Shown: positions 1 through 64,000 of the stretch, in pieces | Layout of the letters: each line of letters opens with the position of its first letter | Position numbering within the stretch: the first letter of the stretch is position 1 | NCBI GenBank assembly: GCA_028826165.1 | Contig: JAPDFW010000086.1 | Coordinates: 124,001-188,000, forward strand | Length of the DNA stretch: 64,000 nucleotides | Reading direction: 5' to 3' | Source: Anaeramoeba ignava BMAN | Lineage: Eukaryota; Protista; Anaeramoebae | Program-made: the position numbers and the translations under genes | Notes under the pieces: model-generated | Seen by the model: only the letters and a program-made list of their open reading frames with translations | Databases searched by the model: none | What the model was told of the DNA's origin: nothing

Positions 1-1
1 T

Positions 2-1744
2 ACAGTTGAAAAAGAACCAAATCATCAACCATATGAAAGAAAATCCAAATTATTTGAAAAAAAAATTGAGAAAAATGAACCAATTCATGTTTTTATTAAA
101 ATGAAAAAACAAAATGGAGAAGAAATTACTTTCGAAATTGATATTGGTTCAATGGAAAAAATTTCAGATTTAATGGAAAAAATTGCAGAAAAAAAGAATA
201 TTTCAATCGATAAACAAAAATTATTTTTTGAAGAATTAAGTTTAAGAAAAGAAAAAGGATTGAATGAATATGGAATTAGAGATTATTCTGAAGTTAATTT
301 AGTTCCTGAATATAGAGGTATTTTTTTAAAAGATGAAAGAGAACAAAAATGGTTTATTGAATGTGAATTAACTGATAAAATTTCAATTATTAAATGGAAA
401 ATGCAAGAAGAAAATGGATTCCCTTTCCCAAAAATTAGATTATTTTTTGAAAAAGAATTATTAGAAAATGATAAAACACTTTATGATTATGGAATCAAGA
501 TTAATTCAATAATTACAATAACTTTGGGTTATATGAGAACTACACAAATTTACATTAAAATGCAACCTCAAAAATCTTTACGAGTTTTTTTATATCGATG
601 GGATCCTATTATTGAAATTATGAAAATTATTGAAGAAAGAAAAGGAATTCCAATTCAAAAACAAGTATTACTTTATTCAGGAAATATTTTAGATCCATCA
701 AAAAATTTGAAAAATTATGGAATTAAACCATCTCAATCAATTATTTTAGATCTTGAAGTATTGAGAATATCTCAAAATATTAAATCAATAACAGATCGAG
801 ACATCCCAATAACAGTTAGAATTGCGTTTATTAAACCATCAGATAAGTTAACTAGTGTTTATGTGAAATCAAATGGGATTATCCAAGATTTAATGAATAT
901 AATCGAAAAATTTGAAGGAATTTCAATTGAAAATCAAATTTTGTTTCATAAAACAACAATTTTAGAAAAAGGTGTAGAAATTAATGAGTATCAAATATTA
1001 GATGATGCAATAATTAATTTAATTCCACAATTTCCAGGAATATTTGTGAAAACATCAACAGAGAAAAAACTATTTATTCCATGTAATGAAAATGATACAA
1101 TTGAATTCATTAAACAATCAATCAAAAACAAAGAAAAAAAGAATGAAAATGAAATCAAATTAATTTATCATGGAAGACAATTAGAAAATGAAAAAAAACT
1201 TTTAGATTATGGAATAACAAGTGGATCAGTTATTTTTTGGGTTTTACCTTCAAATGAATTAGGAATAAATCTTCAAATCAATTTACCTTCACGTAATCCA
1301 CTTCAAATTCCTTTTGTTCAACCAAATAAATCTATTGTTGAAATTATGTCAGAGATTGAAAAAAGAAAAGGAGTTCCATATTATAATCAAATTTTAAGTT
1401 ATTCAGGAAAACGTTTAGAACCTTTATCAAATTTAACAAATTATGGAATTGATTTTCAAACAAATCAATCAATTATTTTAGATTTAGAAATTGTGGAAAC
1501 TACACGAAATATTCAACCTCTAAAACAAATTGTAATTTCTTCTATTGAAAATCCATATAAATTTATTGAAATGAAAATTGCATTAAATGAAACTGTTTAT
1601 GATTTAATGGAAAGAATTAAAAAAACTGGAAACATTGAAAAGTTTCAAACTTTGATTTTTAAATCAAAAGAATTATTTTCAAACCGAAAACTTTATGATT
1701 ATGGAATAAAAGATGGTTCAATAATTTATTTCATAAATTATTAA
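2..1744 (+). CDS. Multi-ubiquitin-like-domain protein (at least 7 divergent UBL domains), 5'-truncated by the window
   Basis: Frame is open from position 2. Repeated UBL motifs (e.g. GIPIQKQVLLYSG, LIYHGRQLENEKKLLDYGITSGSVI, TLYDYGIK). No C-terminal GG. Confidence 0.8.
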   Translation, partial: TVEKEPNHQPYERKSKLFEKKIEKNEPIHVFIKMKKQNGEEITFEIDIGSMEKISDLMEKIAEKKNISIDKQKLFFEELSLRKEKGLNEYGIRDYSEVNLVPEYRGIFLKDEREQKWFIECELTDKISIIKWKMQEENGFPFPKIRLFFEKELLENDKTLYDYGIKINSIITITLGYMRTTQIYIKMQPQKSLRVFLYRWDPIIEIMKIIEERKGIPIQKQVLLYSGNILDPSKNLKNYGIKPSQSIILDLEVLRISQNIKSITDRDIPITVRIAFIKPSDKLTSVYVKSNGIIQDLMNIIEKFEGISIENQILFHKTTILEKGVEINEYQILDDAIINLIPQFPGIFVKTSTEKKLFIPCNENDTIEFIKQSIKNKEKKNENEIKLIYHGRQLENEKKLLDYGITSGSVIFWVLPSNELGINLQINLPSRNPLQIPFVQPNKSIVEIMSEIEKRKGVPYYNQILSYSGKRLEPLSNLTNYGIDFQTNQSIILDLEIVETTRNIQPLKQIVISSIENPYKFIEMKIALNETVYDLMERIKKTGNIEKFQTLIFKSKELFSNRKLYDYGIKDGSIIYFINY

Positions 1745-1933
1745 ATCAAAATCAAAATCCAATTTAAAATCAAAATCCAATTTAAAATTAAAATTAAATT
1801 TAAAAAATCAAAATCAAAAATCAAAAATCAAAATCAAAATCAAAATCAAAATCAAAATCAAAATCAAAATCAATATCAATATCAAAATCAAAATCAAAAT
1901 CAATTTTTCTTTTCTTTTCTTTTCTTTTCTTTT

Positions 1934-3083
1934 TCAAAAATAAACATTTTGGTCGGATTTCTGATAATGATTTTCAGTTTCAATAAAAGAATCAAAAAGT
2001 GATTGTAAATTTGGAATGAAATGAAGAAAATTAACAATAAATCCAAGAACTTTAAGATGATCAATTTCTGAATATTTTTGAGGATTATTAATCATATATT
2101 CTTTTATAAACAAAGGAATTTGATTAAATAAATGTTGAAGACGAATTTGGATTTTTTTAAAAAGTAAAAGTTTCTGAACAATTTTCTTGTAATTTGAAGT
2201 CATTTGATCAATTTGATTTTGAAATTGAAATAAATTTAATTTTGATTTTGAATTTGGTTTTGAATTTGAATTTGAATTTGAATTTGATTTTGATTTTGAA
2301 GTTTTTTCATAAAAAAGAAGAGCAATTTTAAACTGTTTTTTGAGTGATTTGATAATTGGTATAATTGATTCATTTTCTGAAATTGAAAAAGAATGATAAA
2401 TTAAAAAAGAAAAATCTTGATTTGGAGAATTTTCATTCTGGTGATTAAAATGAGGAATATCAAATGATTGAATTGTTTTTTGCATATTTGAAAATATTTC
2501 CATCATTGATTGATTTGTTTTTTTTTGTTCTGAAATGATTTTTTGTAAAGAATCAATATTTTTTTGATTTTGAATATTTTTTTGATTTTGAATATTTTTT
2601 GATTCATTTTTTGCTTGAGATTCTTCTTGATTTGGAGATTTATCAATAATTTCTGGATCAATTTCTCTCATTTCTTGAATTTCACTATTCAACATTAAAT
2701 TTTCATTATAAAGAGTTGCTATTCTTTCTTCTAATTGTTTTTGGATAACTTCTTGTTGTTTTTTTTCTTCTTTGTTGTAAAAGAATTTGTTGTTGTTGTT
2801 GAGAAATGGTTAAATTTAACTGCAAAATTTCTTTTTCTTTATTTTCTTTAATGATTTTATTTTTCTGGAATTGTTTTAAAATTTCAACAAGTTTTTTAAA
2901 AACTAAAATACTATGAATTTCACTTTTTGGATCAAAATCACTTTGAATTGGTGAAAATCCATTTAAACTTAGAAGATCATTTGTTTGAACAAGATCATAT
3001 AAAGGAGGATCTTCTGTTGAATTTAAATTTGAATTTAAATTTGAATTTTGAAAATATTCTTGATTGTTTTCATTGAAATCCAT
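1934..3083 (-). CDS. Hypothetical coiled-coil protein (two ORFs joined across one frameshift near 2760)
   Basis: ORFs 2706..3083 and 1934..2695 join as ...QQ-EEKKQQEVIQKQLEERIATLYNENL-MLNSE if one indel near the poly-T run is corrected. Confidence 0.5.
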
Positions 3084-3218
3084 TTTGCTTTTTTTTTTTG
3101 TTTATTTCTTTTGAAGTGAAAGAAAAAAAATGATTTTTAATTTTTGATGAAAAAAAAAAATATTTATCATTTTTTTTTTCTTTCGAGCTTTTTAAATTAC
3201 TGATTTTATTTCATTAAA

Positions 3219-4274
3219 ATGGTTCCATTTTTTCGAATGAGAAAAGGTATTCTTTTAAATTTATTTTTTCCCATTTAAATTCCTTTTTTTCTTTTTTAAA
3301 TAATAAAAAAATAAAAAAAAAAAAATATAAAAAAAAAGTGTTTATTATTTTATCAATTTTGGGAATTATAATTGGAGGAATTATTGTTGGTTGTTCAATT
3401 GGAATAGGTATTCAAGATAAAGATATAGTAAATTTCCAAAAGAAAACAAATTCCAAAAAAATTAAAAATTAAAATTAAAATCAAAAATTAAAAATCAAAA
3501 TTAAAATCAAAACTAAAATCAAAATCAAAATTAAAATTAAAACTAAAATCAAAATCAAAATTAAAATTAATATTAAAATTAAAATTAAAATTAAATTTAA
3601 AATTAAAATCAAAATTAAAATTAAAATCAAAATCCAAATCAAAATTTAAATTAAAATTAAAATTTAAAATTAATATTAAAATTAAAATCAAAAATTAAAA
3701 TTAAAATTAAAATTAAAATTAAAAATCAAAATCAAAATCAAAATCAAAATCAAAATTAAAATTAAAATTCAAAATCAATATTAAAATTAAAATCAAAATT
3801 AAAATCAAAATTAAAATCAAAATTAAAATCAAAATCAAAATTAAAATCAAAATTAAAATTTAAATCAAATAATAAATTTTGAAGGATTGTGATAAAAATC
3901 TTTGGAAATGGATTTTGGTTTGCAATATTTTCATCGCAATTAATGCTATTACTCTTCCTTTCAATTCTTGGAAAGATAAATTGGGAATATTAACTTTATT
4001 ATGTTCTTCACTTATGAGTTTATTTCTTTTAATTTGGTCAATAATTGGATTAGCTTGGGCAACAAAAAGTGGAATTGTAAAATAAAAAAAAAAAATTTTT
4101 TTTTTGATTAATTTTTTTGCTTTTCAAAATTTAATTTAATTTAATTAGAAAGATCAATGTGGAAAATTATATAATGTTACACTTGCTGATTCTATTATAA
4201 TTTTGATTTCGTTTCTTGTTTTATGTATTGTTTTTTTACATTTTAGTTATTTGGAAGCAAGATCTGCAATTTAA
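3219..4274 (+). CDS. Small multi-pass membrane protein, 4 exons
   Basis: Exons 3219-3246, 3339-3427, 3885-4076 and 4149-4274 with GT-AG introns splice in frame and give about 4 hydrophobic helices. Confidence 0.6.
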
Positions 4275-4362
4275 ATCAAATTCAAAATTCAAAATTCAAA
4301 AATATTTTTTTCATTTTTTTAATTTTCATTTTTTTCATTTTCAAAAATAATAAAAAAAGAAA

Positions 4363-6187
4363 ATGAATGAAATTTTATTTTTTGGTTGGAATAAATATCC
4401 AAAAATTATCAAAAATCCATCATATAGAGAAATAAAAAAACCAATTCAATTTAAATTTGAAAATGAAAATGAAAATGAAAATGAAAATGAAAATGAAAAT
4501 GAAAATAAAAATGAAAATGAAAATGAAAAACAAATTAAACAAATTTCATCAGGTGATTTTCGGAACAATTTTCCTTTTTGAAAATGGAAAAGCAGTAGAA
4601 TATCGATATTTAAAAGATTCAAAAAAAAATCCTCGAAAAATCCAAATTGAAAATATTCAAAAAGTAACTGTTGGTTGGCAACATGAAGCTATTTTAACAA
4701 TAGAAGGAAATGTATTTTCCAGAGGAGAAGATATTATTTCACAAAATTCAAATGAATTTATCAATATTTCATCATTAATTGAAGATACAAATGATAGAAT
4801 AATTCAAGATATTGTTTCTGGTTATCAATCAATTTATTTATTAACTTCAAATCAAAATCTTTATGGAATTGGTTTAAATCATTATGGTCAACTTGGTTTT
4901 GATTCTAAAACACTTCAAAAAACAGAAAAACCAATTTTAATGATGAAAAATGTTTCTAAAATATTTTCAGGAAGTACTTCAATTCATGTTTTTCTTTTAA
5001 ATTTAAATCAAGAATTATTTTGTTGTGGCTGGAATGAACATGGTCAACTTGGATTAGGAGAATCAAGAAAAGAAGAAACAAAAATCCATAAATTAACCAA
5101 AATCCAAAATATTCCAAAAAGCAAAATAATTGATATTCAATGTGGATATTATCATTCAATAATGTTGATTGAAAATGAAAATGAAAATCCAAAAAGAAAA
5201 CTTTATTCATGTGGAGATTATCAATTTAATGGACTTGGCAAAGATGAAAATACCTATGAATTTACTGAAATCAAATCATCTTTATTTGAAAATGATAATA
5301 TTCTTGATATTTCTGTTGGAAATGCTCATACTTTGATTTTAACTTCAAATTCAAAATTAATAGTATTTGGATATAATTATGATGGTCAATTAGGAACTGG
5401 AGATACAAAACATCAATTAATTCCAATTCAAATTAAACTTCCTAAATTAAGATTTAATGAAGATATTTCTAATTATCATATTTCTTGTGGATATGACAAA
5501 TCATTTCTTTATTATTCTCCTTCTCTTTCTCCTTTTTCTAATCTTGAAGAAGATTTGATAAAATTATTTAGAAGAAAAGAATTTTGTGATATTTCATTTA
5601 AAACCAAAAATGGAGAAATAATTGAAGCTCATAAATTAATATTGAAATATAGATTAAATCAAAATCAAATTGAAAAACTTCAAGAAATTATTTCAAAAAA
5701 ATCAATTAAAGAATCTAATCAAATATTTGAAATGATTTATTCAAACAGAATAATAAATCCAATATTATATTCTGAAATTAAAGAAATTATAAATTTAAAT
5801 GAAAAAATTGAAGAAACAATGAAAAGAATTTATTTAAACGAAAATGAAAATGAAAAAGATTTTATAATTGAAAGAAAAGAAAAGAAATATAAATTTCCAA
5901 AATTAATATTAATAATGAGAAGTGAATTATATCGAGGAATGTTTTTATCTGTAACAAATGATAAATCAAATAAAGTTAGAGATTATAGTGAATTAAGTAA
6001 TAAATCATTTCAAATATTTGAATATTGGATTTATTCAAATCAAATTAAAGATGGAATTGAAATTACAAAAGAAATCATTGATGAAATTGAAATTGGAATT
6101 GATTATTTTCAATTAAATCAAACAAATCCAAATTTAATTGATTTATTAATTAACAAATTTAATAATCAAAATCAAAATCAAAATTAA
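4363..6187 (+). CDS. RCC1-repeat + BTB protein, copy A (one frameshift near 4555)
   Basis: RCC1 motifs (GxNxxGQLG, CGxxHS) and a BTB start FCDISF...AHKLIL. The N-terminus matches paralogues in another frame. Confidence 0.85.
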
Positions 6188-6448
6188 AATTAAAATTAAA
6201 ATTAAAATTAAAATTAAAATTAAAATCAAAATTAAAATTAAAATTAAAATTAAAATTAAAATTAAAATTAAAATCAAAATTAAAATCAAAATCAAAATTC
6301 AAAATTAAAATTAAAATTAAAATTAAAATTAAAATTAAAATTAAAATCAAAATTAAAATTAAAATTAAAATCAAAATTAAAATTAAAATTCAAATCAAAA
6401 TTAAAAATAAAATTAAAATCCAAAATAATTTTCAAAATAATAAAAAGA

Positions 6449-8199
6449 ATGTTTATTTTTGGTTCAAATAAAGAACCAAAAATTATCAAAAATCCACCAT
6501 TTATAGAAATAAAAAACCAACTCAATTTAAATTTGAAAATGAAAATGAAAATGAAAATGAAAAACAAATTAAACAAATTTCATCAGGTTTTTTCAACAAT
6601 TTTCCTTTTTGAAAATGGAAAGCAATAGAATATTTAAAAGAAAAAGATTCAAAATCAAAATCCTGAAAAATCCAAAATTGAAAATATTCAAAAAGTAACT
6701 GTTGGTTATGATAATGAAGCTATTTTAACAATAGAAGGAAATGTATTTGCTAAAGGAGAAGATATTAATCCAAAAAATCCAAATGAATTTATCAATATTT
6801 CATCATTAATTGAAGATACAAATGATAGAATAATTCAAGATATTGTTTCTGGAGCTTATTCAATTTACTTATTAACTTCAAATCAAAATCTTTATGGAAT
6901 TGGTTCAAATCATTATGGTCAACTTGGTTTTGATTCTGAAACACTTGAAAAAACAGAAAAACCAATTTTAATGATGAAAAATGTTTCTAAAATATTTTCA
7001 GGAAGTACTTCAATTCATGTTTTTCTTTTAAATTCAAATCAAGAATTATTTGGATGCGGATGGAGTGAACATGGTCAACTTGGATTAGGAGAATCAAGAA
7101 AAGAAATAAAAATACAAAAATTAACCAAAATCCAAAATATTCCAAAAGGCAAAATAATCGATATTCAATGTGGATATTTCATTCAATAATGTTGATTGAA
7201 AATCAAAATCAAAATCCAAAAAGAAAACTTTATTCATGTGGATATTGGATATATAATGGATTTGGCAAAGATGAAAATACTTATGAATTTACTGAAATCG
7301 AATCATCTTTATTTGAAAATGATGATATTCTTGATATTTCTGTTGGAAATAAGCATACTTTGATTTTAACTTCAAATTCAAAATTAATAGTATTTGGATA
7401 TAATTATTCTGGTCAATTAGGAACTGGAGATACAAAACATCAACTAATTCCAATTCAAATTGAACTTCCTAAATTAAGATTTAATGAAGATATTTCTAAT
7501 TATCATATTTCTTGTGGATATCGAAAATCATTTCTTTATTATTCTCCTTCTTTTTCTAATCTTGAAGAAGATTTGATAAAACTATTTAGAAGAAAAGAAT
7601 TTTGTGATATTTCATTTAAAACCAAAAATGGAGAAATAATCAAAGCTCATAAATTAATATTGAAATATAGATTAAATCAAAATGAAAATGAAATTGGAAA
7701 ACTTCAAGAAATTATTTCAACAAAATCAATTAAAGAATCTAATCAAATATTTGAAATGATTTATTCAAACAGAATAATAAATCCAAAATTATATTCTGAA
7801 ATTAAAGAAATTATAAATTCAAATGAAAAAATTGAAGAAACAATGAAAAGAATTTATTTAAATGAAAATGAAAATGAAAAAGATTTTATTATTGAAAGAA
7901 AAGAAAAACAATATAAATTTCCTAAATTAATATTAATAATGAGAAGTGAATTATATCGAGGAATGTTTTTATCTGTAACAAAAGATACTTCTAATAAAGT
8001 TACAGATTATAGTGAATTAAGTAATGAATCATTTCAAATATTTGAATATTGGATTTATTCAAATCAAATTAAAGATGAAATTCAAATTACACAAGAAATT
8101 ATTGATGAAATTGAAACAGGAATTGATTATTTTCAATTAAATCAAACAAATCCAAATTTATTTGATTTATTAATTAACAAATCTAATAATCAAAATTAA
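6449..8199 (+). pseudogene. RCC1-BTB copy B, several frameshifts (pseudogene or assembly errors)
   Basis: Near-identical to copy D, but with multiple homopolymer indels at 6450-6680 and one near 7175. Confidence 0.7.
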
Positions 8200-8567
8200 A
8201 ATCAAAATCAAAAATCAAAATCAAAAATCAAAATTAAAATTAAAATTAAAATTAAAATCAAATTTAAATTTAAAATCAAAATTAAAATTAAAATTAAAAT
8301 TAAAATTAAAATTAAAATTAAAATTAAAATTAAAATTAAAATTAAAATTAAAATTAAAATCAAAATTAAAATCAAAAATTAAAATTAAAATTAAAATTAA
8401 AATCAAAATCAAAAATTAAAATTAAAATTAAAATTAAAATTAAAATTAAAATCAAAATTAAAATTAAAATTAATTATTTTGATCAAAAAAAAAATGCTTT
8501 CTCATCAAAACAAAAAAATTTTTTTCATTTTGATTAAAATTGAAATCATTTTTTTTTGAATTAGAAA

Positions 8568-9179
8568 ATGAGTAAATTATTAAAAGTAATAGCATTTAAT
8601 GGAAGTCCAAGAATAAACGGAAACACAAATTATTGCTTAAAAAGAATGCTTGATGTGATTTCTGATAAAGGAATAAAAACCGAACTATATCAACTAGGAA
8701 GCAAGAAAATTGATGGCTGTTCAGCATGTATTGGCTGTGAAAAAAGAAGATATTGTATTAAAGAAGATGATTGTGTAAATGAGTGTCTTGATAAAATGAG
8801 AGAAAGTGATGGAATAATTTTTGGATCGCCCGTTTATTTTCAAGGAATGACTGGACAATTGAAAAATTTTATTGATCGAGTTGGTTATTGTTTAAGACAC
8901 AACACAGATCAGGATAACCACTCCGATTTCTTTCGAAAAGTAGGCTGCGGTATCAGTGTTCATGCTCATGCTGGTGGTTCAAATACTCAATCTCAACTCA
9001 ATTATTTTTTTTCTTCTCTTGAAATGATTATTCCTTCAAGTATTTATGGGAGTCTTGTTACTGCAAGAGAGTTAAAAGAGGCTCACAAAGATAAAATTGG
9101 AATGATGACTATTGATCGTTTGGCTGAGAATATGGTTTGGCTTATGGAAGCCGTTAGAGATAAAAAAGAGAAGAAATGA
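8568..9179 (+). CDS. Iron-sulfur flavoprotein / NADPH-dependent FMN reductase family
   Basis: NGSPRxNGNT, CxxCxxCx5C (GCSACIGCEKRRYC), GSPVYF and LKNFIDR motifs. Intronless. Confidence 0.9.
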   Translation: MSKLLKVIAFNGSPRINGNTNYCLKRMLDVISDKGIKTELYQLGSKKIDGCSACIGCEKRRYCIKEDDCVNECLDKMRESDGIIFGSPVYFQGMTGQLKNFIDRVGYCLRHNTDQDNHSDFFRKVGCGISVHAHAGGSNTQSQLNYFFSSLEMIIPSSIYGSLVTARELKEAHKDKIGMMTIDRLAENMVWLMEAVRDKKEKK

Positions 9180-9348
9180 AAAAGAGCAAAAAAAATTTTT
9201 TCGATTTTTTGATTTTCCATTTCAATAAAAAAAATCAAAATTAAAATTAAAATAAAAAAGTGGAATGAAATTTTGTTTTTTTTTTTGATTTTTGAATTGA
9301 AAATTGAAAGAAAAGAAGGAAATTGATTTGAAATTTGGAAATTTGGAA

Positions 9349-12060
9349 TTAAATATCTAAATCAGTATGAAGTTCTTTTTCTTTGATAATTTCTTTAATA
9401 ACTTGTTTTCTTTTTTTCTTTTTATATAAAATAATTCCAATAATAATTATTGAAATAACAATAATAGGAATAACTATACCTAAAACTATTATTGTTGTGT
9501 TTGAATTATTATTAGGTTCATTTATTGTTGATATTGTAATTGATGTTGTTGAATTAATCCCTGAATATTGATTAAATAAACAATTTAAATCAGCTGATGA
9601 ATAAATTGAAATTTCATAATATTCTCCTTCATTTAATCCTGATGAAATTGAATAAATTGTTGTTAAATTTGTTAAACAAATTGATGTTGAATTATAAGTA
9701 AATGAATATGCTTTTAATCCACTTGATAAAATTAATGAATTCCAATTACATTCAAATCCATTAATTAATGAATAACAATTTAATGAAGTAATATTTCCTA
9801 ATTTAGCTCTTGTTGAAATAATTGAACTAGGTAATCCTAAATATGGAGTTTCACAATTTAAATCAACACATCCTCGAATTGAAATATTATATTCAATATT
9901 TCCAGATATTCCACTTATCATTCCAATTACTTCATTTCCAATTAAATCAAGAGATGTGAATTTTTCCCAATTTATTCCATTATCAAGTGAAATTGAATAA
10001 TTTTTTGCATTTGTTAATTTTGTGAAATTAAATTCAATTTCTTCAATTTTGGAAATTGTTTCATAAATTATTGGAGATGTTAAATTATCAGTTGTAATTG
10101 AAATTGATGAAATATATCCACATTTTCCATTTGAATTACATGATGATATATTGATTTGATATTCTTGATTTGGGAATTGAACTGTAAATTGTTGATTTGA
10201 TGAAGTTGGTCGATAATTTCCTGAATCATTTTGATAAATTGATTGATAAGTTAAATTATAATAAGATGGAATTGAACAATTAATTGGTTGATTCCAATTA
10301 CAATTAATATCTATTGAATTTGAAATTAAACATGAAAAATTTGTAATTTCTCCAAATATTAATGAAATTGATGATTCAACAATTTCTCCTTTATCATCTC
10401 CTTCACATTCATGTGTTCTACATCCACAAATTGAAATATTATAATCATTTTCACATTCTAAATTATTCAAAAAATAGGAAAGTGAAGAATTATCAACTGA
10501 AATGAAATATATTAAATCAAGTTCTGATTGATTGAGATAAGAAAGATTATAATGATTAAGATGAGCAATTCCTTCATTGATCTGAACATTTGGATAATCC
10601 CAAGTAACATTAATTGAATTATTTGAAGGATTTGATAATTGAAAATCTTTTACAGAATCAATTTTTGTTGTTAAATTAATAAAAGAAGAAGATTCACCAC
10701 ATTTCATTGTTTCATTATCACAAGCTTTGATTTGAATTGAATAATATTCATTTCCAGTAATATTATTATAAATTGAAGAATTAAATAATTGATAATAAAC
10801 ATTTCCATCTTCAAGAATTGGAGAATCAATATCAATCCAATCATATCCATAATTAATTTGATAAATCAAAGTTCTGAAAAATTCAACTTTATCCCAATAA
10901 CAATCAAATGATGAAAACAAAGATGAACAATTAAGAATATTAACTTGAGGAATTAAACTAGCTTCATAAACAAATGCTTGATCTGCGCCACTAGTTCCAA
11001 TAACAGTAAAATTCCCATAAATTGAAACAGAACTTCCAAATTGTGAAACTGAAGGTTGATTCAAGATTTTTTCTTCATTCCAATTTGTTCCATTATATCT
11101 GTAAACAAATGCTTTATTTGCATTAGGAGCACCAATAACAATAACATCTTCATAAATTGAAACAGACCATCCAAAATATGGAACTAAAGGTTCACTCAAA
11201 TTTTGTTCTTGATTCCAAATTGATCCATTATATCTGTAAATAAATGCTTGATTTGCATAATAAGCACCAACAACAGTAACATTCTCATAAACTGAAACAC
11301 TCCATCCAAAATATAAAGCTGATTCATTCAAAAATTGTTCTTCATTCCAAAATGATCCATTATATCTGTAAATAAATGCTTGATTTGCACCATAAGTTCC
11401 AACAACAAGAACATCTTCATAAATTGAAACAGAAAATCCAAAATATGGAACTAAAGGTTCACTCAAATTTTGTTCTTGATTCCAAATTGATCCATTATAT
11501 CTGTAAATAAATGTTTTAAATGCACCATAATCTCCAATAACAGTAACATTCTCATAAATCGAAACAGATATTCCAAAACCTGAAGCTGAAGATTCATTCA
11601 AAATTTTTTCTTCATTCCAATTTGTTCCATTATATCTGTAAACAAATGCTTTATTTGCATTAGGAGCACCAATAACAATAACATCTTCATAAATTGAAAC
11701 AGAAAATCCAAAATATGGAACTAAAGGTTCACTCAAAATTTGTTCTTGATTCCAAATTGATCCATTATATCTGTAAATAAATGTTTTATTTGCATATTGA
11801 GTGCCAATAACAAGAACATCTTTATAAATTGAAACACTCCTTCCAAAATTTCCTGTTGAATCTGAAAATTGATCTAATAAATTCCAAATCCAAGCTTCAT
11901 CTGGAGTAGAATAATATCTTGTTGTTCCTATTGTTGTTTCTAATTCTTGAATTATTGTGGAAATTGATTTTTGTTGTTGATTTTGATTTTGATTTGATTG
12001 AATTAAGAAAATATTGATAATTAAGAAAAGGAGAAAGAGAAAGAAAAGATTTGATTCCAT
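9349..12060 (-). CDS. Type I membrane protein: FG-GAP beta-propeller + fibronectin type III domains
   Basis: Signal peptide, ~48-aa repeats FGxSVSI...VIGAP, FN3-like segments (VTWD..., YNISI.GC), C-terminal TM followed by KKKKRK. Confidence 0.8.
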   Translation of the reverse strand: MESNLFFLFLLFLIINIFLIQSNQNQNQQQKSISTIIQELETTIGTTRYYSTPDEAWIWNLLDQFSDSTGNFGRSVSIYKDVLVIGTQYANKTFIYRYNGSIWNQEQILSEPLVPYFGFSVSIYEDVIVIGAPNANKAFVYRYNGTNWNEEKILNESSASGFGISVSIYENVTVIGDYGAFKTFIYRYNGSIWNQEQNLSEPLVPYFGFSVSIYEDVLVVGTYGANQAFIYRYNGSFWNEEQFLNESALYFGWSVSVYENVTVVGAYYANQAFIYRYNGSIWNQEQNLSEPLVPYFGWSVSIYEDVIVIGAPNANKAFVYRYNGTNWNEEKILNQPSVSQFGSSVSIYGNFTVIGTSGADQAFVYEASLIPQVNILNCSSLFSSFDCYWDKVEFFRTLIYQINYGYDWIDIDSPILEDGNVYYQLFNSSIYNNITGNEYYSIQIKACDNETMKCGESSSFINLTTKIDSVKDFQLSNPSNNSINVTWDYPNVQINEGIAHLNHYNLSYLNQSELDLIYFISVDNSSLSYFLNNLECENDYNISICGCRTHECEGDDKGEIVESSISLIFGEITNFSCLISNSIDINCNWNQPINCSIPSYYNLTYQSIYQNDSGNYRPTSSNQQFTVQFPNQEYQINISSCNSNGKCGYISSISITTDNLTSPIIYETISKIEEIEFNFTKLTNAKNYSISLDNGINWEKFTSLDLIGNEVIGMISGISGNIEYNISIRGCVDLNCETPYLGLPSSIISTRAKLGNITSLNCYSLINGFECNWNSLILSSGLKAYSFTYNSTSICLTNLTTIYSISSGLNEGEYYEISIYSSADLNCLFNQYSGINSTTSITISTINEPNNNSNTTIIVLGIVIPIIVISIIIIGIILYKKKKRKQVIKEIIKEKELHTDLDI

Positions 12061-12395
12061 TTTTGCTATTTTTTTTAAATTAAAAAATAAATATAAAATT
12101 AATAAAATAAATTTGTTTTGTGTTTTATTTATTAATTAAAACAAATTTTTTTTTTCTTACTTTTTTGTTTTTGTTTTTGTTTGTTGAAAAAAGGATGAGA
12201 AAAGAAAAAAATGATTATTTTTTTTTAATTAAAATTTGAATAAATTAAAATTAAAATTAAATTTAGGAATAATTTTTTATTATTAATTAATGATAATTTC
12301 TATTCAAATTAATGAATAAATTTTAATTTAAATTTTCCAAAAAGAAAAAAAAAGAAATTTAATAAGAATTTAATAAGAATTTAATAAAATTAAAA

Positions 12396-12424
12396 TCATT
12401 TTTTCATTTTTTTTCTTTTCAAAA
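12396..12424 (+). promoter_or_regulatory. Putative initiator-like TTTTCATTTT motif (example; recurs upstream of most starts)
   Basis: Also present before ATGs at 4363, 14380, 16893, 21770, 25059, 35893, 45017, 54010 and 56640, and inverted before minus-strand genes. Confidence 0.5.
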
Positions 12425-14182
12425 ATGAATGATTGTTTATTTTTTGGAAGAAATGAATTACCAAAACTTATCAAAAATGAACCAAAAAAAATAATAAAAC
12501 CAATTCAATTTAAATTTAAAAATGAAAATGAAAAACAAATTAAACAAATTTCATCAGGTTTTTTTTCAACAATTTTCCTTTTTGAAAATGGAAAAGCAAT
12601 AGAATATTTAAAAGAAAAAGATTCAAAAAAAAATCCTCGAAAAATCCAAATTGAAGAAAATATTCAAAAAGTAAGTGTTGGTGTTCAAAATGAAGCTATT
12701 TTAACAAAAGAAGGAAATGTATTTGCCAAAGGAAATATTATCAATCCAAATAATCCAAATGAATTTATCAATATTTCATCATTAATTGAAGATACAAATG
12801 ATAGAATAATTCAAGATATTGTTTCTGGAGCTCAATCAATTTATTTATTAACTTCAAATCAAAATCTTTATGGAATTGGTTCAAATGTATTTGGTCAACT
12901 TGGTTTTGATCCTGAAACACTTGAAAGAACAGAAAAAACAATTTTAATGATGAAAAATGTTTCTAAAATATTTTCAGGAAATACTTCAAATCATGTTTTT
13001 CTTTTGGATCCAAATCAAGAATTATTTGGATGCGGATATAATGGATATGATCAACTTGGATTAGGAGAATCAAGAAAAGAAGTAAAAATCAGAAAATTAA
13101 CCAAAATCCAAAATATTCCAAAAGGTAAAATAATTGATATTCAATGTGGAGATGATTATTCAATAATGTTGATTGAAAATGAAAATCAAAATGAAAATCC
13201 AAAAAGAAAACTTTATTCATGTGGAGATCGGTATTATAATGGACTTGGCAAATATCAAAATACTTATGAATTTACTGAAATCAAATCATCTTTATTTGAA
13301 AATGATGATAATATTCTTGATTTTTCTGTTGGAAATCTTCATACTTTGATTTTAACTTCAAATTCAAAATTAATTGGATTTGGAGATAATTCTTATGGCC
13401 AATTAGGAACTGGAGATATAAGCAATTTGGAAAAAATTCCAATTCAAATTAAACTTCCTAAATTAAGATTTAATGAAGATATTTCTAATTATCATATTTC
13501 TTGTGGTTATCGAAAATCATTTCTTTATTATTCTCTTTCTTTTTCCAATCTTGAAGAAGATTTGATAAAATTATTTGAAAGAAAAGAATTTTGTGATATT
13601 TCATTTAAAACCAAAAATGGAGAAATAATTGAAGCTCATAAATTAATATTGAAATATAAATTAAATCAAAATGAAAATCAAAATCAAATTGAAAAACTTC
13701 AAGAAATTATTTCAAAAAAATCAATTAAAGAATCAAATCAAATATTTGAAATGATTTATTCAAACAGAATAATAAATCCAAAATTATATTCTGAAATTAA
13801 AGAAATTATAAATTCAAATGAAAAAATTGAAGAAACAATGAAAAGAATTTATTTAAATGAAAATGAAAAAGATTTTATTATTGAAAGAAAAGAAAAACAA
13901 TATAAATTTCCTAAATTAATATTAATAATGAGAAGTGAATTATATCGAGGAATGTTTTTATCTGTAACTGAAGATAAATCAAATAAAGTTACAGATTATA
14001 GTGAATTAAGTAATAAATCATTTCAAATATTTGAATATTGGATTTATTCAAATCAAATTAAAGATGAAATTCAAATTACACAAGAAATTATTGATGAAAT
14101 TCAAATTGGAATTGATTATTTTCAATTAAATCAAACATATCCAAATTTATTTGATTTATTAATTAACAAATTTAATAATTAA
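12425..14182 (+). CDS. RCC1-BTB copy C (intact)
   Basis: 585-aa ORF with RCC1 repeats and BTB region. Confidence 0.9.
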   Translation: MNDCLFFGRNELPKLIKNEPKKIIKPIQFKFKNENEKQIKQISSGFFSTIFLFENGKAIEYLKEKDSKKNPRKIQIEENIQKVSVGVQNEAILTKEGNVFAKGNIINPNNPNEFINISSLIEDTNDRIIQDIVSGAQSIYLLTSNQNLYGIGSNVFGQLGFDPETLERTEKTILMMKNVSKIFSGNTSNHVFLLDPNQELFGCGYNGYDQLGLGESRKEVKIRKLTKIQNIPKGKIIDIQCGDDYSIMLIENENQNENPKRKLYSCGDRYYNGLGKYQNTYEFTEIKSSLFENDDNILDFSVGNLHTLILTSNSKLIGFGDNSYGQLGTGDISNLEKIPIQIKLPKLRFNEDISNYHISCGYRKSFLYYSLSFSNLEEDLIKLFERKEFCDISFKTKNGEIIEAHKLILKYKLNQNENQNQIEKLQEIISKKSIKESNQIFEMIYSNRIINPKLYSEIKEIINSNEKIEETMKRIYLNENEKDFIIERKEKQYKFPKLILIMRSELYRGMFLSVTEDKSNKVTDYSELSNKSFQIFEYWIYSNQIKDEIQITQEIIDEIQIGIDYFQLNQTYPNLFDLLINKFNN

Positions 14183-14379
14183 AATCAAAATTAAAATTAA
14201 AATTAAATTTAAAATTAAAATTAAAATTAAAATTAAAATTAAAATTAAAATCAAAATCAAAATTAAAATCAAAATTTAAATTAAAATTAAAATTAAAATT
14301 CAAATCAAAATTAAAAATAAAATTAAAATCCAAAAATTAATTTTCATTTTTTTCATTTTCAAAATAATAAAAAAAGAAA

Positions 14380-16213
14380 ATGAATGAAATTTTATTTTTT
14401 GGTTCAAATAAAGAACCAAAAATTATCAAAAATCCACCATTTATAGAAATAAAAGAACCAACTCAATTTAAATTTGAAAATGAAAATGAAAATGAAAATG
14501 AAAAACAAATTAAACAAATTTCATCAAGTTCCTTTTCAACAATTTTCCTTTTTGAAAATGGAAAAGCAATAGAATATTTAAGAGAAAAAGATTCAAATCA
14601 AAATCCTGAAAAAATCCAAATTGAAAATATTCAAAAAGTAACTGTTGGTTATGATAATGAAGCTATTTTAACAATAGAAGGAAATGTATTTGCAAAAGGA
14701 GAAGATATTAATCCAAAAAATCCAAATGAATTTATCAATATTTCATCATTAATTGAAGATACAAATGATAGAATAATTCAAGATATTGTTTCTGGAGCTT
14801 ATTCAATTTACTTATTAACTTCAAATCAAAATGTTTATGGAATTGGTTTAAATCATTATGGTCAACTTGGTTTTGATTCTAAAACACTTCAAAAAACAGA
14901 AAAACCAATTTTAATGATGAAAAATGTTTCTAAAATATTTTCAGGAAATTTTCCAGTTCATGTTTTTCTTTTAAATTCAAATCAAGAGTTATTTGGATGC
15001 GGATGGAGTGAACATGGTCAACTTGGATTAGGAGAATCAAGAAAAGAAATAAAAATACAAAAATTAACCAAAATCCAAAATATTCCAAAAAGCAAAATAA
15101 TCGATATTCAATGTGGATTATTTCATTCAATAATGTTGATTGAAAATCAAAATCAAAATCCAAAAAGAAAACTTTATTCATGTGGATATTGGATATATAA
15201 TGGATTTGGCAAATATCAAGATACCTATGAATTTACTGAAATCGAATCATCTTTATTTGAAAATGATGATGATATTCTTGATATTTCTGTTGGAAATGAG
15301 CATACTTTGATTTTAACTTCAAATTCAAAATTAATAGTATTTGGATATAATTATTCTGGTCAATTAGGAACTGGAGATACAAAACATCAACTAATTCCAA
15401 TTCAAATTGAACTTCCTAAATTAAGATTTAATGAAGATATTTCTAATTATCATATTTCTTGTGGATATGACAAATCATTTCTTTATTATTCTCCTTTTCT
15501 TTCTCCTTTTTCTAATCTTGAAGAAGATTTGATAAAACTATTTAGAAGAAAAGAATTTTGTGATATTTCATTTAAAACCAAAAATGGAGAAATAATTGAA
15601 GCTCATAAATTAATATTGAAATATAGATTAAATCAAAATCAAAATGAAATTGGAAAACTTCAAGAAATTATTTCAAAAATCAATTAAAGAATCAAATCAA
15701 ATATTTGAAATGATTTATTCAAACAGAATAATAAATCCAAAATTATATTCAGAAATTAAAGAAATTATAAATTCAAATGAAAAAATTGAAGAAACAATGA
15801 AAAGAATTTATTTAAATGAAAATGAAAATGAAAATGAAAAAGATTTTATTATTGAAAGAAAAGAAAAGAAATATAAATTTCCAAAATTAATATTAATAAT
15901 GAGAAGTGAATTATATCGAGGAATGTTTTTATCTGTAACTGAAGATAAATCTAATAAAGTTACAGATTATAGTGAATTAAGTAATAAATCATTTCAAATA
16001 TTTGAATATTGGATTTATTCAAATCAAATTAAAGATGAAATTCAAATTACACAAGAAATAATTGATGAAATTGAAACAGGAATTGATTATTTTCAATTAA
16101 ATCAAACAAATCCAAATTTATTTGATTTATTAATTAATAAATTTAATAATCAAAATCACGATCAAAAAAAGAAAAGAAAACCTTTTTTAGAAAAAGAAAG
16201 ATTCAGAAAATAA
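14380..16213 (+). CDS. RCC1-BTB copy D (one frameshift near 15675)
   Basis: The two ORFs join at the poly-A run in IISKKSIKE. Confidence 0.85.
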
Positions 16214-16860
16214 AATTAAAATTAAAATTAAATTTTAAATTAAAATTAAAATTAAAATTAAAATCAAAATCAAAATCAAAATCAAAATTAAAATTAAAAT
16301 TAAAATCAAAATTTAAATCAAAATTAAAATTAAAATCAAAATTATAATTAAAATTAAAATTAAAATCAAAATTAAAATTAAAATTAAAATTAAAATTAAA
16401 ATTAAAATTAAAATTAAAATTAAAATTAAAAATTAAAATTAAAATTAAAATCAAAATCAAAATTAAAATTAAAATTAAAATTAAAATTAAAATTAAAATT
16501 AAAATTAAAATTAAAATCAAAATCAAAATCAAAATTAAAATTAAAATTAAAATTAAAATCAAAATTAAAATTAAAATCAAAATTAAAATTAAAATTAAAA
16601 TTAAAATTAAAATTAAAATTAAAATTAAAATTAAAATTAAAATTAAAATTAAAATCAAAATTAAAATTAAAATTAAAATTAAAATCAAAATCAAAATCAA
16701 AATTAAAATCAAAATTAAAATTAAAATTAAAATTAAAATTAAAATTAAAATTAAAATTAAAATTAAAATTTAAAATTAAAATTAAAATTAAAATTAAAAT
16801 CAAAATTAAAATTTAAAATTAAAATTAAAATCAAAATTAAAATCAAAAATTAAAATTAAA
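16214..16860. repeat. (AAAATT/AAAATC)n microsatellite; similar tracts at 1745-1900, 3460-3870 (intronic), 6180-6420, 8195-8470, 14180-14330, 18715-18950, 53675-53970, 55830-56600, 58460-58600
   Basis: Direct hexamer periodicity. Confidence 0.95.
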
Positions 16861-16892
16861 ATTTCATTTTTCATTTTTTTTCTTTTTCAAAA

Positions 16893-18716
16893 ATGAATGA
16901 TTGTTTATTTTTTGGTGAAAATGAAAATCCAAAACTTATTAAAAATGAACCAAATGAAATAACAAAACCAATTCAATTTAAATTTGAAAATGAAAATGAA
17001 AATGAAAATGAAAAACAAATTAAACAAATTTCAACAGGTTATTTTTCAACAATTTTCCTTTTTGAAAATGGAAAAGCAATAGAATATTTATTTGATTCAA
17101 AACAAAAACCTGAAAAAATCCAAATTGAAGAAAATATTCAAAAAGTAACTGTTGGTGGAAACAATGAAGCTATTTTAACAATAGAAGGAAATGTATTTGC
17201 CAAAGGATATGATATTAATCCAAAACATCCAGATAAATTTATCAATATTTCATCATTAATTGAAGATACAAATGATAGAATAATTGAAGATATTGTTTCT
17301 GGATACAATTCAATTTATTTATTAACTTCAAATCAAAATGTTTATGGAATTGGTGATAATTCATGTGGTCAACTTGGTTTTGATTCTAAAACACTTCCAG
17401 AAACAGAAAAACCAATTTTAATGATGAAAAATGTTTCTAAAATATTTTCAGGAAATGCTTCATATTTTGTTTTTCTTTTAAATTCAAATCAAGAATTATT
17501 TGGATGCGGAAATAATGAATATGGTAAACTTGGATTAGGAGAATCAAGAAGAAAAGAATGGAAAATCGAAAAATTAACCAAAATACAAAATATTCCAAAA
17601 GGTAAAATAATTGATATTCAATGTGGATGGTTTCATTCAATAATATTGATTGAAAATGAAAATGAAAATCCAAAAAGAAAACTTTATTCATGTGGATATT
17701 ATCCATTTAATGGACTTGGAAAAGATCAAGATGAAAATACTTATGAATTTACTGAAATCAAATCATCTTTATTTGAAAATGATAATATTCTTGAAATTTC
17801 TTGTGGATATGCTCATATTTTGATTTTAACTTCTAATTCAAAATTAATTGGATTTGGAGATAATGAAGATGGTCAATTAGAAACTGAAGATACAGAACCA
17901 CAATCAATTCTTATTCAAATTGAACTTCCTAAATTAAGATTTAATGAAGATATTTCTAATTATCATCTTTCTTGTTGTTCTTATCATTCATTTCTTTATT
18001 ATTCTCCTCCTTCTTTTTCCAATCTTGAAGAAGATTTGATAAAACTATTTAGAAGAAAAGAATTTTGTGATATTTCATTTAAAACCGAAAATGGAGAAAT
18101 AATTGAAGCTCATAAATTAATATTGAAATATAGATTAAATCAAAATCAAAATGAAATTGAAAAACTTCAAGAAATTATTTCAAATAAATCAATTAAAGAA
18201 TCAAATCAAATATTTGAAATGATTTATTCAAACAGAATAATAAATCCAAAATTATATTCTGAAATTAAAGAAATTATAAATTCAAATGAAAAAATTGAAG
18301 AAACAATAAAAAGAATTTATTTAAATGAAAATGAAAACGAAAAAGATTTTATTATTGAAAGAAAAGAAAAACAATATAAATTTCCTAAATTAATATTAAT
18401 AATGAGAAGTGAATTATATCGAGGAATGTTTTTATCTGTAACTGAAGATAAATCAAATAAAGTTACAGATTATAGTGAATTAAGTAATAAATCATTTCAA
18501 ATATTTGAATATTGGATTTATTCAAATCAAATTAAAGATGGAATTCAAATTACACAAGAAATAATTGATGAATTAGAAAGAGGAATTGATTATTTTCAAT
18601 TAAATCAAACAAATCCAAATTTATTTGATTTATTAATTAACAAATTTAATAATCAAAATCACGATCAAAAAAAGAAAAGAAAACCTTTTTTAGAAAAAGA
18701 AAGATTCAGAAAATAA
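16893..18716 (+). CDS. RCC1-BTB copy E (intact)
   Basis: 607-aa ORF, same architecture. Confidence 0.9.
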   Translation: MNDCLFFGENENPKLIKNEPNEITKPIQFKFENENENENEKQIKQISTGYFSTIFLFENGKAIEYLFDSKQKPEKIQIEENIQKVTVGGNNEAILTIEGNVFAKGYDINPKHPDKFINISSLIEDTNDRIIEDIVSGYNSIYLLTSNQNVYGIGDNSCGQLGFDSKTLPETEKPILMMKNVSKIFSGNASYFVFLLNSNQELFGCGNNEYGKLGLGESRRKEWKIEKLTKIQNIPKGKIIDIQCGWFHSIILIENENENPKRKLYSCGYYPFNGLGKDQDENTYEFTEIKSSLFENDNILEISCGYAHILILTSNSKLIGFGDNEDGQLETEDTEPQSILIQIELPKLRFNEDISNYHLSCCSYHSFLYYSPPSFSNLEEDLIKLFRRKEFCDISFKTENGEIIEAHKLILKYRLNQNQNEIEKLQEIISNKSIKESNQIFEMIYSNRIINPKLYSEIKEIINSNEKIEETIKRIYLNENENEKDFIIERKEKQYKFPKLILIMRSELYRGMFLSVTEDKSNKVTDYSELSNKSFQIFEYWIYSNQIKDGIQITQEIIDELERGIDYFQLNQTNPNLFDLLINKFNNQNHDQKKKRKPFLEKERFRK

Positions 18717-19053
18717 AATTAAATTTTAAATTAAAATTAAAATTAAAATTAAAATCAAAATCAAAATCAAAATCAAAATTAAAATTAAAATCAAAATCAA
18801 AATTTAAATTAAAATTAAAATTAAATTTAAAATTAAAATTAAAATTAAAATTAAAATTAAAATTAAAATTAAAATTAAAATCAAAATTAAAATTAAAATT
18901 AAAATTAAAATTAAAAATTAAAATTAAAATTAAAATTAAAATTAAAATCCAAATTTATTTCAAATCCAAATTAAAAAAAAAGAAGAAAAATTTTTTTTTG
19001 CTTTTCATTTTTCATTTTTTTTCTCACTTTAAGAAAGAAAAAAACAAAAAAAA

Positions 19054-19959
19054 ATGAAAGTCTTTTTAACAGGAGGAACAGGATATATTGGAGGAGCAGT
19101 ACTTGAAAAATTAATTGCCAACAAACACGAAGTGACTGTGTTATCAAGAACAGAAGAAAAAGCACAAAAAGCAAAAGAATTAGGAGCAAAAATAATTTTA
19201 GGGGATATAACGGAAACAGAAAAACTAAAAGAACTTGCAACAGGATATGATGCAATTATCCACACAGCTTTTGCATTTCTTCAAGAAGGAGCTGATAAAG
19301 TGAATTTGCAAGTGATGCAAGCATTAATTGATGCAGGCAAAAAAAATGAAAAACCTTGTATTGCAGTTTTTACTTCAAGTCTTTGGGCACTTGGTAATAC
19401 AGAAGGAGAGGAAATTGCAGATGAAGACACAACTTCTCACGATCCAGTTGGGCTCTTTTTGTGGAGAAGAGAACACGAGAAAATTGCACTTGAACAGGCA
19501 AATGATAATTTCAAAGTTGCCATTTTGAGACCTGGTTGGGTTTATGGAAAAAAGGGGGGATTTGTCTCTTTTTATTGGAATGTTTGTGAAAAAGAAAAAA
19601 CTGTTTACTATCTTGGTGATGGAAATGGCTTGTTTTGTACCATTCATGTTGATGATATTGCGGATTTGTTTGTCACAATCATCGAGAAAAAAGCAACAGG
19701 TATTTTTCATGGAATTGATGGAAAACCCAATAAAGTTATTGATATAGCAAATATTTCTGCTGATATTTTGGGTATTTCAAAAGAAAACATCAAATCTTTG
19801 CCTCTTCAAGATGCTGCTAATAAATTTGGTCCTTTAGCTTTTGGAATGTCTGTTTTTCAGAGAGCTATTGCTAAACGTTCTTTGGAATTGGGTTGGAAAC
19901 CTACACGTCCTTCATTTCCTGAAAGTGCGAAAAGTGCTTATGATGAATTAAAGAAATGA
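19054..19959 (+). CDS. NAD-dependent epimerase/dehydratase (atypical SDR)
   Basis: MKVFLTGGTGYIG Rossmann motif, ILRPGWVYG, IHVDDIA. Intronless. Confidence 0.9.
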   Translation: MKVFLTGGTGYIGGAVLEKLIANKHEVTVLSRTEEKAQKAKELGAKIILGDITETEKLKELATGYDAIIHTAFAFLQEGADKVNLQVMQALIDAGKKNEKPCIAVFTSSLWALGNTEGEEIADEDTTSHDPVGLFLWRREHEKIALEQANDNFKVAILRPGWVYGKKGGFVSFYWNVCEKEKTVYYLGDGNGLFCTIHVDDIADLFVTIIEKKATGIFHGIDGKPNKVIDIANISADILGISKENIKSLPLQDAANKFGPLAFGMSVFQRAIAKRSLELGWKPTRPSFPESAKSAYDELKK

Positions 19960-20353
19960 GAATGGGAATTAATTTCCAAATCAAATTCAAAATCAATTTC
20001 CAAATCAATTTCCAAATCAATTTCAAAATCAAATTCAAAATCAATTTTAATTTCAATTTCCAAATCAATTTCAAAATCAATTTCAAATTCAATTTCAATT
20101 TCCAAATCAATTTCCAATCAAAATCTAAATCAATTTCAATTTCAATTTCAATTTTAATTTCAATTTCAATTTCCAAATCAATTTCAATTTCCAAATCAAT
20201 TTCAAATTCAATTTTAATTTCAATTTTAATTTCAATTTCAAAATCAATTTCAAAATCAATTTCAAAATCAAATTCAAAATAAAAGAAACGAATTCAATTT
20301 TTTTCATTTTTTTCATTTTTCATTTTTCATTTTTCTAATTCTATTTCTTTTTA

Positions 20354-20752
20354 ATGGTAATTATAATTAATTTCCAAAACATTTCTTTATAAAAAACTAA
20401 ATAAAAAAAAATAAAAAAATTAATTAAAAAAAATAAAAAGTTATTCTATCAACTTTTTAAATCATTAATTGGACAAACAATTACAATAGAATTAAAAAAT
20501 GATATTATGATAACAGGAAAATTAATTTCTGTTGATCAATTTTTAAATTTAAAGTTATCAGATGTTCAAGGAACTGATCCAAAAAAAAATCCAATTCTTT
20601 CTTCTTTAAAAACTTGTTTTATAAGAGGAAATGTTATTCGTTATGTTCTTCTTCCTCAAGACCAAATCGATACTCAATTATTAAAAGAATCTGCTATAAA
20701 AGAAGCTGCGAAAATAAAAGAAGAAGAAAGAAAAATGCAAAATAGAAAATAA
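20354..20752 (+). CDS. LSM2: U6 snRNA-associated Sm-like protein LSm2
   Basis: ATG 20354-20356, intron 20357-20440, then LFYQLFKSLIGQTITIELKND...SVDQFLNLKL...CFIRGNVIRYV. Confidence 0.9.
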
Positions 20753-20799
20753 ATCAATTTAATCACAAAAAAAAATAGAAAAAAATTTATTTCTTGTTT

Positions 20800-21680
20800 T
20801 TTTTCCAAAATTTTTAATAAAAAAATATAAAAAATAAGAATAGATTTAATTTAATATTTAATTTATAAATTAATTTAAAAATATAATTTAATATTTAATT
20901 TTATGTTTAAAATATTAATTTATTGTTTTAGATGCAAATATTTTATTATTTAAAAATAGTTTAATAAAAAATATAAAAAATAAGAATAGATTTAATTTAA
21001 TATTTAATTTATAAATTAATTTAAAAATATAATTTAATATTTAATTTTATGTTTAAAATAATAATTTATTGTTTTTTTAGATTTAAATATTTTATTATTT
21101 AAAAATATGTTTAATAAAAATATAAAAATAAGAATAGGTTTAATTTAATATTTAATTTATAAATTAATTTAAAAATATAATTTAATATTTAATTTTATGT
21201 TTAAAATATTAATTTATTGTTTTAGATTTAAATATTTTATTATTTAAAAATAGTTTAATAAAAATATAAAAATAAGAATAGATTTAATTTAATATTTAAT
21301 TTATAAATTAATTTAAAAATATAATTTAATATTTAATTTTATTATTTTAAAATATTAATTTTATGTTTTAGATTTAAATATTTTATTATTAAAAATTTTT
21401 TAATAAAAAAATATAAAAATAAGAATAGGTTTAATATTTAATTTGTAAATTGATTTAAAAATATAATTTAATAATTAATTTTATGTTTAAAATAATAATT
21501 TATTGTTTTAGATTTAAATATTTTATTATTAAAAATTGTTTAATAAAAAATATAAAAAATAAGAATAGATTTAATTTAATATTTAATTTATAAATTAATT
21601 TAAAAATATAATTTAATATTTAATTTTATGTTTAAAATATTAATTTATTGTTTTATATGTAAATATTTTATTATTAAAAT
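20800..21680. repeat. ~146-bp minisatellite, about 6 copies
   Basis: TAAGAATAG recurs at 20835, 20981, 21129, 21273, 21420 and 21560. Confidence 0.9.
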
Positions 21681-21769
21681 TTGTTCCAAATTTGAAGAAA
21701 GAAAAATCAAATTCAGAATTTTTTTTTTCATTTTTTTTCTCAATTTTGATTAAAAAAATATAAATTAAA

Positions 21770-22891
21770 ATGTCAAATATTGATAAAGTTAAAGTAGTAG
21801 TTATTGATAATGGCACATGTTGGATAAAAGCAGGATTTGCAGGAGATGATGCACCAAGAGCAGTTTTTCCATCAATAGTTGGAAGACCAAGAACTACCCA
21901 AATTATGTTAACAGATAATTATATTGGAGATGAACCACGACCCAAAAGAGCAATATTAACATTAAAATATCCAATAGAACGTGGAATAATAACAAATTGG
22001 GATGATATGGAAAAAATTTGGCATCATACTTTTTATAATGAATTAAGAGTTGCTCCTGAAGAACATCAAGTCTTATTAACTGAAGTTCCATTGAATCCAA
22101 AAGAAAACAGAGAGAAAATGACTCAAATCATGTTTGAAACATTTAATACTCCAGGAATTTATGTTGCTATTCAAGAAGTTTTATCACTTTATGCTTCAGG
22201 AAGAACAACAGGAATAGTTGTTGAAACTGGTGATGGTGTTTCTTATATTGTTCCTATTTATGAAGGATATGATTTGCCTAATTCAACTATAAGAATTGAT
22301 TTAGCTGGAAGAGATTTAACTGATTATTTAATGAAAATTTTAACTGAAAAAGGATATTCATTTGTTACAACTGCTGAAAAAGAAATTGTTAGAGATGTTA
22401 AAGAAAAACTTTGTTATGTTGCTTTTGATTTTGATGAAGAATCAATTATTTCTACTGAATCTAATTCTATTAAAAAGAATTATGAATTATCTGATGGACA
22501 AATTATTAATATTGGAAATGAAAGATTTAGATGTCCAGAAGTCTTATTTCAACCTTCTTTCATTGGAATGGAACAACCAGGTATTCATGAAACAATTTAT
22601 AATTCAATTATGAAATGTGATGCTAATATTAGAAAAGATCTTTATGGAAATATTGTTTTATCAGGAGGAACTTCAATGTTTCCAAGATTTGAAGAAAGAA
22701 TTCAAAAAGAAATTATTAAATTAGCTCCTTTTGATATGAATGTTAAAGTGTTTTCACCTCCTGAAAGAAAATATTTAGCTTGGATTGGAGGATCAATTTT
22801 AGCTTCTCTTCGTACTTTCCAAAACATGTGGATTTCAAAAGAAGAATATGATGAAACAGGACCTTCTATTATTCACAGAAAAATTTTTTGA
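21770..22891 (+). CDS. ACT: Actin (divergent paralogue)
   Basis: [54 protein letters not shown]. Confidence 0.95.
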
Positions 22892-22949
22892 TTTCAAAAT
22901 CAAAATTAAAATTTTTTCATTTTTTTCTTTTCATTTTTTTATTTCTAAA

Positions 22950-24427
22950 ATGGAAAATTATTTAAATTTAGAAAAACTTTCAAATGATTTAAAAAATTTA
23001 TTTCAAAATCAAAATCAAAAATGAAAAAGAAGATGAAAGTTATTTTGATTTTGAAATAATTTGTGAACAAAATAAAACTTCATTTAAAACTCATAAATCA
23101 ATTCTTTCTTCAAGAAGTGAATATTTTAAATCTCTTTTTAAATCCAAAATGGAAGAATATCAAGAAAATAAATTAATTCTAAAAGATGTTTCAAGTTCAA
23201 TTCTATCTTCAATTTTGAATTATCTTTTATTCAGGAAAAATTGAAATTAATTTAGAAAATGCAATAGAAATTTTAATTTTTTCATCAAAATATTTAATTG
23301 ATGAATTAATTGAAACTTGTTTAAAATTTATCAAAAATAATTTAGAATTTGAAACTGTTGTTGATATTCTTAAATTATCTGATTTAATGAACTTAACTCA
23401 ATTAATAGATTATTCTTATCAATTTATTTTGGAGAATTTTGAAGAATTTATCAAAACTTCATTTTTTCTTGAACTTGAAGAAAATCATTTAAATTTAATT
23501 TTATTAAATGATTACCTTTTTATAAATGAATTTGAACTTTTCCAATCAATAATCAAATGGGGAAAACATAAATCAAATATTAATCAAGAAAAAGAAAATC
23601 AAAAACTTGAAAAAGAAGAAAAAGAAAAACTTCAAGATCAAATTTCAAATATTATTGATAAAATCAGATTTATTGATTTCTCAAATAAAGAACTTGCAGA
23701 TATTTTGAAAGAAGAATTAATTCCAAATGAAATTTCACAGCAATTAATTAAATTACTAATAATTAAAACTCAAGAAAATGAAAATGAATTAAATCAATTT
23801 ATCGAAAAACAAAATTCATTAATTTTCAAATCAAGAATGAAATTTAAGTCATCAACAATAATTCAAGAAAAAAAACAATTAAAGAAATTAGAAGAATGGA
23901 TAAATGACGATGAATTTTTGTTCAAAATGAAATTAGGATATTCAACTAAAAAAGATGGATTTGATTGTAAAAAATGGCATGATATTTGTGATAATAAAGG
24001 AAAAACATTAATTATTATCAAAACAAAAGATAATTATATTTTTGGAGGATTTACTTCAATTGGATTTATAAATGATAAATCAAAATGGAGAGAAAAAGAT
24101 AGAAGTAAAGAATATGGATATATTCCAGATTCAAATGCATTTATTTTCTCCTTAAGAAATGATAAAAATGATCGAAAACCTGAGAAATTTTCAATTCAAA
24201 AAGGAAAAGAACAATATGCTATTTGGTCCTATTCAACTTATGGTCCATGTTTTGCAGGAGGTCCTGATTTTCGAATCGAAACTAACCTTCAAAATGGATA
24301 TTCAAATTTTGGTCATACTTATAATCTACCTAATGGAATTGAATATGGAACAAATGAAGCTAGAAGTTATTTAGCTGGTTCTATCGATAAATGGAAAGTT
24401 CACGAACTGGAAACTTATTTTATTTAA
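22950..24427 (+). CDS. BTB-BACK-TLDc protein (frameshifts near 23020 and 23228)
   Basis: Start MENYLNLEKLSNDLKNLF is shared with the 45017 paralogue. TLDc motifs CDNKGKTL, IFGGFT, AFIFSL, YGPCFAGG. Confidence 0.8.
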
Positions 24428-24434
24428 AAATCTT

Positions 24435-24995
24435 TTTTTTTCCAAAATTTTTAATAAAAAATATAAAAAATGAGAATAGATTTAATTTAATATTCAATTT
24501 ATAAATTAATTTAAAAATATAATTTAATATTTAATTTTATGTTTAAAATATTAATTTATTGTTTTAGATTTAAATATTTTATTATTAAAAATTGTTTAAT
24601 AAAAAATATAAAAAATGAGAATAGATTTAATTTAATATTTAATTTATAAATTAATTTAAAAATATAATTTAATATTTAATTTTATGTTTAAAATATTAAT
24701 TTATTGTTTTAGATTTAAATATTTTATTATTAAAAATTGTTTATTAAAAAATATAAAAAATAAGAATAGATTTAATTTAATATTTAATTTATAAATTAAT
24801 TTAAAAATATAATTTAATAATTAATTTTATGTTTAAAACATTAATTTATTGTTTTAGATTTAAATATTTTATTATTAAAAATTGTTTAATAAAAAATATA
24901 AAAAATGAGAATAGATTTAATTTAATATTTAATTTATAAATTAATTTAAAATAATAATTTAATTTTTAATTTTATGTTTAAAATATTAATTTATT
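24435..24995. repeat. ~145-bp minisatellite, about 4 copies, same family as 20800-21680
   Basis: Units at 24471, 24616, 24761 and 24906. Confidence 0.9.
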
Positions 24996-25058
24996 TTTTA
25001 TTTTTAATTTTTTCATTTTTTTCATTTTTTCATTTTTCATTTTTCATTTTTTTTCTAA

Positions 25059-28000
25059 ATGCAATTCAAATTAATTTTTGTTTTTTCTCTTTTAATTTTC
25101 ATTCCTAATTCTTTTTCTAATCCAGTTATTGGTCAAAAAACATTAGTTTATGCTTGGAATTATGTTAATTATACATTTCAAACACAAGAAGAAACTGATG
25201 AATATTTTAACAATAAATATTATGAAAATGTTTTTGTAGCAGGTGTTAAAGTTGATTCATTTGGCAGATATTTTGTTACAACTCCTCGATGGTTCAAATT
25301 CAATTTAATTTAATTTAATTTTAATTTAATTTTAATTTAATTTCAATTTAATTTATAATTTAATTTAATTTATAATTTCAATATAATTTAATTTAATTTA
25401 TAATTTAATTTCAATTTAATTTAAATTTATAATTTAAATATATAATTTTAATTTAATTTAATTTAATTTAATATATAATTTTAATATAATTTATAATTTA
25501 ATTACAATTTAATTTAAATTTAATAGGAAAGAAGGAATTCCAGCAACTTTAGGAATTGTTATTACTGATGCTGAAGATAATTTATACATTCAACCATATC
25601 CAAGTTGGGAAATGGTAAAAATTAAAATGAAAAAAAGCAAATAATTTTTTTAATTCCAATTTTTTAATTTCAATTTTTTAATTCCAATTTTTTTTAATTC
25701 CAATTTTTTAATTCCAATTTTTTAATTCCAATTTTTTTAATTCCAATTTTTTAATTCCAATTTTTTTAATTCAATTTTTTAATTCCAATTTTTTAATTCC
25801 AATTTTTTAATTCCAATTTTTTAATTCCAATTTTTTTAATTCCAATTTTTTAATTCCAATTTTTTAATTCCAATTTTTTTTAATTCCAATTTTTTAATTT
25901 CAATTTTTTAATTTCAATTTTTTTTCTTTTTAGAATAAACTTGGTGATCCCAATGCTTTACAAAGTGTTCTTGGTTTTGAAATTGATAATCAAGATCGAA
26001 TTTGGATTCTTGATCAAGGAAAATGTAATGGATCAGCTGCAATAAATGGTTCAATTAAATTGTTGATTTATGATTTAAAAACAGATAATTTGATTCAAAA
26101 ATATGTTTTTTCTGAATCTGAAGCTTCTCTTTCAAATTCTTTTTTGAATGATATTGTTGTTGATGTTGTTGATGGTTTTGGTTATATTTCTGATTCTGGT
26201 TTACCTTTAGTTGAAGGTGATGAATTAGATGGAGGAATTTTGGTATTTAATTAATTATTTATAATTCAATTTCAAATATAATTTATATTATTTTCGTTTG
26301 AATTTAGGTTTATGATTTTAATAAAAACACTGCCAAAAGGTAATTTAATATTTAATTCAAATATTTAATTAATATTTAATATTTAATTCAAATATTTAAT
26401 CCAAATATTTAATACAAATAATATTTAATATTTAATATCTAATTCAAATATTTAATATTTAATTCAAATATTTAATATCTAATCCAAATATTTAATCCAA
26501 ATATTTAATATTTAATATTTAATTCAAATAATATTTAATATTTAATTCAAATAATATTTAATATTTAATTCAAATAATATTTAATATTTAATTCAAATAA
26601 TATTTAATATTTAATTCAAATATTTAATATTTAATTCAAATATTTAATATTTAATTCAAATAATATTTAATTTTATTAATATTTATTTAATTCAAATATT
26701 TAATATTTAATATCTAATTCAAATATTTAATATTTAATCCAAATATTTAATATTTAATATTTAATTCAAAAATATTTAATATTTAATCCAAATATTTATT
26801 TTTAATATTTAATATTTAATCCAAATATTTAATTCAAATATTTAATCCAAAATATTTAATCCAAATAATATTTAATATTTAATTCAAATAATATTTAATA
26901 TTTAATTCAAATATTTAATATTTAATCCAAATATTTAATATTTAATATTTAATTCAAATAATATTTAATATTTATTTAATTCAAATAATATTTAATATTT
27001 AATTCAAATAATATTTAATATTTAATTCAAATAATATTTAAATTTAATTCAAATAATATTTAATATTTAAATTCAAATCCAAATATATTAATTCAAATAT
27101 TTATATTTAATTCAAATATTTAATATTTAATTCAAATAATATTTAATATCTAATTCAAATATTTAATATCTAATTCAAATAATATTTAATATTTAATCCA
27201 AATATTTAATATTTAATATTTAATTCAAATATTTAATATTTAATATTTAATATTTAATATTTAATCCAAATATTTAATATTAATATTTAATTCAAATAAT
27301 ATTTAATATTTAATTCAAATATTTAATTCAAATATTTAATTCAAATATTTAATTCAAATATTTAATTCATTTTAATTTTAATAATAAAAAGAGTTCTAAA
27401 TCATCAAACATGCACACAAAATTCAAGTCTTTGGATCTCAATTAATGGCGAACATGTATATCATGATCAACCAATGGAAACTGGAGCGGATGGAATTGCA
27501 TTATCACCTGATCGAACAGTTTTAGTATTTTGTCCATTAACATCAAGAACAAATTATCGAATCAACACTGAATATTTAAAAAATTGGAAACTCAATGACA
27601 ACGAATTAGTTCAACATGTAGTTTCAATGCCGAAATTATCTGCTTCAGATGGATTAGCATTTGGAAATAATTCAGTATTATTTGTGACAGGTCTTGAAAC
27701 AAGTTCAATATATTCATATGATAATCCAATTCAAAATCCATCCAAATTTGAAATTTTAACAAGTGATACTCAATCAATGCTTTGGCCTGATACGATTGGT
27801 TTTGATCACCAAGGAAATATTGTTGTTGTTTCAAATCAATTACATAAATTCTTAATGAATGAACTTGTTTTCAATTTGACTAATCCAATGGATTTTATTA
27901 ATTTTAGAATTTGGAAAATTTATGCTGATTGTGATTCTTATTTGTTTTATTCTTCTCCTCAACCTTCTTCTACTTCTTCTTCAAGTTCTAGTAATACTGT

Positions 28001-28136
28001 TAGAAATGTTTTTATCGCTTTAACTGCTGTTTTTGCTGTTGGTTTTATTTTTCTTTTGATTAATCAATTCCGTCTTCATAGAAAGTATAAACCAAGAAGA
28101 ATGTTTTCTCCTGAAACTAATTCTCTTTTGAATTAG
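25059..28136 (+). CDS. Yellow/major royal jelly-like beta-propeller with signal peptide and C-terminal TM, 5 exons
   Basis: Exons 25059-25291, 25527-25614, 25934-26242, 26308-26339, 27392-28136 splice in frame. Motifs FVTTPRW, GIPATL, PYPSW, RIWILDQG, SFLNDIVVD, GADGIALSPD, WPDT. Confidence 0.85.
26345..27365. repeat. Intronic AT-rich satellite (AATATTT / AATTCA units)
   Basis: Fills the 1052-bp intron 26340-27391. Confidence 0.85.
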
Positions 28137-28519
28137 TTTGATTTTTTTTTTCTTTTTCTTTTCCAAAATTAAAATCATTTGATTTCGATTTTGAATTTAT
28201 TTTTAAATTTTAATTTTAATTTTAATTTTAATTTTAATTTTAATTTTAATTTTAATTTTAATTTTTAATTTTAATTTTAATTTTGATTTTAATTTTAATT
28301 TTAATTTTAATTTTCCTTTGATTTTGATTTGAATTTTAATTTTAATTTTAATTTTCATTTTCGTTTTGATTTTCATTTTAATTTTAATTTTAATATTAAT
28401 TTTAATTTTAATTTTAATTTTAATTTTAATTTTGATTTTGATTTGAATTTTAATTTTAATTTTAATCTTTCTTTTCATTTTCTTTTAAATTTTCATTTTC
28501 GTTTTGATTTTTTTTAATT

Positions 28520-31500
28520 TTAATTTTCCTTTAAATTTTCGTTTTGATTTGAATTTTCATTTTCATTTTGATTTGAATTTTCATTTTCATTTTCATTTTC
28601 CTTTAAATTTTCATTTTCCTTTTCCTTTAAATTTTCATTTTCATTCTCATTTTGATTCTCATTTAAATTCTCATTGGGAATTTTAATATCATGATCATTT
28701 TCTTGTTCATCATCTTTTTCTTCTTTTTTCTCTTCTACAATCTTATACTGTTCATAATCTTTTAAAATATCAATTAATTCATTTAATAAACCAACAAATT
28801 CAACATTTTCTGAATTTTTTTCTGTTAATTCTCTCAATTTATCAATAGTTTGAACCAAAAATTTTTTTGCATTTTCTAAATCTAAAAATGTTTTCATAAC
28901 TGAACATAATTTTGAAATCATTTCCAAATCATTATAATTTAATAATGTAATGAATCCTTTTGTATCAAAAGGTTTTTCAAAAAGAAATTCTCTTGTTTTT
29001 TCTAAAATGAATTAAAAAAATATATAAATTTTCAATTTTTTGATTTTAAAAATTCAATTATAAAATTTACTTTGTTTTCCTAAATGTTCAAATATTTTAA
29101 TTCCATCAAGTTGAACTTCTCCAAATTTTGATTTTGTTAATAAAGAAATTACGTAACTAATATCTTTTTCAATAAAATTGCATAAAATTTCTTCAGATTC
29201 TGTACTAAGTACTAAATTAGATATTGCTCTTGCTGCAAGATAATAATTTCTTGGAACTTTTTCAGTTTTTGCAAGTTTCATTAATGAATCAATACAATCT
29301 TTTTGAATAATTAATGCACAATTTTCTTGAACTTTTTTAATTTAATATTAATATTAATTTTAATTTTAAATTTTAATTTTAATTTTAATTTTAATATTAA
29401 TTTTAATAATTTTAATTTTAATTTTTTAATTTTAATTTTAATTTTAATTTTAATTTTAATTTTAATTTTAATTTTTAATTTTAATTTTAATTTTAATTTT
29501 AATTTTAATTTTTAATTTTAATTTTAATTTTAATTTTGATTTTAATTTTAATTTTAATTTTTAAATGAATTTTAATTTTAATTTTAATTTTAATTTTTAA
29601 TTTTAATTTTAATTTTTAATTTTAATTTTAAATTTTAATTTTTAATTTTAATTTTTAAATGAATTTTAATTTTAATTTTTAAATGAATTTTAATTTATTA
29701 CTTGTTGTTAAAAAATTTAATGTTGTAACTCCATAATTTTGAATTTCAGGTCTTTCACTTTCCAATAAATTTGCTAAAAGAGGAAATATTTCTGGATAAT
29801 TTTTAAATGATATTCGATTTTTTTCTTAAAGTTCAAAAGAAAAGAAAAATGTCAAAATTCAAAATGTCAAAATAATTGATTTATTTTAATTTGAATTAAA
29901 ATACCACAATAAGCTAAATTTCTAATAACTCCTCCAGCAAGATGTTGAATACGAATATTTTCATGTTTAATCAATTCCATTAATTTTTTCAAAATATCTT
30001 TCTCCATTAATTTGAAAATTGTTTCCTCTTTTTTTACAAAGGAAATAATTTTTTGAATTGAAATATTTTTTGATTTTTTGATTTAAAATCAATTTTTTGA
30101 TTTGAAATCAATTTTTGATTTGAAATAAATTTTTGAATTAAAATAATTTTTTGAATTAAAATAATTTTTTGATTTAAAATAAATTTTTAAATTGAAATAA
30201 TTTTTTGATTTAAAATAAATTTTTGATTTAAAATAAATTTTTGATTTAAAATAAATTTTTGATTTAAAATAAATTTTTAATTTAAAATAAATTTTTGATT
30301 TGAAATCAATTTTTTGATTTGAAATCAATTTTTTGATTTGAAATAATTTTTTGATTTGAAATAATTTTTTGATTTAAAATAAATTTTTGATTTAAAATAA
30401 TTTTTTGATTTAAAATAAATTTTTGATTTAAAATAATTTTTTGATTTGAAATCAATTTTTGAATTAAAATAAATTTTTTGATTTGAAATCAATTTTTTGA
30501 ATTGAAATAAATTTTTTGAATTGAAAAAGTAATTTACCAGAACGTGCTAAATTCCCCATCCACATTGCTCCATAAAGTAATAATGTTTCATTTTCAGAAA
30601 ATATTAATCCTTTTACTATATCAAGTGCTGAATTTGCAAGCATAATTTCAATTCCTTTATCTTCAAGAGATAAATAAGATAATGATCTATAAGCCATTAT
30701 TTGAATTTCTTCAGATAATTTCTGTTGTGAAAATTCCAATAAAGGAACAATAAGATTTTGTTCAACAACAACACGTCGAGTTTGATCTTATTCAATAACA
30801 TGACATGAGAAGAAAATTTTTTCATTTCAAGTTTTAGTAAATTTTTTTAAATTAAATTTTTTCATTTCAAGTTTTAAATTAAGTTTTTCATTTCAAGTTT
30901 TAAATTAATTTTTTTCATTTCAAGTTTTAAATTAAATTTACCATTAACACAAATATGTGTAAATATTTCCAATGCCATTTGTTGAATATCCTTTTTTTTA
31001 GTTGTAATCAAATTAAGTAAATCTGTTGCTGTATTTCCTTCTGCAATAAAAGGAATATTATCTTCATTATCAACAAGAACTGATAAAGTTCTGAGAACAA
31101 AAAATAATAACTCTTTTTCTTCTTTTAATTTCAATAAAGCTGTAATCAATCCAATCCCACCTTTCTTTCCAATTTCAGCTTGAATTTGTTCTAAAAAAAT
31201 TTCATTTCAATAAATTAATTTTATTAATTTTATTAATTTTATTAATTTTATTATTTTTATTATTTTTATTATTTTTATTATTTTTATTATTATTTTTATT
31301 ATTTATTACCATTTTCATTTGAAAAATTTAAAATAAAACCAACACAATTTCTTAAAAGTCCAATATTAGTTTCAGGTGCTTTTTTAAAAATATCCAAAAA
31401 CTTTTCAAGTTGATTTTTTTCTAAAATTTTTTTCCGATTTTCATCTAAAAAGAAAAATTTTTTTTTTAAAATTAAATTTTTTCAAATCAAAAAAAAACAA

Positions 31501-31990
31501 CAACAATTTATTTGAATTAACAGAATGATTTAAATTTATTTGTTGAAAAGATTTATAAGTATTAAATACCATGATCAAAACATAAATTCCCAAAAACTCT
31601 TAGAGACAATCTCCAGACCTCTTGATCATCTTTTTCAAGAAGTGAGAAAAGTAGATCAAAAACTGGAGAAGCAGAGATTTTTGATCTATTCTCTTCATCT
31701 TTTCCTAATTCGCCAAGAAGGTCTAAAATCATCAGGATCAATTCCTGTGAGTGATTTTTAATAATATTCTCTATTCCAACCAAAATTCCATTATCAACAA
31801 AAAAACTGAGTGAATCGGCTTTTATTTTAATTGTTATTTTTAATTATTTTTAATTTTAATTATTATTTTTTTATTTTTTATTTTTACAATTTGAACGTGC
31901 TTCTTCTAGAATTTGTTTTACTATTTCTTCTAAATTTTCTGGTTTTTCTTGTGTTGATAATTGATTAAATTGTAAAAGTAAATTTTCCAT
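28520..31990 (-). CDS. Armadillo-repeat protein (SmgGDS/RAP1GDS1/darlin-like), 9 exons
   Basis: Exons 31990-31888, 31818-31570, 31444-31310, 31190-30942, 30786-30538, 30027-29905, 29824-29702, 29325-29071, 29001-28520 splice in frame. ARM motifs LRVFGNLCFDHDENR, MGNLARSEE, GVIRNLA. Confidence 0.75.
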
Positions 31991-32091
31991 TTAAAAAAAA
32001 AAATGAAAAAAATGAATTTTAAATTTTCCGTTAAAAAAAAAATTAATTAATTAAAAATCAAATTTTTTTTTTCTTTTTCAACACAAAACAA

Positions 32092-35000
32092 ATGGAATCA
32101 ATATCAAATTCAAATTCAAAATCAAAATCAATATCAAAATCAATATCAAATTCAAAATCAAATTCAATATTAAATTCAAATTCAAATTCAAATTTAAATT
32201 CAAATTTAAAATCAAATTCAAATTCAAAATCAAATTCAAATTCAATATCAAATTCAAATTCAAATTTAAATTCAAATTCAAATCCAATATCAAATTCAAA
32301 TTCAAATTCAAATTCAATATCAAATTCAAATTCAAAATCAAATTCAATATCAAATTCAAATTCAATATTAAATTCAAAATCAAATTCAAATTCAAATTCA
32401 AAATCAAATTCAAATTCAAATTCAAATTCAAATTCAAATTCAAATTCAAATTCAAAATCAAATTCAAATTCAAAATCAAATTCAAAATCAATATCAAATT
32501 CAATATCAAATTCAATATCAAATTCAAATTCAAATTCAAAATCAAAATCAAATTCAAATTCAAATTCAAATTCAAAATCAAATTCAAATTCAAAATCAAT
32601 ATCAAATTCAATATCAAATTCAAAATCAAATTCAAATTTAAATTTAAATTCAAATCCAAATTCAAATTCAAATTCAAATTCAAATTCAAATTCAAAATTA
32701 AATTCAAAATCAAATTCAAATTCAAAATCAAATTCAAATTCAATATCAAATCCAAATTCAATATTAAAATCAAAATCAAATTTAAATTCAATATCAAATT
32801 CAAAATCAAATTCAAATTCAATATCAAATTCAATATTAAATTCAAATTCAAATTTAAATTCAATATCAAATCCAAATTCAAATTCAATATTAAATTCAAT
32901 ATCAAATCCAAATTCAAATTCAATATCAAATTCAAATCCAATATTAAATTCAAATTTAAATTCAAATTCAATATCAAATCCAAATTCAAATTCAAATTTA
33001 AAATCAAATCCAAATTCAATATCAAAATCAAATTCAAATTCAAATTCAAATTCAAATTCAAATTCAAATTAAATTCAAATTCAAATTCAAATTCAAATTC
33101 AAAATCAAAATCAAAATCAAATTCAATATTAAATTCAAATTCAAAATCAAAATCAAAATCAAAATCAAAATCAAATTCAAATTCAGAATCTGATTCTGAA
33201 GAATTTGATTTATCTTTACTTTGTGAAGAAGCGCAATCAATTAAAAAAGATCTTGATTCTTTAAAACAACCAAAAACTGAAAAAAAAAATAATAATCATT
33301 TTACAAACAAACTTCTTAATCATCTAAACCCAAAAAAAATTGATCAAATTCCCAAAAAAATCCCAAAAAAATCAATCCAAAAAATTGATGAAAACAATAC
33401 TTCAAATGATTCATCTTTATTTGGAATATCAATAGAGTAATTTATCAATAAATTATTTTGAATTTATTCTTTTTAATTGATTTTTAACAAATCTTGATTT
33501 AGTTTTGAAAATTCAACAAAAAAAGAAGTTTTTGATCTTCTTTCAAAAAAGAAAATTATTCCACTTTTACATTTAGAAAGATTTATCCAAAAAATAACTC
33601 GAATTAGTATTGATAATACTAAAACACAAGATATTTTTTCACCAAAAGGTTTTTATTATTTTGGGATTATATGCAAAAAACAAGAAAAATTAACTCAAAA
33701 AAATGAAGAAAAATATTTAAATTGTACTTTAACTGATTTGAATCAATCCAAAGTTTATCTTATTTCTTATGATATTCACTTAAGTTTTTTAAAAGAACAA
33801 CCACTTGGTTCAGTCATTTTATTTTCAGATTTCAAAGTTCATAAAGAACAAAATTCAATTTTGATTAATTTCAATAAGAATAGTCAAATCAAAAAAATTG
33901 GAACAAGTCTTGATTTTTCAATTTGTCAATTTAAAGATGAAAAAGGAATTGCTTGTGATTCTTGGATAAATAAAAGAAAAGGGAAATATTGTTCAGAACA
34001 TTTGAGTTTTCTTTTAGAAATGATGAGATCTCAAAGGGCTGATCTTAATTCACAGTAAATCAATCTAAAATAATTTAAATTAATTTAGATAAATTTAAAT
34101 TAATTTAGATAAATTTAAATCAATTTAGATAAAAAGTGGAATAAATATTGAAATAAATATTGAAATAAATATTTAAATAAATATTGAAATAAATATTGAA
34201 ATAAATATTGAAATAAATATTGAAATAAATATTGAAATAAATATTTAAATAAATATTGAAATAAATATTTAAATAAATATTGAAATAAATATTTAAATAA
34301 ATATTGAAATAAATATTGAAATAAATATTTAAAATAAATATTGAAATAAATATTTAAATAAATATTTAAATAAATATTGAAATAAATATTTAAATAAATA
34401 TTTAAATAAATATTGAAAATAAATATTTAAAACAAATAAATAAATAAATATTTAAATATTTAAATAAAATAAAATTTAAATAAATATTTAAATAAATATT
34501 TTAAATAAATATTGAAATAAAACAAAATAAATATTTAAATAAATATTTAAAATAAATATTGGAAATAAATATTTAAAAATATTAAATATTGAAATAAAAT
34601 AAATATTTAAAAAATAAATATTAAATAAATATTTAAAATTTAAATAAATATTTAAATAAATATTGAAATAAATAAAATTTAAATAAATATTTAAATAAAT
34701 ATTGAAATAAATATTTTAAATAAATATTTGAAATAAATATTTAAATAAATATTTAAATAAATATTTAAATAAATATTTGAAATAAATTTAAATTAAAATA
34801 AATATTTAAATAAATATTGAAAAATATTGAAATAAATATTGAAATAAATAAAATAAATATTGAAAATAAATATTGAAAATAAATATTGAAATAAAATTTA
34901 TTGAAATAAATATTGAAATAAATATTGGAAATAAATATTTAAAATAAAATATTGAAAATAAATATTTAAATAAATATTGAAATAAATATTGAAATAAATA

Positions 35001-35849
35001 TTTTAAATAAATATTTAAATAAATATTAAAAATAAATATTGAAAATCTCTAAATATTGAAATAAATATTTAAATAAATATTTAAAAATTGAAATAAATAT
35101 TGAAATAAACATTGAAATAAATATTTAAATAAATATTAAAATAAATATTTAAATAAATATTTAAATAAATATTTAAATAAATATTGAAAAAATAAATATT
35201 GAAATAAATATTGAAATAAATATTGAAATAAATATTGAAATAAATATTTAAATAAATATTTAAATAAATATTAGAATAAATATTCAAATAAAAATTGAAA
35301 TAAATATTTAAATAAATATTGAAATAAAAATTGAAATAAATATTGAAATAAATATTTAAATAAATATTGAAATAAAAATTGAAATAAATATTTAAATAAA
35401 TATTGAAATAAATATTTAAATAAATATTGAAATAAATATTGGAATAAATATTCAAATAAATATTTAAATAAAAATCTAAATAAAAATTGATTTATTTTAG
35501 AAAAATGGCAGTTCAAAGATCAGATCAAGAATCAAGAAAAAGAGGAACAGATGAAATCCAAATTTTAAGAAAAACTGATCATTCTTTTGAAAGAAAAAGA
35601 CAAATTATTACAAAACTTCAAAATTCTAAACATAAAACTAATGGATTAAGAAGTGTTTGTATTTCATTAGATAAATCAAAAAATTTAAATAAAAAAAAGA
35701 CAATTGAAGAACTTGAATTATTGAAAAATAAAAAAACAAGAAAATCTCATCAACTTGCAATGAGTATAATTTCTAATAGTCAACCTTGTTTAGGAAGAGG
35801 ATTTAATACAAATGAAAAAGATGAAGAAAATTTTTTAATTTTAAAATGA
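32092..35849 (+). CDS. MCM10: Mcm10-like replication factor with N-terminal Ser/Asn tract (1-nt frameshift near 33070), 3 exons
   Basis: Exons 32092-33436, 33503-34054, 35501-35849. OB-fold followed by the CCCH finger IGTSLDFSIC...C...N...YCSEH, then RADLNS and PCLGRG, matching Mcm10 as I recall it. Confidence 0.7.
34140..35480. repeat. Intronic 12-mer satellite (AAATAAATATTG/T)n
   Basis: Fills the 1446-bp intron 34055-35500. Confidence 0.9.
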
Positions 35850-35892
35850 TTTTTTTTCAATTCATTTTTTTTTCATTTTTTTCCTTTTTCAA

Positions 35893-36467
35893 ATGAATGA
35901 AGAATCTGAAAATGATATTGAATTAAGAAATGCAAAATTATCTCTTAATGAATCTACAACATCAATATGTGAAGCAAAACAAGCAAATCTACCTTTATCA
36001 AGAAATACAATAACTGGATTAAATTTTTTAGTTTATAATTATATTGGTAAATAAATTAAAAATAAAAAAATTAAATTAAAATAAATTAAATTTAAAAATC
36101 GGATAAAAATTTTTATTTTCAATTTTTTTTAAAAGAAAAAACTTTGGCTTCTGATTTAGAATCATTTGCTAATCATGCAAAAAGAACTACTATTAATCAA
36201 TCTGATGTTCTTCTTTGTTGTAGAAATAATCAAAAAATGTATTCAAAAATGAAAGAATTTATTGCAAATTTAGAAAAAAAACAAAAAAGAGCAAAAAGAG
36301 AAGAAAAAATTAAAAAAGAATTTAAAATTGATGAAAAACCTAAAAAATCCAAATCTAAATCTAAATCTAAATCAAAATCAAAATCTAAATCTAGGCCAAA
36401 ATCTAGACCAAAATTAAAATCAAAATCAAAATCAAAATCAAAATCAAATCTAAAATCCCAAAAATAA
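35893..36467 (+). CDS. CENPS: Centromere protein S / MHF1 histone-fold protein, 2 exons
   Basis: Exons 35893-36046 and 36136-36467. LASDLESFANHAKRTTINQSDVLLCCR matches the CENP-S signature. KS-repeat tail. Confidence 0.8.
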
Positions 36468-36684
36468 GAAAAAGAAATGAATTTAAATCAAAATCAAAAT
36501 CAAAATCAAAATCAAAATCAAAATCAAATTCAAAATCAAAATCAAAATCAAAATTAAAATCAAAATCAAAATCAAAATCAATTTAAAAATATAAATTAAA
36601 ATCAAAATCAAAATCAAAATCAAAATTTAAAAAATTTTTTTCATTTTTTTGTTTCATTTTTTTTCTTTCTTTCTTCTTTATAAA

Positions 36685-38380
36685 ATGAAAAATAAAAAGA
36701 AAAATAGAAAATCAAAACAAAAATCAATTAAATTTCCTTTTGGATTATCAAATCCTTCAAAAATAATCCCAAAATCAATTCCTTCTTTAAATCTTTATTC
36801 TGAATGGGTTTATGAAAAAAATCAATTATCATTTCTAAAATATCTTTTTGATTCCAAACAATTTATTGAAATTTTTGAAAAATATCCAAATCCAAAACTT
36901 CAAAGAAATTTAAGAAAATTAATCCAAATAGGAACAATTCAAACTTGTTTATCAAGTCGTTATTATTTATCAAATGGAGAAGTTGTACATTTGAATAAAA
37001 AAAAACTTGAAAATGAAACTAAATCAACAATTTTCTACACAAAAGATCATTCATTTTCTTTTAAAAAACCAGATTCTTCTTTAAAAACCAAGTTTTTTGT
37101 TATTGAAGGTGATTGTTTGGAAACTGCTTTTTTATTCAAAAATACAACAGATTTAAAAACTGCTGTCTTAGTTATGGCTTCAAGATCAAATCCAGGTCTG
37201 AAAAAAAAGAAGAAGAAGAAAAAAAAATTTTTTTGTTCCACTTTTTTTAATTCTCTTTTTTTTTTTGCTTTTCAAAAAATTATTATTATTTTATTATTTT
37301 TATTTTTTTATTATTATTATTTTTATTATTATTAGGTGGAGGTTATTTAAAAGGTGCTTCAGGTCAAGGTATTTAAAAAAATATAATTAAAAAATTTCTC
37401 AATAATTTTATTAAAAAAATACTTTTTATTATTTTTATTAGAAGGTAAATTTGTTTTTTGATTGAAAATTTTTTTATTGAAATTTTTTCATTTAAATAAA
37501 AAATAAAAAGAAAATTTACACAGAAGAACAAATCTTTTTCAATGTACAGATGATCCTTATCAAATTAATCCAAGTAAAAAATGGGATTATCCACTTCCAG
37601 AAAAAGGTGAAAAATTAAAAATAAAAAATTAAATAAAAAATTAAATAAAAAATTAATTTAGGAGGTTTATATTGTAATGAAGTAACATGTTTCAGAAAAG
37701 GAGAAGAAGAAGGTTATCAATTTTATGAATCACCTCAAACAATGAATTTTATTTTTGTTTATGGTATTCAATTTTTAAATGATATTTTTATCTAATCAAA
37801 AAAATCAATTAATTTTTTTTTTCAATTTTTCAGCTTATCAAGACCCTCCTTTGAGTTTTCCAGAAAAAGGAGAACCAAGAATTACTGGAGGAATTGTTAA
37901 ACATATAAAAGAGAAAATTGGATATATTATTGATATTGCAAAAGAAAACGGTAAAAAATTGAAAAATATAAAAAAATATTTTGTTCCACTTTTTTTTATC
38001 AATTATTTTTTCAATTATTTATTATTAATTATTTTTCCAATTATTTTTTCACAATTTTGGTTCATAAAGAAATTAAGTGTTTAATTTTATCAGCATGGGG
38101 ATGCGGAATTTATAAAAATCCTCCAAAACATATTGCGGAAATGTTTAAAGAAATACTTTTTTTAGAAAAGAATCAAAATTTTTTTGAAATTGTTTGTTTT
38201 GCCATTTTGGAAAAAAAACCATTTTCTCTTCATAATCCAAATGGAAGTTTACAACCTTTTTCACAAATTTTTGGAATAGAGAAAATTTCCTTTTTAAATC
38301 TAAAAGAAAAATTAACTGAAAAAGAAAAAGAAGAAGAAAAACAAGAAATCAAAATTGAAAATAATTTAAAAGAAAAATGA
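36685..38380 (+). CDS. Microbial-type PARG / TIGR02452-like macrodomain protein, 7 exons including a 3-nt microexon
   Basis: Exons 36685-37195, 37336-37368, 37442-37444, 37511-37606, 37662-37763, 37834-37950, 38070-38380 give MASRSNPGGGYLKGASGQEENLHRRT and LILSAWGCGIYKNPP. Confidence 0.85.
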
Positions 38381-38581
38381 GAAAAAATTGAGAAAAAAAA
38401 AAAGGATTTTAAATAATAAACACTTTTTAAAATTCATTCCAAAATTAAATTTAAAAACAATTTTAAGTTTTTTTTTTTTTTTTCATTTTTCATTTTTCAT
38501 TTTTTCTTTTTTTAAAACAAAAACAAAAAAACAAAAATTAAATTAATTTGAAAAAAAAAAAAACAAAACTAAAAAAAAAGA

Positions 38582-41500
38582 ATGTCTTTATTTCATTTAC
38601 TTTTAAACCATGATTACGAAAAACTTAAAAAAAATCTTCTTGGAAAATCTAGAGCAAAGAAAGTTAACAAAACAACAGTAAATTTTTTTTTATTTTTAAT
38701 TAACTAAATAAAAAAAATTTTTTAAAAAAAAAAAAACTAAACTTATTAAATTTTTATTTACTTTTTTTTTTTTTTAATTTCCTTTTTTTTTTTATTAATT
38801 TCAAACAAAGTCTGTAAGTTTTACTTTCTTACTTTTTTTATTTAAAATTAAAATTCATTTATAAAATTAAAATTAAAATTAAAATTAAAATTAAAATTAA
38901 AATTAAAATTAAAATTAAAATTAAAATTAAAATTAAAATTAAAATTAAAATTAAAATTAAAATTAAAATTAAAATTAAAATTCATTTATAAAATTAAAAT
39001 TAAAATTAAAATTAATATTCATTTATAAAATTAAAATTAAAATTCATATTAAAATTAAAATTAATATTAAAATTAAAATTAAAATTAAAATTAAAATTAA
39101 GGTAAGATCTTCAAAATCCTAATTTAGGAGATTTTGCCTAATTTTAAATTAAATAAGAAAAAAATAAGAAAAACACAATAAAAAAATCTAATTCAAAAAA
39201 TCCTAATTTCTCCTAATATTTTTTTTTTGACACCATTTTCCCATTGAGTCCTTAAGAAAAAACTCCTAATTTTTTTCAATAAGAAATTAGGAATTTTTGA
39301 ATATTTTTTTTTCAACAAATTTTTTTTTAACATGAAAAATTTTACAAAAATAATAACAAAATTAGGAATTCCTAATTTTCGGAATTTTCAAGATGATAAT
39401 TTCTTTTATTTTGATTTTTGATAATAAAATGCGATTTTTTCAATTATCACATGTTTGGTGTCTTGAAAATTAAAACTTACCTGACAACTTTTTAGAATTT
39501 TCCTTAAGTCGGAAGATTATATTTCCAAATTTCTTGTGGTTGGGCTTTCTTCATAATATTGTTCAAATCAAGAGGATCTAAATTTTTCTTTTGAGAAATT
39601 CTGGGTTTGGATTAATGATTTTTGAAGAGAATTGCGTTTTTGATAGTGATAATCCAAAAATTCAATTCCTCTTTTTGAATGATTTTTCATCAAAAAAAGA
39701 ATAAAAAATTTTTTTTAGTTTTTATTTTGCTGATTAGAAGTATGAAAGAGTTGATCAAGTTTATGTCAACTTAGTAGTTTTTTTCTGCAAAATAGACAAA
39801 TTTATGAAAAAGATTCAGTAAAAAAAATAGTTTTCTTGTTTAGTTTTGTAGTCTCAGGAATGGGTTTGGGGAATTTATTCCATGAAAAAAAGAATTTAGG
39901 AAAAATTAGGATTTCTTGTTTCAAAATTTTCGATTGTCATTGTCATTTTCAAAATAAATCAATAAAAAATTAGGCAAAAAACCCTAAATTAGGCAAAATC
40001 TCCTAAATTAGGATTTTGAAGATCTTACCAAAATTAAAATTAAAATTAAAATTAAAATTAAAATTCATTTATTAAATTAAAATTAAAATTAAAATTAAAA
40101 TTAAAATTAAAATTTTTTTAATTAAATTAGGATGTAAGTTGTGCAAAAATGAAAAAAAAAAACTCTTTTCTTTTTTATTTTGAATTTTGCAATTATTTAA
40201 AATAAAATATTTTTTTTTTAAATTTTAGGGAAATACACTCCTTCATTTAGCTTGTCAAAAAACAAGTCACAGAGATATAATTCCAGTTCTTCTTGATGCA
40301 GGTGCAAATCCAAATGCTCAAAATGTATTTAAAATTAAAAAAAATTTATTTAAAAAATTATATTTAAAAAATTATATTGATTTTTTAATTAGGATGTTTG
40401 TTTTAAATATATTTTCTATTTTTCTTCTGATTTAATCTCTTTTTTTTTTTATTATTAAAAAAAAATAGGCTGTTAGAAATCTATTCTTTTTTTTTTTTTT
40501 TTTTTTAATTTTTAAAATTAATTTGTTTTGATTTTTAAAAAAAAGAAAATGACACCTTTACATTTTGCTTGTTATTCAAAAATGTCAGTTAGTGTTGTTC
40601 AAAACATTATTTCTCAAGGAGGAAATCTTACTTTAAAAGATGTAAATATTAAAAAAAAAATAAGAAAAATTAAAGTGATCATTTTATTAATAAAATTTTT
40701 TTTTAGAAAGTAAAAAAATTAATTGAAAAGTTTAAATTGAAATTTTTAATTAAAATTTGATTTTTAGGATGTAATTTTTTTGATTTATAAAAAAACAACT
40801 TCATTTCAATAATAATTATTAAGGTTCTTATTTATAACTTAATTCATCTTTCTTTTATCTATTAAAATATATTCAGGGAAACTCACCTTTACATTATGCT
40901 TGCATTAATATGCCAAGAACCCAAACTGTAAATTTTTACATTTCTTTTTTTTTTTAATAAAAAATTTTATTGAAATTGAAATAAAAATCTTTTCAAATTC
41001 AAAAATAAAAGCCTTTAGGAGATATTGGAATGTTTGATTCTCCAAATCGAGATTTAATAAATGCTTTAATTTCAGCAAAAGCTCCTGTTAATGATCAAAA
41101 TGTATTAAATTAAACAAAATTATTTTTATTTGAAAAAATTTTTTATTTAATAAAATAATTTTTTTGATAGAGTGTAATTATTATTTATTTTTTCAATAAA
41201 TTTATTATTTGGATTAATTTTATTAAAATTCTTTTAGGATGTAAAAAAAAATAATTGAAGAATTTTTTAATGAAAATTTTATTTTTTAAATTTTAAATTT
41301 TAAATTAAATTTTAAAGGGAAATACTCCTTTAATTCTCCTCATTTTGAATCATGCTCTTTGTGAAGTTATTCAAGTTTTATTAGATAATAAAGCAGATGC
41401 AAATCTTCAAAATGTTTGACAAAAAAAAAAGATTTAATTAATTAATTAATTAATTAAATTTATTTATTTATTTATAATATATAAAAAAAAAGAATGTAAA

Positions 41501-44500
41501 ATTTAAAATTGAAAAATTTCATTTTCTTTTTGATTTAAAAAATGAATATTATATTTTAAATTTAAATAGAGAGTAAAAAAAAATTATTATTATTATTATT
41601 TTTTTTAAAAGAAAAAAGAAAATATTGAATTAAATTTTTTTTATTTTCAAATGATAGAAATTTTCACCTTTACATTATGCTTGCAAAAAGCCAATTAATA
41701 AATCACTTATAGATGCACTTTTAAAAGCAGGAGCAAATCCCAATTTAAAAGATGTAAATATTCATTTTGGAAAAATCAACAATATTTTTTTTTTGATAAA
41801 TATTTAATAAAACAAAATTTTTAGAAAGTAAAAAATTATTCTTTTTAAATTTAATTTTATTTTTAATTTAAAAATGAATTTATTCATTTTAATTTTTTAA
41901 ATAGTTTGATTCAGCACCATTTCATGATTTTTGTGGAGTAGATAATGATTTTGAAATAATCCAAAAATTTATTGAAGCTGGAGCTAATGTTAATATTCAA
42001 AATGTATTTAAATTTCCTTTTCTTTTTTTTTATTTTTTATTAAATTAATTTTATAAATAAAAATAGAAAGTAAAAATTTTGAAATTTAAGAAAAAATTTT
42101 TTTTAAAATTAATTAAAATTAATGAATTATTTTTGATTTAGAATGTATTTTTTTTTTAATTCAATAAATAAATAAATATTTATTTTTAAAATTATTATAG
42201 AATGAAACACCTCTTCATTTAGTTTGCAAACGTAAACCTTCTGTTGAACTTATAAAACTTTTTTACGTTAATAAATTTAATAATCAGCTAACTGATGTAA
42301 AAAAAAATAATTTAAAAAACAAAATTTGAAAAATATAAATTAATTTAAATTTAAAATAATTTTAGAAAGTAAAAAAATTTTTTTTAATTAAAGAATTGAA
42401 AGAAAAAAAATGAAAAATTATTAAAATTTAAATTTAAATTTATTAGAATGTAAAAATTTTTTTTAATTTATTTTTTAATATATATTTTTTAATATATTTT
42501 TTTAATATATTTTTTAATATATTTTTTAATTTATTTTTTAATTTATTTTTTTAATATATTTTTTTAATATAAATAGTCTGATACACCTTTACATATTGCT
42601 TGTAAATATCGAGCAAGTCCAGAAGCTATTCGAGCTCTTCTTGATCATGGAGCAAATATTAATGCAGAAGATGTAAAAATTTATTAAATTGAAAATTAAT
42701 AAAAATTTAAATTGAAAATTAATAAAAATTTAAATTGAAAATTTATTAAATTGAAAAATTTTTTATTAAATTAAAAAATTAGGTTGTAAGTATTTCAATA
42801 AAAATAAATTTATTTAAAAATATTAAATTGATTTTCAAATGAAAAGAATGTAAAAAAATTTTTTTTGATTTGAAATGAAAAAAAAAATTGAGTTAATAAA
42901 TTTTAATATTTAAAATAATAGCAACATACCGCTCTTCATGTTGCATGTATGTGCCAAGCTTCTAAAGAAGTAGTTGAATTATTATTACAAACTGATGCAA
43001 TTGTTAATGGAGTTGATGTAAAAAAATTATTTAAATTTAAAAAAGAAAATTTAAATTTAAATTTAAATTTTAAATATTTTCTTTTTTTAGTTGGTAAAAA
43101 ATATATTTGAAGATGAATAATTTAAAATTATTTAAAAATTTGTTTTTATTTATAGAATGTAAAATATAAACAAAAAAAATTTTAAATATTTTTATTTAAA
43201 TATTTTATTTATTTATTAATAAATTAATTTTTTAGGAAAATACACCACTTCATTATGCAGCAAGATTTAAAATGGATATTGAACCAATTAAAGTACTTAT
43301 AGATTATGGAGCAGATATTTATTTTAAAAATGTAATTGAAAAAAATGAAAAATTAAACTTAAAATAATATTAAATCAAAAATAAAATAGAAAGTAAAATT
43401 TTATTATTTTTAAATTTAAAATTAAAAAATTAAAATTATTTTTTTTTAGGATGTAAATTTAATTTTAAATTTAATTTTTAAAAAAAAAAATATTCAATCT
43501 ATAAAATAAATCTTTTACAGGGAAAAACACCATATGATTTTGCAAATGAAGACTTGCAAAAAGTATTTAAAGATTATCCAAAACAACGGGAAAATTTATT
43601 ACGAACACAAATCTCAACATTACAAAGAAACGAACAGAAAGTAAAAGAGCAATCAGAAAAGCTTAAAAAATTAGAATTACAACTAGCAAAAAAGGAGCAA
43701 GAATTGCATGAGCAAAACGAGAAGATCAAGAGTTTCAAACAAACAATCCCAACAAAAGCTTTATCAATTACGGAACTCGATTTTGATGGGGATTCACCAT
43801 TGATCCCCAAAAGAGAAAGCCATATGGGAATAACAGACATAGATATGGACGATGTTGAGATTGTAAAGTTTGTGGCAAAAGGAAGTTTCAAAGAAGTGCA
43901 TAAGGGAGTATGGTTAGGACTTGATGTGGCGGTTATGAAACTCTTATCCGGAGCAAATATGACTGAAGCCGAACGCGCTGATTTTGAAAACGAACTCTCG
44001 ATGCTCAGCAATCTTAGACATCCAAATATCGTACAATTTTTAGGCGCTAGTTTGGACCCAAAGAATATGTGCATAATTGTTGAGTTTTGTGATCGTGGAG
44101 ACTTACACAGTTATCTCATGTCAAAAGCTGTCATCAATGACGAAACTAAATTGGAACTTGCTTTAGATATTACAAAAGGAATTTATTTTCTTCATTCAAA
44201 CAAAATTGTTCATCGTGATTTGAAGTCTCCAAATATCTTACTCAACCATAAAGGTGTTGCTAAGATCACCGATTTTGGAATGTCAAAAGCAGTGACAACT
44301 TCAAATCCTAATTTGAATACTTTTGTCGGAACTTTTAATTGGATGGCTCCAGAAATCATGTATGGAGAACCCTATTCCTTTGCGGCAGATATTTATGCCT
44401 TGGGAATTATCCTTTGGGAAATTGATAATAGAAAAATCCCTTTTGATGGTCTCTCTTTTGCTCAGTTAACAATGAAAGTAGCCATTCAAGGTGAAAGACC

Positions 44501-44627
44501 TCCTTTAAATCCAAACGGTATTTTTAACGATATTATTCCTGATTGTTGGAAAAGAGATCCTTCCGAAAGATTAAATATCAAGCAGGTTTATACAAAATTA
44601 AAAGCAATTGATCTTAAGAAAAAATGA
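38582..44627 (+). CDS. Ankyrin-repeat (10 full repeats + caps) / coiled-coil / TKL protein kinase, ~757 aa, 34 exons
   Basis: Large exons 38582-38677, 40229-40324, 40546-40641, 40877-40927, 41012-41101, 41318-41413, 41658-41753, 41905-42003, 42201-42296, 42577-42672, 42922-43017, 43236-43331, 43521-44627, plus 21 three-nt exons. TPLH ankyrin motifs; kinase motifs HRDLKSPN, DFG, GTFNWMAPE. Confidence 0.88.
38811..43452 (+). other. Array of 21 single-codon (3-nt) microexons
   Basis: AG-NNN-GT at 38811, 40131, 40393, 40469, 40707, 40768, 41171, 41238, 41493, 41570, 41825, 42067, 42142, 42366, 42447, 42783, 42847, 43091, 43156, 43390, 43450. Confidence 0.85.
39101..40029. mobile_element. Non-autonomous DNA transposon (MITE-like, possibly Merlin/IS1016-type), 929 bp
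   Basis: Perfect 44-bp TIRs (GGTAAGATCTTCAAAATCCTAATTTAGGAGATTTTGCCTAATTT). Flanks are compatible with an AAAATTAA TSD. Subterminal CCTAATT/AATTAGG repeats, no long ORF. Confidence 0.85.
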
Positions 44628-45016
44628 AACAAAATTTGGGAAAATTTGGAAAAATTTAAAAATTGAAAAAGTGGATCTTGTTTTTTCTTTTTTTTTTTTG
44701 CTTTTTTGCTTTTTTGCTTTTTTCTTTTTTTCTTTTTTTTGCTAGTTCAAGATTTTTCTTCTCAAATTTGCTTGATATTCCATATTTCTCTCTTCTAATT
44801 TTGTATTATATCTCTTTCTACATTGATCTCTTCAGATTTCATAAGCTAATTTTTTCCTTTCAATTCTTAATAATCTTTTCTCATTTTCTTTTTACTCTTT
44901 TTTTTTTTTTACTTTCTTTTTGATTTTTTGATTTTTTTCTACTTTTCTTAATTAGCAAACAAAAATAAAAAAAATTTTTTTCATTTTTTTCATTTTTTTC
45001 AACTTTTTTAAATAAA

Positions 45017-46493
45017 ATGGAAAATTATTTAAATTTAGAAAAACTTTCAAATGATTTAAAAAATTTATTTCAAAATCAAAATCAAAATCAAAATCAAAAC
45101 CAAAACCAAAATGAAGATGAAAGTTATTTTGATTTTGAAATAATTTGTGAACAAAATCAAACTTCAATTAAAACTCATAAATCAATTCTTTCTTCAAGAA
45201 GTCAATATTTTAAATCACTTTTCAAATCTAAAATGAAAGAATATCAAGAAAATAAAATGATTCTTCAAGATGTTTCAAGTTCAATTTTATTCACAGTTTT
45301 GAGCTATTTTTATTCAGGAAAGATTGAAATTAATTTCGAAAATGCAATTCAAATTTTACTTTTTTCATCAAAATATTTAATTGATGAATTAATTGATTTT
45401 TCTTCAAATTTTATCAAAAAGAATTTACAAATTGAAACTATTGTCGATGTTCTTAAATTATCTGAATCAATGAACTTCAATCAATTATTGGATTCTTCTT
45501 ATCAATTTATTTTGGAGAATTTTGAAGAATTTATGAAAACTCCATTTTTTCTTGAACTTGAAGAAAATCATTTAAATTTTATTTTATCAAAAGAGGAACT
45601 TTTTACAAATGAATTCGAAATTTTCCAATCAATAATAAAATGGGGAAAACATAAATCAAATATTAATCAAGAAAAAGAAGTGAATAAAAGAAAAAGAGAA
45701 AATACAAAATCAAATTTCAAATATTATTGATAAAATCAGATTTATTGATTTTACAAAAGAAGAACTTAGCAATACTTTGAAAGAAGATTTAATTCCAAAT
45801 GAAATTTCAAAGAAATTAATTCAATTCCAAAAACTTGAAAATCAAGGAAGAAATTCAAAGAAAATCCAAAAATTGATTGAAAAAGAAAATTCATTAATTT
45901 TCAAGAGAAGAATACGATTTGACTCAGCAATAATAAAAGATACGAAGCATTTCAAGAAACTAAAAGAATGGATCAATGATAATGAATTCTTTTTCCAAAT
46001 GAAAAAAGGATATTCAGCGAAAAGAGATGGATTTTCGACAGGAATATTTCATAAGAAATGTGACAATAAAGGAAAAACATTAATAATTTTTCAAACAACA
46101 AATGATTATGTTTTTGGAGGATTTACAAAAGTTGGCTGGCTTCCCGATAAATCCAAATGGAGCCATGATGCAGGAGATTGGGGAAGAATTGCGGATTCAA
46201 ATGCATTTATTTATTCAATAATAAATCCAAAAGGAGATTTTCCACAAAAATTTCCTATTAAACCAAGTGAAATTGATTGTGCTATTGGTTATGGTGATGA
46301 AAGAGGCCCGATTTTTGGTGGAAAAGGAAGTGATATTGCTCTTTTTGATAATTGTCAACCTGGTTGGATTAGTTTTGGTCAAACTTATCAACTTCCAAAA
46401 GGATTGGTTTTTGGTAATCCAGAAACTAATAATTATTTAACTGGTTCATCTTATGGTTGGAGTTTAAAAGAAATTGAAGCTTTTTTTATTTAA
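45017..46493 (+). CDS. BTB-BACK-TLDc protein (frameshift/short deletion near 45680)
   Basis: BTB motif HKSILSSRSQYFKSLF; TLDc motifs CDNKGKTL, VFGGFT, GPIFGG. Confidence 0.8.
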
Positions 46494-46586
46494 ATTTCAA
46501 AATTCATTTTTTTCTTTTTTTTCTTTTTTTTTCTTTTCAAAATTCATTTTTTTCTTTTTTTTTCATTTTTTTTCTTTTCAAAATAA

Positions 46587-49500
46587 ATGAATCAAGAAAA
46601 TTTAAAAAACAAAATTTTTCAAAAAACACAAAAATCAAAACAAAATTTGAATCATAAAAATGAATTTGAAAATGAAAACATAAAAAATAAAAATGGAAAA
46701 CAAAATAGAAAAATTAAAAGAAAATTGAAAAAGAAAATGAAAAAACAAGAATTAAAAAATAATCAACAAAATATCAAAACAAAACAAAATGAAATTGATA
46801 ATAAAATTGATAACAAAATTGATAATAAAAATCAAAATGAAATTGATAATAAAATTGATAACGAAATTGATAATAAAAATAAAAATGAATTTGAAATTGA
46901 AAACATAAAAAAATAAAAATGGAAAAACAAAAAAATAGAAAAAAATAAAAAAATGAAAATTGAAAAAGAAAATAGAAAAAAAAACAAAATTAAAAAGAAA
47001 AATCAACAAAATATCAAAAATCAAATCAAAAAATAAAATTCAAAATGAAATTGATAATAAAATTGATAAACAAAATTGATAATAAAATTGATAATAAAAA
47101 TAATAAAATTGAAATTGATAACAAAAAATTGATAATAAAAATAAAAATGAATTTGATAATAAAATTGATAAAAACATAAAAATAAAAATGGAAAAACAAA
47201 ATAAAAATAAGAATGGAAAACAAAATAGAAAAATTAAAAGGAAATTGAAAAAGAAAATGAAAAAACAAGAATTAAAAAACAATCAACAAAATATCAAATC
47301 AAATCAAAATGAATTTGATAATAAAATTGATAATAAAATTGATAATAAAATTGATAATAAAATTGATAACAAAATTGATAACAAAAATACAAAATGAATT
47401 TGAAAATGAAAACATAAAAAATAAGAATGGAAAACAAAATAGAAAAATTAAAAGGAAATTGAAAAAGAAAATGAAAAAACAAGAATTAAAAAATAATCAA
47501 CAAAATATTAAAACAAATCAAAATAAAATTGATAATAAAATTGATAATAAAATTGATAATAAAATTGATAATAAAATTGATAACGAAATTGATAATAAAA
47601 ATAAAAATGAATTTGAAAATGAAAACATAAAAAATAAGAATGGAAAACAAAATAGAAAAATTAAAAAGAAAACTAAAATAGAAAAATTAAAAGGAAATTG
47701 AAAAAGAAAATGAAAAAACAAGAATTAAAAAACAATCAACAAAATATCAAATCAAATCAAAATGAAATTCAAAATGAAATTCAAAATAAAATTGATAACA
47801 AAATTCAAAATGAAATTGATAATAAAATTCAAAATGAAATTGATAACAAAATTGATAACAAAATTGATAACAAAATTGATAACAAAAAACAAAATGAAAA
47901 AATCAACAAAAAAATCAAAAAACATAAAAATAAAATGATAATAAAAAACAAAATAGAAAAATTAAAAAAAAAATGAATTTGAAAAATGAAAATAAAATTG
48001 AAAAAGAAAATGAAAAAACAAGAATTAAAAAACAATCAACAAAATATCAAATCAAATCAAAATGAAATTCAAAATGAAATTGATAATAAAATTGATAACA
48101 AAATTGATAATAAAATTGATAATGAAATTGATAATAAAATTGATAATAAAAATCAAAATGAATTTGAAAATGAAAACATAAAAAATAAGAATGGAAAACA
48201 AAATAGAAAAATTAAAGGAAAATGGAAAAGAAAATGAAAAAACAAGAATTAAAAAATAATCAACAAAATATTAAAACAAATCAAAATGAAATTCAAAATT
48301 AAAAATAATCAACAAAATATTAACAAAAAAACAAATAAAAAAATGAAGAAAAATTAAAAGAAAATTGATAACAAAAAAAACAAAAAAATTCAAAATAAAA
48401 TTGATAATAAAATTGATAATAAAATTGATAATAAAATTGATAATAAAATTGATAATAAAATTGATAACAAAAAACAAAATGAATTTGAAAATGAAAACAT
48501 AAAAAATAAGAATTTGAAAATGAAAAAAAAAAAATAGAAAAATTAAAAAAAAATTGAAAACAAAAAGAAAATGAAAAACAAGAATTAAAAATAATCAACA
48601 AAATATTAAAACAAATCAAAATAAAATTGATAATAAAATTGATAATAAAATTGATAATAAAATTGAAAATAAAATTGATAACAAAAATCAAAATGAATTT
48701 GAAAATGAAAACATAAAAAATAAGAATGGAAAACAAAATAGAAAAATTAAAAGAAAAATGAGAAAGAAAACAAAAAAGAAAATGAAAAAACAAGAATTAA
48801 AAAATAATCAACAAAATATTAAAACAAATCAAAATGAAATTCAAAATGAAATTGATAATAAAATTGATAATGAAAATAAAAAAATTAATAAAATGAAATT
48901 CAAAATGAAATTGATAACAAAATTCAAAATGAAATTGATAATGAAATTGATAATGAAATTCAAAATGAAATTCAAAATGAAATTAAAAATGAAATTGATA
49001 ATGAAACAGCCAAAAAACTTTTAGAGATAATTTTTAAAGATTCAAAAATTATTGAAGATTTTGAATATGTTAAAAAACTTAAACGATGGATTGAAGATGA
49101 TAATTTTTTTAATTCAATGAAACTTGGATATTCAGGAAAAAGAGATGGATTTTTTACAAAAATATTTCATGAAAAATGTGATTCAAAAGGAAAAACATTA
49201 GTTTTAATAAAATCAAAAGAAAATTATATATTAGGAGGATTTAACAGAAGTTGGATGGAAAGATACAAAAATGGAATACATTCCAGATCCAAAAGCTTTT
49301 ATATTCACTTTAAAAAATCCAAAAGAAAATCCAAGTCAAAAATTTCCAATCAAAAAAGATCATGAAGAAATTGCTATTTTTTCAGATCCTATTTATGGTC
49401 CTGTTTTTGGGAATTATCATTATGGTGGTGATATTAGTGCAAATTTTAGTGATTTGAATGAAGGAAATTCTTATGCTTTTGGTCAAGCTTATACTGTTCC

Positions 49501-49600
49501 TTTTGGAATAGGATTATATTCATTGGAATCAATGAATTATTTAGCTGGTGGAAATGGAAAATGGAGAATAAAAGAATTGGAATGTTTTTTTTTGATTTGA
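46587..49600 (+). pseudogene. TLDc-domain gene with large degenerate N-terminal coding repeat; many frameshifts
   Basis: Repeated blocks (KQELKNNQQNIK...IDNKIDNK...NEFENENIK) lead into a TLDc domain at about 49030-49600 (CDSKGKTL, ILGGF, YGPVFG). Confidence 0.6.
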
Positions 49601-49726
49601 TTTGAACTAGCAAAAAAATTATAATAAAGATAATAAAACAATCTTTATTAATCTTTTTATTTTGATTATTATTATGTTTATTATTTATTATTTTATTTAT
49701 CTTCTTTTTTTTTTGTTTTTTAATTT

Positions 49727-51274
49727 TTAAAAATCTTGATATAATTCAATTATTGCTTTGTTAGAATTTAAATTTTCAAGAGGAACTTCAATAACTTTTC
49801 CATTTTGTTCAGTAAATTTAATCTAAAAATAAAAATTAAAAATTAAAATTAAAATTAAAATTAAAATTAAAATTTTTTTTTACAAAATTTGGAGAAATTG
49901 TTGAAATTTTGCATTTAACTCCTAAATTAAGATCATTTTGTTTTGAATCATCTTGGAAACTTAAAATAACAGTAGATCCAACAAAAAATAAAGATGATTT
50001 ATAAATTAGAAGTTTGTTTTTTCTAGTTACAATTGCTTGACGTTTTTGATTTTTTTCTTTTTCTTTTTTTTTTTCTTTTTTTTCTTCTTTTTGATTACAA
50101 TTAAGAATAAATCGATTATAAGCTTTTTCACATTTGGATTCAAATTCTTCTTGATGTTTTCTAATTTCACATTCATATTCATTCCGTAAATTTTGTAATT
50201 TAAGGATAAAAGAAAATCTATTTTCTAAAAAAAATTCTTCTCTTTTTTTATTTAATTCAGTAAATGTTTTTTGGAGTTTTCTTAATGATTTTGATTTGTT
50301 TTTTGAAAGCATATTTTTTGTAAGAAGATCGATTTTTGAGTTTTTATTTTTTTGATTTTTTTCATTTTCATTTTCATTTTCATTTTCATTTTCATTTTGA
50401 TTTTCATTTTCATTTTCATTTTCATTTTCATTTTCATTTTCATTTTGATTTTGATTTTGATTTTCAATTTGATTTTCATTTTCATTTTCATTTTCATTTT
50501 CATTTTCATTTTCATTTTGATTTTCATTTTCATTTTGATTTTCATTTTCATTTTCATTTTCATTTTCATTTTCATTTTCATTTTCATTTTCATTTTCATT
50601 TTCATTTTCATTTTCATTTTCATTTTCATTTTCATTTTCATTTTGATTTTCATTTTCATTTTCATTTTGATTTTCAATTTCATTTTGATTTTCAATTTCA
50701 TTTTTTTCATTTTCATTTTCATTTTCATTTTCATTTTCAATTTGATTTTCATTTTTTCATTTTCAATTTGATTTTCATTTTGATTTTCATTTTGATTTTC
50801 AATTTCATTTTTTTTCATTTTCATTTTCATTTTCATTTTCAATTTGATTTTCATTTTCATTTTCATTTTCATTTTCAATTTGATTTTCATTTTCATTTTC
50901 ATTTTCATTTTCATTTTCATTTTCATTTTCAATTTCATTTTCATTTTCATTTTCATTTTCACTTTCATTTTGATTTTGATTTTCATTTTCATTTTGATTT
51001 TCATTTTCATTTTCATTTTCATTTTGATTTTCATTTTCATTTTCATTTCATTTTTTTCATTTTCATTTTCATTTTCATTTTCATTTTCATTTTCATTTTC
51101 ATTTTCATTTTCAATTTCATTTTGATTTTCATTTTCATTTTGATTTTCATTTTCATTTTCATTTTCATTTTTTTGATTTTGATTTTGATTTTTGATTTCA
51201 TTTTCATTTTCATTTTCATTTTCGATTTGATTTTGATTTTGATTCTCTTTTATTTCAATTCCGTTTCTTTCCAT
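49727..51274 (-). CDS. Hypothetical protein with (EN)n N-terminus, coiled coil and possible Sds3/BRMS1-like C-terminus
   Basis: Intron 49883-49823; last exon IKFTEQNGKVIEVPLENL...; frameshifts inside the GAAAAT tract. Similarity to Sds3 judged by eye only. Confidence 0.45.
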
Positions 51275-51416
51275 TTAAATTATTAATTGTTAAAAATATA
51301 AAAATTTTTAAATAAAAAAAAAAATATCGAAAGAAAGAAAAGAAAAAAAAATGAAAAAAAAAATCAAAAAAAAAAAATTAATTTTTTTTAAAATTTTTAT
51401 TTAAAAATTTTTCTAT

Positions 51417-51764
51417 TTAATTGTCTTCAACTTTAAAAAGAAAACGTTTTAATTTTTTTGAAGAAAGAAGTCTTTTAATTTTTTTAGGATCTTTAATAAC
51501 TTGAACATTTCCAGATTCAAAAAGTTTTTTTTCTTGAATTTTCTTTCTTTCTTCTAATTGTTTTTTCTTTTTTTTTCTTTCTTCTCTTGATTTTTTTTTC
51601 ATTTCTTCTTCAACTTCTTTCATTTTTTTATGTTTTTCTTTTTCTTCTCTTTTGATTTGAACTGATTGTTTCATTGTTTTCGTTTTTCTTTGAAATTTAT
51701 GCATTGGATTTCTTTGTGTTTTCCAAATTCTTTTTGATTTTAATGTTCCTTTAACTTGACTCAT
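51417..51764 (-). CDS. CCDC86: CCDC86/Cgr1-like nucleolar protein
   Basis: KGTLKSKRIWK...VQVIKDPKKIKRL; basic coiled coil. Confidence 0.7.
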   Translation of the reverse strand: MSQVKGTLKSKRIWKTQRNPMHKFQRKTKTMKQSVQIKREEKEKHKKMKEVEEEMKKKSREERKKKKKQLEERKKIQEKKLFESGNVQVIKDPKKIKRLLSSKKLKRFLFKVEDN

Positions 51765-51850
51765 AATTTTTTATTTTCAAAAAAAAGAAAAAAAATGAAA
51801 AAAAATTTAATTTTCAAAAAATCATTTTTTCATTTTTTTTCTTTTTAAAA

Positions 51851-53675
51851 ATGAATGAAATTTTATATTTTGGTGAAAATGAATATCCAAAACTTTTAAA
51901 AAATGAACCAAATGAAATAAAAAAACCAATTCAATTTAAATTTGAAAATGAAAATTGAAAATTTAATTGAAAATAAAAATTTATTTCAATTTGAAAATGA
52001 AAATGAAAATGAAAAACAAATTAAACAAATTTCAACAGGAAGTTTTGGAATAATTTTCCTTTTTGAAAATGGAAAAGCAATAGAATATTCTGGTCTTCTC
52101 TTTCAAACTTGGAAAAACATCCAAATTGAAAATATTCAAAAAGTAATTATTTGCTATCAAAATGTAGCTATTTTAACAAAAGAAGGAAATGTATTTGCCA
52201 AAGGAATTGATATTAATCTAGATAATCCAAATGAATTTATCAATATTTCATCATTAATTAAATATACAAATGATAGGATAATTGAAGATATTGTTTCTGG
52301 AAGAAATTCAATTTACTTATTAACTTCAAATCAAAATCTTTATGGAATTGCCGATAATCATTTTGCTCAACTTGCTTTTAATTCTGAAGCACTTCCTACA
52401 ACAGAAAAACCAATTTTAATGATGAAAAATGTTTCTAAAATATTTTCAGGAAATTCTTCAAATCATGTTTTTCTCTTAAATTTAAATCAAGAATTATTTG
52501 GATGCGGAAATAATAAAGAAGGTCAACTTGGATTAGGAGAATCAAGAAGAGACGAAGCAAAAATCCAAAAATTAATCAAAATTCAAAATATTCCAAAAGG
52601 CAAAATAATTGATATTCAATGTGGAGATTCTCATTCAATAATGTTGATTGAAGATCAAAATCAAAAAAGAAAACTTTATTCATGTGGATTTTATGGTTAT
52701 AATGGACTTGGCAAAAGATTGCAAAATACTTATGAATTTACTGAAATCAAATCATCTTTATTTGAAAATGATTATATTCTTGATTTTTCTGTTGGTGATA
52801 GACATACTTTGATTTTAACTTTCAAAGGGAAATTAATCGGATTTGGAAGTAATTCATCTGGTCAATTAGGAATTGGAAATACAGAAGATAAATCAATTCC
52901 AAATCAAATTAGCCTTCCAAACAATGAATTAATTCCAATTCAAATTCCTGGATTAAGATTTAAAGAAGATATTTTCAACTACCATCTTTATTGTGGAAAT
53001 TCCAGATCATTTCTTTATTATATTCCTTCTTTTTCCAATCTTGAAGAAGATTTGATAAAATTATTTAGAAGAAAAGAATTTTGTGATATTTCATTTAAAA
53101 CCAAAGATGGAGAAATAATTGAAGCTCATAAATTAATATTAGAAACAATTATTGGACAAGATGAAAATCAATTTGAAAAACTTCAAGAAATTATTTCAAA
53201 TAAATCAATTAAAGAATCAAATCAAATATTTGAAATGATTTATTCAAACAATCCCAAAATAAATCCAAAATTATATTCAGAAATTGAAATTGAATTTAAT
53301 CTATTCAATACAATAGAAGAATCAATGAAAGAATTATTTGAAAATGAAAATGAAAAAGATTTTATAATTGAAAGAAAAGAAAAACAATATAAATTTCCTA
53401 AATTAATGTTAATGATGAGAAGTGAATTATATCTAGGAATGTTTTTATCTGTAACTGATGATAAATCTAATAAATTTACAGATTATAGTGAATTAAGTGA
53501 TAAATCATTCCAAATATTTGAATATTGGATTTATTCAAATCAAATTAAAGAAGGAATTCAAATTACAAAAGAAATAATTTATGAAATTGAAACTGGAATG
53601 GATTATTTACAATTAAATCAAACATATCCAAATTTATTGGATTTATTGATTTTCAAATTTAATATCCAAAATTAA
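51851..53675 (+). CDS. RCC1-BTB copy F (frameshift in the EN tract near 51955)
   Basis: True start MNEILYFGENEYPK at 51851 is out of frame with the 51942 ORF. Confidence 0.85.
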
Positions 53676-54009
53676 AATTAAAATTAAAATTCAAAATCCA
53701 AATCAAAATCAAAATTAAAATTAAAATTTTTTAAAAATCAAAATTAAAATTAAAATTAAAATTTAAATTCAAAATCAAAATCAAAATCAAAATCAATATC
53801 AAAATTAAAATCAAAATTAAAATCAAAATTAAAATTCAAATTAAAATTAAAAAATTTAATAATCAAAATTAAAATTAAAATCAAATTCAAAATCAAAATC
53901 AAAATTAAAATCAAAATTAAAATCAAAATCAAAATCAAAATTAAAATTAAAATTAAAATCAAAATTAAAATTTTTTAAAAATCATTTTTTCATTTTTTTC
54001 TTTTCAAAA

Positions 54010-55824
54010 ATGAGTGATTGTTTATTTTTTGGTCAAAATCAATTTCCAAAACTTATCAAAAATGAACCAGATAAAATAACAAAACCAACTCAATTTAAAT
54101 TTGAAAATGAAAATGAAAATGAAAATGAAAAACAAATTAAACAAGTTTTAAGAGGCAGCCCTTTTAAAACAATTTTCCTTTTTAAAAATGGAAAAGCAAT
54201 CGAATATGGAGAAGGTTTATTTCGAATGGAAATCAAAAAAATCCAAATTGAAAATATTCAAAAAGTAACTGTTGGTTATAATAATAAAGCTATTTTAACA
54301 AAAGAAGGAAATGTAATTGGAAAAGTATCTTTGATTGAGTCAAATCGGGAAATTAATATTTCATCATTATTTGAAGATCCAAATGATAGAATAATTCAAG
54401 ATATTGTTTCTGGATATAAATCAATTTACTTATTAACTTCAAATCAAAATGCTTATGGAATTGGTTCAAATAAACATGGTCAACTTGGTTTTGATTCTAA
54501 AACACTTAATAAAACAGAAAAACCAATTTTAATTATGAAAAATGTTTCTAAAATATTTTCAGGAAATTCTTCAAATCATGTTTTTCTTTTAAATTTAAAT
54601 CAAGAATTATTTGGATGCGGATATAATAAATATGGCCAACTTGGATTAGGAGAATCAATGAAAGAAAAAAAAATTCAAAAATTAACCAAAATCCAAAATA
54701 TTCCAAAAGGCAATATAATTGATATTCAATGTGGAGATTCTCATTCAATAATGTTGATTGAAGATGAAGATGAAAATCCAAAAAGAAAACTTTATTCATG
54801 TGGACATCATCTAAATAATGGACTTGGAAAAAATGGAGATACTTATGAATTTACTGAAATCGAATCATCTTTATTTGAAAATGATGATGATGATAATATT
54901 CTTGATTTTTCTGTTGGAAATACTCATAATTTGATTTTAACATCAAAAGGGAAATTAATCGGATTTGGAAGTAATTCATTTGGTCAATTAGGAACTGGAA
55001 ATACAGAAGATCAATCAATTCCAATTCAAATTGAACTTCCTAAATTAAGATTTAATGAAGATATCCCCAATTATCATATTTCTTGTGGATTTTACAATTC
55101 ATTTCTTTATTATTATTCTTTTCTTTCCAATCTTGAAGAAGATTTGATAAAATTATTTAGAAGAAAAGAATTTTGTGATATTTCATTTAAAACCAAAAAT
55201 GGAGAAATAATTGAAGCTCATAAATTAATATTAGAAACTATTATTGGAAAAGATGAAAATCAATTCGAAAAACTTCAAAAAATTATTTCAAATAAATCAA
55301 CTAAAGAATCAAATCAAATATTTGAAATGATTTATTCAAACAATCCCAAAATAAATCCAAAATTATATTCTGAAATTGAAATTGAATTTAATCTATTCAA
55401 TCCAATAGAAGAAACAATGAAAGAATTATTTGAAAATGAAAATGAAAAAGATTTTATAATTGAAAGAAAAGAAAAACAATATAAATTCCCAAAATTACTA
55501 TTAATGATGAGAAGTGAATTATATCTAGGAATGTTTTTATCTGTAACAGAAGATAAATCTAATAAAGTTACAGATTATAGTGAATTAAGTGATGAATCAT
55601 TTCAAATATTAGAATATTGGATTTATTCAAATCAAATTAAAGAAGAAATTCAAATTACACAAGAAATCATTTATGAAATTGAAACTGGAATGGATTATTT
55701 TCAATTAAATCAAACAAATCCAAATTTATTGGATTTATTAATGAATCAATTTGATATCCAAATCCAACAACAAATTCAAAACCAAAAAAGAAAAAAAAAA
55801 TTATTTACCTTTTATGATATATAG
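54010..55824 (+). CDS. RCC1-BTB copy G (intact)
   Basis: 604-aa ORF. Confidence 0.9.
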   Translation: MSDCLFFGQNQFPKLIKNEPDKITKPTQFKFENENENENEKQIKQVLRGSPFKTIFLFKNGKAIEYGEGLFRMEIKKIQIENIQKVTVGYNNKAILTKEGNVIGKVSLIESNREINISSLFEDPNDRIIQDIVSGYKSIYLLTSNQNAYGIGSNKHGQLGFDSKTLNKTEKPILIMKNVSKIFSGNSSNHVFLLNLNQELFGCGYNKYGQLGLGESMKEKKIQKLTKIQNIPKGNIIDIQCGDSHSIMLIEDEDENPKRKLYSCGHHLNNGLGKNGDTYEFTEIESSLFENDDDDNILDFSVGNTHNLILTSKGKLIGFGSNSFGQLGTGNTEDQSIPIQIELPKLRFNEDIPNYHISCGFYNSFLYYYSFLSNLEEDLIKLFRRKEFCDISFKTKNGEIIEAHKLILETIIGKDENQFEKLQKIISNKSTKESNQIFEMIYSNNPKINPKLYSEIEIEFNLFNPIEETMKELFENENEKDFIIERKEKQYKFPKLLLMMRSELYLGMFLSVTEDKSNKVTDYSELSDESFQILEYWIYSNQIKEEIQITQEIIYEIETGMDYFQLNQTNPNLLDLLMNQFDIQIQQQIQNQKRKKKLFTFYDI

Positions 55825-56639
55825 TCATTAAAATTAAAATTTAAATTAAAAATCAAAATCAAAATCAAAATTAAAAATCAAAATCAAAATCAAAATTAAA
55901 ATCAAAATTAAAATCAAAATCAAAATCAAAATTAAAATTAAAATCAAAATTAAAATCAAAATCAAAATCAAAAATTTAAAATTAAAATCAAAATCAAAAT
56001 CAAAATTAAAATTAAAATTAAAATTAAAATTAAAATTAAAATCAAAATTAAAATCAAAATTAAAATTAAAATCAAAATCAAAATTAAAATCAAAATCAAA
56101 ATTAAAATTAAAATTAAAATTAAAATTAAAATTAAAATTAAAATTAAAATTAAAATTAAAATTAAAATCAAAATCAAAATCAAAATTAAAATCAATATCA
56201 ATATCAAAATTAAAATCAAAATCAAAATTAAAATTAAAATTAAAAATCAAAATCAAAATCAAAATTAAAAATCAAAATCAAAATCAAAATTAAAATTAAA
56301 ATCAAAATCAATATCAAAATTAAAATCAAAATCAAAATCAAAATTAAAATCAAAATCAAAATCAAAATTAAAATTAAAATTAAAATTAAAATTAAAATTA
56401 AAATTAAAATTAAATTTAATAATCAAAATCAAAATTAAAATTAAAATCAAAATATAAATCAAAATTAAAATTAAAATCTAAATTAAAATCTAAATTAAAA
56501 TTAAATTTAATAATTAAAATCAAAATTAAAATGAAAATCAAAATTAAAATTAAAATTAAAATTAAAATCAAAATTAAAATTAAAATTAAAATTAAAATTA
56601 AAATTCAAAATCATTTTTTCATTTTTTTTCTTTTCAAAA

Positions 56640-58448
56640 ATGAATTATTGTTTATTTTTTGGTCAAAATGAATATCCAAAACTTTTAAAAAATGAACCAG
56701 ATGAAATAACAAAACCAATTCAATTTAAATTTGAAAATGAAAATGAAAATGAAAATGAAAATGAAAATGAAAATGAAAATGAAAATGAAAATGAAAATGA
56801 AAAACAAATTAAACAAATTTCAACAGGTTTTTTTTCAATATTTTTCCTTTTTAAAAATGGAAAAGCAATAGAATATTCAAATGAAAATTATTCAAATAAA
56901 AATCCTGAAAAAATCCAAATTGAAGAAAATATTCAAAAAGTAATTATTTGCTCTTGGAATGAAACTATTTTAACATTAGAAGGAAATGTATTTGCCAAAG
57001 GATATGATATTAATCCAAATAATCCAAAAGAATTTATCAATATTTCATCATTAATTGAAGATCCAAATGATAGAATAATTGAAGATATTGTTTCTGGATA
57101 TAATTCAATTTACTTATTAACTTCAAATCAAAATGCTTATGGAATTGGTTCAAATAAACATGGTCAACTTGGTTTTGATTCTAAAACACTTAATAAAACA
57201 GAAAAACCAATTTTAATTATGAAAAATGTTTCTAAAATATTTTCAGGAAGTTTTTCAGAACATGTTTTTCTTTTAAATTCAAATCAGAAATTATTTGCAT
57301 GCGGTGATAATGAAGATGGTCAACTTGGATTAGGAGAAAAAAAGAAGAAACAATACAAAAAATTAACCAAAATCCAAAATATTCCAAAAGGTAAAATAAT
57401 TGATATTCAATGTGGAATGTCTCATTCAATAATGTTGATTGAAAATGAAAATCAAAATGAAAATCCAAAAAGAAAACTTTATTCATGTGGTTATTTTCCA
57501 TATAATGGACTTGGCAAAAATGGAGATACTTATGAATTTACTGAAATCAAATCATCTTTATTTGAAAATGATGATAATATTCTTGATTTTTCTATTGGAG
57601 ATTATCATACTTTGATTTTAACTTCCAATTCAAAATTAATTGGTTTTGGAAATAATAAATATGGTCAATTAGGAACTGGAAATACAGAAGATCAATTAAT
57701 TCCAATTCAAATTGAACTTCCTAAATTAAGATTTAATGAAGATATTTCTAATTATCATCTTTCTTGTGGATATAACAAATCATTTCTTTATTATTCTCCT
57801 CCTTCTCTTTCCAATCTTGAAGAAGATTTGATAAAACTATTTGAAAGAAAAGAATTTTGTGATATTTCATTTAAAACCAAAAATGGAGAAATAATTGAAG
57901 CTCATAAATTAATATTGAAATATAGATTAAATCAAAATCAAAATGAAATTGAAAAACTTAAAGAAATTATTTCAAATAAATCAATTAAAGAATCAAATCA
58001 AATATTTGAAATGATTTATTCAAACAGAATAATAAATCCAAAATTATATTCAGAAATTAAAGAAATTATAAATTCAAATGAAAAAATTGAAGAAACAATT
58101 AAAAGAATTTATTTAAATGAAAATGAAAAAGATTTTATAATTGAAAGAGAAGAAAAACAATATAAATTTCCAAAATTAATATTAATAATGAGAAGTGAAT
58201 TATATCGAGGAATGTTTTTATCTGTAACAGAAGATAAATCTAATAAAGTTACAGATTATAGTGAATTAAGTGATAAATCATTTCAAATATTAGAATATTG
58301 GATTTATTCAAATCAAATTAAAGAAAAAATTCAAATTACACAAGAAATAATTGATGAAATTCAAACAGGAATTGATTATTTTCAATTAAATCAAACAAAT
58401 CCAAATTTATTTGATTTATTAATTAACAAATTTAATAATCAAAATTAA
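56640..58448 (+). CDS. RCC1-BTB copy H (intact)
   Basis: 602-aa ORF. Confidence 0.9.
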   Translation: MNYCLFFGQNEYPKLLKNEPDEITKPIQFKFENENENENENENENENENENENEKQIKQISTGFFSIFFLFKNGKAIEYSNENYSNKNPEKIQIEENIQKVIICSWNETILTLEGNVFAKGYDINPNNPKEFINISSLIEDPNDRIIEDIVSGYNSIYLLTSNQNAYGIGSNKHGQLGFDSKTLNKTEKPILIMKNVSKIFSGSFSEHVFLLNSNQKLFACGDNEDGQLGLGEKKKKQYKKLTKIQNIPKGKIIDIQCGMSHSIMLIENENQNENPKRKLYSCGYFPYNGLGKNGDTYEFTEIKSSLFENDDNILDFSIGDYHTLILTSNSKLIGFGNNKYGQLGTGNTEDQLIPIQIELPKLRFNEDISNYHLSCGYNKSFLYYSPPSLSNLEEDLIKLFERKEFCDISFKTKNGEIIEAHKLILKYRLNQNQNEIEKLKEIISNKSIKESNQIFEMIYSNRIINPKLYSEIKEIINSNEKIEETIKRIYLNENEKDFIIEREEKQYKFPKLILIMRSELYRGMFLSVTEDKSNKVTDYSELSDKSFQILEYWIYSNQIKEKIQITQEIIDEIQTGIDYFQLNQTNPNLFDLLINKFNNQN

Positions 58449-58701
58449 TAAAGAAAATAAGAATTAAAATTAAAATTAAATTCAAAATCAAAATCAAAAT
58501 TAAAATTAAAATCAAAATCAAAATTAAAATCAAAATCAAAATTAAAATCAAAATCAAAATTAAAATTAAAATCAAAATTAAAATTAAAATTAAAATAAAT
58601 TAAAAAGGAATTCATTTTATTCCACTTTTTTTTTGGATTGAAAATTTGATTTAAATTTGAATTGAATTGAATTGATTTTTCTCATTATTATTTTTTTTTG
58701 T

Positions 58702-59838
58702 TTAAAGAAGAAGCCTAACCATAATTGGCCTATGATCTGAAGGTCTGAAATTTCCAAAAGTATCAATAATAACATTATAAGATTTAACTTTTGCGCTTGG
58801 ATTACAAAAAATATAATCAATAAGAATATTTTGAGAATTTTCAACAATTTTGGAAGTTTTCCAACCAGTAAAAGAACCTAATTGTTCAAAATTTTTAAAA
58901 TCCGCAACCAAACTAGAATCGACTAAATCAGCGAAATTATGATGATCTTTCTCACTTTCATCTTTGAAAAACTCCTTATAGACATTAGAATCAGGGGTTA
59001 TATTGAAATCACCAGTTAAAACGTAACCGAATCTATTTTTTGTAATTTGACTAATTTTGGATCGAATCAATTTTGCAGAGTTAATTTGGGAATTTTCACT
59101 TATGTGATCCAAATGTGTGTTGAAAACATAAAACTTCATATCATGATTCGATTTTTTTGCAAATAAACCCCAAGTGCAAATCCTGACACAAGCAGAACCC
59201 CAACTAATACTTCCAATTTTATCAGGAGTTTTTGATAGCCAAAAAGTCGATTGATTTAAACAATCCAATTTTTTGTTGTTGTAAAAAATGGCCGCAAATT
59301 CGCCTGAATCTTTCCCATCATTGCGACCGCCACCAATCCAAGAAAAATGCTTGAGATCCTTTTCAAGATCCACAATCTGGTTTTTAAGTGCTTCTTGGAG
59401 AGAAATGACACTTGGTTTATAAATCTTAATTAATTCAATAACAAATTTTTTTCGGTTTTCCCATTTAAATTTTCCATCATCTGGATTATCATATCTGATG
59501 TTAAAACTCATGATTCGGAGTTTTGTTTTGATTTTTTTTTCAATGAATATCACGTTGTTTCTTGGTTCGTTTTCTGTTTGTTCGTAATCTGGCGAACATT
59601 TCCATTCTCCATCAATTATAAATTTAAATTGTTGTTCTCCTTCTAAAAATTCTATTGTTTTTTCATATTTTCCGTTTTTTTCATCCATTTTTTCATTTGG
59701 ATTCCAATTATTAAAATTTCCTGCAATTTTAACATCTTTTTTTTCACTTGGATAATTCCAAAAAATTGTGATTGATTTTGTTTCTTTTTCTTTTTCTTTT
59801 TCTTTTTCTTTTTCTGTTTCTTTTTGATTTGTATTCAT
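58702..59838 (-). CDS. CBM48 (AMPK-beta-type glycogen-binding) + endonuclease/exonuclease/phosphatase fusion
   Basis: VKIAGNFNNW...FKFIIDGEW, then MSFNIRYD, LQEA, NTHLDH, GDFN, IDYIF, SDHRP. Confidence 0.85.
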   Translation of the reverse strand: MNTNQKETEKEKEKEKEKETKSITIFWNYPSEKKDVKIAGNFNNWNPNEKMDEKNGKYEKTIEFLEGEQQFKFIIDGEWKCSPDYEQTENEPRNNVIFIEKKIKTKLRIMSFNIRYDNPDDGKFKWENRKKFVIELIKIYKPSVISLQEALKNQIVDLEKDLKHFSWIGGGRNDGKDSGEFAAIFYNNKKLDCLNQSTFWLSKTPDKIGSISWGSACVRICTWGLFAKKSNHDMKFYVFNTHLDHISENSQINSAKLIRSKISQITKNRFGYVLTGDFNITPDSNVYKEFFKDESEKDHHNFADLVDSSLVADFKNFEQLGSFTGWKTSKIVENSQNILIDYIFCNPSAKVKSYNVIIDTFGNFRPSDHRPIMVRLLL

Positions 59839-59899
59839 TTTTTTCTTTTTTGTTATTAAAAAAATGAAAAAAAAAAAATCAAAAAATTTTTTCCTAAAT

Positions 59900-60340
59900 T
59901 CATTTTGTTTTTTTTCTTCTTTTTTTTAATTCAATTTCTTTTTTAATTTCTTCTAAATTTGTTTCTGTTTTTTTCATCTCCAAAATTAATGATTCTTTTT
60001 CTTTCAATTTTGAATCAAAAATGGATTTTAACGTTTCAATTTGTTTTAAATTTTTTTTTTCATTTTCTTGGAATTCAAGTTGAATTTTTTGTAATTGATT
60101 TGAAATATTTTGAATCTCTTTTTTTTTCAAATTGATTTTATCTTCCCAAGTTTTTTTTATTGATTCCATTTGCAAATTTAGATTTTCTATTTTTTCTTTT
60201 GATTTTAACAAAATTTGATCCACTTTTTGGATTTTTTCTTTTTTTTTAATCAATTGAATTTTAATTTCTTCTAATTCATCTTTTTGAGAAAGAAGTGAAA
60301 TAAATCGATTTTTTAAAGGTTTAAGTTTTTGAAAATTCAT
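59900..60340 (-). CDS. Hypothetical coiled-coil protein
   Basis: K/E/Q-rich heptad ORF starting MNFQKL. Confidence 0.45.
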   Translation of the reverse strand: MNFQKLKPLKNRFISLLSQKDELEEIKIQLIKKKEKIQKVDQILLKSKEKIENLNLQMESIKKTWEDKINLKKKEIQNISNQLQKIQLEFQENEKKNLKQIETLKSIFDSKLKEKESLILEMKKTETNLEEIKKEIELKKRRKKTK

Positions 60341-60469
60341 TTTTAATTTTGAAAAGAAATATAAAAACAAAAAGAAAAGAAAAAGAAAAGAAAAAGAATA
60401 ATAATTTTTTTTTTCATTTTTGATTTCTAATCCACTTTTTGATCAATTTTGATTTGAATTTTAAATTTA

Positions 60470-61590
60470 AAAATGACTTTGATTTTTAATTTGAATTTGG
60501 ATTTGAAATTGAATTTGAATTTTAAATTTGAAATTAAAATTAAAATTAAATTTGAATTTGAATTTGAAATTAAAATTAAAATTAAAATTAAAATTAAAAT
60601 TGAAATTAAAATTGAAATTAAAATTAAAATTAAAATTGAAATTGAAATTAAAATTAAAATTAAAATTAAAATTAAAATTTGAAATTAAAATTAAAATTGA
60701 ATTTGAAATTTGAAATTAAAATTGAAATTAAAATTGAAATTTAAATTTGAAATTAAAATTGAATTGAAATTGAATTGAAATTAAAATTGAATTTGAAATT
60801 AAAATTGAAATTAAAATTAAAATTAAAATTGAAATTAAAATTAAAATTAAAATTAAAATTGAAATTGGAATTGAAATTGAATTTGAATTTGAAATTGATA
60901 TTTAAATTAAAATTAAAATTAAAATCAAAATTGAAATTGAAATTAAAATTGAAATTAAAATTAAATTTGAAATTGAAATTAAAATTGAATTTGAAATTGA
61001 ATTTGAATTTGAAATTAAAATTGAAATTGAATTTGAAATTAAAATTGAATTTGAAATTATAATTAAAATTAAAATTAAAATTTGAAATTAAAATTAATAT
61101 TAAAATTAAAATTTGAAATTGAAATTGAAATTGAAATTGAAATTGAATTTGAATTTGAAATTAAAATTAAAATTAAAATTGAAATTAAAATTAAATTTGA
61201 ATTTGAAATTAAAATTAAATTTGAAATTAAATTTGAAATTAAAATTGATTTAGAAATTAAAATTAAAATTGAAATTGAAATTGAAATTGAAATTGAAATT
61301 AAAATTAAAATTGAAATTAAAATTGAAATTTAAATTGAAATTGAAATTAAAATTGAAATTAAAATTAAAATTAAAATTAAATTTGAAATTGAAACTAAAA
61401 TTAAAATTTGAAATTGAAATTAAAATTGAAATTGAAATTAAAATTAAAATTAAAATTAAAATTGAAATTAAAATTAAAATCAAAATTAAAATTGAAAATT
61501 AAAATTGAAATTGAAATTGAAATTGAAATTTGAAATTGAAATTGAAATTGAAATTGAAATAGAATTAAAATCAAAATTAAAATTGAAATT
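60470..61590. repeat. (AAAATT/GAAATT)n microsatellite
   Basis: Hexamer periodicity. Confidence 0.9.
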
Positions 61591-61594
61591 AAAT

Positions 61595-63267
61595 TTAATC
61601 AGCTTTTAAAGGAATTGTTTTATGAAAATTTTTCCCATCAACTTCATATAAACCATTGTAATTTCTTGAAACAATATTAACAAAATGATGATTCCATTCA
61701 ATATCATGAGGAAGATAAGAATATCTAGCTTGAAAAGAATCTGCAGTAATTTGGTCCATTCCTTCTAAAATAACAATAAATTCACAACAATTTTCAACTA
61801 AACTTTCTTTTGTTTGTTGAAATAAAGGTGAATCTTGATTGATTTTATGGCATATAGTACAAGGTAAAGCAAGTAAAGAATCATCTGAATTAACCATTTC
61901 TATTTCTAATTTTTGCAATTGATATTCTTCAACCCAATTTTGATTTATATTTTGATTTATATTTTGATTTAAATTTTCATTTATATTTAAATTTTCATTT
62001 AAATTTTGATTTAAATTTGAATTTTCATTTAAATTTTCATTTATATTTTCATTTATATTTTGATTTTCATTATTTTCATTTAAATTGTTTTCTGATTCTG
62101 TATTTGATTCTATATTTATTTCTGTTTTTTCTTTCTCATTTTTATTTGTTTTTTGTAATTCACTTCTTTTTTGAAATAATAAAAGTGATGCATTTGAATC
62201 AACTAATTGTTTTCTTCTTAAATTCATTATTCTTAACATTAATGTTGGAATTCCATCTTTTTTACAAATTACTGCTTTTTTAGAAAATAATAAAGTTAAT
62301 GCTCTTGATTCTGGTTGACTTTATTATAAAATGATGAAAAGAATTGATTTTTTTAAATTGATTTTTTTGAATTGATTTTTTTGAATTGATTTTTTTGAAT
62401 AAAATTTACCTAAATTTTCTATAAAGTAAACCAATACAAATCGCATCTTCAAAAATTCCAACTAAAACTTGAAACATAACAATAATATTTGAATAAGTAC
62501 AATAACCTGGATCATCAACTCCATAACCAATCTAAAATAATTAATTTTAAATTTTAGTTTTGATTTTGATTTTAATTTTCATTTTCAATTTTAATTTTAA
62601 TTTTGATTTTGATTTTAATTTTGATTTTGATTTTAATTTTGATTTTGATTTTAATTTTGAATTTGATTTTGATTTGAATTTGATTTTGATTTTGATTTTG
62701 ATTTTGATTTTGATTTTAATTTTAATTTTGATTTTGATTTTGATTTTAATTTTGATTTTAATTTTAATTTTAATTTTGATTTTGATTTTGATTTTGATTT
62801 TAATTTTGATTTTGATTTTAATTTTGATTTTGATTTTGATTTTGATTTTAATTTTTTCAGTTGAATATTTTATCTCACAAAAAAACACAAACAGTAGCTT
62901 GAGTATGAACAGAAAAGAAGTAACAATTCCAAAAAGAAGGATGTTCCATATGCATATCAGACATTTTTGGATAATACAAAGCAGCAAAAAACAAGAAAGT
63001 AACAAGATAACCAAAAATAATGATAGGAAGTAAAGCTTTCCATGGGAGTCTAATTAACAAATGGAAAGGACTGTTTATTTTGTCTCCATATTCACTCGTA
63101 GCTTTCTTCAAAGATATATCAATATGTCCGCTACGATCAACTAATCGTAAATGCTTCCTGTTTCCTTCTTTATTACTTATAAGTGTTTTGTTTTCTTCTT
63201 TTTCTTTCTTTCCTTTTATCCTCATATCGTTTTCACTGCTTATTTCTAACTCATCTGTGTGTGACAT
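61595..63267 (-). CDS. Inward rectifier potassium channel (Kir), 3 exons
   Basis: Exons 63267-62893, 62531-62410, 62318-61595 give FFSVHTQAT|IGYG, FSKKAVI, EFIVILEG, QARYSY. Confidence 0.9.
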
Positions 63268-63349
63268 CAAAATAAATTTATTAAATAATTTTTAAATAAT
63301 GAATAATGAATAAAAAAATGAATTTTTTTATTTTAGAAAAAATTTTTTT

Positions 63350-64000
63350 TTCATCAAAAATAAAATTAAAAAGATAATCTTTATTTAAAAATTTTAAATT
63401 ATAAATAATAAATAATTAATTTGGAAATATTTCTTTAATAATAATTTTAAATTGATTTATTTGATTATTTATTATTAAATTCAAATTATTTTAAATAAAT
63501 AAATTTATCTCAAAAATAATCAAAAATAAAATTAAAAAGATCATCTTTATTTAAAAATTTTAAATAATAAATAATAAATATTTAATTTGGAAATATTTCT
63601 TTAATTATAATTTTAAATTGATTTATTTGATTATTTATTATTAAATTATAATTATTTTAAATAAATAAATTTATCTCAAAAATAATCAAAAATAAAATTA
63701 AAAAGATCATCTTTATTTAAAAATTTTAAATAATAAATAATAAATAATTAATTTGGAAATATTTCTTTAATAATAATTTTAAATTGATTTATTTTATTAT
63801 TTATTATTAAATTCTAATTATTTTAAATAAATAAATTTATCTCAAAAATAATCAAAAATAAAATTAAAAGATCATCTTTATTTAAAAATTTTAAATTATA
63901 AATAATAAATAATTAATTTGGAAATATTTCTTTAATTATAATTTTAAATTGATTTATTTGATTATTTATTATTAAATTCAAATTATTTTAAATAAATAAA
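63350..64000. repeat. ~166-bp AT-rich tandem repeat, at least 4 copies, runs off the window
   Basis: TTGGAAAT at 63421, 63587, 63753 and 63918. Confidence 0.9.

Follow-up and report, generated by a model that had tools for sequence, protein, structure and literature searches.

A 3-nt exon, AAG, in a PARG-family gene of the anaerobic amoeba Anaeramoeba ignava is predicted to complete the catalytic Gln-Glu-Glu (QEE) motif of the encoded protein. We consider it quite probable that the gene specifies an active-type PARG of the bacterial type and that AAG is a free-standing, constitutively included exon giving QEE. From comparison with relatives and from the anatomy of the splice sites we infer that AAG is present in the mRNA, that it is so constitutively, and that the enzyme is active. 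Homologues, paralogues, the alignment score and the splice-site anatomy all call for one more Glu codon in the predicted protein. The site is a clean test case for a one-codon exon, in that the answer is set by an invariant catalytic motif and not by a variable loop. If the reading is true, 3-nt exons in this genome extend beyond repeat-protein arrays and ordinary enzyme genes can hide them, and standard gene models may silently drop residues that are essential and present active enzymes as degenerate ones.

Gene model and family

The stretch of DNA analysed (the window) is 64,000 nt long and has 18.7% G+C. The PARG gene lies at 36685-38380 on the + strand, from an ATG at 36685 to a TGA at 38378-38380, and its spliced model of seven exons, encoding 390 aa, is open through 390 codons. 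Every intron of the model is of phase 1 and every junction is GT..AG. The features to which the text refers are as follows.

36685..37195, + strand: exon 1, 511 nt, from ATG to CCA G with a phase-1 end; N-terminal FGL/QIGT region and first half of the PARG macrodomain, through MASRSNPG
37196..37335, + strand: intron 1, 140 nt, gtctga..attag, phase 1, within the first Gly of GGG
37336..37368, + strand: exon 2, 33 nt; (G)GGYLKGASGQ and the first base of the first Glu codon (Glu1)
37369..37441, + strand: intron 2a, 73 nt, gtattt..tatttttattag, 93% A+T, phase 1 within Glu1
37442..37444, + strand: predicted microexon AAG, 3 nt; bases 2-3 of Glu1 and base 1 of the second Glu codon (Glu2) of QEE
37445..37510, + strand: intron 2b, 66 nt, gtaaat..aaaaataaaaag, phase 1 within Glu2
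37511..37606, + strand: exon 4, 96 nt; encodes (E)NLHRRTNLFQCTDDPYQINPSKKWDYPLPEK(G)
37662..37763, + strand: exon 5, 102 nt
37834..37950, + strand: exon 6, 117 nt
38070..38380, + strand: exon 7; LSAWGCG diphosphate-binding loop, with the TGA stop at 38378-38380

The internal exons (33, 3, 96, 102 and 117 nt) are all multiples of three and, given that all introns are of phase 1, skipping any one of them would leave the reading frame intact. Immediately upstream of the gene start is an (AAAATC)n microsatellite (window 36400-36630). Similar hexamer repeats occur in the flanks of other PARG paralogues of the genome, and in paralogue C111 they fill an intron of about 900 nt within the GGG codons (L005, about 1750-2620).

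A preliminary description of this DNA had called the gene PARG-like, and family searches confirm the call and sharpen it to the microbial-type (bacterial-type) PARGs, PF10021 / TIGR02452 / DUF2263. For these searches the exons were submitted singly, and joined exons were used solely in local alignment and scoring. Exon 1, taken alone, aligns with profile positions 4-88 of PF10021 at 35.3 bits (cut-off 23.5). For the last exon by itself the score against TIGR02452 is 36.6 bits (E 3.5e-9; positions 206-255 of 266), under the whole-protein cut-off of 50 because the exon offers just 50 of the 266 positions. A six-frame scan of the genome gave the same family result and revealed three further PARG-family copies. 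In alignments, exon 2 matches the GGGYxxGAGAQ of homologues, the product of exon 4 aligns without gaps with their NLHRRTNLFQCLEDPY, and the PGGGFLTGAGAQEENLFR of a paralogue falls on the loop that carries the signature in two PARGs of solved structure, from Deinococcus (5zda) and Thermomonospora (3sig). The C-terminal diphosphate-binding loop (SAxGCGxxxNPP) is also present, as LSAWGCGIYKNPPKHIAEMF against LSAFGCGAYGNPP in homologues.

The literature bears out the earlier statement that GGG-X6-8-QEE is the established catalytic signature of PARGs (PMC4030884; PMC4245714), and activity requires both glutamates (PMC4030884). Bacterial-type PARGs occur across most eukaryotic supergroups, and some of the eukaryotic copies have degenerate signatures (PMC4245714). 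With the PARGs of Thermomonospora curvata (3sig) and Deinococcus radiodurans (5zda) the A. ignava gene has in common the macrodomain, the GGG-X6-8-QEE loop and the C-terminal GCG loop. It differs from both in its membership of a eukaryotic subgroup that has roughly 80-100 additional N-terminal residues, the FGI...QIGT region, and in having its catalytic motif spread across three exons. In the same eukaryotic subgroup, protein P0036 (514 aa) has a NADAR domain (PF08719, 94.8 bits) fused C-terminally to its PARG domain, which links the subgroup to ADP-ribose processing.

No protein of the gene was found in the collections searched. Word searches drew a blank both for the first exon, taken within its 234-aa open frame, and for the last, within its 141-aa open frame, and the best identity in the search of representative proteins with exon 1 was 42%, hence no product of this gene itself. 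On that count the gene could be an unexpressed or recently dead copy, which would make the question of splicing moot. We regard this as very unlikely, given that the frame is open through all 390 codons, the junctions are canonical and the conserved blocks are all intact, and absence from collections is weak evidence.

Splice sites of the 3-nt exon

The coordinates and letters given for the exon in the preliminary description are all correct: exon 2 ends CAA G and is followed by gtattt, the exon itself reads ttattag/AAG/gtaaat, and the last junction is aaaaag/AAAAT at 37511. Its two readings also hold. With AAG in, the spliced model gives GGG-YLKGASG-QEE (X7), continuing as GGG-X7-QEE-NLHRRT, GGGYLKGASGQEENLHRRT, in a protein of 390 aa; with AAG out, it gives GGG-X7-QE-N, that is, QEN in frame, in 389 aa and with no stops. 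At the level of the predicted junction, the included form reads CAAGAAGAAAAT and the skipped form CAAGAAAAT.

A canonical AG acceptor and a canonical GT donor abut the AAG, and the flanking introns of 73 and 66 nt are 89-93% A+T. The microexon acceptor at 37440-37441 is the first AG downstream of the donor at 37369, with none earlier. The 142 nt between exons 2 and 4 (37369-37510) contain three AGs and three GTs in total, and AAG is the sole in-frame AG..GT internal exon that this stretch allows. A candidate acceptor inside exon 4, cacag/AAGAAC at 37522/37523, was rejected: it yields QEE but puts the sequence that follows in the wrong frame.

In shuffles of the intron interior, AG+(AAG or AGG)+GT was seen in 0.05% of 200,000 permutations, and among 971 AT-rich stretches of 142 nt on the opposite strand it was seen in 1. 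The chance occurrence of the AG-AAG-GT site is about 0.0005-0.001, so the site is more than coincidence. Across the whole window, the pattern TAG-NNN-GTAA has 17 sites on the + strand and 0 on the - strand; 16 of the 17 are in the adjacent ankyrin gene and the remaining one is the AAG site of the PARG gene. Paired sites in the adjacent gene are spaced 57-78 nt apart, a range that takes in both PARG introns.

On the proposed mechanism, two short phase-1 introns (73 and 66 nt) lying one codon apart would split the catalytic Gln-Glu-Glu. Introns as short as these would probably be recognised singly, by intron definition, and each would be excised through its own GT..AG pair: the donor at 37369 with the first AG, at 37440-37441, and the donor at 37445 (AAG/gtaaat) with the acceptor at 37509-37510. 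Sequential removal is probable, since an exon of three bases leaves scant room for both sets of splicing factors at once. The product would bear a complete catalytic loop, GGG-X7-QEE, and the strong, typical splice signals suggest that AAG is used constitutively.

The triplet AAG recurs at 37508-37510, as the last three bases of intron 2b, a point overlooked in the preliminary description. It follows that an mRNA reading CAAGAAGAAAAT would be compatible either with the microexon path or with one GT..AA intron at 37369-37507, and aligners would map reads of this kind as the GT..AA intron. We take the second AAG to be probably no more than a trivial coincidence, since an A at acceptor position -3 is to be expected where introns are about 90% A+T. 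Introns with GT..AA ends are extremely rare. A QEE mRNA could nonetheless arise from this single non-canonical intron, with the exon starting at the second AAG, which stands directly before 37511; paralogue C111, too, has just one intron here, in Glu1, and continues after it with AG GAA AAT. This reading is exceedingly improbable. Against it stand the rarity of such introns and the GT..AG junctions found everywhere else in the gene, and it would leave the perfectly placed AG-AAG-GT unexplained. GT-AG boundaries are moreover a hallmark of eukaryotic contigs in the genome paper (PMC11550330).

The second glutamate and the intron positions in relatives

A search of 1.84 billion representative sequences with exon 1 returned 51 relatives with which this exon is alignable, and 26 of them extend to the motif. 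A Glu-Glu doublet is present in 25 of these 26 and QEE in 23, mostly as GAGAQEENLHRRTNLFQCLEDPY. The genome's own three paralogues have QEEN as well: in two of them the motif is uninterrupted, and in the third an intron splits it within Glu1. It had been proposed that orthologues with a native QEN would speak against the microexon; QEN was sought among the motif-reaching homologues and the paralogues and was found in none. The single homologue without Glu-Glu, P0047, lacks a longer part of the signature, and the exception looks like a faulty gene model. In public models of P0047, P0008 and P0014, part of the GGG..QEE signature is absent (for example GGGWKN-ESIHRR) or the model runs on into introns, and mis-modelled introns near this motif are probably common in the family.

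Alignment and scoring agree with these counts. With AAG included, the MAFFT alignment is gapless from VLVMASRSNPGGG to NLFQC, through ...NPGGGYLKGASGQEENLHRRTNLFQC..., whereas without AAG a one-residue gap opens inside an otherwise invariant block. Against a profile of 13 homologues, the predicted protein scores 415.8 bits with AAG and 405.9 without it (+9.9 bits).

Two relatives of the family have peculiarities of their own. On contig L009 (positions 930-1010; Logan SRR18067544) the Gln of QEE is written TAA (ggc TAA gaa gag aat), a usage known from ciliate codes, and a shift of one base separates the frame of GGGW from that of GVG-Q-EEN, through either a contig error or a frameshift. Paralogue C83 (L003, G000:C83; reverse strand, 2540-2940) has a long acidic/basic (KKENEI)n-like tail after its macrodomain.

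Each of the two introns that flank AAG has a counterpart in a relative. In paralogue C111 (L005) a single intron, of 72 nt, interrupts the codon for the first Glu, CAA G/gttaat...aaag/AG GAA AAT. In the metagenomic homologue L008 (protein P0011) a single intron interrupts the codon for the second, CAA GAA G/gtaaaa...acag/AA AAT, which matches the predicted second junction exactly; L008 has in common with the A. ignava gene the positions of intron 1, in the same phase, and of the Glu2 intron. L008 is also a member of the subgroup with the long N-terminus, and P0011, its N-terminal product, is closer to the A. ignava gene than to any paralogue. Among the paralogues and the contigs of P0001, P0002, P0003, P0004, P0009, P0011 and P0043, no gene combines the two introns. 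These seven contigs come from other organisms, with 29-36% G+C and in several cases introns of about 30 nt, and only L008 shares intron positions with the PARG gene. In the other relatives the motif lies within one exon, and the closest relatives are about 40% identical. Two introns that occur singly in relatives thus sit one codon apart in this gene and would strand the AAG between them, which suggests a simple origin for the microexon.

These comparisons also bear on a model in which AAG is never used, so that 37369-37510 would be one 142-nt intron and the QEN native, the gene encoding an inactivated PARG-like macrodomain or being in decay. Such a model is the one to be expected from standard aligners and gene predictors: RNA was mapped with Hisat2 in the genome paper (PMC11550330), and very small exons are reportedly missed by short-read aligners (PMC8831610). 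Degenerate signatures, too, are found in some eukaryotic bacterial-type PARGs (PMC4245714), among them P0031 and P0037. However, the degenerate relatives substitute residues, and none, P0031 and P0037 included, deletes one Glu. The Glu2 intron position is shared by L008, the gene is otherwise intact, with good conservation (GGG, NLHRRT and SAWGCG included), and the AG-AAG-GT site, with flanks typical of the organism's microexons, has the low chance expectation given above. We therefore hold a native QEN to be distinctly unlikely.

The preliminary description had also suggested that skipping AAG could act as an in-frame on/off switch for catalysis, and we found nothing in support of this. A regulated cassette would have AAG in or out by condition, giving either an active QEE enzyme or a dead QEN macrodomain that perhaps still binds ADP-ribose. 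A skip would indeed stay in frame and leave the remaining protein intact, and catalysis requires both glutamates (PMC4030884). In animals, 3-nt cassette exons that alter protein function are known, for example in cytohesin-1 (PMC6314551). However, the splice signals here are strong and of the usual kind, no AG stands between the donor and the microexon acceptor, and the QEN form occurs in no relative, hence no hint of a use for one; we consider regulation of this kind unlikely. A more specific proposal is a one-codon switch on a catalytic residue, by which skipping would turn an enzyme that removes ADP-ribose into a catalytically inactive 'reader' that binds it; this appears improbable. Constitutive inclusion of AAG, with QEE as its product, is the reading that we prefer.

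Very small exons in the window and in other organisms

The Anaeramoeba genome is 80.65% A+T and its introns 91.86% A+T, and the paper describing it makes no mention of microexons (PMC11550330). Elsewhere, exons of this size are already known, as constitutive exons of 1-3 nt in plants (PMC8831610) and as 3-nt cassettes in animals, and the PARG AAG would be a further case; its value lies in being a function-anchored test and a warning for annotation. The preliminary description had taken the site as independent evidence that 3-nt exons are real in this organism. That claim gains function-anchored support from homology and site anatomy, although the support is indirect and comparative.

The plant exons are constitutive, are needed by conserved proteins and are routinely missed in annotation (PMC8831610); the ultra-short class spans 1-15 nt and includes the 1-nt exons of APC11 and VPS55 (Yu et al. 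2022, PMC8831610). The PARG AAG resembles them in being too small for aligners and gene predictors, in its canonical flanks, in being needed by a conserved protein, and in having paralogues and orthologues that carry the same bases inside a larger exon. It differs from them in its setting, an anaerobic amoeba with introns of about 92% A+T, in carrying parts of two catalytic codons, and in being known from genomic DNA.

In animals, alternatively spliced 3-nt exons are known from cytohesin-1 (diglycine/triglycine), Drosophila homothorax and MAP4K5 (PMC6314551, PMC7392893, PMC8632122). The likeness to the PARG AAG is that one codon is gained or lost in frame, which may alter function greatly, whereas in the animal genes both forms are demonstrated and regulated and the PARG exon is a feature of a gene model.

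The closest comparison within the window is the adjacent ankyrin gene (38582-43553), which has the same splice look (t-rich tract, tag/NNN/gtaa) and the same intron size range. Its one-codon sites come in long runs; the PARG AAG, in contrast, is solitary and sits at an invariant catalytic position, so that homology dictates exactly what the microexon must contain. Between 38811 and 43450 of the window there are 16 TAG-NNN-GTAA sites and three looser AG-NNN-GTA sites, all on the + strand and many of them paired 57-78 nt apart. Further candidate one-codon exons lie at window positions 4971-4973 and 7002-7004, where an identical ttttcag/GAA/gtactt is preceded by 25 identical upstream bases; both belong to a tandemly duplicated unit, possibly a poly-UBL gene.

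What the first reader, a model, noticed from the sequence alone, without database searches (positions are those of the whole stretch)
38582..43553. Ankyrin-repeat kinase built with 21 single-codon microexons, paired at every repeat junction
Seen in sequence: each ankyrin repeat is typically one 96-nt (32-codon) exon. Between consecutive repeats lie three short AT-rich introns (56-133 nt; one is 1317 nt because of a transposon) separated by two AG-NNN-GT 3-nt exons. Junction readings: TT[S][D]GNT, QN[D][A]KMT, KD[K][D]GNS, QN[S][D]GNT, QN[N][R]KFS, KD[K]FDSA, QN[K][N]NET, TD[K][N]SDT, ED[V][N]QHT, VD[L][N]ENT, KN[K][D]GKT. All 33 introns are phase 0 and no microexon is a stop. Slot 1 is Lys in 5/11 and slot 2 is Asp/Asn in 8/10, matching the established ankyrin hairpin consensus D/N-K-D/N-G-x-TPLH. 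G is rare in these introns, so 21 regularly placed AG-NNN-GT sites are unlikely by chance. Inference: the spliceosome routinely handles back-to-back 3-nt exons, probably by intron definition or ordered splicing. I know of no described gene with this periodic double-microexon architecture, and gene predictors would miss it.
Basis: partly seen in the sequence, partly recalled or inferred. Interest (0 to 1): 0.95.

Follow-up and report, generated by a model that had tools for sequence, protein, structure and literature searches.

The report
One-codon exons at ankyrin hairpin tips
In the anaerobic amoeba Anaeramoeba ignava, an ankyrin-kinase gene writes the two loop-tip amino acids of each ankyrin repeat as separate three-base exons; transcript-derived proteins carry those residues, the public gene model drops all 21, and a similar trick was so far reported mainly from truffle ankyrin genes.

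Summary
Real, and supported by transcript-derived sequences. The gene (A. ignava, deposited as KAJ5071666.1, 736 aa) has 21 AG-NNN-GT exons at 11 repeat junctions, 33 phase-0 introns, 757 aa with them; shuffles give 1.2 such sites. The deposited model equals this model minus all 21. A transcriptome ORF (EukProt P006743, chimeric) carries this gene's first four microexon residues; transcriptome ORFs of sister genes carry 22/22, 20 of 21 mapped, and 6/6. They fill positions 2-3 of the D-x-x-G hairpin and restore canonical spacing. Likely mechanism: plain intron definition; the acceptor is the first AG at least 55 nt past the donor (106/109 introns). No sign of skipping. The genome holds over 1,000 strict one-codon sites (about 5,000 extrapolated), some in runs of 8-10; similar runs occur in fungal-looking metagenome contigs. 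The scan noted this layout before in other ankyrin genes of this genome.

The parts
38582..44627 (+). Ankyrin-repeat + coiled-coil + TKL-type protein kinase gene, 34 exons, 757 aa
   Evidence: deposited form KAJ5071666.1
38811..40133 (+). Junction 1: 3-nt exons 38811-13 (Ser) and 40131-33 (Asp)
   Evidence: in transcript-derived P0158
39101..40029 (.). 929-nt non-autonomous element, 44-nt perfect terminal inverted repeats, probable 8-bp target duplication, inside intron 2
   Evidence: 99% identical copy on contig C114
40393..40471 (+). Junction 2: 40393-95 (Asp), 40469-71 (Ala)
   Evidence: in transcript-derived P0158
40707..40770 (+). Junction 3: 40707-09 (Lys), 40768-70 (Asp)
   Evidence: sequence; same pair spliced in paralog P0151
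40877..41101 (+). Repeat 3, split 51+90 nt by an ordinary intron within an insertion
   Evidence: same split in paralogs
41171..41240 (+). Junction 4: 41171-73 (Ser), 41238-40 (Asp)
41493..41572 (+). Junction 5: 41493-95 (Asn), 41570-72 (Arg)
41825..42003 (+). Junction 6: single 3-nt exon 41825-27 (Lys); next exon 41905-42003 is one codon longer
   Evidence: same state at junction 6 of paralog on C72
42067..42144 (+). Junction 7: 42067-69 (Lys), 42142-44 (Asn)
42366..42449 (+). Junction 8: 42366-68 (Lys), 42447-49 (Asn)
42783..42849 (+). Junction 9: 42783-85 (Val), 42847-49 (Asn)
43091..43158 (+). Junction 10: 43091-93 (Leu), 43156-58 (Asn)
   Evidence: sequence; same pair spliced in paralog P0151
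43390..43452 (+). Junction 11: 43390-92 (Lys), 43450-52 (Asp); the intron after it matches the only intron of A. flamelloides relatives
43521..44627 (+). Last exon: capping half-repeat, coiled coil, kinase domain with HRD, DFG and APE motifs, stop

Best explanation
An ordinary ankyrin-repeat TKL kinase whose mRNA is assembled from 34 exons, 21 of them single codons that are included as a rule. They supply hairpin positions 2 and 3 of each repeat, so the folded protein is a normal ankyrin stack. Splicing needs no exon recognition: each short, G-poor intron is defined on its own, a GT(A/T) donor pairing with the first AG at least about 55 nt downstream, so exon size hardly matters and skipping is rare. 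Shown: sites, inclusion of 4 here and about 48 in sister genes, spacing, the first-AG regularity. Inferred: that the other 17 are included, that the regularity reflects the spliceosome's rule, the order of intron removal. Origin (inferred, about 0.4): an old phase-0 intron before the hairpin Gly, then stepwise gain of introns one and two codons upstream, perhaps by duplication of an intron-plus-codon unit with loss of a codon beside it, spread by repeat and gene duplication.
For: P0158 residues 1-77 map to the window with 0 mismatches through four 3-nt exons. P0152 maps to L013 with 34 introns, 22 three-nt exons, 0 mismatches; P0151 is 21 aa longer than the genome model P0013, exactly at the junctions. 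Six more on C101. Distance from the conserved Asn to the TPLH Thr is 8 in 392 of 432 repeats of other ankyrin proteins, 8 in transcript ORFs, 6 in the deposited model; Pfam Ank_4 169 vs 129 bits and Ank_5 134 vs 96 bits with vs without. First-AG rule right in 106/109 introns; AGs at least 55 nt from the donor: 1 seen, 40 expected. Genome-wide 0 of 255 pairs start with TAA/TGA. Intermediate states: one intron in A. flamelloides, single 3-nt exon per repeat on C10, junction 6.
Against: Only 4 of the 21 have direct transcript support, from a chimeric contig. Assembled ORFs show the majority form and hide minor skipping. That EukProt entries come from RNA assemblies rests on their Trinity/TransDecoder-style names and my knowledge. 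The rule fails for the two long introns and one NAGNAG-like site. One Gln in P0151 has no 3-nt exon in the assembly.
Confidence: 0.8

Rival explanations
1. A diversification device as reported for truffle nank genes: the one-codon exons are skipped in a regulated or stochastic way, changing the binding hairpins; ten pairs and one single allow about 2 million in-frame forms.
For: All introns phase 0, so any skip keeps the frame. Positions 2-3 are the ones randomised in designed ankyrin binders (PMC4308713). Precedent in truffle. Runs of such exons follow NACHT or ankyrin ORFs in fungal-looking contigs.
Against: All four transcript ORFs include every exon. Skipping deletes residues rather than swapping them, and spacing 6 occurred in none of 432 outside repeats, 7 in seven. 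No mutually exclusive spare exons at any junction. A 3-nt exon in the neighbouring gene completes the PARG-type QEE motif, where skipping would be plainly harmful.
Confidence: 0.15
2. The deposited 736-aa form is the main product or this copy is poorly spliced (for instance because of the element in intron 2), and most of the 21 sites are relics.
For: No full-length transcript ORF of this gene in the protein collection; the element brings many AG/GT sites.
Against: The Ser-Asp join across the element-bearing intron is present in P0158; all 21 sites intact, none a stop; every deposited paralog model drops them too although transcripts include them, which points to the predictor.
Confidence: 0.04
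3. Chance AG-NNN-GT matches in AT-rich introns.
For: None beyond the shortness of the motif.
Against: 21 vs 1.24 shuffled; k=3 only; 255 vs 2 pairs and 1152 vs 62 singles genome-wide for 3 vs 4 nt; transcript ORFs.
Confidence: 0.01

Closest known systems
[quoted passage not shown] 2012, seen only through PMC4986451 and PMC13449251)
   Same: Ankyrin-repeat genes, tens of one-codon exons, expanded family.
   Different: No NACHT domain here (kinase or BTB instead); a metamonad, not a fungus, so presumably independent; truffle exons are reported as alternatively spliced, here only full inclusion is seen; positions in the truffle repeats not checked.
Schistosome micro-exon genes, MEGs (PMC4015677)
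   Same: Runs of symmetric small exons, frame kept on skipping.
   Different: MEGs are small secreted proteins with up to 75% of coding sequence in microexons and proven skipping; here 63 of 2271 coding bases, in a folded intracellular repeat protein.
Isolated conserved microexons of plants and animals, e.g. 9-nt AP2 and invertase exons, 1-nt APC11 exon, 3-nt cytohesin exon (PMC8831610, PMC6314551)
   Same: Tiny exons inside conserved motifs, missed by annotation.
   Different: One or two per gene and, in animals, helped by SRRM3/4; here 21 per gene, periodic, back to back, with no visible enhancer or branch motif.
Ankyrin-repeat TKL kinases of Anaeramoeba (TNNI3K-like by automatic name)
   Same: Domain order; 41-60% identity in the last exon.
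   Different: A. flamelloides relatives found have one intron and no microexons.

Membership tests
Spliceosomal microexons | Flanked by GT-AG introns | tested here: met
   33/33 introns GT-AG
Spliceosomal microexons | Present in mature mRNA | tested here: met
   4 of 21 directly, about 48 in sister genes, through transcriptome ORFs; 17 not directly tested
Ankyrin repeat + protein kinase | Pfam Ank and Pkinase above cut-off; canonical hairpin spacing | tested here: met
   on the deposited protein; spacing 8 with microexons
Truffle nank-type system | NACHT domain (NLR architecture) | tested here: not met
   no NACHT among Pfam hits
Truffle nank-type system | Many codon-sized exons in an ankyrin gene | tested here: met
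   21 here, 20-22 in paralogs
Truffle nank-type system | Alternative splicing of those exons | tested here: inconclusive
Truffle nank-type system | Same positions within the repeat | not testable with these tools
   original paper not held; no truffle locus obtained
Schistosome MEGs | Microexons make up most of the coding sequence; secreted product | tested here: not met
   2.8% of coding bases; ankyrin-kinase architecture
Schistosome MEGs | Symmetric exons | tested here: met
   all phase 0

The most novel reading that the evidence does not exclude
A. ignava, and independently fungi, use one-codon exons as a splicing-based system to vary recognition surfaces (ankyrin hairpin tips, tails of NLR-like proteins), generated by a still active process that copies an intron together with one codon; in the amoeba this could serve control of its bacterial symbionts or prey.
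Probability: 0.15. Interest if true: 0.92.

Novelty: new variant of a known kind. Interest (0 to 1): 0.76.

Why it matters
It shows a spliceosome routinely joining back-to-back 3-nt exons, a natural extreme for testing intron definition, order of splicing and the smallest workable exon. It gives a graded series (one, two, three introns at neighbouring codon boundaries; long runs with near-identical introns) on which a mechanism of intron gain can be tested. It means the public A. ignava proteome is systematically wrong at perhaps thousands of sites, including a catalytic motif next door. And it suggests that ankyrin genes reached codon-sized exons twice, in truffles and in a metamonad.

Tried and rejected
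No full-length transcript ORF of this gene was found. No branch-point or pyrimidine-tract signal in 107 introns. Introns of this gene are not similar to each other, so no recent unit copying here. The reversed-pattern control (109) is unfair because the reversed pattern reads as in-frame codons; the 4-nt control was used. Many metagenome hits are simple repeats full of stop triplets and were rejected. Papers on Anaeramoeba found here do not treat microexons. Two originals (Iotti 2012, DeMarco 2010) were not held. No contig taken for human was met.

Full report
1. Observation. Larger exons: 38582-38677, 40229-40324, 40546-40641, 40877-40927, 41012-41101, 41318-41413, 41658-41753, 41905-42003, 42201-42296, 42577-42672, 42922-43017, 43236-43331, 43521-44627. 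With the 21 triplets the model has 33 GT-AG introns, all phase 0, and gives 757 aa without a stop. Shuffling the 11 junction regions gives 1.24 sites on average and at most 6 in 2000 trials.

2. Identity. The last exon is identical to the end of KAJ5071666.1 of Anaeramoeba ignava, 736 aa. That deposited protein is exactly my model without the 21 triplets. Pfam finds ankyrin repeats and a protein kinase. The genome's very AT-rich introns are documented (PMC11550330).

3. Transcript evidence. The protein collection holds EukProt entries whose names are those of transcriptome assemblies (that they are RNA-derived is my reading of the names). P0158 (EP01156 P006743) starts with this gene's first 77 residues, including Ser-Asp at junction 1 and Asp-Ala at junction 2, and maps to the window with no mismatch through four 3-nt exons, across the 1317-nt intron. 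After TPLHFAC it continues in an ankyrin-BTB gene on contig C101, most likely an assembly chimera; that part maps through six more 3-nt exons and one of 12 nt. For two close paralogs: P0152 maps with 34 introns, 22 three-nt exons and no mismatch; P0151 is 21 residues longer than its deposited model P0013, and 20 of these map to 3-nt exons. The 21st, a Gln, has no exon in the assembly, where a 171-nt intron with a simple repeat sits; an assembly error or another allele is likely but not shown. So inclusion is shown for 4 of 21 here and about 48 elsewhere; the other 17 are inferred by homology.

4. What the residues do. They occupy positions 2 and 3 of the consensus DxxGxTPLH, the hairpin positions randomised in designed ankyrin binders (PMC4308713). 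The spacing from the conserved Asn to the Thr of TPLH is 8 in 392 of 432 repeats of other proteins, never 6; it is 8 in the transcript ORFs and 6 in the deposited models. Multi-repeat Pfam models score about 40 bits higher with the residues. Their spectrum (Lys, Asn, Ser, Asp; Asp, Asn, Tyr) resembles ordinary hairpins.

5. How it is spliced. In 107 short introns of four genes the lengths are 56-133 nt whatever the flanking exons, donors are GTA or GTT, and no branch or pyrimidine signal stands out. Internal AGs are common within 55 nt of the donor (95) and almost absent beyond it (1; 40 expected), and 'first AG at least 55 nt after the donor' names the right acceptor in 106 of 109 introns. 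The simplest reading (inferred) is intron definition by distance: each intron is recognised alone, and once the upstream one is gone the triplet is just the end of a long 5' exon. The exceptions are the two long introns and one tandem acceptor. Intron 2 carries a 929-nt element with 44-nt perfect inverted ends and a 99% identical copy elsewhere; its left end creates an AG directly followed by a donor, and its ends could pair and loop it out; neither is tested.

6. Extent. Four close paralogs and a more distant kinase on C10 show the same excess of 3-nt sites; the C10 gene has one triplet per 33-residue repeat. Many other ankyrin genes of the genome are long open frames without such introns. 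Genome-wide, a paired pattern gives 255 hits for 3 nt and 2 for 4 nt, a single pattern 1152 and 62, a triple pattern 301. None of the 255 pairs begins with TAA or TGA (roughly 25 expected from intron composition, my estimate; TAG not tested). The single pattern catches 15 of 68 known cases, so about 5,000 sites is a rough extrapolation. On C1 there are runs of 8-10 or more triplets separated by nearly identical spacers; they are not verified as spliced. The neighbouring PARG-like gene has a phase-1 triplet that completes its QEE motif, so the habit is not confined to ankyrins or to phase 0.

7. Other organisms. Two A. flamelloides ankyrin-kinases have a single phase-0 intron just before the Gly of the last hairpin, the place of the third intron of junction 11 here, and no microexons. 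Two genes do not settle the species. A metagenome scan returned at least 120 contigs; many are simple repeats, but about a dozen carry 10-34 stop-free triplets with regular 60-80 nt spacers, often with CTRAY branch motifs, some following a NACHT frame (L072) or ankyrin frames (L050, L063). They look fungal; source and splicing are unverified.

8. Origin (inferred). States with intron 3 only, introns 2+3, introns 1+2 and all three suggest stepwise change at neighbouring codon boundaries. Duplicating an intron with its adjacent codon makes a one-codon exon in one step and fits the near-identical spacers of the long runs; in hairpins a codon must then be lost nearby. The introns of this gene are no longer alike, so this is old or wrong here. 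Loss in A. flamelloides is not excluded.

9. Comparison and verdict. This gene works like it in structure but is not a member (no NACHT), and skipping is not seen. Schistosome MEGs and isolated plant microexons are further off. I found no paper on microexons in Anaeramoeba, within the limits of the library. The scan had noted the same layout in other ankyrin genes of this genome; those notes are not counted as support. New variant of a known kind; interest 0.76.

10. Limits. The joined model was not searched.

Noticed in passing
window 36685-37560 +: PARG-like gene (Pfam PARG_cat_microb) with a phase-1 3-nt exon at 37442-37444 that completes the GGG..GxQEE catalytic motif.
   Followed up: partly
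window 39101-40029: Recent MITE-like element in intron 2; left end forms an AG immediately followed by a strong donor, a possible recursive splice site.
   Followed up: partly
G000 C1 409302-413130 and 1057916-1073015, minus strand: Long runs of 3-nt units with near-identical spacers and varying sense codons; genes possibly spelled one codon per exon.
   Followed up: no
G000 C60 118862-119263, C2 7159-9120, C61 332-335 kb and 392-395 kb, C67 397-403 kb, C20 71-75 kb: Further chains of three to seven or more consecutive 3-nt units with unrelated spacers.
   Followed up: no
L011 (C72 paralog), last ankyrin junction: Transcript ORF P0151 has Gln-Asp, the assembly shows only the Asp exon; 171-nt intron with a simple repeat and no AG-NNN-GT. 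Assembly error, allele or unusual splice.
   Followed up: partly
L016 (C10) 7830-8068: Four consecutive 3-nt units (Phe, Asn, Gly, Lys) at the end of an ankyrin stack that otherwise has one per repeat.
   Followed up: no
L013 4551-5079: 526-nt first intron made largely of a hexamer repeat, followed by a Lys exon with an atypical GTG donor, still included in the transcript ORF.
   Followed up: partly
L037, L050, L052, L056, L028, L063, L071, L072, L084, L047, L086, L094: Metagenome contigs, fungal-looking, with 7-34 stop-free one-codon units; L072 after a NACHT frame, L050 and L063 after ankyrin frames, L056 after a GTPase-like frame.
   Followed up: partly
P0158 (EukProt P006743): Chimeric ORF joining this gene's first 77 residues to an ankyrin-BTB gene on C101 at a shared TPLHFAC stretch; probably an assembly artefact.
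   Followed up: partly
P0153, P0301 (deposited A. ignava models): Contain short stretches that look like read-through of introns at junctions, another way the predictor mishandles these sites.
   Followed up: no
G000, many contigs: A large second class of ankyrin genes with open frames over 1,000 codons and no such introns; relation to the intron-rich class not studied.
   Followed up: no
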